Shown here piece by piece: positions 1 through 64,000 of a stretch of 64,000 bases of DNA (positions within the stretch are counted from its first letter, which is position 1; each line of letters opens with the position of its first letter). The notes under the pieces are model-generated. The model worked only from the letters and a program-made list of their open reading frames with translations. It was not told where the DNA came from and ran no database searches. This DNA is from Corallochytrium limacisporum Hawaii. Taxonomy: Eukaryota > Protista > Pluriformea. The position numbers were made by a program, and so were the translations under genes. Location of the stretch: contig PDIP01000063.1 in assembly GCA_002811645.1 (NCBI GenBank), positions 73,431 to 137,430 of the forward strand, given 5' to 3'.

Positions 1-657
1 AGATCCTCGGGAGTCAAGTTTTTCGGAGTTTTGACCCTGACATACCAGACAGAGGGTGGTACTAGGAAAGAAGGAGAGACAGAGAGAGAGAGGGAGAGAG
101 AGACGGAGAGGGAAAACGAAAAAGGAGGGGCAAGGCTCCAGGCCCCCTTCCCCGGGGGCCCCCGGGGGGCTTTTCCCCAATTTTCCGCTGTGTGTGTGTG
201 TGTGTGTATGTGTGTGTGTGCTAAAGCAAATTGGCCTTAGAGCCGTCTTCCCCTTTCCCCGGGCCGGGGTCGGCCACCGGGTGGGGGGGGGTTTAATTTG
301 TGCCAACCACGGTGCAGAGTACGGGAACTGGGGGGGGGGCCTTGGTGTGGGTGGTGTGCGGATGGTGTGCTGAGGAGCGTTCTGTTTTGGCTTTACGGTT
401 TCATGATAACGCAGGGTTGTTGTAACGGGGTCTTAGATCTACATGACATTGCAATGACAATTGAAAATGTACGGACACAGTTTTGTATGACAACGTGAGG
501 GTCAATGGTCATAAATCAACAATAACATTGATAAACAAAAATTATGTTGGTTGTGGAAAAGCTATAAGGAATCCCTTCACCAGCCTAATACACAGAGCAT
601 GAAGCATAGGAAAAGTACTCCAACAGTGATATTGGGTAGACAACAACACTTAGAACC

Positions 658-2085
658 ATGTTGGCGTCTGCGGGCAAGAGGCTCCTGGGCCGTAGCATGG
701 CTCAGGGCAATCAGGCGTCTGTGGCTCGGATTGCAAACACTGCGCTTGCCTATTCTACAGCCACAAAGACCTACGGTGGGCTCAAGGACGAAGACCGCAT
801 CTTCACAAACCTTTACGGACGGCACGATCCTTATATCGACGGTTCTATGAAGCGGGGAGATTGGTACAAAACCAAGAATATTGTCGAGAAAGGTGCCGAC
901 TGGATTCTGGACGAGATCAAGAAATCTGGTCTGCGCGGTCGCGGTGGAGCTGGGTTCCCCACCGGCCTCAAGTGGTCTTTCATGAATAAGCCCAGTGATC
1001 GTCCCAAATACCTTGTTGTTAACGCAGACGAAGGTGAGCCGGGTACATGCAAGGACCGTGAAATCATGCGTCACGATCCCCACAAGCTGGTCGAGGGTTG
1101 CTTGATTGCTGGTCGCGCCATGGGTGCTCGTGCAGCTTACATTTACATCCGCGGTGAGTTTTACAACGAATCCTCGGTCATGCAGCGTGCCATTAACGAA
1201 GCCTATGCCAAAGGTTTCCTGGGCAAGAACGCCTGCAATAGTGGCTACGATTTTGACGTTTACATGCACCGTGGTGCTGGGGCCTACGTCTGCGGAGAAG
1301 AGACCGCACTCATTGAGTCTCTCGAAGGCAAAGCTGGCAAACCCCGCTTGAAACCACCGTTCCCCGCTGATGTGGGTCTGTTTGGATGCCCAACCACTGT
1401 GACCAATGTGGAAACCGTTGCTGTCGCCCCGACCATCTGTCGCCGTGGTGGTGAGTGGTTCGCCTCCTTTGGTCGTGAGCGCAACCAGGGAACCAAGCTC
1501 TTCTGCATCTCTGGCCACGTCAATACCCCCGTGACCGTCGAGGAAGAGATGTCCATCCCCCTCAAGGACTTGATCGAGAAGCATGCCGGTGGTGTGAGAG
1601 GTGGCTGGGACAACCTGCTGGGTATCATTCCTGGTGGTTCTTCAGTCCCTGTCATTCCCCAAGACACTTGTGCTGAGGTGCTCATGGACTTTGACGCCCT
1701 CCGTGACGTACAGTCCGGTCTAGGTACCGCTGCTGTAATCGTCATGGACAAGAGCACTGATATTATTGCTGCCATCCAGCGTCTCGCTTATTTCTACAAG
1801 CACGAGTCCTGCGGTCAGTGCACCCCGTGCCGTGAAGGTACGACCTGGATGAACAAGGTTATGAAGCGCATGGTCACTGGCCAGGCGCGCAAGTCTGAGA
1901 TCGATATGCTCGAGGAACTCAGTCGCCAGATTGAGGGCCACACAATCTGCGCTCTGGGTGATGCCGCTGCATGGCCTGTGCAGGGTCTGATCCGCCACTT
2001 CCGTCCCGAGTTGGAGGCGCGCATTGACGCCTACCATGCCAAGCACGGCGATCCCGTGACTAAGGAGTACGCTGTGGCACAATAA
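658..2085 (+). CDS. NDUFV1: NADH:ubiquinone oxidoreductase 51 kDa flavoprotein subunit, mitochondrial
   Basis: 475-aa uninterrupted ORF with [52 protein letters not shown] and the Fe-S motif [12 protein letters not shown]...GHTICALGD. The N-terminus is Arg/Ala/Ser-rich, like a mitochondrial presequence. Confidence 0.98.
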
Positions 2086-2477
2086 CCATGTATTTTGTGA
2101 ACTATTCCATGACAAAAACCCCCACCTTCAACACATCATATTTGCCTAACATATCAAAAACATGTGGCTTTTGAGATGCCAAACTTTTTGAACACAAGCG
2201 ACGGTATTTTAGATGACCGGAACGCGCACCCAAAGAAACAGAACTGTCCTTGGTTCTGATAGATCCCCAATCCCCTTCCTTCATCCCCTCAGAGCAATCC
2301 ATTGCCTGAGAATTGAAGACTTATTAAAAACTACATCATCCTTTCCAACTAGCATTTGTTGTACCGGAGAAGCACAATAGTCAACCACGACCACCGAAAA
2401 ACCAAAACAACGTAATCCTTAACAATTCGCATGTCTTTGTATTATGTGGGTCACAAAAGAGTCGGGGGCAAGTATCA

Positions 2478-5400
2478 CTAGGCCACCTGCTCGTCGTAGA
2501 GCTTTTTGGACAGCATCGTGAACGCTTTGCTATTGAAACAGTCCTCGAGGTCCTCAAGCTTTGTCTCCACCATGCACACAAGCTCGGGCATGGCGGGTGC
2601 TTTCTTGCGTTGGATCACGCAGACTGCCTTAAACGGCTGCTGGTCCACGGTCTCTTTGCGCAGATTCTCCCGGACCGCCTTCTCATCCTGGAAGGTGACT
2701 GTGCAGATCCCGCTGATACGGATCTTCATAATGATGCACGGTTCCTTCTGAACCATTTCCAGACCACCGTCGAGGTCAAGGATTCCGCCTTCCGGCAGAC
2801 GCTTAAACTCGACAAGTCGCTGCTCCAGGCTGACCGAGTTGATCGTGACGTCCGCGACCCGATCGTCATCGGCTAAGCAAACAAACTGCTGGCCTTGCAG
2901 ACGCAGCGACGGACGGAAAATGTACGCCGTGCCCTCTCTCGTCATAAAGTCTTCACCACCAGCCACGTTCAACGTGCCGGCCGCGGTCAGCTGTGAGAAG
3001 CGGCTGCGGTCTGCTGTACACTCAAACACTGTGCTCGAAGGCTGGGCGGCGTCGACGAAAGCGGCGGGCAGTTTGACCGGCGACGGCTTGGCCGCACGGA
3101 CCATGCCAAGGGGAATCGCGCGCATGGAATTAGCGGCCGTGGGTGCCTTGATGCCGCGGTTGCTGCTGGCATCAATCGCGGCCGCACCGTTCGCAGCAGT
3201 GGAAGCCGTCCCGCCGTTGGTTTTTTTCTCGCCGCTCTGTTTGGCATCGTCAGCGTTGGTCGCCTCGAAGACGTTTTCCTCCGATTCATACAGCATCGGT
3301 GCCGGGGTGGGTGGAACGTCGCAGACATTGATCGCATTGCTCGGATCCAGTCCAAAGAACGGGCACTGTTCATGCGTCACGTAGCACACGGGTTGCCCAC
3401 CGTTGAGTGGCGTGCGCGTCTCCGTGCCGTCCTTGTTAGTGGAATTCATCCAGACCAGATAGCAGAGACCCGGCTGCAGGCGGTCGTCCACGTACGCGCC
3501 CATGATGGTCATATCATCCGCATAGACATTGTTGACGCGGTAGTGACGTCGGCCCGGCTGTAGCATGTGACGCACATTGTCCTTGTCCCAGACAATAAAA
3601 CCGGTAGCGTCCCGGAAGTGACCTTTTTCATTCAGGATAGCTTCGGGCACGTGACGCTTCATGTCCATGAGGAGACTGTCAAAGTTATCACAATGCGAAG
3701 TCACCTTGGCACTCTTCCACCAGTCTGTGTAAAGCTTGATCAACTTGCGGAACGTTGCATCGTCCATGGATTTGAGCAGATTCAGAGCCTTCTGCACGCC
3801 TTCGATTTGGCCTGTGGGCTGGCCTTCGTTCTCCATCTTTGACGCCTCCTCCTGAGCCTCACGGATGCTCTGAATGTCCACGTTGAAGGGGTCGAGGCCA
3901 ACCTCGTCAATGCATTCCGCAATGGCCAGTTGAATCTGCAGCATACGCTGAGGACTGGATGATGCAAGTTCAAAGAGTACGGCATCATCCGGATCAGCGA
4001 GCAGGGCAGCCATGCGCTTCTCAAGCATTTCCTGCTCCTCGTCAGTGGTGGCCTTGCTTAAGCCTTGCTCCGCATTCTTTTCGTTCGCCTCGGCAATTTC
4101 CGAGCTGGTCAATTTACCGAGCTTGGTAACGCCCTCCGACTTGCGCATGCCCAGCAGTTGCTTCTCTGGCGTCACCTGGCGTCCCTGGTCGCCGTACGCG
4201 GGTGGCGCAGTGATGCGCATGGAGCGGCCCTTCGGTGCATCGCCCATCAGGCGCTTGCCAGTGGTGGCATTTATCGCTCGCTTGGGTGACGCGCCCCGCA
4301 GCATTGCGATACCACCGCCGTCGTCTGAGTCACCGTCGCTGTCTGTGTCGCTGCCGGCCCCAAAGGCGGCCATGCGCTGTCGCTGAGGCTTGCTCTTCGT
4401 GTCTGCTTTCTGCGGCGTGCCTTCCTGCTTCTCCTGACGGCGCCGCATGGTAATGGTTTCAATGTCCTCGCTTTCCGAATCTGCCGACTCACTCCCAGAG
4501 CCGCTGCTCTCATCGCTGCTGCTCGCCCCAAAGAGCACCTTCTGCCGGGGCTTGGGGGATTCCTGAGTGGATCCCTGTTCTAGGGGCGCCAGCTTAGAAG
4601 AAGCCTTGCCGCCGACTTCCAGGTTCTCCTTGGCCAATGTCGTCAGGTCGACCGAAGACGCCTTCTCAGCGTCCACGACGTGGCGCAGGCGCGGGTTGAA
4701 AGTCTCGTGGTCCGGACTCGGGCTGCGATCGCGGCGAATCATGCCACCTGACCCGGGTGCCCGGTAGTGCATGCGCATGGCCTCCGCACCGTCGTCTTCC
4801 ACTTGATTTAGCACTCCCGAACAAGCCATGTCGTAAACGTACTGCAGATTCGACGTCGTTTTGGTTTTGCGCATGGACAGGCCGCTGTGTTGAGCCTTTC
4901 GGATGATGGTGCGCGGCCCATTCATTCGGGTGCTGACCATGGGCATGAACGTATTGATGACTTCCGAGGGCTGTCTAGTGGAACTCGAGACCAGCAACGA
5001 GGATTGTCTCACAGCCGTGTTGCCCTGGGGATCACCAGGTTGTATCGTTAGGTCACCTGTCGGCAGGGAAAGCCGACCCATTGGTAAGCTACGTTCTTCT
5101 CCCGCCAGAACATTTCCTGGAATAGCCTTGGCTACGCCTCCTTCGCCCATGGTAATATTCATGTTACCGCCGCCGCTGTTCACGTTGAGATATGGAGCCA
5201 TCAGAGACTGCAAGTGGCCGCTTGAGTTCGCCGCGCGCACTACCTGGTTTTCCTTCCAGATGCGATACCATTCGCGCCACATGAGGTTGTCCAGACGCCT
5301 CGCCACAAGGAAATGGCTAGGGAGCATTCCATCACTCTCTTCCATGCTGTGGAAGGCTTCCTGGACGCTGACTTCTTGTCCCTGCTTCCAGTAGTCCTTA

Positions 5401-5873
5401 TACTTCTTGTTGTTGTTATTGATCATGAAGGCACCAATTTCCTGGTGCATAACCTTCTCTATAAATGTGCGCAGTTTGTGGGTATGGTGCGCCGTGGGAC
5501 CGTGTTGTCCTTTGGTGGACACATGGCGCAACAGTGTGTTTGCATGTCCCACAACGTGAGAATCGACGGGCAGTGCCTCAGAAGCCATGGCATTCGTCTC
5601 ATCGGCCAGCGACGAGTTGTCATTGTCATGGGGTTCGTTGCTGCTCATGGATCCCTGGCGTACGATAGGTGACCCAATGCTGGAAATTTCTCGGGAGCTG
5701 TCTGGTCCACCATGGTGGTCATCATGGCCGACGATTTCCGTCACTTCGTCCCAGGTTCTTGCGTGCAGTAAAGCAGAGTCGTCGACACAGCGACTCCGGA
5801 CCGAGTTACTCCGTGATAAGTGGTCTTGAAGTTCTGCCATTGTAGGCCTATGTTCTGCTGTTGACTGCGGCAT
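2478..5873 (-). CDS. 1131-aa protein with an N-terminal Mondo/ChREBP MCR-like (DUF1752-like) module and unassigned C-terminal globular regions
   Basis: Long ORF with coding-like composition and ACC-ATG context. It contains IGAFMIN...SVQEAFHSM...RRLDNLMWREWY. No bHLH is visible. Confidence 0.85.
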   Translation of the reverse strand: MPQSTAEHRPTMAELQDHLSRSNSVRSRCVDDSALLHARTWDEVTEIVGHDDHHGGPDSSREISSIGSPIVRQGSMSSNEPHDNDNSSLADETNAMASEALPVDSHVVGHANTLLRHVSTKGQHGPTAHHTHKLRTFIEKVMHQEIGAFMINNNNKKYKDYWKQGQEVSVQEAFHSMEESDGMLPSHFLVARRLDNLMWREWYRIWKENQVVRAANSSGHLQSLMAPYLNVNSGGGNMNITMGEGGVAKAIPGNVLAGEERSLPMGRLSLPTGDLTIQPGDPQGNTAVRQSSLLVSSSTRQPSEVINTFMPMVSTRMNGPRTIIRKAQHSGLSMRKTKTTSNLQYVYDMACSGVLNQVEDDGAEAMRMHYRAPGSGGMIRRDRSPSPDHETFNPRLRHVVDAEKASSVDLTTLAKENLEVGGKASSKLAPLEQGSTQESPKPRQKVLFGASSSDESSGSGSESADSESEDIETITMRRRQEKQEGTPQKADTKSKPQRQRMAAFGAGSDTDSDGDSDDGGGIAMLRGASPKRAINATTGKRLMGDAPKGRSMRITAPPAYGDQGRQVTPEKQLLGMRKSEGVTKLGKLTSSEIAEANEKNAEQGLSKATTDEEQEMLEKRMAALLADPDDAVLFELASSSPQRMLQIQLAIAECIDEVGLDPFNVDIQSIREAQEEASKMENEGQPTGQIEGVQKALNLLKSMDDATFRKLIKLYTDWWKSAKVTSHCDNFDSLLMDMKRHVPEAILNEKGHFRDATGFIVWDKDNVRHMLQPGRRHYRVNNVYADDMTIMGAYVDDRLQPGLCYLVWMNSTNKDGTETRTPLNGGQPVCYVTHEQCPFFGLDPSNAINVCDVPPTPAPMLYESEENVFEATNADDAKQSGEKKTNGGTASTAANGAAAIDASSNRGIKAPTAANSMRAIPLGMVRAAKPSPVKLPAAFVDAAQPSSTVFECTADRSRFSQLTAAGTLNVAGGEDFMTREGTAYIFRPSLRLQGQQFVCLADDDRVADVTINSVSLEQRLVEFKRLPEGGILDLDGGLEMVQKEPCIIMKIRISGICTVTFQDEKAVRENLRKETVDQQPFKAVCVIQRKKAPAMPELVCMVETKLEDLEDCFNSKAFTMLSKKLYDEQVA

Positions 5874-8800
5874 GGTGACAGTTTTCGTTAACTTGTGTCC
5901 CGTGTGGTTTGATTTAGTACAAGAGTCCTATGGATACGAACCAGTGTAATATATGCTACAACGTCAATCTAGACAAGTTGATATTCCCAAGTCTAGGCAC
6001 GTACTAATGTGCGTCTGACACTAGACTATAACACAAATACATGGTAGCATATAAACTTAAACAAATGGTTCTTCTCTTTAACTTCTCTTGTTTCTCCTTT
6101 GTTCACCCGAGGACCGCTTTGTCGGGTCCTTTCTTTACTTCCTGGACGTCCCTTGCAACAGACTATTACTGACGGACGTGAATTCGCAAAACGGAATTTT
6201 GCGACTCGTTCCGCCTGGTTTGCTCAGGCTCTCTATTCCCGTCGCTATTTTCAATTTTTGTTTCTAAGAGATGTGACACCTCTACAGGCATGCAACCTCT
6301 AAAGACCTCGATTACCAATCGGTTCCTGGGCCAACATGTGCAGCCCCAAACACCTTGGCCTTGGTAGCTCTTCGAATTTCAAAAGTTGAGCAATACCCAT
6401 TATTCGTCCTATCCTGAACTTCGGCCAGTGCTCCACAACTCAATCAAATGGACAGCCACGAAATTACTGCCACAAAAAAACAACACAAAACATTCCGAAC
6501 ACCAACGTTTCCCCTTTTTCAAGCAAACGGTCTCACCCCGGCCCAGGGGAAGCCTTCACACCGCCCATAGCGGAAGAAGCAGGCGCCCCCTCCCCCCGGG
6601 AAGCCCAACGGAGCACACCTCCCCCCTTCCCCCCTTTTACCCCCCCCCTTCTGGGCAAGTCCCGGTGTCGAAAGTAAAAACGTCAAAAGTACACTTGCAG
6701 AAAAAGGGGGTCAGACTGCCCAAAAAAAAACTCAATAATAAAAGATTTCAAGAAAAAAAAAAAAAGAGAAAATAGGAGAAAAAGGTCGACGGGGAGAGAC
6801 ACGAGTCGTTTTGGTGCAGCTCGCTACCCTACCCTACCCTCTTTGGAACCCGGAAAGTGTATACATTAGTACAGTGCAGGACGGCATAATGGATCACCGG
6901 GAAAAAAAAAGGCGGACCACCAAAACACGACACCCTGAAACCCCGAAACCCGCACCACACAGACAACACGCGCGCAGGTGAAGTGTTAACCAAAGCAAGC
7001 AAGAAAGGCAGAGAAAAGGTGGAAAGAGAAAGGGAAAAAAGAAAAAGAGAAAGAGAGAGAGAATTGTGGCCCACGCATGCACGTCATAACCGCCAGTGAA
7101 GCCAGCTCAAAGGCACCAAAGGGCTATTGCCCATCGGTCGTGTGAGCTAGATACTCGCTCTCTCTCTATCTGTCTCCCTAAGGGCTTTTATTGGAAGGGA
7201 GAAAATTGTAGACAAGGGGAAGGATTGGGGGGGAGGGATGGTGGGCCAAAATCCATAAAAAGAGAGCCAGGGCAGACGGTGACACTCACCCAGGCGGTGA
7301 CGATGCGGTCATATGACCGTCACCTCCCTCCTCCGCTACTGGGGGGCGGCGGGCCGCGTTTCTCTTATTTCTCCACCCGGCCCCTTGCACTATAACGACT
7401 GCTCTCCCATTCTCAGTGTAGTGATATTTTGATACATTGTATATTGAATAATACTGTCCTGTGCTTGTAATTGTAATTGGCCTTGGTAACCAGCCGAAGG
7501 TTTCCGGAACCCGTCGGTACAGGGGTGCTTGCGAGCGGCAGGCCGAGGCAGTACTGAACCAATGCAAGAATGTCCCAGCTGGCCACAGGGACAGGGAGGG
7601 AGAGAGAGAGAGAGAGCTCCGCCGTGTTCCCTACGGAACCCGTTCGGTATAAATAGCCTCACTCTCTGCGGGGCACCGCAGAGTCCAAAGGGGCACACAC
7701 AAAGTGCGAGCGAGAGGGCTAGACACGGGCAAGTCCGCACCGGAAAAAGAAATAGAGAAGGACAGACGGTGGACCAACGGTGGTGGTGTGTGAGTGGTGG
7801 GGTCACCACAAGCATGTCCGTTCCGGGACGGTTGAAAGGGACCAGCAGCAGGGCAGCAGCAGCAGCGCCTTAGTAGGGGGTGGGTGGGTGTAACAGAAGA
7901 AGGAGCTAAGCGAGACAAAGAATTTGGGGGGGGGGTGGTGGTTCCCCCGCTCTCCCCGGGGCCGATCAAAAGACTAAAAAAAGCAGCAGGCCCCCCCCTC
8001 CTCCCCCTCGTCCTCCGCCGGGGAGAGATCGGAAACGGTGGAACACCACGGATCCAAACCGAAGGAAAAAAAATCGAGAACCAAAGAAAAAAGAAAATAA
8101 AGAAGAAAGAGCCGAAGAATGGACAAAAAAAGGCAACAAAAACTTTCATTAGCAAAAGTACCTGATCCTGATTCTAGGTAGAAACTCAACCAACAAAACA
8201 CCGTAGCAAGACCAGGCTCAAGTAAAGAGGAGAGAGAGACAGAGAGTAACCGGAGAGCGCGCGAGAAACCAAGACAGAGCGCTGACAAAGAGCGAGGTTT
8301 TTAAGCCGAGAATATCAGAAAAGCCTAAGAGAAACCGCTGACGCTGACAGCCGGGACCCGCTTCCCCCTCCTCCCCGTAAGGCGTACCGCACGTACCATA
8401 AAGAGCGAGCGATGGCCCGCGGTACTTTTTAGAATGGAACCGAGGGAGCTGGTATGGCGAAGGGAAGGGGAGCGTGTATGGGTCAAGGGTAAAAAGCGGC
8501 ACAAAGGAAAAAGTTTGCTCTCTCGGTTTTGGAGTAGTGGTCGGTCGGTCGATCGATCGGGTGGTTGGCTGGCTGGCACAGCACACACACACACACACAT
8601 GGGTGATGGTTTCTTGGCGGTCTTTTGTTCTTGCCCGGTCGTCTCGCCGCGATGTGTATGTGTAGTGACAAAGAAAAAGGGACTCATAGAAACTGAGGTC
8701 CCAAAAAAAAGCCAGAGCGACACACGGAACGGGACAGCGGTGGTTAATGAATAGCGGGGAATGCGAAGGTCCGAGAGATTCCGTAGGGAAGACCGGAAAA

Positions 8801-10499
8801 AAAAGGAGGAGAAGAAAGGTAAAAAGGCAAGAGAGACGACACGTTGGGGCGGTGGTGAAGTAAACATTTTTGCAGTACTTTGAGTATTAATTATTTCTAT
8901 ATAGGGTCGAGGCGGAAAAGATCGGGAAGGATAACAAGGACGAATGAAATGGTAAAGAAATTGAGAAAGAAAGACAAGAAACAAAAAAAAAACAGGGGTG
9001 AGTGTATGTGTTGCGGTTGTGGGGGGAAGGGAAGCAAGCAGGAGGGGGAGGGACGAGGGGGAAGGAGGGGGGGGGTTGGTGTTGGTGAGTGAAAGGAACA
9101 AGGAAAGGGGGAGATGTGGGGAGGGGGAGGGATTTGGTAGGGCCGGGGAAGGGGGCGGTTGGTTCATTGGGCCCGCCAAGGAACAGGGAGAGTGGACACA
9201 CACGCAGAGAGTGTGTGTGTTGGTGTGTTTCTTTGTCGTCTTTGGTCTCCCTTCCAAACCCCCCCCCGGGGGCCCCTGCCACCTTTCAGAACCTGCACAC
9301 ACGAGGATGGTACACCCAAAGTTGGCGTGGAAGTGTAAGCAGTCCGGAACTATCTGATCGTTCCTTTCGATCTCTCCTTTCTGTCCACATAAAAAAATCA
9401 AAACGAGGTTTAAAAAACAAACAGCAAAATCTCAGTGAACTCTGGGGTGTGATGGTACTGATCATATACGAACAAGCGGATTCCAAAACGAGCAAGCAAA
9501 AAAAAAACTTGTGTGTCTGAATTCGTCGTCAAAAAATTGCCTTCCGGGAAACGGAGAGTTTTTTTTTGCTCTGCGGTCGCTTCCCTCCTTTCCCGGCATC
9601 TACCCCTCCCCTTTTTAAAAAACTGGTTTTTCAGTTCCTAACCAAAAAAAAACACCTTCTTTCGTTTATCTTTTGGACTTGATCCATTTTTTGTTTACCT
9701 CGGGCTTGTTCTTGGTTGGCGGTTTCTTTGTGATTCAGGACCGAAACACGGAGCAGCAACAGCACACCGAAGGGGAGAGAAAAGGGGGAGGTTAGAGTTT
9801 AGGAGACGGTTACTTCCTGGAGAAAAAAGGGGAAGGGTTAGTATAGAGTTTGTTTGGAGATCTTAAAAGAAAGTATTAAAGGGGGAGCCGTGCCACGACG
9901 GCCGTTGACAAGGAGCCCGAAGGGAAGACTAGTGACGGAACCCGTCCCTCATGCTTCAATGGGGCGGAGAAAAATCATTTAAGTATGTTTGTTATTGATA
10001 AAACAGAAGATAAACTATCTCCCACATCCTAAACTTCAAACCTGTGTCACCGTTTCGGGAGATTCTGACCTCTTCCGGTGGGAGTAGACCCAAAAGAGCT
10101 GGGAGCTTTCAGGGATTCACGTGACTTGGGACTTTCGATAGTGAATATATGACCACATGGCCGTCTCTTTTTCTAATTACTGTCGGACTTAAGCTGCACG
10201 CTCAACCTCCCCCCCTCCCCTCCGGGTCGGTCGGTTGGTGGTCCGTGTCATCACCACCACCGGCCCCCCTCCTCTCCCCCCCTTTCAACCCTAACCCGTC
10301 GTCCTCCACCGGACCGGCCCGGGCCCCAGGGGCATTGGTTTTAAAGTCCATACGTTCAGCACTGGTGACTCTGTCTCTGTCCGTGTACCTACGTCACGGG
10401 GAGTCTGACGAGGCCCGCCCCCCTATCTATCCCGCCCAAAAGAAAGCTTTAGACAGCTCCGACCGCCCGGAGAAAAGGAGAAGATAACAAAAAGGGGAA

Positions 10500-11340
10500 C
10501 AATAGCTCGCTATATTCAGTACCGAATCGTTGCGGAACGGTAGTGGGGCGGGAGTGTAAACGCAACTCAGTGGCATGAATCCTTGCGATGTGTCGTGATT
10601 GGGAAATCGGGCCGTCAGGGCGGCAGGCAAGGGGTGGTATGCGCAGCCATCGTACGGTAGCAAGCAGTGCGTTCGTAACGGCCATGCGTGTGTGATGCGG
10701 GCATGCTGATTGATCGAGGTTTATGGAGAACGAGCATCGCTCTGTGGCATCATCCGGTTGAGGTGGGAAGTGGAAGCGGTGGGGATCACTTGGGGCGATA
10801 GACAGGTCGAGACAGCGATGGTGTGGATGGAGATTATAGGGGTGATGCGACCACACCTCAGGAACTCAGTTCAGTTTCAAGACGCTGATGAACTGCGCAG
10901 GCATGACACTAGGTGCAGGCAATGAACGGCCATATGGCACCAATCGCCGTCACGGTGGCCGCAAGAAAGATACCATCTAAGATTAACGGGCGGCGTGCGG
11001 CAACCAGAATTTTGTTGCCTACCCAGGAGGATTGTCGTACATTGTTCATACGTGACTCAAAGTTGGTGTCTCAAAGGGGCATTTGTGGTGGGGGGGACCA
11101 GAGATGTAGAGATTGTATATGGTAGACGCATGCTTAACGGTCTCCCAAAACATGCACAAGCAAAGATATTTCAATGGGCCAACATGCCGTTGGCCATGAT
11201 TAATTGTGTACTGCGCGCACTTGCCATGATCACGTTCGTAGCAAACTATAGATCTCTCTGTTGGTCCAATGATCATCGCCTGCCCATTCGGTTCGCATGG
11301 CTGGGGTATGGCTGGTAACATCTGCTACCGGCTCGGTCCC
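10500..11340 (-). mobile_element. Decayed Ty1/Copia LTR-retrotransposon integrase remnant (element A)
   Basis: Ordered motifs across three frames: MRTEWAG..WTNREIYSLLR (~LRTDNGGEF), IMANGMLAH (~MARSMLAH), FWETVKHASTIYN..KCPFE.PTLSHV (~FWAEAV..A..IYN..KTPFE..PDLSHL), DGIFLA (~EGIFLG) and ELRLHSRPTTVPQRFG (~LRRS.R..P.R). Boundaries approximate; no LTRs recognised. Confidence 0.55.
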
Positions 11341-11865
11341 CGTGTGGCCCAGCCAGCCTACTTTGCGATAGCGTGCTCCACTTCGTGCGCGGTGAAGGAG
11401 TGCTCCTTCTCGCTGCCTGATACATTTTCCCTTTCGCTCTCTCTCCCTTTCGCTCTCTCTCCCTTTCTCTCTCTCTCGTCTGCGCCGGGCCCGTGTGTGG
11501 CCCTCTCTCCTCTGCCGCCCTATCACATTCCGCGCAACGCCACAAGGGTGGGATCTGCGGAGAGGGAGGGGCCAAAAATAGAGAAGGAAGGAAGCGGGAG
11601 GACGTATAGACGCGTCACCGTGGACCAAGTAGGGGACTCGAAGGGGTGGGTACCGTCATACCGAAGGAAGGTGGCCAAGCAATTGGGATCCCCCTCCCCA
11701 CAAGTTTTGCAATTTCTGTGGCTGCGCATTTGCTTCGTGGTCCCCGCTTTTTGGGGTCATCGAATAAATGTAGGACAGACATGATTGACGTGGTCTCTAT
11801 TGGAATGGAAGATGGCGTTATTTGACAGTTGCATGGTTGCGATTTCGACATCTCATGACACAAAA

Positions 11866-12600
11866 CTATGAGTGCGAGAAAGGTGCTGCCGGCGATCGTG
11901 GCCGTTCACAGATGCTGGTGGCATGCAAGTCGTCTGTGTGGGGCATGCTACCCCCGACATGGACTCCAGCTTCGGCTTCCGCAATCTGGATACGCAGCGA
12001 CGCAAGAACGCGGGCGAAGGCGCGGGAACTCTGGTCACTGTCACCCTTGCGGTTTGCCAGCTCGAGTTGAACAGTCTGGAGCTCGCGTTCGAGTATCTCA
12101 TTCTTTTGGCGGAGGGCTTCGTTATCGCGTTCGAGTTTTATGAGGCGCTGCTGCTGCTACTGCGCATAGATGGTCTGTTGCGTACTGGTCTTCACGTCTG
12201 CCACAGCAGCGTTGGTGTCCACAGAAGAGATTGGTTGGTCACTGCGCATGCCGTGGATGAGCTTGGTCAGCTTCTCGATGATTTGCTGCTGCTGGTGATA
12301 CACCGTGCCGCGACTGGCAATGTCCTGTAATTTCTTCACGTAGGCCTGCTGGGCCGCAACTGTGAGAAGCAGTTTCTCATCAGAGAATATGGCGTCACTG
12401 GGAATCTCTATACGAAGCACTTCATTCCACGATGTGGTGGTACCTGGTGCTCCAGCGTTGGTGGCTGCCGTTGCTGGCTTCTTTAACTTCGTGTCCGTTT
12501 CCGATTTCGCGTTGACGAATGCGACCGGTGTGCTGTCAACCTTGGGACTGTAGAGCTGCGCAGCCGTGCGAAGATACACATCAATCAAAGCATTTCCTAG
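11866..12600 (-). pseudogene. CCDC33-like pseudogene with internal deletion and in-frame stop
   Basis: A C2-like segment (LIDVYLRTAAQL..PVAFVNAKS..SWNEVLRIEI..EKLLLTV) is joined directly to a coiled coil (QQAYVKKLQ..QQQQIIEKL). TAG at 12157-12159 lies in a CAG run. The same frame continues as QQQRLIKLERDNEALRQKNEILERE...SSRAFARVLASLRIQIAEAE to a stop at 11866. Confidence 0.6.
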
Positions 12601-13514
12601 TGCACTATCTTTCCACTTCGTTTGTGACCACTGTAACTTTCTTGAAGACATTTTGCTGTCTTCGCGCACTGTGATCTAAACCATTCTCTCTATAGCCATG
12701 ATGTCTAACTTCGTCATATTCCGATCCACCGCCTTGACAACGATTGAGGCATGTACTACATCTATGTAAGATTTTATAATAGCTCATAGTGCTTGGCAGA
12801 CGGGACCAACCCCTGGAGGTGATCTCTCCGAGTTGGCCTGCAGCCACCGGTCTCAAACCTCTCAGATGCAGCTTCCTGCGTGTGCCCAGGGGGTGTGCTG
12901 AGACCCCTCTCGTCACTCTCATTTCGGAGCCCCTCCCCTTTCTAACCCTTCCCTCTGATACCCTTTCACCTCATTCTTGCCCGTGCGTTCGGACGGTCAG
13001 CGGTCCATTTTATACCTTTGCTTTGGGTACCTTGCACCTCCCACTCCTGTTCCCCACGCTCCCGACGTGGATTAGGGGCCTATTTTGTCTTAGTTTCTCT
13101 GTCTTGGCTCCCCCCCCCAAACCCCCCCCCCCCCCCGGGCGGCTCTGTTGGCTTCGCCACTTTTCCTTTTTCCCCGTCGGGACGGGTGCGAAGGGGGGGG
13201 GTTGGGCCAGCCAGGAGGACCCCTCCGTCGCCTGCAGGCAGCCCTCGCGTTCCTTTGGGCCTCGTACTGAGACCGCCCCGCGGGAGAACTTTGAAAATCG
13301 CCCTAGCGGTGGTGGCCCACACTTCCCGCTGACACTGGGGGGAGGGGGAACCAAGAAGGGAACTGAGAGCAAAGCCACATATTTGAAGCGTGAGGCCGAA
13401 CGTAAAGTGCTGGCCGGAAGCCGAGAGACCAGTCCGACCATTTCGCAACGGTCTCGGACGCCTGTCATCGAAAGTGGTGCCTCCATCCCGCTACCACAGC
13501 GCTCAAAAGGTTTG

Positions 13515-16172
13515 ATGCCCCGATCCGCACCTACCACTCCACGGGGATCGCGACAGGCGGCGTTGCTTGCGTCTGCCAATCGCGCCGTTGTGAGACGTAG
13601 TCGAAGCCCGAGTCCAAATAATCAAGGTCTTTCATGGGACGACGCACAGGCAATAGAACGAATTCGGATGCAACTCGAGAGAAACCGTGCATTCTTGGAT
13701 GACCGTTCGAATCGCTTCAGTCGGAGCTGGCACGGTGGGAGCCTTCGTGAAGTCCTGGGTCTGAGACCTCTCTCGCCCTTCGGCGCGGCGAAGAAGGAGC
13801 AACAACCAATGGCAGATCAGCCGCAGCGAGACTTGCAGATTATGCTTCAGGAACCGAATTTTAGTCCCCGATCAATTCTGAAGACCCGAAAGGTGGAGGA
13901 AAAGGACAAGCCAACCGTGGCGCTGTCCGAATCACTGAACTCGGCGTTTAGTTTCACTGGATCGGACGCAGCACCCGCTTTTCGGTTCCGTGCAGGAGGT
14001 TCCCGCTCGCCAAGCCCGACTCGGGTAGCACCCAGACCTAGATCGCCCGCTTCCGCCACCCGTAGTCCCTCACCGGCAGCAAGTTCAAATCGGAATTATA
14101 CGCGACACGGCCGGAATCGCAAGATAGAATCTATATTTGCCTATCTCGACGCCACTGAACATGAACTGAACAGCAGCGAGGCGGTCAGCGGGCTGGATCT
14201 GGGGTTGCCTGACGACAACACTTTGGAAGACTACGATGACCCAATGCGCACCAACAATCTCAACGCGAGCTTCACGAAGACACCACGCACACCTCGGACT
14301 TCAACGCCTTCACCCACGAGGATACAGTCATCGACCGCCACTCCAGTGAAATCTTCCAGTAAGCTGAAACCGAAACCATTGGACACGTCCACATCCGCGG
14401 GATCGTCTCCAGCCAAGACCGACGGCCGGCGATACACACAAACAATAGGCAACAGGGAAAAGCCTTCCGCTGTGCCGCCACCGACGGCGGTTTTGAATTC
14501 CATGTCTCTTGCAAGCGATACCAGTTTCCGCAGCGGTACCACAGCGGATGATGCGGTGCTGGAGGAGGATCCGAGCCGCTTGTCTAAAGCACAGATTGTG
14601 AGCATGCAACTTGAACTCGGGGACAAGCGGAAGATTCTTGGTCTGCTGAGAGACGCATTGAAAAAGGAAAAGAATCTGCGCATCGAGGACGCAGAAATAT
14701 ATCAGAGTAGCGCGCAATCGGCCCTAAAGGAGATGCGGGAAAAATACGAAGATGAGCTCGAGAAGCACCAAAGCTTCATTGATCGTCTCATCAATGACAA
14801 GGCCTCGCTGTCGGAGCAGTGTGAAAAGTTAGTCGCGGATTTGAAGGCTCTCGACACTACACATACAAAGCGCATGCAAACTTTGCAGGACAGACACATC
14901 GTGGAGCTCAAGAAGCAAAAGGAACGCTTTGAGGCAGCTGAAAGGAATCGACGCGAGGCCTGGGTACACGAGAAGACCGCGCAGATCAGAGACCTCACCG
15001 TCAAAGGACTAGAACCAGATATCCAACGTATCGTCGCCCAGCATCGTCAGGAAATCAAGCACTTGCAAGAGCAGCAAGCCCTCCAGCGCGCAAAGTGGCA
15101 GGCTGAGACCGTACAGAGGGTTCAGGAAGCAGCCCAGAACGTACAAGCAGAAGGTGCGCTTGAAGAGCGCCTGATGAAACAGCATGAGGAAAAACTGGCC
15201 GCCGTGAGGACAAAGTACGAAGGCCTGCTGGCTGAAGCCGAGTCGGAACAGATGGCCCTGCGGCGCCGTTTAACCACGAAGTTCGACGAAGAGAAGTGTG
15301 GCCTGCTCGATCAAATAGAACGGCTGCGGAGCATGCGGGAATCGAACACGGATGATTTGGCTTCGAAACATGTTCAACAGCTGCAGAAGCAGAACCAGGT
15401 ACACGCTGACGAGATCCAGGAGCTCAAGCGACGCCATACTGCAGCCCTCCATGAACTCAAGCGTAACATTGAAGTCGAAAGGTCCGAGTATGCCACGGTC
15501 ATTACTCAGCAACTTGAGAGATCGTTTCAGACCCGTGAGGATGAGTTGCGAACTACACTCTGTCGGGAACGCGATCGTGAAATTGACATGGTGATCGCTC
15601 GGATCGAAGAGGAGTTCAGCCAGCAGCAGCTCGAGATGCTCCGCAATCGCGATTCACAATTCAAGCGCGTGTCCGAGGACCTGGAGCATCGGCTGTCCGA
15701 GGCCAAGCGCTCCGAAACAGCAGCGGTACGAATGTATCATGACTCTACAGAGCAAATCTCTAACCTTGAGAACACACTTGTGAAAGCTCAGAACGACGTC
15801 CGGGAGCGTGACGTCCAACTGAGCCGTCTTCGCACTGAACTTAGGTCCCTGAGCGCAACAAAGGAGGAGCTCGATACACGTATCCGTGCGCAGTACGACT
15901 CGCAGCTTACGGCCGTTGAGAAGCGTGCGATGGCTCTTGAGAAAGAGCTGGACGCCGTGAGGCAAGCCGCAGGGAAAGAATTTGAGGATCTCGTCCGGGA
16001 GCGGGACAACCAACTTGACCAGGTCAACGAGCGCGTACGTCAGACAGTGGCACACCGGGACCAGACCTTACACCGTCTGCGCGAAGATCTGGACGCCGAG
16101 AATGTCCGCGTAGCTGAGTATAAACGCCTCCTGGAACAGCAGCGAGCCGAACTACTTGATGTTAGCACTTGA
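13515..16172 (+). CDS. CEP131: Centrosomal protein CEP131/AZI1 homolog
   Basis: Coiled coil with KHQSFIDRLINDKASLSEQCEKLV and REAWVHEKTAQIRDLTVKGLEPDIQRIVAQHRQEI, matching the CEP131 signature. The first in-frame ATG is at 13515; the upstream ORF extension from 12789 is low-complexity promoter-like DNA. Confidence 0.9.
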   Translation: MPRSAPTTPRGSRQAALLASANRAVVRRSRSPSPNNQGLSWDDAQAIERIRMQLERNRAFLDDRSNRFSRSWHGGSLREVLGLRPLSPFGAAKKEQQPMADQPQRDLQIMLQEPNFSPRSILKTRKVEEKDKPTVALSESLNSAFSFTGSDAAPAFRFRAGGSRSPSPTRVAPRPRSPASATRSPSPAASSNRNYTRHGRNRKIESIFAYLDATEHELNSSEAVSGLDLGLPDDNTLEDYDDPMRTNNLNASFTKTPRTPRTSTPSPTRIQSSTATPVKSSSKLKPKPLDTSTSAGSSPAKTDGRRYTQTIGNREKPSAVPPPTAVLNSMSLASDTSFRSGTTADDAVLEEDPSRLSKAQIVSMQLELGDKRKILGLLRDALKKEKNLRIEDAEIYQSSAQSALKEMREKYEDELEKHQSFIDRLINDKASLSEQCEKLVADLKALDTTHTKRMQTLQDRHIVELKKQKERFEAAERNRREAWVHEKTAQIRDLTVKGLEPDIQRIVAQHRQEIKHLQEQQALQRAKWQAETVQRVQEAAQNVQAEGALEERLMKQHEEKLAAVRTKYEGLLAEAESEQMALRRRLTTKFDEEKCGLLDQIERLRSMRESNTDDLASKHVQQLQKQNQVHADEIQELKRRHTAALHELKRNIEVERSEYATVITQQLERSFQTREDELRTTLCRERDREIDMVIARIEEEFSQQQLEMLRNRDSQFKRVSEDLEHRLSEAKRSETAAVRMYHDSTEQISNLENTLVKAQNDVRERDVQLSRLRTELRSLSATKEELDTRIRAQYDSQLTAVEKRAMALEKELDAVRQAAGKEFEDLVRERDNQLDQVNERVRQTVAHRDQTLHRLREDLDAENVRVAEYKRLLEQQRAELLDVST

Positions 16173-16344
16173 TCTATCAATATTTTGTTATCTCTGAAGA
16201 TCACATTATAGACTTACATTGCAATATGGCTACGGCTTTCCCAGTCGGTCCCATTGTCTCCCTCTGTTCCCTGATTCTGTCCCCTGGCGTCTTCCGTCAG
16301 CAAACGGGCAGTTCTAGGCACCATACAAACCCGCCAAAAAGAAG

Positions 16345-16381
16345 AAAAAAAAAAAAAAAAAAGAAAGCGGGTACTCCCGCT
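16345..16381 (-). terminator. Pol III oligo-T terminator of tRNA-Glu, preceded by a short GC hairpin
   Basis: Immediately 3' of the tRNA on the minus strand: AGCGGG-AGTA-CCCGCT followed by TTC and a long T run. Confidence 0.8.
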
Positions 16382-16386
16382 CGACG

Positions 16387-16458
16387 CTCCGCTACCGGGA
16401 ATCGAACCCGGACCGTGTGGGTGAAAGCCACAAATCCTAGCCGTTAGACCATAGCGGA
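16387..16458 (-). tRNA. tRNA-Glu (anticodon TTC), intronless
   Basis: Minus strand reads TCCGCTA-TGGTCTAACGGCTAGGATT-TGTGG-CTTTCAC-CCACA-CGGT-CCGGG-TTCGATT-CCCGG-TAGCGGA-G. It has a 7-bp acceptor stem, anticodon stem-loop, T-loop/B-box and no encoded CCA. Confidence 0.96.
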
Positions 16459-16493
16459 TGGTGAACGCGTCTATACAAGAGTGCTGGGGAAAA

Positions 16494-16507
16494 TAAATAT
16501 ATATATT
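16494..16507 (-). promoter_or_regulatory. Candidate TATA element upstream of tRNA-Glu
   Basis: TATATATATTTAT on the minus strand about 36-48 nt upstream of the mature tRNA 5' end. Confidence 0.45.
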
Positions 16508-16560
16508 GCTTATTGAAATTTATCCCTGCGATATACGGGATGCCACTAAGTTGGGGCTCT

Positions 16561-16996
16561 TTGGTGATTGGCACATTGTATTGCTCCAAAGGCAACTATG
16601 AATTCGGTATCAATCGCATTATGAAGAGCCTCGAGCCATGCAACACAAAATTGAGCGCAGAGACTTGTTTTTACGCGAAACAGGCGTTCCTGTCTCTGAT
16701 CGAAAACATGAACAAACACATGATCATTCTAAAGGACGAAGTTCTCCAAGAGATCTTCATCTTTCTGAATGCCTGTCAGGTATGCGGCTTAAAGGACACG
16801 TGCAACACACAACTGGACACAGACGGTGGAGTGGCCAAAGATGAGAGTGCTGTCGTCGAAATTGCCAAGCCGAGGCCCGGTGCTATGAGCACGTCGGCTG
16901 CAATCGGCACCGGAAAGAGCACAATTGCCGATCCTTCGTCCAACAATGTCGCCTTCGAAGCGCGCATGACTTAATTAGTCCTTTACATGATTGTAT
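16561..16996 (+). pseudogene. TTC30: IFT70/TTC30 (fleer) C-terminal fragment, 5'-truncated, with premature stop
   Basis: LVIGTLYCSKGNYEFGINRIMKSLEP..KL..ET.FYAK..FLSLIENM.KHMIILKD and NNVAFEARM match the TTC30 C-terminus. There is no room for the upstream TPR region because the tRNA and CEP131 lie there. TAA at 16972 falls inside the terminal helix. Confidence 0.85.
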
Positions 16997-17994
16997 GTAA
17001 TGTAATTGCTCTTCACTTCGACTCAATGGTCACGGGGAAGACCGCATCCATAAGAGCGGAGACGACGGAGTTCCGCCTCAGTGTTGCCTCTTGATCCTCC
17101 TTGTCCTCGTCGTGACTCTCTTCACTGTCCACACTGTAAACGTTGTGCGGCTTCTTCGCGATGCACCCATTTCCGAATGAGGCATTTCTCTATGTAGTTG
17201 AGGCCAGTCTCAAGAGGATTTCATGTCTTCATCGAAAGGGTCACCTTTACTTTCCAGCCGTGTCGATCCTATCATGTCACCCGAATTTCATTCATATCTC
17301 ACTTACCGTCATTCCAGAAACTGTCTGAACGAAAAAAGCGCAATTCGTACCGATCAGACCCGATTCACCGTCCCTTGCCGGTCATTCTTAGATAGCCACT
17401 GTCCCGAAGCTTGCGTCGTGTCTACGGCTTCTCGCCCCGCTCTCTCTCTCTCTGTCTCTCTGCGGGTCGCTTGCACCCAGACCCGAAGTGGAGTCCTGAC
17501 GACCCTCCCCCCAAATGGAAAATGCGACTCCCAATTGGGCGAACCCAACGGTTGTTGCCCACCCCTTCCCACACAGGGGCCTAATATTTTTTATTGGATT
17601 AGCGGGAAGTCGCATTGTACCACCGGCCCAACATTGGGTGGGTAAAATGGGAAAGCCGTTTCTGGAAGCGGAGGAGCCCATCAGGGGGAGAGAGGGGAGA
17701 GTCTCTCGCCATGACGGTGCGGTACCACCGTACTGTACTGTGGTGTCCCAAAAGGAAGAAGATAAAAATTGGGCCATTGCGTTTCCCGTATGCGTGTGGT
17801 GTTTATGGGGGTACTTTGGGGCTGGTGATCTCATGCCAATGTTTCTGAAAATTTTTGGTTCTTTGTATGCATAGACGCAGGTCAAGATAGATGGATCAGT
17901 AAATATGTAGTGCCGTTTCTGTTCGCTTATGAAATCATGAAAACTATTACGTAGGGAGGAGCTCGACAATAACCAAACTAGCTGCCATTTGAGC

Positions 17995-19821
17995 ATGGGT
18001 AAGTGTTCAACCTGTGGGGCCACATTCAAGTGGATCAGTGGTAAGAAGGAGACCACGTGTGGTAACTGCAACAAAATTGTGTGCACAGACTGCTGCCGGC
18101 ATGTGTCACCTGTCAATCGCAAGTCGAAGGTCTGCGGTGGGTGCTGGAGGGACTTGGAAGCCTCGCTGAGGCGGGATCGGCAAAAGCCTAAACCCCTAAT
18201 CCGGGGTATGGACGAGGACTATGATGTTCCCCGCACTCTGCGCAACACCCGCCCAGGGTCACCGATGAGGCGGACGACGAGCTCTAGTCCTGGACCGCCG
18301 GTCAGGACCGTACCGGCTCCGCCGGGAATGCGTGCTCCTGAGCCAAAAAATGGCGAGACGGATTACAGATTGCCTCGGACCTTGCGCGAGCACAAACGGA
18401 CCTTCAGCAACGAGCCAGTATCACCCGGGAGCACAAGTGAAAGCAGGGGTCTATCACCCAGGAGCACAAGTGAAAGTAGGGGTCTATCACCCAGGAGCAC
18501 AGGTGAGAGCAGGGGTCGTCCAGTATCTCCACTGCAGACCCAGCAGCGGCGCGAAGACATCGACTACTCTGTGCCACGAACCTTGCGGGAACTTGGATAC
18601 ACATCGACTGGAACAGGTCACATGCGCAGCGGTAGCAGCGACTATGTGCAAATCTCACCCAGGGTAGAAAATACTAGTAGGGATCGTTCTCCGTCTTCGT
18701 CGCAGATGCAAGTGCAGTGCCAACCTTCGAGGCCCGCGAGAAAGAACGAAATTGACTACGATATTCCACGGACAATGCGCAACATGGGCATGACCCGCGA
18801 AGAATACGACCGACTCAAGGGCCGGAACACGGTGACGAGAAAAGCTGAAGCTTCCATAACTCCGCCACCGCCGTACTCTGAACAAGACCCTGCGCTAGCT
18901 CCGGCAAGGCTCCCACCGGCAACGCAGCCTCTACCAGAAGTGCCACAGGACGACCCAGCCAAGGCTGAGGAGCAGCGACGCCTGAATCCAAAGGAAGAGG
19001 ATCTGACCTCCCGTCTTCAGTCTCTGCTGGGACGGACACCGACTCATGCACAGAAGCCCGATGCTGCGATTACTGCCGCCGCCGCCGCGACCGAGTCATC
19101 GACGTCAGTGGGACTCGGCCATTTCAACGCCGAGGAAGCAATGGCGGACTTTAAGCGCGCCAAAGATTACGTCGCGAGCGGCCGGTTCGACACCAGAAGG
19201 GATGGATTTGATGATGTGCACGGGGAAGGGAGCGAAATAGCAGAGGGCAGTGGTATCGTTGACGATGATGAAGTTGAAATGCTCATGCGTCAGGCTCAGG
19301 AGGAGGCACGCCTGGATGCGGAGACGGCCGAAAGCGATGCCACCCGCGACGCGCGACTGCATCATCGACTTGCAGAGCTCAAGAAGCACTCTGGTCTTGG
19401 ATCGCCGGATTGCAAGGTATCGAAAAGTGCAAACGATGGCAGCGATGGAGATGCCGGTGTACCGCCATCAGATACGCAGGGGGACAGTAGTGCGAAGAAG
19501 GGATGGCCTCGTCAGAACACGTCGAGCAATGACGATGATGAGGGTGACAATGAGAGTGAGGCTGAGGCCGAGGATCTATACATGGTTCCCACGGCATTTA
19601 AGAAGCAGCGGAAGAATGCGGGACCCAAGACTCCCTCCTCCCGAGATATTGATGACACTGAACCGTGCGCTTTCTGCGGTAAGTTTGCCGACTACGTCTG
19701 TCCGCAGTGTTCGGGAGATCTCTATTGTAAGAAGTGCTGGACCTTCCTCCACAAGGAAGGGTCAGACGACATGAGATCGCACCGCCGCGTGCCTTACGCT
19801 CCAGAACCCCTCGATCATTAG
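17995..19821 (+). CDS. ZFYVE19/ANCHR-like protein with N-terminal FYVE-type finger and C-terminal B-box
   Basis: N-terminal CSTC..F..K..CGNC.KIVC.DC..KVC.GC and C-terminal CAFC..A...CPQCSGDLYC..C...H......H. This is the FYVE + B-box architecture of ANCHR. Confidence 0.8.
   Translation: MGKCSTCGATFKWISGKKETTCGNCNKIVCTDCCRHVSPVNRKSKVCGGCWRDLEASLRRDRQKPKPLIRGMDEDYDVPRTLRNTRPGSPMRRTTSSSPGPPVRTVPAPPGMRAPEPKNGETDYRLPRTLREHKRTFSNEPVSPGSTSESRGLSPRSTSESRGLSPRSTGESRGRPVSPLQTQQRREDIDYSVPRTLRELGYTSTGTGHMRSGSSDYVQISPRVENTSRDRSPSSSQMQVQCQPSRPARKNEIDYDIPRTMRNMGMTREEYDRLKGRNTVTRKAEASITPPPPYSEQDPALAPARLPPATQPLPEVPQDDPAKAEEQRRLNPKEEDLTSRLQSLLGRTPTHAQKPDAAITAAAAATESSTSVGLGHFNAEEAMADFKRAKDYVASGRFDTRRDGFDDVHGEGSEIAEGSGIVDDDEVEMLMRQAQEEARLDAETAESDATRDARLHHRLAELKKHSGLGSPDCKVSKSANDGSDGDAGVPPSDTQGDSSAKKGWPRQNTSSNDDDEGDNESEAEAEDLYMVPTAFKKQRKNAGPKTPSSRDIDDTEPCAFCGKFADYVCPQCSGDLYCKKCWTFLHKEGSDDMRSHRRVPYAPEPLDH
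18421..18519 (+). repeat. Coding tandem repeat, 3 x 33 bp (SP[G/R]ST[S/G]ESRG[L/R])
   Basis: Three near-identical copies of tcacccRggagcacaRgtgaRagYaggggtc. Confidence 0.95.
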
Positions 19822-20126
19822 AAGTGTGTTGGTATTGTACTGGATGCTCTGCAAGGAATACGTACCCAATAATGGAACGTGATATCATGATAGCTTTTTA
19901 TAGTAAATGTATAGATGAATCAAATTTTACAATCGTTTGGTCTCTGCATGCTTATGGTGATCATAATGAGGATCCTCCATGAGTGTGACGGTTGATTCAA
20001 CAACGAACCGTTTTACAATGGTACAAAGTGATTGAAAATGTGTGAATGTCGATGGTAAATCCTCATGTCATGTGTGTGGCGTGTTGGGTTTCATGTTTGT
20101 GGTTTCAGTAATCAGACACGGAATTT

Positions 20127-22385
20127 TCATTTCTTCTTGCCAGTGGCGGCGGGCTCCTGTCGACCCTGATCCTCCATGTGCTGCTTGATTGCATCCTGCA
20201 GCACATCCTGCGGCGCAGGTGCATGATGTGAGTATTCCATGGCAAATTCACCCTTGCCCTGGGTACTGGAGCGCAGATCGGTAGAGTAGCCAAACATCTG
20301 AGCCAGCGGAATGTCAGAGTAGACCACGACAAAGCCATCTTGACTGGCGGTCTCCTTGATAATGCCACGGCGCTGATTGACCTGGGAAATGAGTGTTCCC
20401 TGGAACTCTTCCGGGGCGCTGATCTCGACCGACATGATGGGTTCGAGCATCTGTACATTCTCCTTCTTGAACGCATCACGCACAGCTCCGCGGGTTGCTA
20501 GGTTGAAAGCCAGTTCAGACGAATCCACAGCATGAGCAGCACCGTCCTTCAACACCATTGCGACACCAGTGATCGGCTGTCCCGTCAGGTAGCTCTTCTG
20601 GCAGGCTTCCATCCAGCCCTTCTCGATCGCTGGTACGTAGTTGGGAGGGATGTTGTTGCCCACCAGTTCGTTGACAAATTCGAGTTCGCCAGAGCGTTCC
20701 GGAGCCAGGGGAACCAGTTCGCCCTGAATCTTCGCATACTGACCGGCACCGCCAGACTGTTTCTTGTGTACATAGTCCACCGGTACGGCGCGGTTCAGGG
20801 TCTCTTTGAAGGCCACGCGTGGCTTGCCGACGACGCATTCTGCGCCATACTCGCGCTTCAGACGTTCAGTGTAGATCTGAAGGTGGAGCTCGCCCATGCC
20901 GGAGATAATGGTCTCCTTGGAGTCGGGATCAATGTGCATGCGGAAGGTCGGATCTTCCTTCTGGAAGCGGGTAATACCCTTGAACATCTTATCACGGTCA
21001 TCAGTTGAGTTGGGTTTGATGGAGAGGCTGATCACGGGGTCGGGAACAAAGATGTTCTCGCAGGAAAGGGGCAGGTCAGCAGTGAAGGTGTCACCAGAGA
21101 AACAATCGAGTCCAAAGATGGCGCCCAGCTCACCGGCGTCCAGAGACTGAACGTCCTCCATTTCGTCGGCATGCATGCGTACCAAACGGCTGATGCGCAC
21201 CTTCTGCTTGCGGTTCGTATTCATGAGCATATCACCGCGTTTGATTTTGCCCTGGTACACACGCAAGTAGGTCAGTTGGCCATATTTGGATTCCTCAAGT
21301 TTAAAGGCGAGACCGACGAAGCCCTTGTCACTGCCGCGATTACCGTCCAGCGCCACCTTGACCAGATTATCATCGGTGGAGGCACTCTGATCAATGGCCA
21401 GGTTTTCTACTTCCAGGGGATTGGGGAGATAGTCCACCACCGCATCCAGCATGGGCTGCACACCAACGTTCTTGAGTGCCGTGCCCATGAACACGGGCAT
21501 GAACTCCCTTGCAATGACCTGGCGACGGATGGCAGCCTTGAGCTCGTCCAAAGGTGGCTCCTCGTCCATCAGGTAGTACTCTTCCATCTTCTCGTCCACA
21601 TTTGCCAATGCACCAATCATCTCGTGGCGGTGCTCCTTAGCCTCGGCCAGCATGTCCTCTGGAATCTCTTGAACAGTCACATTCTCACCGTAGTCACCCT
21701 CAAAGTGCAGAGCCCGCATCTCGATCAGGTCAATCAAACCCTTCAGATGGGTCTCCCGGCCAATGGGCAGCATAACAGCCGCGGCATTGCGGCGCAGTTT
21801 GCTCTTAATCTGCTCCACCACCCGCAACGGGTTCGCACCCATGCGATCCAATTTATTGATGAAGCCAATGGCGGGGACATTGTAGCGCTTCATCTGACGA
21901 TCCACTGTCATGGTTTGGCTCTGAACGCCACCGACCGAGCACAGCACCATCACGGCACCGTCCAGCACACGCAGACTGCGCTCCACTTCGATGGTGAAGT
22001 CGACGTGACCGGGAGTGTCAATAATGTTGATGTTGTAGTCCCGCCATTTGGTGTAGGTAGCAGCAGACTGGATGGTAATGCCCTTCTCCCGTTCCAATTC
22101 CATGGAGTCCATCTTAGCACCAACGCCATCCTTTCCGCGCACTTCGTGGATCTTTGAGATGCGGCCGGTGTAGAACAGAACACGTTCGGTGAGGGTAGTT
22201 TTACCGGAGTCAATGTGGGCACTGATACCGATGTTGCGGACCCGTTCCACATCCAGGAGTTCCTTGTCGTCCGCGTTCTTGACAGCACCAGCAGCGGAAG
22301 CGTAGAAGCGGGGAGATGCAACCAAAGCCCGCAGTCCCACGGCCCGCTGTCCCACTGAGACAGAAGTACGGTAGAGTCCCAGCAT
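20127..22385 (-). CDS. GFM1: Mitochondrial elongation factor G1
   Basis: RNIGISAHIDSGKTT, MDSMELEREKGITIQSAAT, DTPGHVDF, NKLD, GMGELHL, HKKQSGGAGQY and LRSSTQGKGEF. Presequence-like N-terminus. Confidence 0.97.
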   Translation of the reverse strand: MLGLYRTSVSVGQRAVGLRALVASPRFYASAAGAVKNADDKELLDVERVRNIGISAHIDSGKTTLTERVLFYTGRISKIHEVRGKDGVGAKMDSMELEREKGITIQSAATYTKWRDYNINIIDTPGHVDFTIEVERSLRVLDGAVMVLCSVGGVQSQTMTVDRQMKRYNVPAIGFINKLDRMGANPLRVVEQIKSKLRRNAAAVMLPIGRETHLKGLIDLIEMRALHFEGDYGENVTVQEIPEDMLAEAKEHRHEMIGALANVDEKMEEYYLMDEEPPLDELKAAIRRQVIAREFMPVFMGTALKNVGVQPMLDAVVDYLPNPLEVENLAIDQSASTDDNLVKVALDGNRGSDKGFVGLAFKLEESKYGQLTYLRVYQGKIKRGDMLMNTNRKQKVRISRLVRMHADEMEDVQSLDAGELGAIFGLDCFSGDTFTADLPLSCENIFVPDPVISLSIKPNSTDDRDKMFKGITRFQKEDPTFRMHIDPDSKETIISGMGELHLQIYTERLKREYGAECVVGKPRVAFKETLNRAVPVDYVHKKQSGGAGQYAKIQGELVPLAPERSGELEFVNELVGNNIPPNYVPAIEKGWMEACQKSYLTGQPITGVAMVLKDGAAHAVDSSELAFNLATRGAVRDAFKKENVQMLEPIMSVEISAPEEFQGTLISQVNQRRGIIKETASQDGFVVVYSDIPLAQMFGYSTDLRSSTQGKGEFAMEYSHHAPAPQDVLQDAIKQHMEDQGRQEPAATGKKK

Positions 22386-22766
22386 AGCAGGGCTGTACTA
22401 TACTTTCTTTAAGAGCTGTTTAATAGAGGGATAACCCTCCCCTTTTTAACGTTTTGTTTGTGGTGGGACGATTGCGTCTTGCAACACGGACAGTCATGAT
22501 CTCAAGTACCTACTCAAAAAAATAAACCACTCACACCGGACCAACGTTCAGGGTGAAAGTGGGGTTCCAAAATTCAACGTCCTACCGTTCACAAGGTTCT
22601 CCAATCTCCCGTAAACAAAATTTGAATTCTCTTTTCACATCTCTCTGGCTGTGTCTCTTGCCACCACCCCACCTCCCTCCTCCTGCAGTGTGTGGTAGCG
22701 TGCCCCGTCTGTGCGTGTGCGTGCGTGTGTGCGCTCTGAAAACCCTTGCTCCGTGGCTGTCTCTTC

Positions 22767-22769
<3 letters not shown>

Positions 22770-22816
<47 letters not shown>
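22770..22816. repeat. (CT)n microsatellite
   Basis: Uninterrupted CT run upstream of GFM1. Confidence 0.95.
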
Positions 22817-22820
<4 letters not shown>

Positions 22821-23488
22821 CTTGCGTGTGCCTGCCTGGAACTACCACCGTATCCCGCAAGGGCTTTTATCCGCTTGGGCCTGGGGCAGAACCTGAGAGA
22901 TGGGGGCCTCGACGGGCGGAGGGAGGGTTTTTAAGAGCGGAGCCTAGGGCACTTTCGGTGAACACGCGGTTTTCCTCACTTTTTTTTTCCTTTTATTTTT
23001 TTTTTCTCGCGGGTCTCTTCTCTACTGCCTTGGGCGACCCCCCCCCACTGCCGTCCCCCGGGGACCGGTGGTGGTGGTGGGTACGGAGCGGGATGGAAAA
23101 AAAAGGAAATCCATTCTGTTTTGATTCGGTATGCACCCGAACCACCCGACGGTAGTGTTTTTACATAGAAGAACCGGGGGAAGAAGGGAAATATATTTCC
23201 GTTTGCTTAGGGAGAGACGTACCCCACCTCCTCACCAATATTATCATTTATCACTCCGCGTCTTGTCCGTAGTGAAAGTGTTGGCTTGCTACCTCCCCGC
23301 GGGGAATGTGGGGCAAGCGATCAATACACTGATATCAGATTGGGGGGTGGGTGGGTCAAAAGGGAATGAATATGCGCGCGTGCGTGTATATACATATATA
23401 TTTATATGAATCTATGTTGGTGAATGATCTGCAGTGACGGTTGATTGGACAAGCTTGACAAAAACAATGTACGCTGGCCGCGGAATTT

Positions 23489-24787
23489 TCAACGGCCTTG
23501 TGTGCTACGACCCAGGGTATGATACGCGTTTTTGAAGTTCATATCCAGCGCCCGCGTTAGATCAGCTCCTTTGCTCACCAACAGGTTTTCCATATCTTTG
23601 CTCTTGTTGTTGAGGGCATAGTATAGTGGAGTGCATCCGAATCCATCCTCGTCGTCGGCCCTGACACCCTTGGCGACCAAGAGATCCTTGGCCAATTCCA
23701 GATTGTCGTGCATAGCCGCATAGTGGACGCAAGTCATTTTCGCATTGTCCTTGGCACACACGTTGCAGCCACGTTCGAGCAAGATACGGACAACGGCCTC
23801 CGCATCCACAGCACAGGCCATGAGCAAAACGGTCTGACCCTTGTTATTCCTAGTCTCTAACAGCTTGCGCATGAGCTCCGCCTGATGCGGCGTCAAACCT
23901 CCCGGGGCCGCCTTGCTGTTGTCCGAAGCAGCTATCACCCTGCAGCTCGATATGATGCTATTGCTCAGATTTGTAAGCTCTTCGCTCTCTCCGTCGTCAC
24001 GACTCGGTGACGAAGTTGGCGTGGAATTTCCGGAACCCATTGGAACATGCTGTTGCTGTTGCTGTTGTAGTTGTTGTTGTTGGTGGTGGTGGTGATGGTG
24101 ATGGTGCTGTTGCTGGTGTGTCTGAGTGGACTGCTGTGGTGGTAGCTGCTCGCTGCCCAGTTCTGGTGACTTCAAGCTCCCGCTGCGGGAGGTAGTGATA
24201 GTCGTGGTAGTCGTGAGGGTTGCGTCCCCACTGTTTCGTGGGCTACTCGGGTTCGACCGGAAACCGAGAGAGGTCCGTAGCGAGCGGGCCCTCGTTGGCG
24301 TCGCCTGCTTGGGCGGTCGATACGTGATCGCTGCATAGAGAAGCCGCTCGAGTGTCTGCATGGGATCCACCGTCATCAACGCTTCGTGCATAGCAGTGTT
24401 GCCGTGGGACTTTTCAGTGATGGTCAGGAGCTCAAAACTGGCATCCATATCGAGCAGAGTGACCACCGCCTCCGTATCCTCCAGGCAAACAGCCAACATC
24501 AGTGGCGTGAAGCCGTCAATGTTCTGGCCCCGGGCCAGCGGTCGAACGTTCGATGCTTTGCAGAGAAGCTCCAGCGCGTCCTGTGCGTGGTGCTTGACGG
24601 CCGTGTGCAAGAGGTTGTCCCCGTTCTTATTTATATGCTTTAGGGCCATGATGGGCAGTTGTTGACCTCCGCTGCCGTTCTTACTGGAACCGATGTCTGC
24701 AAAGATCCTCTCCATGCCCGGACAGTCATTGCTCTGTACGCAAGAGTCCAGCTCTTGCATAATCTTTTGACTTTGATTATTCCCCAT
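23489..24787 (-). CDS. Ankyrin-repeat protein with putative N-myristoylation signal
   Basis: Ankyrin repeats GDNLLHTAV, GFTPLMLAV, GNTAMHEAL, GQTVLLMAC, KMTCVHYAA and GCTPLYYAL. It starts MGNNQS and has a central poly-T/H/Q insert. Confidence 0.92.
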   Translation of the reverse strand: MGNNQSQKIMQELDSCVQSNDCPGMERIFADIGSSKNGSGGQQLPIMALKHINKNGDNLLHTAVKHHAQDALELLCKASNVRPLARGQNIDGFTPLMLAVCLEDTEAVVTLLDMDASFELLTITEKSHGNTAMHEALMTVDPMQTLERLLYAAITYRPPKQATPTRARSLRTSLGFRSNPSSPRNSGDATLTTTTTITTSRSGSLKSPELGSEQLPPQQSTQTHQQQHHHHHHHHQQQQLQQQQQQHVPMGSGNSTPTSSPSRDDGESEELTNLSNSIISSCRVIAASDNSKAAPGGLTPHQAELMRKLLETRNNKGQTVLLMACAVDAEAVVRILLERGCNVCAKDNAKMTCVHYAAMHDNLELAKDLLVAKGVRADDEDGFGCTPLYYALNNKSKDMENLLVSKGADLTRALDMNFKNAYHTLGRSTQGR

Positions 24788-25777
24788 GGTAGAAAGTTTA
24801 CTGTGTTCTTTTTTTCCCGTTCACTTGCTTTCCACCCAAGATTTCTTTTCTTCCCGGAAGGAAGTACTCAGTTTCAGATTGGACAGACCATTCACTAATC
24901 CCTTCCTTTGGATGTCCAATTGCTCATTTATTCTCACGTCCACAAATGTGTAGAATTCTGCTATGCAGTCATTTCACGAACCTTTCCAAGAAATAAATAA
25001 GAAACCGAATGAAAGCTCTACTAATGATTGTCAGCCAGTCAAAGCCCATGTGTGTCCCACTCTCGTCGAAGTACCCTGCCGGTCGTCCCATGTCAGGATG
25101 ATCACGAAACAAAACGAACCAGTAGTGGGATCTGGGCTTTGTTCTTTTGGGAGTTCAAAGACACTTTCCCGAGCTCACACCCGCATCAGCTCCAAACCAA
25201 GACCAAAACGGCACGCCCAAAAAAACACACAACCCAAAACGATGAAATGGCAAATTTTCCGGAAAGCAAGCCCCAAAACACGGAGAGCCGAAAGGAAACG
25301 GAACACTCACCGACCCTCCCCCCTCTCTCTCTCTCTCTCCCTATTCCCCCCATCCCTCCCTTCCCACTCTCTCTCTCTCTCTCTCTCTATTCTCTCCCTT
25401 CGCACACACAAGCCAAAAAAACACACTCACTCACACAAAAATGCCAGAGAAGGGAGAGGGCACACCCCTCGCACGGGGGAGAACCACGGACCACCCAACT
25501 TTTCTTTTTTTTCTTTCCCCTTCCCCCCCTCCTTTTACCCACTACCGCAGGCCGGGAAAAGAAACCCCTCCCGGGAAAAAAGTGAAAGAAAGAAAAGAGA
25601 AAAGAGAAAAGGAAAAAAAAACCCACGGGGCCTGGGCAAGGGGGAGGGGGGCCGTAGTTGAAAGAACTCACCACCAACCCCCGAGGAAAGGGGGGCAGGG
25701 CAGGGGGGGGGAGGGTATTTCTTGGGATGGGTTAGGAAAGACCCGGACTGCGCGTGAGTGTCTGAGTGTGCGTACGC

Positions 25778-25893
<116 letters not shown>

Positions 25894-26901
25894 CGTGACA
25901 TTCTCTCTCTCCCCCCCCCTTTCCTTCCCTCTGATCCTTTCCTTCGTCGGTGTTCAGCGTCTCGTCCCTTTTTCTGTCAGGGCGCTGTGTGACTGGGGAC
26001 CTGCCGCTGCTGCTGCTGTCCTTTGGCCGCTCTGCGGCTGCTGCTCTGCTGCTGCTGCTGTGGTGGTGGTGGAGGTGGTGGTGTGAGACAGGCAAGGGAG
26101 CATTGCGAGCCCCTATTTCCGTATTGCGCAGACGAAATTGATAAGGCCGGCAGCGTCGCCCACCCCGGAAGAGGCCCAAGAAAACGATTTAACCAGAGAG
26201 CGGGCCAAAAAAACAAAAAAGAAAAGTCCAGGAGCGAGACACATACACAGACACTACACAGAGAGAGAGAGAGAGTGAGTGAGTGAGTGAGAGAATGAGA
26301 GAGATAGCTAGAAAATAGAGAAGCAGAATTAAAAGAGGGGGTTTTTAGAGAGATAAGGAATGCCGTTTATCAGGGTCCTTCGGGGTGATTTTTCATCTGT
26401 GCGTGCGTTTGTGCGTGTGTGTGTGTGTAGAAAATTGAGCCGAATTAATCACGCACCCGTCCGTCCCTACCGAGAGAGCGCACGAATGATTGCGTGAGGC
26501 ACCCTTGGCCCCTTTGGCAGGAGTCGAGGCTGAGAAAAGACACAGCACACACACACACACAGAGGCCCGGGACGTCTCCTCCCTGGCTCTTCTCCCCCTT
26601 TTTCATATACTTTTTCCCTTGTTTCTTTTACGCTTTTGCGCAGAGTGGCAGCAGCAAGTCCGTACACACACACACACTCGCTCCCGGGTCACAAGAACAC
26701 ACAAAAAAGAAAGAAAAAATAACAAAAAATTTGCATTGCGTCCGAACCACTAACCCACCTCCCCCCTCCCCTCCTTCGGGGGAAACACAGGACCCACCCG
26801 GCACAGAGAGAGAGAGTGGTAGTACACCACACACGCTGGAAACTGATCCTGCACCTCCTCCTCCCCCCCGCTGCGGAGATCTCTCTCTCTCTCTCTGCCT
26901 C

Positions 26902-26962
26902 NNNNNNNNNNNNNNNNNNNNNNNNNNNNNNNNNNNNNNNNNNNNNNNNNNNNNNNNNNNNN
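26902..26962. other. Assembly gap within a CT microsatellite
   Basis: Run of N. Confidence 1.
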
Positions 26963-27002
<40 letters not shown>

Positions 27003-27325
27003 CTCTCTCTCTCTCTCTCTGTGAGTAGTTTTTTTTTCGGTTGCAAACGTTCGTGGGGCCGCCGGCCCCTTGGCACGGCCCGTCAGTGGTCCCCCCTCCT
27101 CCCGGCACCAATTCTCCGTCATCGGGGCATATGAAACCATAGCAAAGAATGCTAAAACAACGCATCACACCAAAAAAATCTTCAATTATGAGGAAATGGA
27201 CCGAGAGAATGCCAGCGAACGTTAAACGACGGTGAAGTTTCATTGGCTAGTCCCACCACAAACCCGGCCGAGGGGGGCCCAGCATTACAACAGCGGACAG
27301 TAGGGCCGGGCGGGGGGCTGGCTGG

Positions 27326-27567
27326 NNNNNNNNNNNNNNNNNNNNNNNNNNNNNNNNNNNNNNNNNNNNNNNNNNNNNNNNNNNNNNNNNNNNNNNNNNN
27401 NNNNNNNNNNNNNNNNNNNNNNNNNNNNNNNNNNNNNNNNNNNNNNNNNNNNNNNNNNNNNNNNNNNNNNNNNNNNNNNNNNNNNNNNNNNNNNNNNNNN
27501 NNNNNNNNNNNNNNNNNNNNNNNNNNNNNNNNNNNNNNNNNNNNNNNNNNNNNNNNNNNNNNNNNNN
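27326..27567. other. Assembly gap
   Basis: Run of N flanked by G-rich sequence. Confidence 1.
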
Positions 27568-30500
27568 GGGGGGGCCCTTCCGCTTCCGGGGATGGGAGAA
27601 TGGAAAGAAACGGCAAGACTTGCTTAGATCTCGTCGGGGTCCATGATGGATGATTGAAGAGTGGATGGGAGGGGATGGCGCGGCATCCCTTTGTATGCCA
27701 TGCATGACAATGCATGGCCTAGCTACTGCCCGTCGTCCTTTCTTTCTTTCTTTCTTTATTGAATCGGACGAACAAAATGGCCGGGCCGAATCACGGTAAC
27801 CGTCCCCGAATCTGTGGCTCTCGCTGCCCGCCACCCCGGCGCGGGAGGGGGGCCTGTAACCCTTGCCACACACACACACACACTCTCTCTCTCTCTCTCT
27901 ATCTCTCTCTCATTCTCCGTGTGTACAGTATCTGTCGGCCTACGCACTTTTATGCGAACAGTGCCACAACCAAGACTCTCTCCTTCTCTTTCCCCCCCCC
28001 TTCTTCCTCTCCCTTTTTTATTTGCCCTCGCTCCTTAAGCTTTTATCCGGCTTCTATTTTTCCAAGGAAATTAACAACCCACTCGGCTCAAGGAGGTCGG
28101 GTTTCCACCCGGCCCGGTCCATGCTTATCCGTTTATGTCCTCTCTTCACTGTCTGTTGTTGGGCACACACACATCCCTACCCGATTGATTCTATGTTAAA
28201 AGGTTGTGTCTCTCTCTCTCTCTTTTTTCCTGTTGTGTGTGTGTGTGTTTGTGTCCATGGAGCGTATATGAATCTCTCTGTTCCTTTCTCTATGTCTTGG
28301 TTTCTTGGTGGTATGTTACCTGGGCGTCTGTACGGTTGTCTCGCTCTCTCTCTCTCTCGCTCTCTCGCTCTCCCCTCTCTCTACACTCCCACCCACCACC
28401 ACCACCGGACTGGCCTATTAATTTATCCGAAGTGTCAAGCGTTAGCCAAAACAGGAGACATAGGAAATTCCATAGTAAATGAGTGATCGAAAAATCTAAG
28501 GAATGGTGCAGTATGCGGGGGAAAAAGCTTTTTGGGTACTGGGAAGGCAGGCCTGCCTGACTGCCCTTGCCCTTGCTTGCTCTAGCTCCCCTTCCGCCCT
28601 TCCTCCAAAAGAGCAAATTCACTTAAATTTTGTAATGCGTCACCTCCTCTCTCCCTTCCACCTCATCCACCCCGCGCGGGGGGGGGTTTATACTCACTAT
28701 AGAGTTTCTTCTTCCTAAACCACCACACAGCACTCACCAACAACAACCAAACATCCCCCCTGCGCTTAACGGCGGTTTTCATTACGGGAATCTTTCGTGC
28801 TTTTAAGCGTGTGATGGATGATGGGATGCGTTTGTTAATTTTCTTTTGTGTTTCTTTATGCTTTCGTTTTCGTCTTTTGGGTCACAGGTATGGTAGTAGA
28901 AGTACCAAATATGTACCGTTGATCTGGTTCCTTTGACCCTCCCTTCTCGCCTGCTTTTTTTCTTACCTTCTCCCTTTCTCTCAATATTGAGTTTTCTTTT
29001 TGGGCTGCTGCTGCTGCTGCTGCTGGTGGTGCTGCTGTTGGTGCTGGTGGTGGTGGTGCTGAGGCAGCCAAGCCATTTTTCTTAGTGGTGCTTGCGTTGG
29101 CTTTGCTTTGACTTTTGCTTTCGCTGCGCTCCTTGCCGTGTTTTGCTACGTGGGTGTGTATGTGTCTCGCTCTTTCTAACTAACTAACAAAGTAGCTAAC
29201 CAAGTCCCTTTTTTCTATTTCTTTTTCTGTTTATGTTAATTGTTCTGACTCTTTGCTCGTCGCTGGCCCTAAGTTTTAAAATGGCCATCCATCCCTACCT
29301 ACCTACCTACCCCCTCCCCTTTCCTCCCGGGCGGGTCTTCCCTTTGCCCCTCTGGTACTTTTATTACCGGGACACCCACCCAAACGGCATCCGAAAACAC
29401 GATGACATTTGCACATTCCACAGTGGACCCTTCCGTGATCCTAGCAATCCCCATTTCAGTATATAATGTACTTAATATTATTGGAAGGATTGGCTTCGTT
29501 GCGTAAAAACTGGTCTGAGTTCGACCGCTAAAGTCCAAGGTACGAAATGGGGGAGGACCGGACAGTGGTTAATGCGGTGGGCCGTGCGCTGAGGGGAGTG
29601 GGGGGGGGGGGTTTAGGGTTAGGTGAAAATGAATGAAAGTTTTATACAAAACCCAAACGAAAAAAAAAAAATAGAATGAGCCCAGAGAGAGAGTGAGAGA
29701 GAGTGGCGGAGTGGAAAGTCCTTGTTTGTGCTGCCTCCCTTTTTTTTTTCCGTCTTGTCCTTCCGTCCGTCTTGTCCGGTTCAACGTCCACGCACACTCC
29801 CGCCCGCCCGCACCCGCCTGACTGACAGCCGGCGTGAGGAGGAGGAAGAGGTTTAGTTTTTTTTGTTTCTTGGACCAATTTCCTTATTTTTTTCTTGCCC
29901 TTAAAAAAAGCAAAAGGTGAAAAACTACCGCAAAAGAAATGTAAAAAAAAGGAAGGGGAATGAAATAGTGAAAGAGTTCAAGCAGTGAGTTTTTAAGGAG
30001 CTGAAAAGAAAAAATTCATTGTGCAGAGAAAATAAAAGAAAATTTTCCACCGCGGATGATTTTATCAGTGCGTTGGGTACTGGAGCCAAACGGAGGGTGC
30101 TTCGTGGCCTTGCGCCAACCAACCAACCAACCAACCCTTCCCTTCACGGCCCGCCCTCCTGTCCTGCTGCGTCCCTTTCTCCCTCGCCCCCCCCCCTCCC
30201 CTCCCTCCTTTTTTTTTCTTTTTTCTGCTGTACTGCGCCCCTAACGTCGTCCACGGGGATGAAAGGAGGGATGGGTTGTTGAAATCATCATCGATCTAAA
30301 GGGGTTGGACAGACCGACACGCACGCACACACAGAGAGAAAGCCTCTGGTGTGGTGGTGTTTGATGAACTACTACTACTACTACTACTACTACTACAACA
30401 ACACGCAACACATACACAACACTCGCGAAGCCCTAAACCTTGCCCCCACCCAACCCCAACCCCAAGACACTTTTACCACGGGAGCGAGATCAGCCCCGCG

Positions 30501-31403
30501 CCGTCTCCACCATCACTAAAACAACTCTATCCCCCCCCAATCCCTTCCTCATGCATTCATCACCATCCATCATCACAATCACAAGGTCCCATCGCAACGC
30601 ATTCCATCATTTACAACACACACACCAAAACGAAACCACCCCGACCAATTCCTGGGCAAATTGTAAAAAAAGTAAAAAAAAAAAGGGAGAAGAGAAAATT
30701 CCAGTGATAATTTCACGCCGATGAGCATTTGATCCTTTCTCGCCTCTCTGTTCGTTTTATTCTAGTTTTTTTGCTCGTCGGGCAGTCTTTGGATATTGCA
30801 AAGCCGCACCGCGCGCGCGGCACATCAAAACCCGGCAAAAACACACGCAGTGAAAATAAAAGAAAAAAAAAACAAAAGTCTAAAACCGTGCCCAAAGGTT
30901 TGAAATAGTACTAATTAAATAGAAAAAAGCCAACGCAATGGACCCATGCGGTATGATGAATCTTGGGGTTGTTTTCATCACTTGTGATTTAGGGGGGTGG
31001 GGCGTTCGTTCGTTTTGCTTTTTGGTTGCTTCTCCGGCATCTCAGACGCAGTAGAGAACCACAAGGAGAAGGGGAAGGGGGGCGCGAATGGGAACCGGTC
31101 GATCACAGTAACAAGCATGTGCGTTCGTTGCTCTGTGTTTTCTCACCTCGATCTCTCCCACTGTGTGCAAGCAGCAAGAAAGAAGCACATGGTGAGTGGT
31201 GGCAAGTAAGCTTACAACCAAAGGACGTGTGTGCCTCACTTTGGCATCGCATCACGATGTTGTTCCGATCGTTTTCCCGTCTGCCTTCTTTCGGTGAGCA
31301 GAGCGGTGTCGGGGTGGGTGTGGGTGTGACTATCGGTTTCTGTGTTTTTTTGGCAGTCATGTCCTTTCAAATGTCTGCAAGTGTTTCTTGACAGCGAGAT
31401 CAC

Positions 31404-31500
31404 CACACACACACACACACACTCACTCACTCACTCACACATACATACATACATACATACATACATACATACATACATACATACATACATACATACACAC
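31404..31500. repeat. Compound (CA)n(ACTC)n(ACAT)n microsatellite
   Basis: Seen directly in the sequence. Confidence 0.95.
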
Positions 31501-32589
31501 ATGTACACGCATCACAGGGATCTCCGCCCAAGGCCCCACAGAAAAGAAAAAAGCCAGTGTCGGAGGGCCCGCCCGCAGGCCGGCCCTCCCCACGCGGGTT
31601 TTCGTCGATGGCGAGAGAGGCGGGACCTGCTTGAAGTGGTGATGAAAAAGTAAGGCACAGCGGCGAGACAAGACCCAAGCACGACGACGTACCGATGCAA
31701 CACACTCTCGGCCGGCTTTTGCTCAGATGCCGCGATGAGGCAAAGTGCCTGGGGAAACCGGCGGCGGTGTAAAACCGAATGATTCCTGCGGCGCCTTCCC
31801 CACTTGCGGTGACTGGGCATGCTCATGCATTGCTATTCTTTGCTTATGCCGGTTTGATTGTGAATGTTTGTGACATGGTAGTACAGACGACGAGAAGAAG
31901 AGGTAGCATGATGGTGATGATGTTATGTGTGATGTGTTTTTCCGTGTTGTGGGATGCGCATGGATTCCACGCTGTTCTCGCAACGTCGTTCGTCCGGAGA
32001 ACCCGAGAGTCGCACATACCCGAGATCTTTCTGTTGCTTTTCGACAAGCACCCGCTCATCACCTTTTAACTTCAAAGTTTCCAAAAATACCAAAGCCCGG
32101 TGGCGGCGCTTGCCCCTGTGTGGGTTCCGAAACCACTCTTTCACTTTCGACTACGCGCCCCCCCCCCGCCCCGTTTCCACTCGTGGACGACCGAGGGTGG
32201 TCAACGAAAGGCGAGACATCTTGCCAAGTCGTGCCGAGTCTGCGCAGTCTTTTTCCCCCAACCAGCGCGTTCGGACTTCAGGGCTCCCGGTCCGTACTCC
32301 AAAGAGCATTTGGTGGAGATCGTAGTAATCAATGTGATCTCCGTCCAGCTCACTTGTTCGGTTTGTTTTTGAGGGTTTTTTTTTTAATTCTTTATCCTCC
32401 GTAGCTCTGGATTTGTATTTCTGTTTTGATTTGCGCACACTCACACACTCACACAACAATCTCTCTCGATGCAGGTATTTTTGTTCCGGGCGTTGGGTTG
32501 CGAACGAGTAGGAGGTTGGAAACGTATGCTACATATATTGACCGCACTATGTGACGGCCCAGGATAACGGCCCTCGAGATCCAACTTCT

Positions 32590-33264
32590 ATGGCAGACGG
32601 CAGTGGTCCACCGAGGGAGGCACCGGCCGTACCATGGACGGTGGTCATTCACGCCTTTCTGCTGGCCGGAAAAGTACCGGAACTGATCGCTTTGCACACA
32701 GTCCTAACTTCGGCGACAAACTTGGATCTGGCGCAGCAGGTCCTGCTGAATGTCCATGGTTTCTACAGTTTGCGGCGGGGGAGCAGTGCCGGGAATCTCT
32801 ACTTTACGTCCGTGCAGTACGCACTGCTCGCGCTCCTGGCTCTCGTGCCGTGGCTGAAACTGGGTGGCACCACACGTGCTCGGGACACGGCTTGGTCAAA
32901 AGCGTTGCGCACAGGCGTGTGCGCCACAGTCCTGGCCACTCAGCTGGTTTGGATCGAGCCGGCGGTTGCCGGCTTCACTGATGAGCGCATGCGCGCCACT
33001 TCGTTCGAAGATCCGGCCTTGGTCCGTGCGCTGCTTTCCCAGCTTGGGCTTGTGTACAATGCGGTGCTTATTCAGATCGGTTGCCTCGCTATTGGTGCCA
33101 TGCACGTGCTGCGACACCACTACGGTGGACTTGCAGATCAGCACGACGCATATGTCGCAGCGACGCGGAACGCGGATCTTCAGAAGAGAAGGAAAGAGTA
33201 CGACCGTGCTCGGGTCTCAGTCAGGTCGAGGACCCAGACCCAGTCGGCGGCTGCGACCAGCTGA
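32590..33264 (+). CDS. Small multi-pass membrane protein, weakly DUF4149/TMEM205-like
   Basis: About 224-aa ORF with roughly 4 hydrophobic segments. LATQLVWIEP resembles the TMEM205 'xxWLEP' helix. Basic C-terminal tail. Confidence 0.65.
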   Translation: MADGSGPPREAPAVPWTVVIHAFLLAGKVPELIALHTVLTSATNLDLAQQVLLNVHGFYSLRRGSSAGNLYFTSVQYALLALLALVPWLKLGGTTRARDTAWSKALRTGVCATVLATQLVWIEPAVAGFTDERMRATSFEDPALVRALLSQLGLVYNAVLIQIGCLAIGAMHVLRHHYGGLADQHDAYVAATRNADLQKRRKEYDRARVSVRSRTQTQSAAATS

Positions 33265-33393
33265 GATTTCTGGTCGTTTAGAAGACATGCGTTTTAACCC
33301 ATAAACACTAAAGATAAAGAACATTCATATTCCCACCATGTTCTCATTCCTTGCCTTTTTGAAGCCGCGTCCGCTGTACACCTCCCGTATTAC

Positions 33394-36300
33394 TTAGAAT
33401 CCGAGCTGCTTCTGCACACTTTGCAAGTCATTTTGGTCTTCATCTGTATCCATCCATGCCGTACCAGGCACAGTCGAGGCTGCGTCTCTCTCTGCCTGTT
33501 GCAACGCACTTCTACCGGACTGCAGGAGCGCCTTACCTTGCGGCGAACTGTGGTCCATGAACAGTCCACCGGCCTCCACCGGCGAATGCTCAAGGAAGAA
33601 CCCATGCTCGCGGTCACTAATCAATCGTCCTACGGCTAGAGCCTGCCTGGGGCCAGGGCTGCCGCTGCCGATGCGACGCATAGCACCAGCCGTGCGCAGT
33701 TCCGTGCGCCAGAGCCGGCGCAGCCCGTGCGATGCCTGCAAGGACGACTGTGAGCCCAGTGTGGCAGACTTCGGAGAGGTCAGTGACACAGATACAGCAC
33801 CGGATTTTAGAGGCGTAGTGGCCGTTGGCGTTGCGCTCGGTCCCCTGGGGCGCGGTGAAGTGCCCGCATTGGCCAGCAGAGATGAAATCGACGGCAGCGA
33901 GGACGCAGAGCCGGGTGTGACTTTAGTCGGGTGTGACGTGCCTGGAGCGACTGTGGCGGAGGACCCGCTGCCTTGGTGACGGTGGAACTGGCTCGGGTTC
34001 CCACCACGCCCCCCAATGTCGTCTGGACTGGCGTGCTCAGGAATAAGGAACGCCGCCAGTTTCGCATTTGACGAGCTCAGACCAGCCGGAGAGGCCGGTG
34101 AGGGCGATTGTGTCCGCTCCTGTGACGACGATGCTACCGTTGGAGAAGTCGGTGTCAGTGGCACTGCACTGCGACGCATGAGGGTTGCGCGGTGGAGATC
34201 GACCGGTGTACGGGATACTGCACGGCGTTGCAGTGGACTCGGGACAGTAGTCACAGCCGTTATTGGGGACGCAGAATTGTTCAAGGTTGGTGGTGAGGCA
34301 ATGAATGCAAGTGGATCCCGCAGCGGCTGTTTCGTTCCGGGCAAGACTCGCGGCGAATCCGGCGTGGTCATTGCGGGTGGACCTGCTGCCGGTATCGATG
34401 TTGCTGCCGTTACCACGGGCGTCGTCGGAGTCGCAGCAGAGACCGGACTGCTTGGAATGACGGGCTGCGAATTGGGTGTGCCGCTGGCGCTCAGCGGGCT
34501 CAGCAGGCCCGGGCAATTCCGTCCAAGATAACCACCACGCACAACGTGACGGTAGGGCATTGGTTGGCCGACTATTGGCATTCCCGGACTGTTCTCTTCA
34601 TCGTCCCAGGCGGGTACGCCATAGACGAAGATTATGTCCAGAATCGTCTGCTTGACCTTTGCAGCCTGCGCATCGGAGAGCAAACCCTTGCGCACGGCTT
34701 CTCGACAGACCAGCTCATCAAAGTCATAATCGCATGGTGGTCCGTACATTTGCCGCTGCATGCGGACATCCTCCCGACTGAACCAATTCGACGGCAGCAG
34801 AGTACCAGGCATGCTCATCAGAGTCTCCACCATTGGCGGCCTACCGTAACTCACTGCTTGCAGGAATGGGGACAGATTCGTTGGATTCAGTTTCGCATTT
34901 AGAAGTGCACCCCGGGCCATAATGTAGTCGTCATGAACATGACGGAATTTTTCTTTGCGACGTCGACGGTCCAGTGCAGATGGCGTAAGATTAGCGCTGA
35001 GTACGTCGGAATGGATTGTCAGTGTTTCCCATGCGTCACGCATGTCTCCGGTTTCGCCGACAGTTTCTTCGTCCGCATCATGGTCACCAGGTATCTCTTC
35101 CTTCGGTTCCATCTCCCGCAATGTATCGAGGAGAACAGCCAGGCACTGGCTTGCATTCGCTTCGATGCAACAATGTAGGACATTTGCGCGTGAAGCGCGG
35201 TCCAATGCCAGCGCCGGGACGTCGCCTCGGCCGAGCAAGACGACCCGAACGGCTGCCTGCTGCTCTCCGTGGGTGCGCAGCGGTCTTTGAGCGACTGCTG
35301 CTTGGGTGCCTGCGGCTCCTGGGCCCGGAGTTGCAGTTGGAGGGATCAAATTCGTCGGCGGAAGATCGGGTCGCGATCCGTCCAAGTACTGCCGCAGACT
35401 GTCCCAAGCGTCCTCAGCCAGCCATTCCTTGACTGCCCGGGAGAGATCCATTTGCTGCCCGCCTCCCAGAGACGGAGCGCGGGCAGCGGCTTCGCCGTCT
35501 TCAGATTTCCCCACGCTCTTTGATGCAGTCGTCGACACACTCTCAAGATCGTCGAGATCCATATGCTGACAATTTTGAGCACGCCGATGCTGTTCTTCCT
35601 GCTCCACCAAACTGAGTAGGGACGCTGCTTTGTCTCTATCCCCTTCAATAGTCAGTGGGAGTGCCTGCGGACCCAAGTCTTTCTCAGTGTCCACACCGCT
35701 GCGGAGCAGATGAAAACGGCACTTCCAGTGCTGCTGTGGTCCACCCTTCTCCTTCTGCAGCGCCTTTACGAACTTTGCGTGTTCATACCATGCTGTCTGC
35801 ACGATCAAAGAGTCTGGGCGGGTTTTCTTGATGGTTTCTTGATCGCAGCCATCACCATCGTCCAACGGACCATCGTAAGCAAAGACAACCGCAAACTGTG
35901 ACCGTTTCTCCATAGTCGCCGGCTCGGGTGCGGCAGCTTCTGAAGATCCACCAAGACCCATGCCAGACAGGGCAGCAGCTAAGTCATCGACAGATGCCCC
36001 TTTCGTCGGCTTTTCTGGTTGCACTCCTGTGACCAGACCCACGGCAGTGCCAACCAGGGACTCAACGTCACCGTCGTCCCGACCGCCGGCCAATTCCTTG
36101 ATCTCAGCCTCCGACATTGCCTGCAGCTGGTCCTTGGCTTGTTGTTGCAGTCGCATCTCGGCCACTATCCGGGCCATTTTCGCCGTGGGTATAGGAGGCC
36201 GCGCTGGTGGAGGTCGACCAAACGTTTCTCTGTACGCATCACGGAGCTCGCTGGCGCCGAGACTGCCCAGAGTCTCTGATATCTGCTTGTGTAAGACTTT

Positions 36301-36693
36301 GAGTTTCTCACTAAAAGCCAATAGCTGTGGGCTGCTGTTGGATTCTGTGTTCTCTTCGGTCGAGGACAGTGCAGATTCATCAATCGGTGGCCCCGGTTCA
36401 CCAGTGATCTTCACCATGATAGCCCTGGTAACTGTTGGTACTGAAGATTCATGCTGGAGATTGTTGTTCGGCTTCTGAAGCTGCTCCAGTATATACCGCT
36501 GTAGTCGCGACTCTGTGATCACCAGAGCAATTTTCGCGCCCGTCATGGGCGGCCGCACAGGCGGCGGTCTCCCGAACGTCTGCCGATACGCATCTCGCAG
36601 ATCGCTGAGGCTCAACGCTCCAAGTTCGCTTTTGATCTTCTCATGTTCCCGCTCACACTCCAACACAAACTCTTCCAGGGGATTTGGCTCCAT
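33394..36693 (-). CDS. 1099-aa protein with a duplicated N-terminal helical domain, degenerate ankyrin repeats and an S/P/T-rich tail
   Basis: Long ORF with two copies of LGxLxxSxLRDAYRxTFGRPPPxRPP..AKxA...ExRLQ. Ankyrin-like segments NVLHCCIEANASQCLAVLL and SPFLQAVSYGRPPMVETLM. Confidence 0.85.
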   Translation of the reverse strand: MEPNPLEEFVLECEREHEKIKSELGALSLSDLRDAYRQTFGRPPPVRPPMTGAKIALVITESRLQRYILEQLQKPNNNLQHESSVPTVTRAIMVKITGEPGPPIDESALSSTEENTESNSSPQLLAFSEKLKVLHKQISETLGSLGASELRDAYRETFGRPPPARPPIPTAKMARIVAEMRLQQQAKDQLQAMSEAEIKELAGGRDDGDVESLVGTAVGLVTGVQPEKPTKGASVDDLAAALSGMGLGGSSEAAAPEPATMEKRSQFAVVFAYDGPLDDGDGCDQETIKKTRPDSLIVQTAWYEHAKFVKALQKEKGGPQQHWKCRFHLLRSGVDTEKDLGPQALPLTIEGDRDKAASLLSLVEQEEQHRRAQNCQHMDLDDLESVSTTASKSVGKSEDGEAAARAPSLGGGQQMDLSRAVKEWLAEDAWDSLRQYLDGSRPDLPPTNLIPPTATPGPGAAGTQAAVAQRPLRTHGEQQAAVRVVLLGRGDVPALALDRASRANVLHCCIEANASQCLAVLLDTLREMEPKEEIPGDHDADEETVGETGDMRDAWETLTIHSDVLSANLTPSALDRRRRKEKFRHVHDDYIMARGALLNAKLNPTNLSPFLQAVSYGRPPMVETLMSMPGTLLPSNWFSREDVRMQRQMYGPPCDYDFDELVCREAVRKGLLSDAQAAKVKQTILDIIFVYGVPAWDDEENSPGMPIVGQPMPYRHVVRGGYLGRNCPGLLSPLSASGTPNSQPVIPSSPVSAATPTTPVVTAATSIPAAGPPAMTTPDSPRVLPGTKQPLRDPLAFIASPPTLNNSASPITAVTTVPSPLQRRAVSRTPVDLHRATLMRRSAVPLTPTSPTVASSSQERTQSPSPASPAGLSSSNAKLAAFLIPEHASPDDIGGRGGNPSQFHRHQGSGSSATVAPGTSHPTKVTPGSASSLPSISSLLANAGTSPRPRGPSATPTATTPLKSGAVSVSLTSPKSATLGSQSSLQASHGLRRLWRTELRTAGAMRRIGSGSPGPRQALAVGRLISDREHGFFLEHSPVEAGGLFMDHSSPQGKALLQSGRSALQQAERDAASTVPGTAWMDTDEDQNDLQSVQKQLGF

Positions 36694-37378
36694 TTTTACG
36701 AGGATGATCTGGCATGTACGATGATATCAAATTGGGTCCGGCGTCCCAACTGCAATATAAGTCAGGAACCCTCACATTCTGGTCTTGCAGTGGGGTCAGG
36801 ACCGTCTTTGTCAATCTATATTCATATTTCAGACATCGCATTGCGAGGGTCAAATATTTAAAAGCAACAAACTATGAGTTTATTCCTCCAGCTGAAGATT
36901 TCTTTATCAAGTACCCCAAATGCGTCCAAGCCACGTCACAGCCGAGGCAAACAGCTGCCTTGGCCGGGCAAGCACCGGCTCCCACTCGCCCTGTGAGACC
37001 CGTGCGAGGGAGAGGGAGGAGGTACGGGAGAAAAGCGCGAAAAAAGAATTGAGGGGCTTTTGCGACTGCTGGCACAGTAAGGCACGGTTCTACAGTTTTG
37101 GTTTGCTAGAGCATTTCTGCCATGTTTATAGATATTGGTTCTCTTACTCCAGGGGTGTGTGTGTATTCTGGAAGATCGAAGAGGTGGATTACGCCGATGA
37201 TTCTTTGTAACAATTAGTATACTGGAATGATAAAGCATTCTTTGCGTGGTTTGTGTGCATGACTTCAAAGAGTATTCTACATTTCATGAGCTACTGTTCT
37301 TGTTGGCATTAACACATTGCACTCCTACACAAGAAAGTTGTCAGCATATCCTTTCCTAGTTTTGTCAACCGAGTCCGT

Positions 37379-38797
37379 TCATGCTTCAAATCGGTTGCGG
37401 GTCGCCGATCGTGTCACGCGCTTACGTTCAGGAGCACCAGAGGCTGCTTCCTTCTCAGCGCGACGCTTGGCAGCATCCGCTTCCTTCTGTTCCGCGCTCT
37501 TTGGTGGGCGCCCGCGACGTTTTGGTGCTGGTGCTGCAGCCTTCTCGTCGGTGGCCTTCTCGTCGGCGTCGGTTGCCGCGGTACGCGGGCGCTTCTGCGC
37601 AGGTGCTCCAACCGGAGCTTCCACAGCAGGACGAATGCCATTAGCCAGCGCGTTGCTGGTGTGCGCCGCGGCACCGCTGGATGCAGCAGTACTGCTACCA
37701 AGCTGAATCATGGCAGCGTCTGAGAGCAAACTTCGTAGACGGTCATAATCCGGAGTTTCCTCGAACCGCAGACTGTAGACATACCTGAAGAATAGAATCA
37801 AGCCGCGCGGGTATTTTGTGCGCTTATGGGCGCGGCAGTAGGCAATCATTTGCTCCTCTGTGTTGTCCCGGAATTTCTCCTTCTCTTCGCGCAACCTTTC
37901 CTTTTCCTGATGTGTTGACTTGTCGCTGGCTTGCTTCTTCATGCTATTCCACGGGATGGTACCAACCATCCATCGCATGAGCAGGTAGCCCAGGCATTCG
38001 AAGTCGGCGCGACGGCTCGCACCGATACCACGGTGGGCATCAATAGAGGCGTACTCAACAGTGCCCTCAAAGCCAGATGGCCGTTTGTTCGGGGGCAGGT
38101 GTTGGCCACGGGACTGGAACCGCTTGACTAAGCCAAAGTCGACTAGGAAAACACCGTCCTCGGGCTTGGCGCCCGATTTGTTGGCGAGCAGAATGTTGCC
38201 GCCCTTGAGATCCGCGTAGACGTAACCTTCGTTGTGAATATACTCGAGCGTGTCTATGAGTTGCAACGCGACATTCTGTGCTTCGCTCCAAGTCATGCTG
38301 CGCTTGCCATCCTGTAGCCAGGCATTAATGCTCTTGCCGTACCGTTCGATAAGCATAAAATCGAAATCTCCCTGTCGGCCGACACCGCCAAAGTACGGCA
38401 GTCCTAGGCGCCGTTTTTTCTTGTGGAACCACTCGTCGATAAGGTTACGCTTTAGATGAACCATGGCAAAGGCCTTTTCCATATCCAGTCCTTTCGTTTT
38501 CGAATGGCAAATTTTAATGGCCCACGCTCTCTGACCGTGGGGCATATTCCTACCACTGCCTCCCTGGTACTTTGCATCGAATACCGCGGCCTGTCCACCT
38601 TCTCCGAGAAGGTCACCAATATGCCAAATATTTCCATTAATATCCACCACCGAGGTACCGATCAAGGCCTTCTCCTTACGGCGCGTATGACTACCCGTGC
38701 CACGGCCCCCGCCGGGATGTCCAGCCTTCACTCCTCCTGCAGGCCGGCCTCCAGTACCCTTGGCACCGTGGGCGTTTGCACCATTCGCAGAGACCAT
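37379..38797 (-). CDS. Vaccinia-related kinase (VRK, CK1 group)-like Ser/Thr kinase with C-terminal AT-hook
   Basis: LGEGGQAAVF, AIK, YVYADLKGGNILL, LVDFGL, GTVEYASIDAHRG..SRRADFECLGY..W..GTIPW and L.FEETPDY. First ATG (ACC-ATG-G) at 38797. Confidence 0.9.
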   Translation of the reverse strand: MVSANGANAHGAKGTGGRPAGGVKAGHPGGGRGTGSHTRRKEKALIGTSVVDINGNIWHIGDLLGEGGQAAVFDAKYQGGSGRNMPHGQRAWAIKICHSKTKGLDMEKAFAMVHLKRNLIDEWFHKKKRRLGLPYFGGVGRQGDFDFMLIERYGKSINAWLQDGKRSMTWSEAQNVALQLIDTLEYIHNEGYVYADLKGGNILLANKSGAKPEDGVFLVDFGLVKRFQSRGQHLPPNKRPSGFEGTVEYASIDAHRGIGASRRADFECLGYLLMRWMVGTIPWNSMKKQASDKSTHQEKERLREEKEKFRDNTEEQMIAYCRAHKRTKYPRGLILFFRYVYSLRFEETPDYDRLRSLLSDAAMIQLGSSTAASSGAAAHTSNALANGIRPAVEAPVGAPAQKRPRTAATDADEKATDEKAAAPAPKRRGRPPKSAEQKEADAAKRRAEKEAASGAPERKRVTRSATRNRFEA

Positions 38798-41602
38798 GGT
38801 TTCTTGATAGACCGCGAAACGTTCCGCTTCTGGCACAGAATAATTCTCCGGGGCCGGTAGCTCCGATGTCTCGTTTTCACGGAAGAAACCTTGCTGCCTT
38901 AGTTTGTAGACTGCAGAGACGTCGTCGCACGCAGTACTCTGCGGCTGGTGTGTTGCTTGGGTACTTGACCAAGTCCTCTGGTAGTAGAACGCTGGCCCAA
39001 GGTTAGCTTTCTTCCACTGCCCCACAAAGGCTCTTCTTGAGATTTGAGTGACCAGTAAGGTGGGAAATTTGGCAGAAGCTATTTTGACAAAAGAAAGGTT
39101 CGAAACCGTTCAGAAGTTGGGACTTGCAAAAAATCAGACAGAGCTCCGAACCAATTTAGAATGTCCCTTTGGTGCATTCCTATTCAAACGAAGTCTTTAC
39201 CTACACTTTAGATTGCAAGCTATCTAAATGTCTATGATCTGAACCTTGTCCACCGAAATGACCGTGTATAATCATTCCCGCTTACCAAGCTTTGGATTTC
39301 TAGAACTATCTATAACTGGGAAAAATAGCCAGTGCTTCTCCTATCTTGCCCTGATCTTATAGCTACTCTGCCAAGACATAACCCCCTGCAATAAAGCAGA
39401 TGTCCGTATCAAACTTTGTTATTTTACACATCATCGCCATTATCACGAGCTTGGAGCTCCTCCCCAGTTCCAACAACAGACGCATCCCAAAGATTTTGGC
39501 CAAACGGACGTGGGCACGAAGGAACCGAAGACGTACTTGCACCACAGCACGCACCAGAGGGGAGGCACACTACTACACACCAGGACAAACCCTCTCGTGG
39601 GTCGCCACCCATCGGTAAGGTTTCTGGGAGCTCGGTCTTGTTTCTGTTTTGCTATCGTCTTTCTCTTCCGTGTCTGTGTACCTACCCGTCTTGCCTGGTT
39701 TTTCTCTCAAAAACACATTGCTCCTCTCCCCCTCCCCTCCCCCCCCCTTCCCTCCGTCTCCGTCCACTCCCCTACTCGGAGAGGCTGTGAGGAGCCAGCC
39801 AGAAAGAGTGTGTGTTGCGTCTGTGTTTAGGTTTCTCTCGTCCAAGAGAAGAAGAAACAAAAAATAAATGGAAGTAAAAAAGAGACTAGGGACTGAGAAC
39901 AGGCAAAAGACCATATAGAAAATATTGGGACAAGGGAAGAAGAGAGTGAAACCGGCCAAAAAAAAAACCAACCGAGTCGCATAGACACACGTCAGTTTCG
40001 ACCTCGATCCGCTTGTCCGTCCAGTCCAAACGCAGTCAAATGTGACAGCTCATTCCTTCCTAGGGCCCTTGACACCAACCCGTGGTGAAGACGAAGGTAC
40101 GTCCTCGTCCCGTCATCGGTCTCTGGTTCCCGTTCCTCTTTCTCTCTCCTCTCTCTCTCTCTCTCTCGTTTCCCTGTTTTTTTTTTTGCTGAAAGTTCAG
40201 TTTACGGTCAGGTTAGTACCCAGAGCCAGACCCTAAGACTCCACCGCCCAGAATCCCTCCCTGCCCAGTACCAAATGTACCGTCCAGAAAATCGAAAACA
40301 ACCGCCGAGTGCGAAGTTCGGACGGGGGAGGGGGACAAGAAGGAAAGACGCCGCGCTGTTGACTCTCGGAGTACTACCCTCCGTTCCCTGCGGGCGGTTC
40401 ACGAGTGACACAACGGGGACGGAGTTGCTTAGATGGGTTCTTAAGGGGCTGTTATTTTTTTCCCTCCCTTTTTTTCGGCCAATAGGGGAGTTGGGGGTGC
40501 TAAGCGATACATGATAAAAAATAGCGGCACTCAAGAGTATGGGTGCGTTCGGACTATAACAACAGAATCGGAAGAGAAAGGGAAAAGATGTGTGGGGACG
40601 TGGTGGCTGGCCTTAGGAGGCCAGTCAAACTGGGGATGGGAGAGAGGGTGAAGGGGGGGGGTGGGGGGGGAGATTTTCGAGGGGAGATGCGGTACACCGG
40701 AGAGTACGAAGTGGCCCAATTGCTTTCGGTGTCCCCGGTATATTCATGATTTACGCTTAACTGTCTCCACATTGTCCCACTGAGACCCCACCTTACCCCG
40801 CTTTTTCCGCTGCAAATTACGGTGCGGTGGCGGGTCAGAATCGCCTTCATCAAGTATGGGCGACTGGATGTCTATTCAACAGTTTGCTTTGTTATTCAGT
40901 ATATTAAGTACTGAAGAGGAATATCGTGCCCTTAATTGGTCGATTTCCCTGTTCAACACTAGTCTGCTCTGCATATTGTAGTATATTGCGTACCAAAGTG
41001 GGAATAACTGTAAGGCAGTTTAGCCAGTTGACTGGGACGAGTTTCAGAAAGATTCACAATGTTTTTTCCATAGTGAACAGTCCCTTTTCGCGTGGAGGTT
41101 GCGTTGCCATATCCTTAGCTGGCCCTCCTCGCATTGCATGGCAAAAGGGCTCGGACCATATTGTTCCCGTACTTTTTATATTGACTCTGCGTTTTGGCGG
41201 GAAACCGGGCCAGGAAAGTGGTGTAGACACTACCGCAGGCAAGCTTTGGGAGTCGTATTTTTGTGGGTGTGCAGGTGTCGGCACGGTGCCTAGGCCGAAG
41301 TCAATGCCCCCCCTTTGGGACTGAGGGGGGAGGGGGTAGAACAGGGGTCGAACCGAAACCATGAGCTCAGAGCCCCCGGGAAGAAGAGACCCACCTAAAA
41401 GTAAGGGGTCTGCGTTGGGAAGTGGTATGGTATTTGGAGGCATTCTCAAAGGTATTCGCAAGAACTAATTGTTTATGCTTGAACAGTGAAGCTTACTTTA
41501 AGGTAATCTGGGATATGTGTGCAATATATACCGGGAAATAGGTGAACATGACTTAGATCACAAGACTGGGAAAGAAGGTTCACAAACACTACAGCGACAA
41601 AT

Positions 41603-43840
41603 ATGCCAGCGCCGGAGGAGCAAGGGTCTGTGTTCGGGGCCAGCCGTCCAGGGCCGTTCAGTGAGGGCGCTTTTGCTGTGCAGAAGTCAAGTGCCTCGCT
41701 GTGGCAGAGCCAATGGAAACGAGAAAACCGTGACCGGAATCAGACGCAGAAGTTGCCTGAGGGAGACGATGCCGGTGGTGACAATGACTATGACGAAGTA
41801 ATCTATGACGCAGCACACAGCAGACAGCAAGCTCGTGACTCTGTAATTTTTGCCATAGAAGTGCGACAAAACATGTTCGGGGGAGATGCACAAGACTCCG
41901 ACGTGATCAAGACAGAGGAAGATTTCCGGCATTTTGACGAACGTGTCGCGAATGACATCAAAGATGAAGAAGATGGACGCATGCTTGTTCAAAATCTCTT
42001 GGACACATTTCTTCCATACAACATAGCTATGCAATGCGTCTGCAATTTACTTGAACAGAAAATTGCTAGCGGCAACAAGGACCAAGTTTCGGTTGTATTC
42101 TTCGGCACAAAAGTAGCGAAGAATGCAATTGACGCCCCGGGTATTTTTGTCGTCAATTCTCTAACACAGCCCGGAGCGGAGACTATGCGCACTTTCAGGG
42201 ATCTGCGGTCTATTCCTCGATCTGCTTTTAATGAACAATACGGGATTTCGGATGAACCGGTCGATATGGAGTCACTTCTATGGATTTGTAGCAATTTGTT
42301 CCAGGAGTCTGGAGTGAAGGTGGGCCTCAAGCGTGTCATTGTTATCACCAACAATGACGATCCCTTATGTGGCGATGTGAGCAAACTTAAGGGAGCAGAG
42401 ACCCGCGCTCGGGATTTGCATGACCGGCAGGCAGAAGTCAATGTTGTGTCCTTAGCTCCGGCAAATGAATTCGATGGTTCGAAGTTTTACAACAAGATCA
42501 CCACTACATCATTTGTGAACAACCAGAGTACAGCAGGAGAGGATGAGCAAGATGCGCTTCTGGGTCATGGCGCATCGGAAAACAGAGTGTTGATGCTGCG
42601 GTCGGTGAAAACGCTGAAAGAACTGACTGCGAAGGTTAACGATCGCACTGTTCGAAAACGTGCCCTAACCCGCTTGCCATTCCGCATGGGTTTTGGTGCT
42701 GAGTTTGGAGTGGCCCTGTACAAGTTAGTCACGGAGAAAGGTACAGCGTCAAGCAAGATCAACTACATTTGGCTTACCAAAAAGGACGAGAAACCAGTCC
42801 AGGCCCGCACCCGCTGGCTGGACAAAGAAACTGGTATGCTGCTGAAAGACTTCGATATGAGGTATACTCTCAAGTACGGAGGAGAGCTGGCCACCTTCTC
42901 TCGTGAGGAAGTCCAGCGCATGAAGCGCATCGCACCACCTGGATTACAGCTCATGGGATTCAAACCCGTCGACCGTCTGGCTCTCCACCACAACGTGAAG
43001 TCCGGATATTTCTTGTATCCAGATGAATCTGTGCTCTTGGGGTCAACGACGGCCTTCCTGGCGTTACACGCCAGTATGCTGAAGAAATCCGTGATGGGTG
43101 TGTGTCTCTTTGTGCCTCGGTGGACTGGGGTGCCCCGCTTCGTGGCCCTAGTTCCACAGCAAGAAGTCCGCAACGAGAATGGCAACCAGGAGATGCCACC
43201 TGGCTTCCACATCATTCAGATGCCCTACGCCGATGACATTCGGGATTTGAAGCTCGAGGTTGTACATGAAGATAAGATGCCGCAGGTCCAGAAGGCCACG
43301 AGTATGGCCCGCGATATCATCAAGAGCGTCCAGATGAGAGAATGGATACCAACATATGATCCCGTAATTCGCAAGCATTTCGCGCATGTCCAGGCCCAGG
43401 CGCTGCAACTCGATGAGCTCGAGTGGGAGGATCTCAAGGACGACGGTACTCTCCCTAACGTAGACTGCTTGGACGCTCGCGCGGGTGAGATCGTGCAGGA
43501 ATTCATGGAAGTGTGTGGTTTGGATGACATGTCGGTGAATGGAGTGAACAAAGCGAAGACAGTCACGCCAGACTCCGCTCGAGTCAAGCGTAAAAGCAAC
43601 CCTGATGCCATGAGAAGTAATGACGGTGGAACCGAGCTTGTGAATCTGATCCAGTCCAATTCTCTCAGCGGCTTAACTGTCCCTAAGCTAAAGGCGGCAC
43701 TGGACGATCTCCACATCAATTACGACCCAAGGGCCAAGAAGGCCACGCTGATTGCCACTCTCACACGTGCGTATGAGGCTGGCGAGATAGACCCCAACGC
43801 TAAGGACATGAAGCGTATAAAGACTGAGAGTCAACAATAA
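41603..43840 (+). CDS. XRCC6: Ku70 DNA end-binding subunit
   Basis: vWA start RDSVIFAIEV, KRVIVITNNDDP, PGLQLMGFKP, FLYPDES...GST.AF.AL, PPGFHIIQMPYADDIR and a C-terminal SAP-like LTVPKLKAAL...KKATLI. Confidence 0.95.
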   Translation: MPAPEEQGSVFGASRPGPFSEGAFAVQKSSASLWQSQWKRENRDRNQTQKLPEGDDAGGDNDYDEVIYDAAHSRQQARDSVIFAIEVRQNMFGGDAQDSDVIKTEEDFRHFDERVANDIKDEEDGRMLVQNLLDTFLPYNIAMQCVCNLLEQKIASGNKDQVSVVFFGTKVAKNAIDAPGIFVVNSLTQPGAETMRTFRDLRSIPRSAFNEQYGISDEPVDMESLLWICSNLFQESGVKVGLKRVIVITNNDDPLCGDVSKLKGAETRARDLHDRQAEVNVVSLAPANEFDGSKFYNKITTTSFVNNQSTAGEDEQDALLGHGASENRVLMLRSVKTLKELTAKVNDRTVRKRALTRLPFRMGFGAEFGVALYKLVTEKGTASSKINYIWLTKKDEKPVQARTRWLDKETGMLLKDFDMRYTLKYGGELATFSREEVQRMKRIAPPGLQLMGFKPVDRLALHHNVKSGYFLYPDESVLLGSTTAFLALHASMLKKSVMGVCLFVPRWTGVPRFVALVPQQEVRNENGNQEMPPGFHIIQMPYADDIRDLKLEVVHEDKMPQVQKATSMARDIIKSVQMREWIPTYDPVIRKHFAHVQAQALQLDELEWEDLKDDGTLPNVDCLDARAGEIVQEFMEVCGLDDMSVNGVNKAKTVTPDSARVKRKSNPDAMRSNDGGTELVNLIQSNSLSGLTVPKLKAALDDLHINYDPRAKKATLIATLTRAYEAGEIDPNAKDMKRIKTESQQ

Positions 43841-44404
43841 AAATAAAACGGTAATGCTTACTGTGACTGCCTTTGCAAATGACAGGAACGGAAAATTTCG
43901 GCCTGCTCTGCGCCCCAACGCTACCCGCCTTCGCGTCCGCCGACGGCCTCTGGGGCCTACACGGCATTTAGGGGAGGGGAGTCCCCTTTTTTGGCGCGAG
44001 ATAGACAAACCAAAGGCTGCGAGGAAGGAAACCAGGAGGTTGGGGAGGGTCTCACAAGCCGCTCCCGGGCGCAGCGAGGGGGGGTCCACAGGCTCGGGCC
44101 CCGGCGGAGTGCTCTTCTCAGCCGTGGCGGTCGTGGCGACGTGGAGAGCGTAGTCCGAACGCCTGGGGGCAAATTTTCACCATTGATCACCGGTGTTGCC
44201 TGGTATTTCTAGTGTGGATGCTTTCATGTCATTGTTCAAAGTACGCGTGCCTATGTACCCTTACTGTTGAAAAGAGCTTCCACATGTTCGAACCAAGGCA
44301 GAACAGTGGACCATCCACACTCGAACACTTAAGCGCGATGGTGAGCAAGTAATTCTTCCAAGAGATGGGTTCTAATCACTGCGAAGAAGACATTTAGAAC
44401 AACG

Positions 44405-45808
44405 ATGGAGGCACCTGATAATAGTAATTTCGGACCCAATTTGGCCCGAGCCCGCAAAATGGCTGACTACAAAGGGCAGATGACCAGCATATTGACCGGC
44501 GGACTTGATTCTACTACCCCGCCCTCTCAACCGACGGGTGGTCGGAGACTGGTGCCGACGGATAACGTTGCAAGCAATCCGATCACTCCTATGGGCACAA
44601 CGCCGTCGGAACCACCGCGATATGGTCGGCCCTCGCACGATTCTGCGTTGCGCAGTGTCGAAGAACGACGGGCAGAGCAACGGCAGCAACAGGCGAGGAC
44701 GGGGCCCGACGCGTCTCACTTTCATTCGGCATCACCATTGCACTATGGGTCTGATTCAGGATACAATGTATCGACGCCAGCACTGGCACAACCAGTAGCA
44801 CCGTTGGCTTCAGTGGATGCGTCGAAGAAGCCACTGGAACCCTGGGAACGAGAGCTCATGGCCGCGCAACGAGCGTACGAACTAGGCGGAAAGCCGCAGG
44901 ACCACCTCGCTCAAATCAACGCAGAGCAAATGGTCATGAAACGCGGAAACTTATCCAGTGTTCTGCCATCGGGCAATAGTAATCCGCGGAAGATTCTACA
45001 GTATGGCAGTCCGGCCTATGTCAAGACCATTGAACAATCAGAGACCAAGGAGAAATCTTTCTATGGCAAGCGGAAGAATATTGTCGACGTCGGCTCTGGG
45101 GACGTTGCTTCCGCGCTGTTGGGCCCAGCAGGGATAGATGTATTGAAGGTGTCCGGCATCGGAAGCAATAAGGAACGGTCATCGACAAAGGGAGGATCCG
45201 AAACTGCTGCTCCCAAAACTCCAATCGATGCGAAGGGCAAGAAAGTGCCCAAAGCCGGGTCACGTACCGGTAGCAGTGCGCGCGACCTTGAGGACGAGAA
45301 CACACCGCCGACACTGGAGGATCTGATTCGAGCCGGTGGTGCCATGCAAGAGATCTTCCAGGTCCGCCTCCTGCGCATGCGAGCGGCCAAGTCGCTTATC
45401 GGCAAAGGGATTCCGCAAATGATCACCTATCTGCAACATATGAACGACGAAAGTCTGATCCGGGATGTCATGCCACACTTGTGCCAATACCCCGGGTTGT
45501 CCACTGCTGATGTGGCTGATATCCTGGAAATGATTGGGCAGTTGCTGCGGAGCAAATATGAGGACTATCTGATAACCGGCCTGGATGCCATTCCCCATGT
45601 CATGCGAACCTGGCGTAGAGATGAGCTGGCCTCGTCGACCTACAAGAAAGGGTCCATGGGAGAGGACCTGAACGTGACCGCGAACCATGACCGGGTCACT
45701 CACATTATTCATATCGTCAACAATCAGGTCACACAGATTATGACTTCACGCGATGGATTGGTCGCAACCCGTGCACGTCGGGCGTTGGAAAGTATGCACG
45801 CCCCGTGA
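44405..45808 (+). CDS. Katanin p80 con80-domain protein lacking WD40 repeats (KATNBL1-like)
   Basis: C-terminal MQEIFQVRLLRMRAA..ITYL..MND.SLIRDVMP.L..DIL..I..LLRSKYEDYLITGL matches the con80 domain. The N-terminus is low-complexity. Confidence 0.75.
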   Translation: MEAPDNSNFGPNLARARKMADYKGQMTSILTGGLDSTTPPSQPTGGRRLVPTDNVASNPITPMGTTPSEPPRYGRPSHDSALRSVEERRAEQRQQQARTGPDASHFHSASPLHYGSDSGYNVSTPALAQPVAPLASVDASKKPLEPWERELMAAQRAYELGGKPQDHLAQINAEQMVMKRGNLSSVLPSGNSNPRKILQYGSPAYVKTIEQSETKEKSFYGKRKNIVDVGSGDVASALLGPAGIDVLKVSGIGSNKERSSTKGGSETAAPKTPIDAKGKKVPKAGSRTGSSARDLEDENTPPTLEDLIRAGGAMQEIFQVRLLRMRAAKSLIGKGIPQMITYLQHMNDESLIRDVMPHLCQYPGLSTADVADILEMIGQLLRSKYEDYLITGLDAIPHVMRTWRRDELASSTYKKGSMGEDLNVTANHDRVTHIIHIVNNQVTQIMTSRDGLVATRARRALESMHAP

Positions 45809-45943
45809 ATCAGAAACGCCGGTTCGGTATTTGATTGACATGACCTTTAGACATAGCAAGCTCTACTTTATTGTATACACTCGTACATGATACCAAGAAC
45901 TATCCTCTCATTGAACTTTCTTGAATTTCACAGATGGTTGAAA

Positions 45944-47764
45944 TCACTCAACGCCTTCCATGTTAGGACCGTCGCCGAAGCTGCCAATGCCGCTGCCAGC
46001 GCTATCGTGCATTTCATCAGGGTTTTCATCGTCATTGTCTTCGTCCACATCTCGGTCCTGCAGCGGCACGTACTCGCCACGGGTGGTGTCATTGCGATCA
46101 TCCCCATGGCTACTGACCTGGGACCGTCGGTTACGATGCCTCACGGAGGCCAAGGCATGATCAATCACACCCTTACCCTGCCACAACAGCCTCCATTGTC
46201 CTCGCAAGACTGCCACCGCCATCATGGAGCCGATCGTACCTGGCAAGAGGTAGATTAGGGCCGGTTGCGGGTGATGGAAGACTGTCAGTACGATGAAGGT
46301 CATACCCAGACCGAGTACATAGCCCAGGGTCGTGACCGCGAGATATATCGGCCACGGTTCCTGTCGTGTGCCTGCGTTCCTACGCTGCGACGCGAGCCAG
46401 CGATCGAAGCGATATCCGAGCGCGACCACAAGTCCCGGTACAATAACGTCGCCGTATCCGAGCATGGATGGTGCAGATCCGCATGGGGCCCATGGATCAT
46501 TGAAGCGGGGTATTGTGAATATCACAGGCATGGTCTCGCCACCACCGTGGTGACCAGCAGCCACGCCCACCATGACGCTTGTGCCGCTCTTGGTCAAGTA
46601 GGGAGTGATGAAAACAAAGAAAGTGTCGTACATGAAGAAGCACAATCCGAGGACTGAGGCAACCTTCAAATTTCCCAAATGTACACTCCGCAGCAACGTA
46701 ACCACAAAGCAAAAGCCGAGAAAGTTTCGAAGCCACCAAATCCATTCATCCTTACGGTAAATCAACCACACCGTTGCCACGGCCCAAGATATTGCGAAGA
46801 GTACCAGACTCTTTCGGCTGACCTCGCCAAAGAACGGTATCGGAGTCGGGTACATGCCAGTGACTGGGATGTATCGTCTCAACGCAGCGAAAGTATAGAA
46901 GAAGCCCTGGATACTGCCCAGATAAAAGGCTAGAAGTACCAGATAGATCAGGTCCGAGTAAAACCAGTACATCAACGTCAAAAAAGCCGAGCTGAACGCC
47001 ACAGCTGCGGCAATCTTGGCAGCATCGCTCCATTTTCCTGAGCCTTTGCTGGTGTTGATACCGTCTTCACCTTGGTTGTGGTCGGATCCTGTGGTAGACG
47101 ATACGTGTGCTTGCTCTTCTAAGTCCAGTGGGCTCAAATTGCTCCACACGGCGCCTACAAACATGGTGACAATAGCCACGATGAAGAGCACCACCATGGA
47201 CCAGTCCCAAACCGGATCTTCCGGGACATAAATGGCTATCCGTTCGCCATTTTGAACAGTATCTTTTATGTCGAAACCCACAACAACTATTGGAATATTG
47301 ATCTCATCATAGGCCGTTTCATTGTCCGCTGCAGGCGTAAAGAAATAGGAGACATTGCTGAACACCACGAGCCCAGAGTGAGTGACTTCAGTGGGGATGT
47401 TCTTTGCTTTCTCTACAAAACTGCAATTGCCCCGCGTGCTGAGCACAAACTCCCCTGGTTGGAAGTCGTCAGCGTTCTCGAAACCGTCCGCCTGCCGCTT
47501 GCCATTGTTCACATTTGGCTGCTCTTCGTTGAGTTCCGTGCTGTTGTTCGGGATGTGATTCGAGTCGTAGTTGCAGGCATTCCTTGGCTCAGCCCACCGC
47601 ACTGCATGGTAGTCCGGGGCAGTTGGTAAGAGTGAAAACCGCGGATTGTACGCAACACAGTGTATCCGAGGCTTCTTCTCCTCTTTGAGCAGAGCTAGCT
47701 CTGCCGAGGCCCCACTCGCTAGTCCCAGGAGTACCACGAGTAGAGCGAAGAGAGTCCTTGGCAT
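45944..47764 (-). CDS. SPPL2: Signal peptide peptidase-like 2 (PA domain + GxGD intramembrane aspartyl protease)
   Basis: Signal peptide, PA domain (RGNCSFVEKA, INIPIVVV), catalytic YD (FFMYDTFFVFITP), LGYGDVIVPG and QPALIYL. Confidence 0.95.
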   Translation of the reverse strand: MPRTLFALLVVLLGLASGASAELALLKEEKKPRIHCVAYNPRFSLLPTAPDYHAVRWAEPRNACNYDSNHIPNNSTELNEEQPNVNNGKRQADGFENADDFQPGEFVLSTRGNCSFVEKAKNIPTEVTHSGLVVFSNVSYFFTPAADNETAYDEINIPIVVVGFDIKDTVQNGERIAIYVPEDPVWDWSMVVLFIVAIVTMFVGAVWSNLSPLDLEEQAHVSSTTGSDHNQGEDGINTSKGSGKWSDAAKIAAAVAFSSAFLTLMYWFYSDLIYLVLLAFYLGSIQGFFYTFAALRRYIPVTGMYPTPIPFFGEVSRKSLVLFAISWAVATVWLIYRKDEWIWWLRNFLGFCFVVTLLRSVHLGNLKVASVLGLCFFMYDTFFVFITPYLTKSGTSVMVGVAAGHHGGGETMPVIFTIPRFNDPWAPCGSAPSMLGYGDVIVPGLVVALGYRFDRWLASQRRNAGTRQEPWPIYLAVTTLGYVLGLGMTFIVLTVFHHPQPALIYLLPGTIGSMMAVAVLRGQWRLLWQGKGVIDHALASVRHRNRRSQVSSHGDDRNDTTRGEYVPLQDRDVDEDNDDENPDEMHDSAGSGIGSFGDGPNMEGVE

Positions 47765-48949
47765 GTTGATGTACTATCTGACTATGTGAACATACGAATT
47801 TGTTTTTTCTTAATGTTTACTCTTCTTTAACGTTATCCTTGTGACCAAGACCATGTCATGTTTCCCACTGCATTTACTCACATTGGTTCAAATGAACCAC
47901 GGTTTCTCGACATGGGTTAAATGCTTGCACGCAAGACCTCTCACAGCGCGGGCCACCTGCGTATCAGAGATGCTTGCCCAAAGTACCTTTGCAGTAAACA
48001 TGGTCATGTACCCGATATCAAATGGGGTCTAGAACCTCGATAGAATGCTCGTAGCCTGTTCAGACATACGAATCCTTGGGCCTGTTCGCTAAAACCGCTG
48101 AAACCCCCGGAGATTGTGTGCTCCTCCTTTCACCCGTATTCATCCATTTCCCTTTTGCCTCAACATAGTTACAGGAAAGTGGAGGAGCACAATTGGCCAG
48201 TTCTGAAATCCTAGACATTTTGACCACAGTGTCACTATTAAATCACTACCGATCACACCTGCGCCTCGTTTGTGAGGGGGGGCCCTCACGGGGTCTCTTC
48301 TGCGTGCCCGAATTGTTGCCACCACTCCATTTCCCGTTCGCACGGGGTTATCATTGTCCTATATACTTCACCGACTCTCATGTCGGATTGCGGGGACACC
48401 GGGGAAGGGGGGGGGGGGCCGGACGGATAAGAGTTGGGAACAAGAGAGCGAACGAACAGACGCAGCCCGGAGTTGATTCGTATAATCAATTTCTTAATGC
48501 ATTTGATTTTGAAATATATTTATAAACCCGAATATGCAAAGCAGATTTTTTTGGGTCGCCATTTGGGCAGCGCTCTCTGAATGGGGGTCATGCTGGAAGC
48601 TCCCTGATCCCTGTCAAGTTCACTCATATCAATATGCGCACAGGATACGAAAATATTGAGCAGTCCACCTGGCCATCCAAAGCAACACACTTATACATCA
48701 GGAGCAGTACACCTCAACTTCTCTCTGGCTGGTCTTGAAGACTCTGCGAGCAACACAACCGAGAATTGTTGGTCGGCTTTGAACATGTATTGCTGCTTGC
48801 TTCTTGCTTCTTGCTAGAGCGGGCTTTTGCAGTTGGTGAATCGATCACTGTGTGCGGCATCATACCCCTTTCTGGGTCTACCGCGGTAATCTCTGCGTAA
48901 TTCTAGTGATTTGGTCTTTGGAAAACACATGGCATGAACAGCTAAATAT

Positions 48950-50870
48950 AAAGTGCAACGACGTAAAGGTTGCGGTGGTTCCAACAGCGCAGAGATTAGA
49001 AAAAGTTCCTCCGCATTTGGACTGGGTTTAGAGCGGGTTTGAGGTCATAGTCATCACCACTCCTTCGAATATGCGGCGTTTTACTGTTAAATAGAGGTGT
49101 GAATACTTCGCTCGGGTAACCCTTTGTTCGCCCGCGAGTTTTTATGGGAGGTCTGGGTTGCGTGTGTGACGTTGGAATGTCCCATAAAAAGACGTGGAGG
49201 CCGAGTCGGAATTTCAACAACGGTGTGTTTCGACCTCGTGAGTCCGTCTCATCCACTCCGGATACATAGTAAACCTATGACGTTCCGAAACCTCTCCTTT
49301 TCTTCGGTGTTTTGGTTTCTTCTCTAGCGTTTTTTCTTTATCTCATTCACGCCGGCATTCTATGATCGAAAAAAATAAGAAAGACTTGCGCCGAATGTGG
49401 AGAGGCATCGAGAAGTGGTCGGTTTGTCGGTCACTGCCATCATCTGCTGTAGTCGTGCCCATCTCTGCCTGTGACTCTTGCAGCCATACTTTACGTAACC
49501 TGCATCATGGACCGTACCTACCACCCACAATACACATCGGGGTACTCTGAAAGAACACCACTGCACAGGCTAGCACGTACTCTAATCTCTATAAACCATC
49601 TAGCACCAATCACCATCGACTGCCATTGCGCAGCACGCAAAGAGGACATCTTAAACCGGGCCCTCGCACAAACAAAGAGGGTAATTAGTGTCAATGATTG
49701 ATAGGAGCAGAATCCCATGATGATGCCCATGATCGCATTCTGCATCGCTACTGCAATTCTCCGTCTCTTGGATGCTTGGTCGTAGATGAATTGAGCACGA
49801 ATTTCTGATCGTTGACCAGAGATGTCGTTGCTCCCCGAATTGGGGTCACCAACCGTCGGTATCAACACCCTTGACGTGAAAATGGCTCCCGATCTGGTTT
49901 CCATTTGGGCAATAGTTTTCTACTATTCCTTCGGTCACATGCTGTCCGTAGGGTCTCCTCATTTGAAACATTCATGGAGACAAGTAACCTTGTACATCTC
50001 GACTAGAAGGTCGATACAACGAAAACAACAGAGACCCCGCACGAGATGCATCCTACAACCGCGCAACATCCGAGAACCCAGATAAGGTTGTATAGTGCTG
50101 CAAGGATGGCAAGTGGGTTTCGTATATGAAGTATTGACATGGTAAAACCGACTGCTGACTTTCGATGCCCACTTTCTCTTGGCCGGCCCCCGTGCTTCCT
50201 CCGTGCGGTAAGTTGATGTATTGCGAAACGTTCGCTATGCTGCAATCTTTTGGTTTGTTTGTTCGGATTCCCCTATTCGATGTCCCGGTATCCCTGCAGG
50301 ATGAGGCGACTCCGTTAATATCCATGCACCGGCCGGGCAAACATTCCCTTCATCAAGTATTCAACCATCGCGCGCATCCACCAAACGGACAGTGCACATT
50401 ACGAAATGTACAGGTTGCGAAATCGGGACAATCCACATGGAGGAGAGAGCTCAGCTCCAAACAGAACGGGGACTGCGCAGACATGTACCAAATCCCTAAC
50501 GCAACATGGTACCCAAACACTGACGATAAGTTTAGGTTTGACCAAGACCTGCACGATGAGTGTTCTAGGATATGGTCCGGGCAGAAGATAGACCAGTTCA
50601 AAGTCGACGTCAAACGTTGACCCACTGGATTGCTGTTGCCGCTACTTCCTCTACGCCGTCTAGAGCGCAGCGTCGAGAACAACGACCGCCTATAACAAAA
50701 GGAAGATCCTGCAATCGTAGACTCATCAATTGCATCGTCGGAGCTTCCGGAAAGGTAACCGTACGACTAGTCGATGGCTTCGCGTGATGGATGCCTGCCC
50801 TCTGACCTCCACCCAGTGGGTTTCTTGATCATTGCGGAAATTCTATGGTACTTGCGACGTCTCGCCGGCT
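48950..50870 (+). mobile_element. Decayed Ty1/Copia pol remnant (element B; RT clear, integrase faint)
   Basis: ARMASGFRI*SID at ~50100 (~ARLVAKGFRQ.GID), CETFA, IPLFDVPVS..ISMHRPG (~QFDV.TAF..IYM.QP.G), CTLRNVQVAKSGQSTW (~CKL.KSLYGLKQS.R.W), CIVGA..TVR..DGFA (~SIVGAL..TRPD..FA) and EILWYLR (~RILRYLK). Boundaries approximate. Confidence 0.6.
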
Positions 50871-51499
50871 GTGTGTTTTTCAAAGTTCTTTTGTGGGTAG
50901 CTTGGGTGCCCGCCACGTTTCCTCACCGCACTACGTCTGCCAAAGTTCCAGTTACCTTCGTTTCTCTCCGTCTCTCTCTCTCTCTCTCTGTCTCGCTTTG
51001 TGCCTGTGTTCGTGTGTTTACCAGTCTCGAGTCTCTCCTGTTCTCGTATCCAGCGCAAGAAACATGTACTGCAACCTACAGTGTGGGAAGAGTTCTTTCT
51101 GTTGTTCACAACAAGCACCATGCTCACAGTACTTGTATGGGTCTCACTATGTCGCAATCGGCACGGTGAACACCCTATTTTTTGAACCTTCTTACGTTTT
51201 GTGTAGGATTTCGCGCTCCCCACATGTGCCGAAGTAATGTCCAACTTACACACACTGACGTAGTTTGGGATAGCAGAATAGTGCAATCTCATACTGAATG
51301 TATAAGTCCGGAGTGGGCAAAGGAAAAAGGCAAAACAACCGAAAATTGGATCTCCTCTTTTTCCCAATCTTTAACAGCGGAGAGATGGATTTCTAACTTT
51401 CTCATCAATTGGCTCCACATTTGCCCTTTAGCGGTGCAGCGCGCTCGTTTCAGTGGATGACTTGCAGGTGGATCCCGATCGTTTTGGCTGCCCTGCGTG

Positions 51500-53830
51500 A
51501 AACTCTCGGGATGGCCACTCCGCGATGCTTGAAGCCCCCCTAGGAGACTAGGTCCATGTGGGCAGCTGCCGCGCTTAGCGGCGCGGTCCTCCTCTTCACA
51601 TTCCGAAGGCACCTCACTCAGTTGCTGCCGTGTGTTGCGGTGCACGCGTGTGGCGGGTGAATACCGGATTATGTACGGAAAGGATGCATACGGCAGCTGA
51701 TTGGCACGCGAGTTCCGTATGGATCTCTGCGGTGTCCCGGAATCTCCGTTTCGGTTCGTTTGCACGTCAAAGTCAACAAGCAGGACCGTTACATACACAC
51801 AGTGCACCGGACCCATACCAAATCGAAGTCCGTGCCGCCCTCGTCCTTCTGTCTCGTTCCGGTGTACTGGAGTTGGCATGGCTTGGGCATGCACAGGTGA
51901 CACACTGAAACATCGGAGTATCAGGTAAGAGTTAGCAATACATACACAGCAAGAAAAGAGAAATTGTTTGACGCTCTCAGGCGATACATGGTCCCAATAC
52001 CGGAGAAGGCCTGTCAATGATGTCCTTCACTATTCGCCGGCAACGAGTCACCCATTCGGCCGGCTTTGATTTCCGAAAACCCACACACTTCCTATGAGTC
52101 AGTGACTTTCTCCATTGATAATTCAACCCCCAGACAATTTTTCTCCAAACACAGTCGGCGCCGTCAAATCTCCGAGGGAGTGCCCGAGTGGGTGCAACCC
52201 GAGTTGGAACAGTTCCAGCGAGCTTTCTCTGCGTAGGCGGTGCGAGTATGTCTCGCGGGTGAATGCTTATGGCAGTGCTGAATACTGAAAACGGAAAACA
52301 GCTGAGGAAGGGTTGACATCGGGAGTGGTTTTCTTTTTCTTCGGGTCCGGTGTGGCATGCCGGGCTTTCACATATTTCGGTTCGTTCCATTTGATGCCCA
52401 TGCGTATCATTGACGAGTATCATGACCATTGAATTCCTTCTATACATAAACAATGGTCTCGGGTACGATGTGATGAAATGAGCCAGTAATTGAGAACCTT
52501 CTTTTTAGAGGCAAACTCAAAACTTGAAAATTTGGGGGCACAACATGCCCATACTTACTATGTCACGCGGAAAAGACACACACTTGGCCCGTTCGAAACT
52601 GGGCCCCAGCATTCGCTGTCAGACACTTTGGCTTTTTTCTCCTTGGGCACACACTGCAGTGCCACCGGCGTGCCATTTTCGTGTTCTATTTTCAGCCACA
52701 CTGCTTGTGCTAAGCAAGCAGTAAGTAGGTGTTAATGATTATTGTGTTTTGAGTGCTTCACGCGAGTAATGGGGTTGTCCGGATCGGGTTTCCCTAACAG
52801 TCGTTCAAGCCCATGGATGTCACTGAAAGCGATCAAACCTGCGAACGAAAGATCGCCGTGTGGTGATATAGTTCACTCATCCAAAACAAACAGGAGCAGA
52901 AGATCATTATATGCGCATCAGACTTGCAGCATCCTGTCTGCCATCTCGTCGGCGTGTATATTGAAGTAAACGCGACTTCTAGTCTCCATGTGAACCCACA
53001 CTCAGACGACAACAGTCGGATCGACCGCTGTCGGTCATCACTCCGTTGGTATTTTGTGTTTCATTACAGGGTCCTCAGTTGCCCCACTAGTACACGTTTT
53101 GTTGCCCAGAGAAGAAATAGAGGTACTTCAGAATGCCTACCGTACCCATAGTAAATCCCGACAGCGACCGCAAACGTTTTCATCCTCCGTTGTGGTCGTC
53201 TGGTACCGTGCAAAGTGTGCGTTTCATTCCAAAAAAAAAAATTGAAAATAGTGTCCTTGATCCCTGCAGGTCATCACACTGCCTCTTTTCTTCTGGGGTG
53301 CATGTGACGATGATGCCGGCTCAGCGGCATGTCCTGCCCGCGATACGCTTTGTTTGGCCTGCCTTTGTCCCTTTACGGTTTTCTGCTATACTTCACCGGA
53401 CGGGATCCGACGGCCCACCATCAATCAGCACAGTCCGTACATGATTTTTTGTTTCAAACCTCCCATTTTCGCCGCCCAACTCAGGCGTCGCCACTAGACA
53501 ACGGCACCCACGGTGTAGTTCAGACACAATACCTCTAATACCTCTCGCGGGCGGTAGGCAACCCACCCCAGATATCTTGGTACTAAAAAGATGTATGTCT
53601 ACGAGCATACATACACGAACCAGGGCAGGCTGACGAAGATAGACCAGTCCATCTCATCGTCCACTGATGATGCAGCTCTGGGGACCTAAACAGCCAAAGG
53701 CAAAATAAAAGCGACGTAAGAGTTAAATAAAATATTCTCTCCAGATCGGAAGGGCTCAGGGTATCAGCACCCGACCCCGGAATCCATAGAATGACTACCG
53801 AGTGGCGAGACCTGGACGGCACAGGGAGGG
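51500..53830 (-). mobile_element. Decayed Ty1/Copia pol remnant (element C; integrase then RT)
   Basis: Integrase-like LWIP..FYLTL..LWLF and RGIVSE..TPE..NGRFETKN.VRTVL, then DNPIT..EALK and ENGT. RT-like CVWRKIVWGL..W...L...GFRKSK, IVKDII (~YVDDII), YVTVLLVDF..GTP, PYAS..Y..ATR and QLSE..EE..AAKR. Integrase before RT is the Copia domain order. Confidence 0.7.
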
Positions 53831-53857
53831 GAAGAGTGATAATGGTACAAAAAGGAA

Positions 53858-54108
53858 NNNNNNNNNNNNNNNNNNNNNNNNNNNNNNNNNNNNNNNNNNN
53901 NNNNNNNNNNNNNNNNNNNNNNNNNNNNNNNNNNNNNNNNNNNNNNNNNNNNNNNNNNNNNNNNNNNNNNNNNNNNNNNNNNNNNNNNNNNNNNNNNNNN
54001 NNNNNNNNNNNNNNNNNNNNNNNNNNNNNNNNNNNNNNNNNNNNNNNNNNNNNNNNNNNNNNNNNNNNNNNNNNNNNNNNNNNNNNNNNNNNNNNNNNNN
54101 NNNNNNNN
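53858..54108. other. Assembly gap
   Basis: Run of N. Confidence 1.
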
Positions 54109-55099
54109 GGGGGAGAGGAGAGTAATAGTGGTTAGTCCACTCTCCTGGAAGATGGATCAAAAAAAGGAAGAGTAATTCTTCTCGGGGCGGAGGCGGAAGG
54201 GCGCGCAATTGGAAGCAGCAACGAATGACAAGACGGGCTTATATTTGTGCGATTCGTCGAGTCGGTGTCAGCTTTACTTGTGTGTGTATTGTTGAGATCG
54301 ATGTGAGAGGACAGAACGATCAAGCAGTTCGCATTCAGGCAACTGAGATCGATGGCTCCCAGAATGAATGGAAAGACTGTGTAGAGAGTGCATGTGATGA
54401 TGATCTTGCGATGGTCACTTCCTTCCACCAAGGAGTTCTAAACTATGGGCAATGTCTGGTTTATCACATGATACTATTTTCTGTTCGGTGGCTGCTCTCG
54501 CTCACTAGCGATCGGTTGACTTACATCCCACACAGAACTGGGCCTTCTCGGTGCTTTTTATTCTCTCGGTCGCTCTCACTTCATTCTGTATCCCTCTGTA
54601 TGGGCCTGCCGTTGATGCATAGACAGTGACAAGCGCGAAAACACAAAACTTCATGGTAGCGGGGACACGGAGTAGGAGCGGAGCCCGCGCAGAAAGCACC
54701 AAAGAAGGTTTTGGCAGATTGTTTAAGATGAACGCCGAACAGCAACAATGTGCGGCACGCATTCTCGTCGCCCGTCGTGCAGCAGCAGCCGAAACCACAT
54801 CTACAGCATAAGTACTGAAGGAATTTCTAGTTCATCCAGTGTTCTTTCCTTTGGCAGTCGTTGGTGGCGGTGTCCGTAGATGATGACCAACCATGGCCTC
54901 CAGTTGGATACCATTCTGCGTGGTGCTGCCTGCAGGTGTCTTGTGGACCACATGCAATGACGATGGGTCTGGGTTGCATGGCTTCAGCTTTATGATAATT
55001 TGTTGTCCTTCCGCAGCCCTGCAGCCCCACCAGAGAAGACATTATGCCCCGGTCCTGTGGTAAACACACCAAAGAAAAATGGTAAAAACGAAAAATGAA

Positions 55100-58010
55100 T
55101 GAGCAAGGAACGGATGGGCCAGGACAAACCTTTCGCATTGCTCTTCGGTGTCTGCCTCCTGTCCTGTTTGTGCCGTCTCTTTGGGGTCATCTGTTGCTGA
55201 GTACCGGAGCCCGAGTGCTTGCTTCCAATACGCGCCCCAATTCTGAGTGCAGGTTGTAGGCCACGTACGTTACCTTTGTGGCGTAGATCTAATTCCATTC
55301 AACAGAGATGCTGTGCTCTCGGCGTAGGTTGACTGCACACTGGTCTCGAGCGCTGGGCTTGCGCTGCGGATGCGTTTTAGCCCAACCAAGAACGAAAGCC
55401 AAAGATATCTCGGCCGCCAACGTTTTGTTCGGAAGGGGACGGTAGGTGATCTCCTCCAATCTTCTTCTTGCATGTCGCATCATGTCGTTAAGTATTTTCC
55501 GGGATCTGTGGATAGGACGTTGCTTTGCGCCATCTTTGCGTAGGTCTGTGCGGATGGGTATTGTAACGTTCGATGTTATATCCTCCTTTGCGCGGATCTG
55601 CTTGTATGTACAGGCTTTGTCCATTGTGTTGTTATGTTTTCTGAGGCGCCACACACATAGCACCCAGCAGATGCGATCTGTCCCGTATCGCTTTCTTCGG
55701 GCAGCACTGCCAAACGAAGAAGATGACGACGCTGGACCGAGCCCGTCGAACGAAAGCATTTTGGGAACGGACCTGTGGAGGAATGCTAGGAGGATGCCTG
55801 CTTCCAGTGGTCAATTCAAATTTTGGTATGACCGGGACACACAGAAGTCAAAACATGCAAAGAGCACTCCGCAACTGGTAAGGCTTTTGATAGTGCGTTT
55901 GCGTATGGGTGTTTGATTCTGATTTGAAAGGTGGAGGCTGCAGAGAGGGTTCGCCAATCTCTCCTGCTCTTCGCATCGCTGAGAATGTACAAGGTTTGGT
56001 GACAGGGGAGGAGGAGAGCGACGGGGACATATCAAGAACATTCTCGGGTTGTAAGACCAGGCGACGACTCTGTGCCTGTACTATCATCGGAGGCTTCAGT
56101 GGAAAAACTCTGTAGACGACAGCACCAGCGCTCGATCTTCCTTCTCCAATGTCGTCCATGTCGGTCTCAATTAGTATTCTCTTCCTCTTTCGTTCGCGAT
56201 GCGGAGGATGATAATTGATGGTGGTCTTTTTGATGTCCAACGGATTGGTCACCGTGTGGGTGTTTTGGGGGAACGCTGGAGGTTTCGTGGTTGCCTTTGA
56301 ATGCCGCACCTGCTTGCAGTTCTAGCTACCGCTCCTCCGCCTACGCGCACATAGTTTCTCTGGCATTTTGTTGTTTTTTTGAAACTCCTTGTCGGCCACC
56401 AGCTGCCAGGTGCTTTGCTTGTTTTGGCTTTTTCGGTGCCCAACCTGGCCGTCCCTTTCGTTCTCTAGGCATAAGTATCTGGTTAACGATTCCTTCGACG
56501 AAGAAAGTAGCAGATTTCTACTCTCTGAGGGTTTCACGAGTTTGGTAGCAAGGCAGCAAAGGCAGGCAGTTTACAGTTTCATCCCTACACTACAGATGAC
56601 TGCTGCTGCAAAGGCCGCCCGGAGTTGGAAAACAGCCAGTCTTTGAAATCCAACAAGGAGGAGAAGCAGGTGATTGACATGTTTCATGCCCACCACCGGG
56701 CTTCTTGCCGCCTGGGGATTATGTTTTTGTCGCAGTGAGTTTCATGTGTGTGCGCCGTTTTAAATCATCAGAGGTATCTCTGGGCAATCCGACTGAGAGC
56801 CCTTGCAGTCAGTGCAGTGTGTCCATGTGAAGAACGTATTAGACGCACCGGGAACGACGAATTCGCTCTACGGTTGCGAGGCCGCATGCTAGCATTGGCT
56901 CCCTCTTACTTTGTTTGGATCTTGACATGTCAAATCAAGGCAGCAGCATGAGTGCAGAATGGAAGCAAAGTAAGCAGCCAAGGGGGTTAGATCATCGCTC
57001 CAGGTCACAGCAGCAGCAGTCGATCATCTCGCCACCATCCCAGCTAGAACCAGATCCCATCCACAGAACTGCACATGCATTCATGAAAACGGTGAGTCCA
57101 TGGCCTTCGAAAAGAGGGAAGCATAATGCTTCAGCCATGAAACAAAGCGCTCGCGCCAATTTCCTATTGATGTTGGAGTGTGCCTGTCAGTCCAGATCAC
57201 ACTATCCTCCCGGTGTGACTATCTTCCTAGCCGTTTCCGCCAGACCTTTGTTGTTTCGTTCCATGCAACGAAACCATTTCGAAGTTACAAAGTAGAAAGC
57301 TATGCAAAGGACCACACAAACGTTTCAATCGCAACTTGTAGACAGCAAAGGGACAAACTCTAGGCCGATTAACATTGGACCAGCATGCAAACCTTCAAAA
57401 TCGGTATCACATCAGGTGCAATGTACAGCCCCAGGAGACACGCGCCCAACCTACCCCATATTCGGTTCATCGCCGCAGATCACTACTACCATGCCATCAC
57501 AGCAACATCCAGCACCTAACGTGCTGGAGGCAGCCTGTGCCTTAATGGACGCTTGGACAGGGACAGCATGGAGGACAAAGCATGCCCTTGCAGAGGAGAG
57601 CAAGAAATGCAAGACGTTTTGCTCGTATTTGGGTAGAATTTCCGTGTGTGTATGAACCTCCCTGCTTTGCAACCAATTTGCACACAATGGTGGGCTTGGC
57701 CATCATATACTTAAATCTCGTCGCACACTCCTCCCATTGGAATGGTACGAAACGTAACGAGAGCCAGTGGAAAAAAAGCAACATCGTTCGACACAAGTGA
57801 TCTACAGCGCTTGCGATACCTAAGGAGTGGATGCAGGTGACGGCTACCATTCTCCGTCTTCGGAACCGGGCGGGCGATGGGAACATTTCGGTACGCAGAA
57901 CATTGAATATCGACATCGAGCCGTGTGCCCGCCTGGCCATGCAATAAAACGGTAGCCCATGCATCCGCCCACAGCGCACGATGGTACAATTACTCGAAGG
58001 TTCTCAGCTA
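55100..58010 (+). mobile_element. Decayed Ty1/Copia pol remnant (element D; pre-integrase, integrase, RT, RNase H)
   Basis: ERMGQ...CPVC (HHCC finger), YVTFV, DRTLL, then FTSLVARQQRQ..SFIPT and EFHVCAPF(L)N. SLYGCEAAC*HW at 56863 is in frame with VDHL at 57019 and with QFPIDVG..LSVQITLS..Y...RF. These are followed by GAMY..TRP, SQQHP..LEAA, KKQ..ST...Y.A and RTLNIDI. Confidence 0.7.
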
Positions 58011-58113
58011 CCAAATTTGTTTCGTTTTGTGTTTTTCCTTTTTGCACCGCTCTGACCAAAACAGAAACTATTTCCACCCCACCCCACCCCCTCATTGTTT
58101 TACCTGTTTCCTC

Positions 58114-58573
58114 NNNNNNNNNNNNNNNNNNNNNNNNNNNNNNNNNNNNNNNNNNNNNNNNNNNNNNNNNNNNNNNNNNNNNNNNNNNNNNNNNNNNNNN
58201 NNNNNNNNNNNNNNNNNNNNNNNNNNNNNNNNNNNNNNNNNNNNNNNNNNNNNNNNNNNNNNNNNNNNNNNNNNNNNNNNNNNNNNNNNNNNNNNNNNNN
58301 NNNNNNNNNNNNNNNNNNNNNNNNNNNNNNNNNNNNNNNNNNNNNNNNNNNNNNNNNNNNNNNNNNNNNNNNNNNNNNNNNNNNNNNNNNNNNNNNNNNN
58401 NNNNNNNNNNNNNNNNNNNNNNNNNNNNNNNNNNNNNNNNNNNNNNNNNNNNNNNNNNNNNNNNNNNNNNNNNNNNNNNNNNNNNNNNNNNNNNNNNNNN
58501 NNNNNNNNNNNNNNNNNNNNNNNNNNNNNNNNNNNNNNNNNNNNNNNNNNNNNNNNNNNNNNNNNNNNNNNNN
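58114..58573. other. Assembly gap
   Basis: Run of N. Confidence 1.
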
Positions 58574-58605
58574 CTACACGGAAGAGAGTTGGTGTCTATG
58601 TGCGT

Positions 58606-58641
<36 letters not shown>

Positions 58642-60454
58642 GAAGTTTCGTTTCACCACGGTTGCTTGGAAGCTTAAGAACAGATAAAGGTTTCTACCTC
58701 TCTCGTCGTCTACTACTCCCCTCTCCCCTCTACTATTTTCTTAAGCAAAACAAAAGTAAAAAAGGAAAAGACCTCTCCCGTGTTTTCCTCCTTTAGGAAC
58801 ACGTATGACACCTCTCGGGTGGTGGTACTACTACGACGCCGATCCCCACTCTACTAATATCTACGACTTGCTGACGATCCGGTTTGGCGCGGGGGAGGAG
58901 AGAGAGACAGCGAGAGAGAGAGAGTTTGGAGAGGAGGAAGAGAGAGGGGAGGGAAGAAGGGGGGGGTTTTGGGGGGTCATCACCAACCCCAATGATCGCC
59001 CGTCTTTGCCCGCCCTCAAATCGCCTATTGCTCAGGATGCCCCTAGCCCGCCAATCATTTCTCTCTGATCTCCCTTCTTCTTCCTCTCTCCTTTTTTTTT
59101 GTTGGCTCTCTCTCTCTGTGTCTTCCCCTTCTTTTTCTTTTGGTTTCTCCCCCCCCCTTTCTCTTGCCCTTTCCCTAAGCGTCAAACAAAACCGTACGTT
59201 TGCCAATCATGCACCCTACGCACTCCAAAATGCAACTTTGTCTCATGTCTCCCTTTTTAGGCTATTGCAAAGTACGCAAAGGAAATGGTCTGAATCAGTC
59301 GGTTTCTCCCCAACCTTTCTCCCTTTTTTTTTTGCCTCTCCTTCTTGGCGTGCGTGTGTCAAGTGTGTGTCGTCTGTGTTGTCCACACAATCTATTCTGA
59401 CGTAAGTCATAGAGATACGGGACCACGAAACCTCACGAAGTTTCTTGGATCACGAAAACGGCGCCCGCCATCGGGTTCTAAAACAGCTTCAAGACTTTTA
59501 TCACGACGACGGCACATTTGGCCAGCCCCTCTCCTTCCCACTCCTCCGGGGTCTTATGCCCTACCTTTTTCCCGCCTTTTGTCGGGATTTGCATTTACCC
59601 CCCCCCTGTAGGCCTTGGTGTGGCTGAAAAAAAAAAACAAACAAAGAGCGATCCAAAACAAGAACGGAGCAGACAGCTTAAGAAACCTATTAAGAAAAAG
59701 AAAACCAAAACACAACCAACAAAGAAAGGCAAGTGCACACAACAACAAATTAAAAACCAAGTGTTCTTGTTGGCCAATTAGACGTGTACAATGCTCCGTA
59801 GGAGGATGGGACTGGGGCGTATAATATACGGAGTCAATACGCGCAACAGGATAGTGACACACAGGTAGGCCCGAGTTCGGGGGCCGCAACGAAATCGCAC
59901 ACATACCAACTGGTCATGTGGGTTGTGATTGTACTAGGCTGCCTGCTTCATTTCTGCAATTGATGTAATACTCTACGAAGTGAGATAACATCACAACCCA
60001 CGATTACGGAAAGCCATTCCTGGCGATTCTAGTCGCGCCGTTTCCTTTGCGTGTGGTGTCGTGTGGACACTTAAAACCCAACCCCCAAGAATGTAAAAAA
60101 TAATGGGAGAGAAAAAAATATTCCAGGCCAACGCGGGGAGAAAAAAAAAAGAGAAGTGAAAAGGCCGTGGACAATTCAAGGTCTCTCTCCCTCGTTCTCT
60201 CGCTCTCTCTCTCTCTCTCGCTCGCGCTCTCTCTCTCTCTCTCTCTCATGCGCCTCTTGCCTCAGCCTCTGCCTCCCAGCTCTGTTTGTCTCCCGGTGCG
60301 GTGTATATACCAACTGCCAACGACACACACGTCCCGCATCCCTGCTCCCCTCCCCTCCCCTCCTCCCCCCCGGCCGTCCCCTGCGGGGGGAATTGGACAT
60401 TCTCCGCCCTTCCCAAACCCAACCCCACACCCGGGGGGGGGGGTTGGGGGGGGG

Positions 60455-60717
60455 NNNNNNNNNNNNNNNNNNNNNNNNNNNNNNNNNNNNNNNNNNNNNN
60501 NNNNNNNNNNNNNNNNNNNNNNNNNNNNNNNNNNNNNNNNNNNNNNNNNNNNNNNNNNNNNNNNNNNNNNNNNNNNNNNNNNNNNNNNNNNNNNNNNNNN
60601 NNNNNNNNNNNNNNNNNNNNNNNNNNNNNNNNNNNNNNNNNNNNNNNNNNNNNNNNNNNNNNNNNNNNNNNNNNNNNNNNNNNNNNNNNNNNNNNNNNNN
60701 NNNNNNNNNNNNNNNNN
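60455..60717. other. Assembly gap
   Basis: Run of N between poly-G tracts. Confidence 1.
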
Positions 60718-61964
60718 GGGGAGGAGAGAGAAGGGGATATTAATTTGTTGCGTGGACGATTGGTTGCGTATGAAGACAAAAGCAAAATATACCGATGCCC
60801 TGGTACGTATTGCACGGGACCCTATATTTTTTTTTCCTTTTTGTTTGCTACCTCCCCTCATTTTTTTTGTTGTTTTTTTAGTTTGCTTTTGAATTTTCGA
60901 TGAGGCTGGGTTGGTGCGGGTTTCCTTCTCGTGGCCTTGGGCCCCCGGGGGGGGGGGAGGGGGGGGCTTTCCTCTCTCTCTCTTAGACTTCAGAAACGGA
61001 GAGGGAGCGAGGGGAACACAAAACGGCTATTATTGTTTACCGTTTTCTTTTTCAAAGTCTCTTTTTTAATTCCTTTGCCTTTTTCTTTCGGTTTTTTTGG
61101 TTCATTGGGCCCTGTGAATTTCTGATCCACTTTCCTTGCTTGTCTTTTTGAAACATCTTTTCTTTTTGTATTTTTTCTTTGGTCTTTCACTCTTCACACA
61201 CCAAACGCCGCGAACGAGAGAGATGCCATGTGTGTTTAACCCATATTTTTTTCTTTTGGCAACCTTGGTCATGGTAGTGTTGTGTGGACAACTTTGGGTA
61301 CGTGGTATTTGTTTTTTCCTCTTCTTTTTTTTTTTGGGTCTTTTGGGTTGGGTTGGGTGGAGGGAGGAGAAGGAGGCGACACGGTGAACGGAGTTTTGAG
61401 AGTTCGAATGGTTGGAGAGATGTATGTAAGCGTTGTGTGTGTTGTATTTTAGGTCTTTTGATGGCCAGACACTCCAGCAGCACCAAAAAAGAATGGTGGG
61501 TGAATTTTTTGTTTGTGTTCAGAAAGTGAGAGTTTCTCTGTTGCGTGTTTGGGTTTGAGTTTTTCTTTAAATTTCCGTCTCTTTTGGCCCGCATCGGTCC
61601 GCAGTTTCCCCAAAATATTTTAAAAAAAAAAAACAAGAAAGAAAAAGAGAGCGAAAAGGGAAACCAGAGACAGACAGCGCCCGTGAAAACAAAAAATAAA
61701 CAAAAGACAGCGCAGCGGTGGTGGTGGACATACAAAGGAATGAAACAGGAGAAGAAGGAGTGAAGTACGAGGCCGCCCCCCCTCCCCCTGGGACAAAAAC
61801 ACTACGTTGTCCCCGAGAGAGGCTGGCAGTGCACGCAGCAAAGGCACAGGAGGAGGAGCAAGACTTGAGGTCGTCGTTGGTGTGCGCGCCTCTGAAGTGC
61901 TTGTGTTGTCTTGTGCCACTACTGATGATGCTCGGGCTCTCGGTTAGCTTGTGTTCTGCTCCTA

Positions 61965-63494
61965 CTACTCATCATCCTTCCGACCACTTTCACCAGCGTG
62001 CATCCAGCCAGCGTAAGCCACGGCCGCATGCTGCTGCGGATGGTGACTGCCAGAGTCCTGCTGCTGGTGTGGTGCACCTGATGCGCCAGCCATTTGGCCG
62101 GAGGTGTGCTGTTGTTGAGATGGATGCTGAGGATGTTGCTGTTGCGACGGATGCTGAGGATGTTGTTGCTGCTGTTGTTGATGACGATGATGCTCATGAT
62201 GTTGGAGATGTTGATGAGAGGGATGATGATGTTGTTGCTGGTGGGGAGTGCCCTGCTTCAACGCCCCTTCAGAGGCTGCCTGCGCCTGCGGTGGTGGAGG
62301 GTAGATGGATGGATTTGAGTGTCCGTGAACGCTGGTCAGGGAACTGACCAGCGCTAGCATGTCGTCTCCACCTTCGTCGTATGGATTGGACCAAATGCTC
62401 GAGCCTGACTGGGCCGGTCCGGCACGGCTGCCCGGAGTGCCGTAAGCGGCGCCGGAGTGGCTGGTTTCCAGCTGGTCCAAGGATCCAAGTCGGTGAGATG
62501 TCAGCGACGTCTGTGTGGAGGCACGCAGATCGGACGCGCTCTGCACGCCACTAATGGACGAAACAAAACTCGTGGTGGCAGACAGATCCATGGACCCGTG
62601 GTGGTCGGTAGAGCGCACAGAGTGCATTGAACCGCGCATCTGCTCCGCACTCGCCGCTCCAGACAAGAGGCTTCCAACAGACTCGGCCGCGCCGAACTGT
62701 GGGACGCGACCGGTGCTGCTTCGCTGGCTTGAAGAGCTGGCGCGGCGAATATCACTTGCAGTTGGGGCCGGCGCGGCAGTGGCTGCGGCTCCTGACCATT
62801 CCATCTGAGGCAGATCAGTCCCTTCCATCGATGGACGGTGCGGTGTAATGGATGCACGACGCTGCGGACTGATGTGCTCTGGAGCAGGGGGTCTGGTTGC
62901 CTGCCCGGCTTCGGAACTATAAGAAACTGAGGAGCTCGGATCGCTATGACGGGACACTTTCATGTTCGCCGCCGCTCCCTGAGCAGCCCACTGGCCAGCG
63001 TACATGGGATCCACGTTGGCCGGAGGGTCATTCATTGGACGAACGGGGCTGCTATTACTCTCTTCCATCTGCATAGCGGCAGCCGATGACGTTGCGCCGA
63101 CATCCTCGTAATTGAGGACTCCAGTCCGGCACAGGGCCTCTGCAGCATCAAGGTCAATGCCGGAGCCTCCAGCACTTGTGAACTCACTGCCCAAGATTCG
63201 GGCCAACTCTTCTTGACGGCGTTGCTGTAGTTTAATCTTCTCTGAAAATCGCCGGGGATTGTCCGGAGGACGTCGTCCCTTTCGCACTGCCTTCGGCTTC
63301 TCGCCTACGACAGCTCGATGGAGTCTGTTTTCCAATTCATTGATAAATTCTTGCGCACTCTGATTGGATTTGTCCTTGGGCTTGTCACCCGAAGCGCTTC
63401 CTCGCGATGTACCCTTACCCCGTCTTCCCATAATCTTGGGAGAGGAGAATTCTAGTCTGTATCGATGACGGTCCACGCTTGCATACACGTCCAT
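61965..63494 (-). CDS. CRTC/TORC-like protein: TORC_N CREB-binding motif, S-rich regulatory region, Q/H-rich tail
   Basis: DNPRRFSEKIKLQQRRQEE versus animal CRTC NPRKFSEKIALQKQRQAEE. Two RRAS sites. The start could instead be the ATG at 63431. Confidence 0.8.
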   Translation of the reverse strand: MDVYASVDRHRYRLEFSSPKIMGRRGKGTSRGSASGDKPKDKSNQSAQEFINELENRLHRAVVGEKPKAVRKGRRPPDNPRRFSEKIKLQQRRQEELARILGSEFTSAGGSGIDLDAAEALCRTGVLNYEDVGATSSAAAMQMEESNSSPVRPMNDPPANVDPMYAGQWAAQGAAANMKVSRHSDPSSSVSYSSEAGQATRPPAPEHISPQRRASITPHRPSMEGTDLPQMEWSGAAATAAPAPTASDIRRASSSSQRSSTGRVPQFGAAESVGSLLSGAASAEQMRGSMHSVRSTDHHGSMDLSATTSFVSSISGVQSASDLRASTQTSLTSHRLGSLDQLETSHSGAAYGTPGSRAGPAQSGSSIWSNPYDEGGDDMLALVSSLTSVHGHSNPSIYPPPPQAQAASEGALKQGTPHQQQHHHPSHQHLQHHEHHRHQQQQQQHPQHPSQQQHPQHPSQQQHTSGQMAGASGAPHQQQDSGSHHPQQHAAVAYAGWMHAGESGRKDDE

Positions 63495-64000
63495 TCAACT
63501 TGTCTGTAATTGGTCTCCTTGAACGTAAACCAAGTGCTCTGTAGATATGGCTTGGATAAGGATCACGAGCTATGGTTCATTAATCGCCCTGGGGTTTCTT
63601 CTTTAGCTTTGGATACGGAATGTCCTTCCATATGGTTTTACATGAAATTGATCATGCGAGTCTGATATAGGACACCGTGTGATTCCTCAAATACCACAGA
63701 AACGAGTTCGAAAGAAAACCGCTATACAATGTTACGTCAGGGTCTAACGGCGAACGGTTTCCCATCGCGCAGAAAGGTTACTCGGTTCCAAAGCACCCAT
63801 CTCGAAGGTGAAGACGGGATAAGCACCGCAGCAACCCACGCAAACCCAGAACAGCGCTAGGAAAGAAGAACAGACGGGGGAAAGGGGTCATATCGGTTTC
63901 AAAATCAAATACACAAACAGCTCCAACCTCTGCACAAACTCCAGCGAGCAGCAGGGCGCAGCACACAGGCCCTCCCATATTATTGGTTGCGGATCAGAGG

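Follow-up and report, generated by a model that had tools for sequence, protein, structure and literature searches.

A CRTC-related protein with a TORC_N-type, probably CREB-binding helix in the unicellular holozoan Corallochytrium limacisporum

The window analyzed here is a 64-kb stretch of DNA from Corallochytrium limacisporum. Its minus strand carries the gene of a CRTC-related protein, which was compared with animal CRTC1-3 (TORC; Pfam TORC_N, PF12884) and with the structures of the CRTC2 CREB-binding domain (PDB 4HTM, 5ZK1, and 5ZKO). The features of the locus were as follows:

61411..63625 (-): longest transcript contig (L029:1842-4056), with a 5' UTR of ~130 nt and a 3' UTR of ~550 nt
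61965..63494 (-): ORF of the CRTC-related protein, intronless, 509 aa from M1, present in EukProt
63306..63359 (-): amphipathic acidic helix, residues 46-63, common to the metagenome protein P0002
63267..63299 (-): basic patch, residues 66-76, directly before the TORC_N helix, common to P0002
63180..63260 (-): TORC_N-type helix, residues 79-105, equivalent to CRTC2 18-44
62850..62861 (-): RRAS, residues 212-215, PKA-type, neither SIK nor mode-1 14-3-3 consensus (definitions in PMC5325614)
62736..62747 (-): RRAS, residues 250-253, PKA-type, hydrophobic at -5 but not at +4 relative to S254
62337..62393 (-): short acidic-hydrophobic patch, residues 368-386, recognized in the sequence
62025..62243 (-): low-complexity tail rich in Q, H, and P, spanning about residues 418-490, predicted disordered

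The whole length of ORF 61965-63494 (-) was spanned by a 2218-nt contig without joints from a probable RNA run, and a second probable RNA run covered most of 61411-63625. The flank upstream of the transcript was silent. The contigs themselves are strandless, and the transcript strand was assigned from the ORF. A second strain differed from the ORF by five substitutions, of which four were synonymous; all four indel sites listed fell within the 3' UTR. The jointless contig, the silent upstream flank and the mostly synonymous strain differences indicated that the gene is real, unspliced, and very likely expressed. M1 has a weak start context and follows immediately on a stop codon; the alternative start M22 (ATG at 63431), in a better context, would give a protein of 488 aa.

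The assembly comprises 24,109,830 bases in 286 contigs, and the gene lies among intronless genes on a contig of 265 kb. The housekeeping genes of the window were intronless as well, and the 51-kDa subunit of complex I encoded there gave higher scores against animal chains than against fungal ones. The genome of C. limacisporum was reported to measure 24.1 Mb and to contain 0.0 introns per kb of coding sequence; the same study placed Corallochytrium with Ichthyosporea in Teretosporea, the sister group of all other holozoans (PMC5560861). The host is near certainly a non-animal holozoan, in line with the pre-metazoan origin proposed in the preliminary description.

A search with the motif region against 1.8 billion representatives retrieved three proteins, P0002, P0003, and P0004, and a later profile search added P0005. 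P0002 is a partial protein from the GOS marine metagenome, P0003 is an environmental protein, and P0004 and P0005 are paralogues of Amoebidium parasiticum (EukProt EP00123 P014206 and P021899). The full-length homologue search returned no protein beyond the query itself, the search with the two Amoebidium motifs no match besides its own query, and the ESM Atlas feature search no match. Capsaspora, choanoflagellates, other ichthyosporeans, and fungi were not among the matches of these searches, which were too narrow to indicate absence. A metagenome scan with the motif alignment yielded two further loci that were discarded: L032 was a chance match in an off frame of a bacterial contig, and L031 was the first exon of a mammalian, possibly human, CRTC2, which was excluded from the comparisons. 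No description of non-animal CRTC or TORC_N proteins was found in the literature, in which few subscription journals were covered, or in the supplements of PMC5560861. The Amoebidium proteins already bear a precomputed TORC_N label in databases. TORC_N outside animals is therefore latent in databases, though we found no paper on it.

The 509-aa ORF had been reported to contain a TORC_N motif at 63207-63260, and this was borne out: 13 of the 18 residues at 79-96 (63260-63207, the motif as first read) are identical to CRTC2 18-35 (72%; PDB alignment, E 0.008). TORC_N was the sole Pfam family matched by the protein (E 9e-4), and the 24.1-Mb genome yielded no TORC_N match besides the single copy in this ORF. 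The Pfam check that had been proposed supported homology by way of the relatives; the query alone scored 20.3 bits at full length and 24.3 bits as a fragment, under the gathering cut-off of 25, and its match spanned positions 1-18 of the 63 in the profile. P0003, P0004, and P0005 were above this cut-off (50.6, 28.8, and 35.7 bits). An HMM built from their six motif copies, with the query excluded, gave 33.8 bits for the query ORF. The remaining ORFs of the window reached 4.7 bits at most, and 20,000 shuffled versions of the protein no more than 12.8 bits. Searched against 177,635 PDB sequences, a profile of six non-animal copies matched only three CRTC2 chains (E 2e-9), with the next match at 0.92. 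Because relatives above the cut-off link to the query, the homology of its helix is secured, and by sequence comparison the motif is homologous to the CREB-binding helix of CRTCs.

A basic helix arising by chance or convergence, or an animal-derived contaminant, would be another explanation. The match is short (18 profile positions) and under the Pfam cut-off, and fold searches with the single helix found nothing specific. This explanation was, however, largely refuted and is very improbable: the PDB matches were to CRTC2 only, the relatives exceed the cut-off, and the HMM score was far from that of any shuffle. As for contamination, the gene sits among intronless genes on its 265-kb contig, is transcribed in two strains according to the probable RNA runs, and encodes no animal CRTC domains.

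According to papers that cite the CRTC2-CREB structures, R20 and K21 of CRTC2 touch DNA and F22-M45 form a helix that binds the bZIP of CREB with 2:2 stoichiometry (PMC13571231), and the F40A change abolished binding to CREB (PMC13123801). The query equivalents are R81/R82 for R20/K21, F83 for F22, I87 for I26, L101 for F40 in the ungapped register, and F105 for M44. The contact residues R, R, and F are kept; position 40 is Leu instead of Phe in the ungapped register, with a 4-residue gap as the alternative register, and the A27 equivalent is Lys. AlphaFold (AF2) predicted a helix at residues 83-107 with a pLDDT of ~90 in its core; like the helix of CRTC2 in its complex, it begins at the residue equivalent to F22. 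P19, R20, F22, I26, Q29, R32, and Q33 were invariant in all eight non-animal copies, in which positions 21 and 25 are basic. Positions 36, 39, and 40 were hydrophobic in all eight (position 40 being Leu in seven), and position 44 in six of eight. HMMER aligned the second half of one Amoebidium copy with a 4-residue gap. Since F40 is Leu and the Amoebidium alignment carries this gap, the second half of the interface differs from that of CRTC2. Either F40 is replaced by Leu in register, or the hydrophobic block lies one turn earlier. The whole binding helix seems to be present in the query, with a divergent second half.

The protein resembles CRTC2 in the length and start of its helix and in the first 18 residues of the CREB-binding domain. 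In the query as in animal CRTCs, positions 40 and 44 (F40 and M44 of CRTC2) are hydrophobic, and one helix precedes an extended, disordered body rich in Ser. In contrast to animal CRTCs, the motif is reached only after 57-78 residues with an extra helix and a basic patch, which agrees with the N-terminal extension noted earlier, and F40 is Leu. P0002 is similar in this respect: it is 58% identical over 80 residues, which take in its one TORC_N helix as well as the basic patch and the helix upstream, and no intron was present in the part seen, as in the query. However, it ends ~130 residues past the helix and has no similarity to the query beyond it. The amphipathic helix 46-63 and the basic patch 66-76 occurred in P0002 only among the relatives, and the former was not seen in the ichthyosporean proteins. 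The basic patch is a candidate nuclear localization signal or extra DNA contact. The helix 46-63 was also considered as a decayed first TORC_N repeat, and its register and residues do not fit.

AlphaFold predicted residues 180-509 to be unstructured. Ser and Thr make up 65 of the 221 residues at 180-400, where six RxxS/T sites occur, and residues 401-490 consist of 31% Q and 22% H. The disordered Ser-rich region, the two RRAS sites (212-215 and 250-253), and the Q/H-rich tail of the preliminary description were all recovered. Conservation with the closest relative extended over only ~80 residues, and the proposed activation regions had no homologue. The acidic-hydrophobic patch 368-386 may be an activation motif.

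Seven bZIPs at or above the Pfam cut-off were detected in the genome, and the expectation of a CREB-family member proved correct. A 164-aa ORF at G000:C176:84448 (L030:2874-3368) contains a bZIP near its start, for which CREB1 was the best PDB match (E 8e-12). It differs from CREB1 K303-V315 by one change, and the equivalent of R314, which is required for CRTC binding in CREB (PMC11773003), is kept. Contact positions are kept on both partners. The helix could also serve mainly another bZIP, of the ATF6/CREB3-like or AP-1-like kind, instead of the CREB orthologue. Among the seven bZIPs, two others keep Arg at the R314 position, and animal CRTCs act on c-Jun, c-Fos, and ATF6 as well (PMC13123801). 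However, the CREB-specific stretch around C310-R314 was nearly intact in the CREB-type bZIP alone, which makes this alternative improbable. Binding of the query helix to CREB is probable.

No KID was found in the CREB ORF or elsewhere in the genome, and no Q2 domain or other Q domain was found in the 164-aa CREB. A pKID match in the genome was a 24-codon frame only and was rejected. An extra upstream exon of the CREB gene is unlikely. The CREB of Capsaspora likewise has no KID (PMC4736632). A CBP-type KIX was present in the genome, so that the KIX half of the KID/KIX route is shared with animals, but the CREB here has no KID. The pS133-type route therefore appears to be absent.

The modules that surround the helix in animal CRTCs were sought in both the protein and the genome. 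TORC_M was found neither in the query (Pfam, E up to 10) nor in the genome, where the control of the search was uninformative. The C-terminal transactivation domain TORC_C was detected in neither, in agreement with the earlier statement that the acidic TORC_C is absent, and the proposed Pfam check of the query for TORC_M and TORC_C thus came out negative. Animal CRTCs are held by three 14-3-3 sites, of which site II has the form LxB[ST]xSxxxL and sites I and III are of the GGSLP type (PMC5325614), and calcineurin docks on CRTC1/2 through PxIxIT, which CRTC3 does not have (PMC6317279). Pattern scans of the query gave no SIK/14-3-3 site I, II, or III (S70, S171, and S275 types), no GGSLP, LxB[ST]xSxxxL, or RxxS/TxP, and no PxIxIT. 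Compared with animal CRTCs, the query thus lacks TORC_M, PxIxIT, sites of the S171/S275 type, and a GGSLP site behind its helix, and it has a Q/H tail instead of an acidic TORC_C. Because all of these modules are missing, it is, as judged from its sequence, a CRTC-related TORC_N protein and not a full CRTC: it is CRTC-like at the docking step, while several defining features failed.

An older CREB-CRTC switch had been envisaged. Such a switch, with diverged sites, would consist of phosphorylation by a SIK-like kinase or MARK, cytoplasmic retention by 14-3-3, and release on dephosphorylation. 14-3-3 was present in the genome, together with at least five kinases of the MARK/SIK group, and the activation segment of one of them (L018:547-2400, G000:C275) was most similar to that of SIK3. 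MARKs can phosphorylate CRTCs (PMC5325614), and the Ser/Thr-rich body with its six RxxS/T sites could offer substrates. However, all five kinases checked carry a MARK-type KA1 domain, L018 included; this protein as a whole scores higher to MARK and is possibly intermediate between MARK and SIK, whereas L024 is a clear MARK. Sites I-III, RxxS/TxP, and PxIxIT were missing from P0002 as well as from the query, and no strict SIK/14-3-3 site or RxxS/TxP was found in the Amoebidium proteins. A full switch is therefore quite unlikely, and the envisaged older switch was not supported. If there is any phosphorylation control, the PKA-type RRAS sites are more likely to provide it than a SIK/14-3-3 code; both lie outside the regions alignable with relatives, and conservation was found in no relative.

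The two Amoebidium proteins and an intron-rich environmental gene (L013) carry the non-animal version of the helix, like the query (hydrophobic at 36, 39, and 40), and no other CRTC domains were found in them. However, they have two tandem N-terminal helices, an eh1-like motif, and a conserved Arg-rich C-terminal block, whereas the query has one helix and neither of the two motifs. The exons of L013 were assigned by eye, exon by exon, and not from a spliced model. In P0003, P0004, and P0005 the tandem helices were spaced 35-36 residues apart at the N-terminus, and a single chain might occupy both CRTC sites of the CREB dimer. The eh1-like motif F[ST]IDx[IL]L was located at 186-192 of P0004, 255-261 of P0005, and L013:2209-2229, within divergent surrounding sequence. 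It fits the eh1 consensus FS[VI]xx[IL][LM] (PMC4943189) exactly in P0004 and approaches it as FT variants in P0005 and L013. This suggests that these TORC_N proteins may be CREB-tethered co-repressors. The Arg-rich block was found at 222-252 of P0004, 308-340 of P0005, and L013:2527-2610 and includes RRxT/S-like sites as well as a GGS[LMV] element; phospho-control or nucleic-acid contact are possible roles.

These relatives bring up the possibility that the query, too, is a dampener or repressor docked on CREB, either as a competitor or as a co-repressor adaptor, in which case tethering would be the ancestral role of the helix and the effector motif would have been swapped between lineages. 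The eh1-like motif is kept in both Amoebidium paralogues and in L013, TORC_C was not found, and the isolated helix is dominant negative in animals (PMC11773003). Groucho has been reported in ichthyosporeans and Corallochytrium (PMC4943189), and a weak TLE_N match was found in this genome. However, pattern scans detected no eh1 motif in the query or in P0002, the ichthyosporean C-terminal region had no match in this genome, and the query has a Q-rich disordered tail. Such tails are typical of activators. A repressor role of the query is thus unlikely. An eh1-like reading of residues 16-22 was rejected, as they do not have the key I/V at position 3.

The explanation that we favor, with somewhat better than even confidence, is that the protein is a pre-animal CRTC-related cofactor of CREB, docked by its helix and activating through its disordered tail in place of the missing CREB domains. 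Helix 83-105 would pack along the bZIP dimer of the CREB of this genome on CRE DNA, with R81/R82 in contact with the DNA. Recruitment of the transcription machinery would fall to the disordered Ser-rich body together with the acidic-hydrophobic patch and the Q/H tail, and the cofactor would thereby provide the activation surface that the 164-aa CREB, without KID and Q2 domain, does not have. Of the CRTC-like coactivator initially proposed, the TORC_N homology stood; coactivation is the moderately favored direction over repression, and an eh1-like repressor motif is present in relatives.

The docking module seems to predate animals, which may not hold for the familiar on/off switch. The CREB-CRTC interface would accordingly go back to an ancestor shared by animals and teretosporeans, separately from the animal switch. 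The absence of KID from CREB both here and in Capsaspora gives a testable order, in which a bZIP-docking cofactor came first and KID and SIK/14-3-3 control came later. More tentatively, and with well under even confidence, we speculated that the CRTC helix was the original cofactor route of holozoan CREB and predated the animal KID. In Corallochytrium this free docking module would have been joined to an activating tail; ichthyosporeans would have doubled it and combined it with a Groucho-binding motif, and only animals would have wired it to SIK/14-3-3/calcineurin and TORC_C. A pre-animal origin of animal transcription cofactors is a common finding, which limits the novelty of this result. 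Naturally occurring variation (Leu for F40, tandem helices, and the eh1-like motif) is also informative about the 2:2 interface of CRTC and CREB, a drug target.

Some minor features of the locus were also observed. The DNA-contacting start of the helix, residues 81-84 (63252-63243, -), is at the same time an RRxS PKA-type site, the Ser of which is not kept in most relatives. A five-codon upstream ORF was located at 63563-63580 (-), within the 5' UTR defined by the longer transcript contig. The longest transcript end lies ~110 bases downstream of the CRE-like octamer TGACGTAA at 63732-63739 (-), which is one of two such octamers in the 64-kb window; autoregulation through it is possible.
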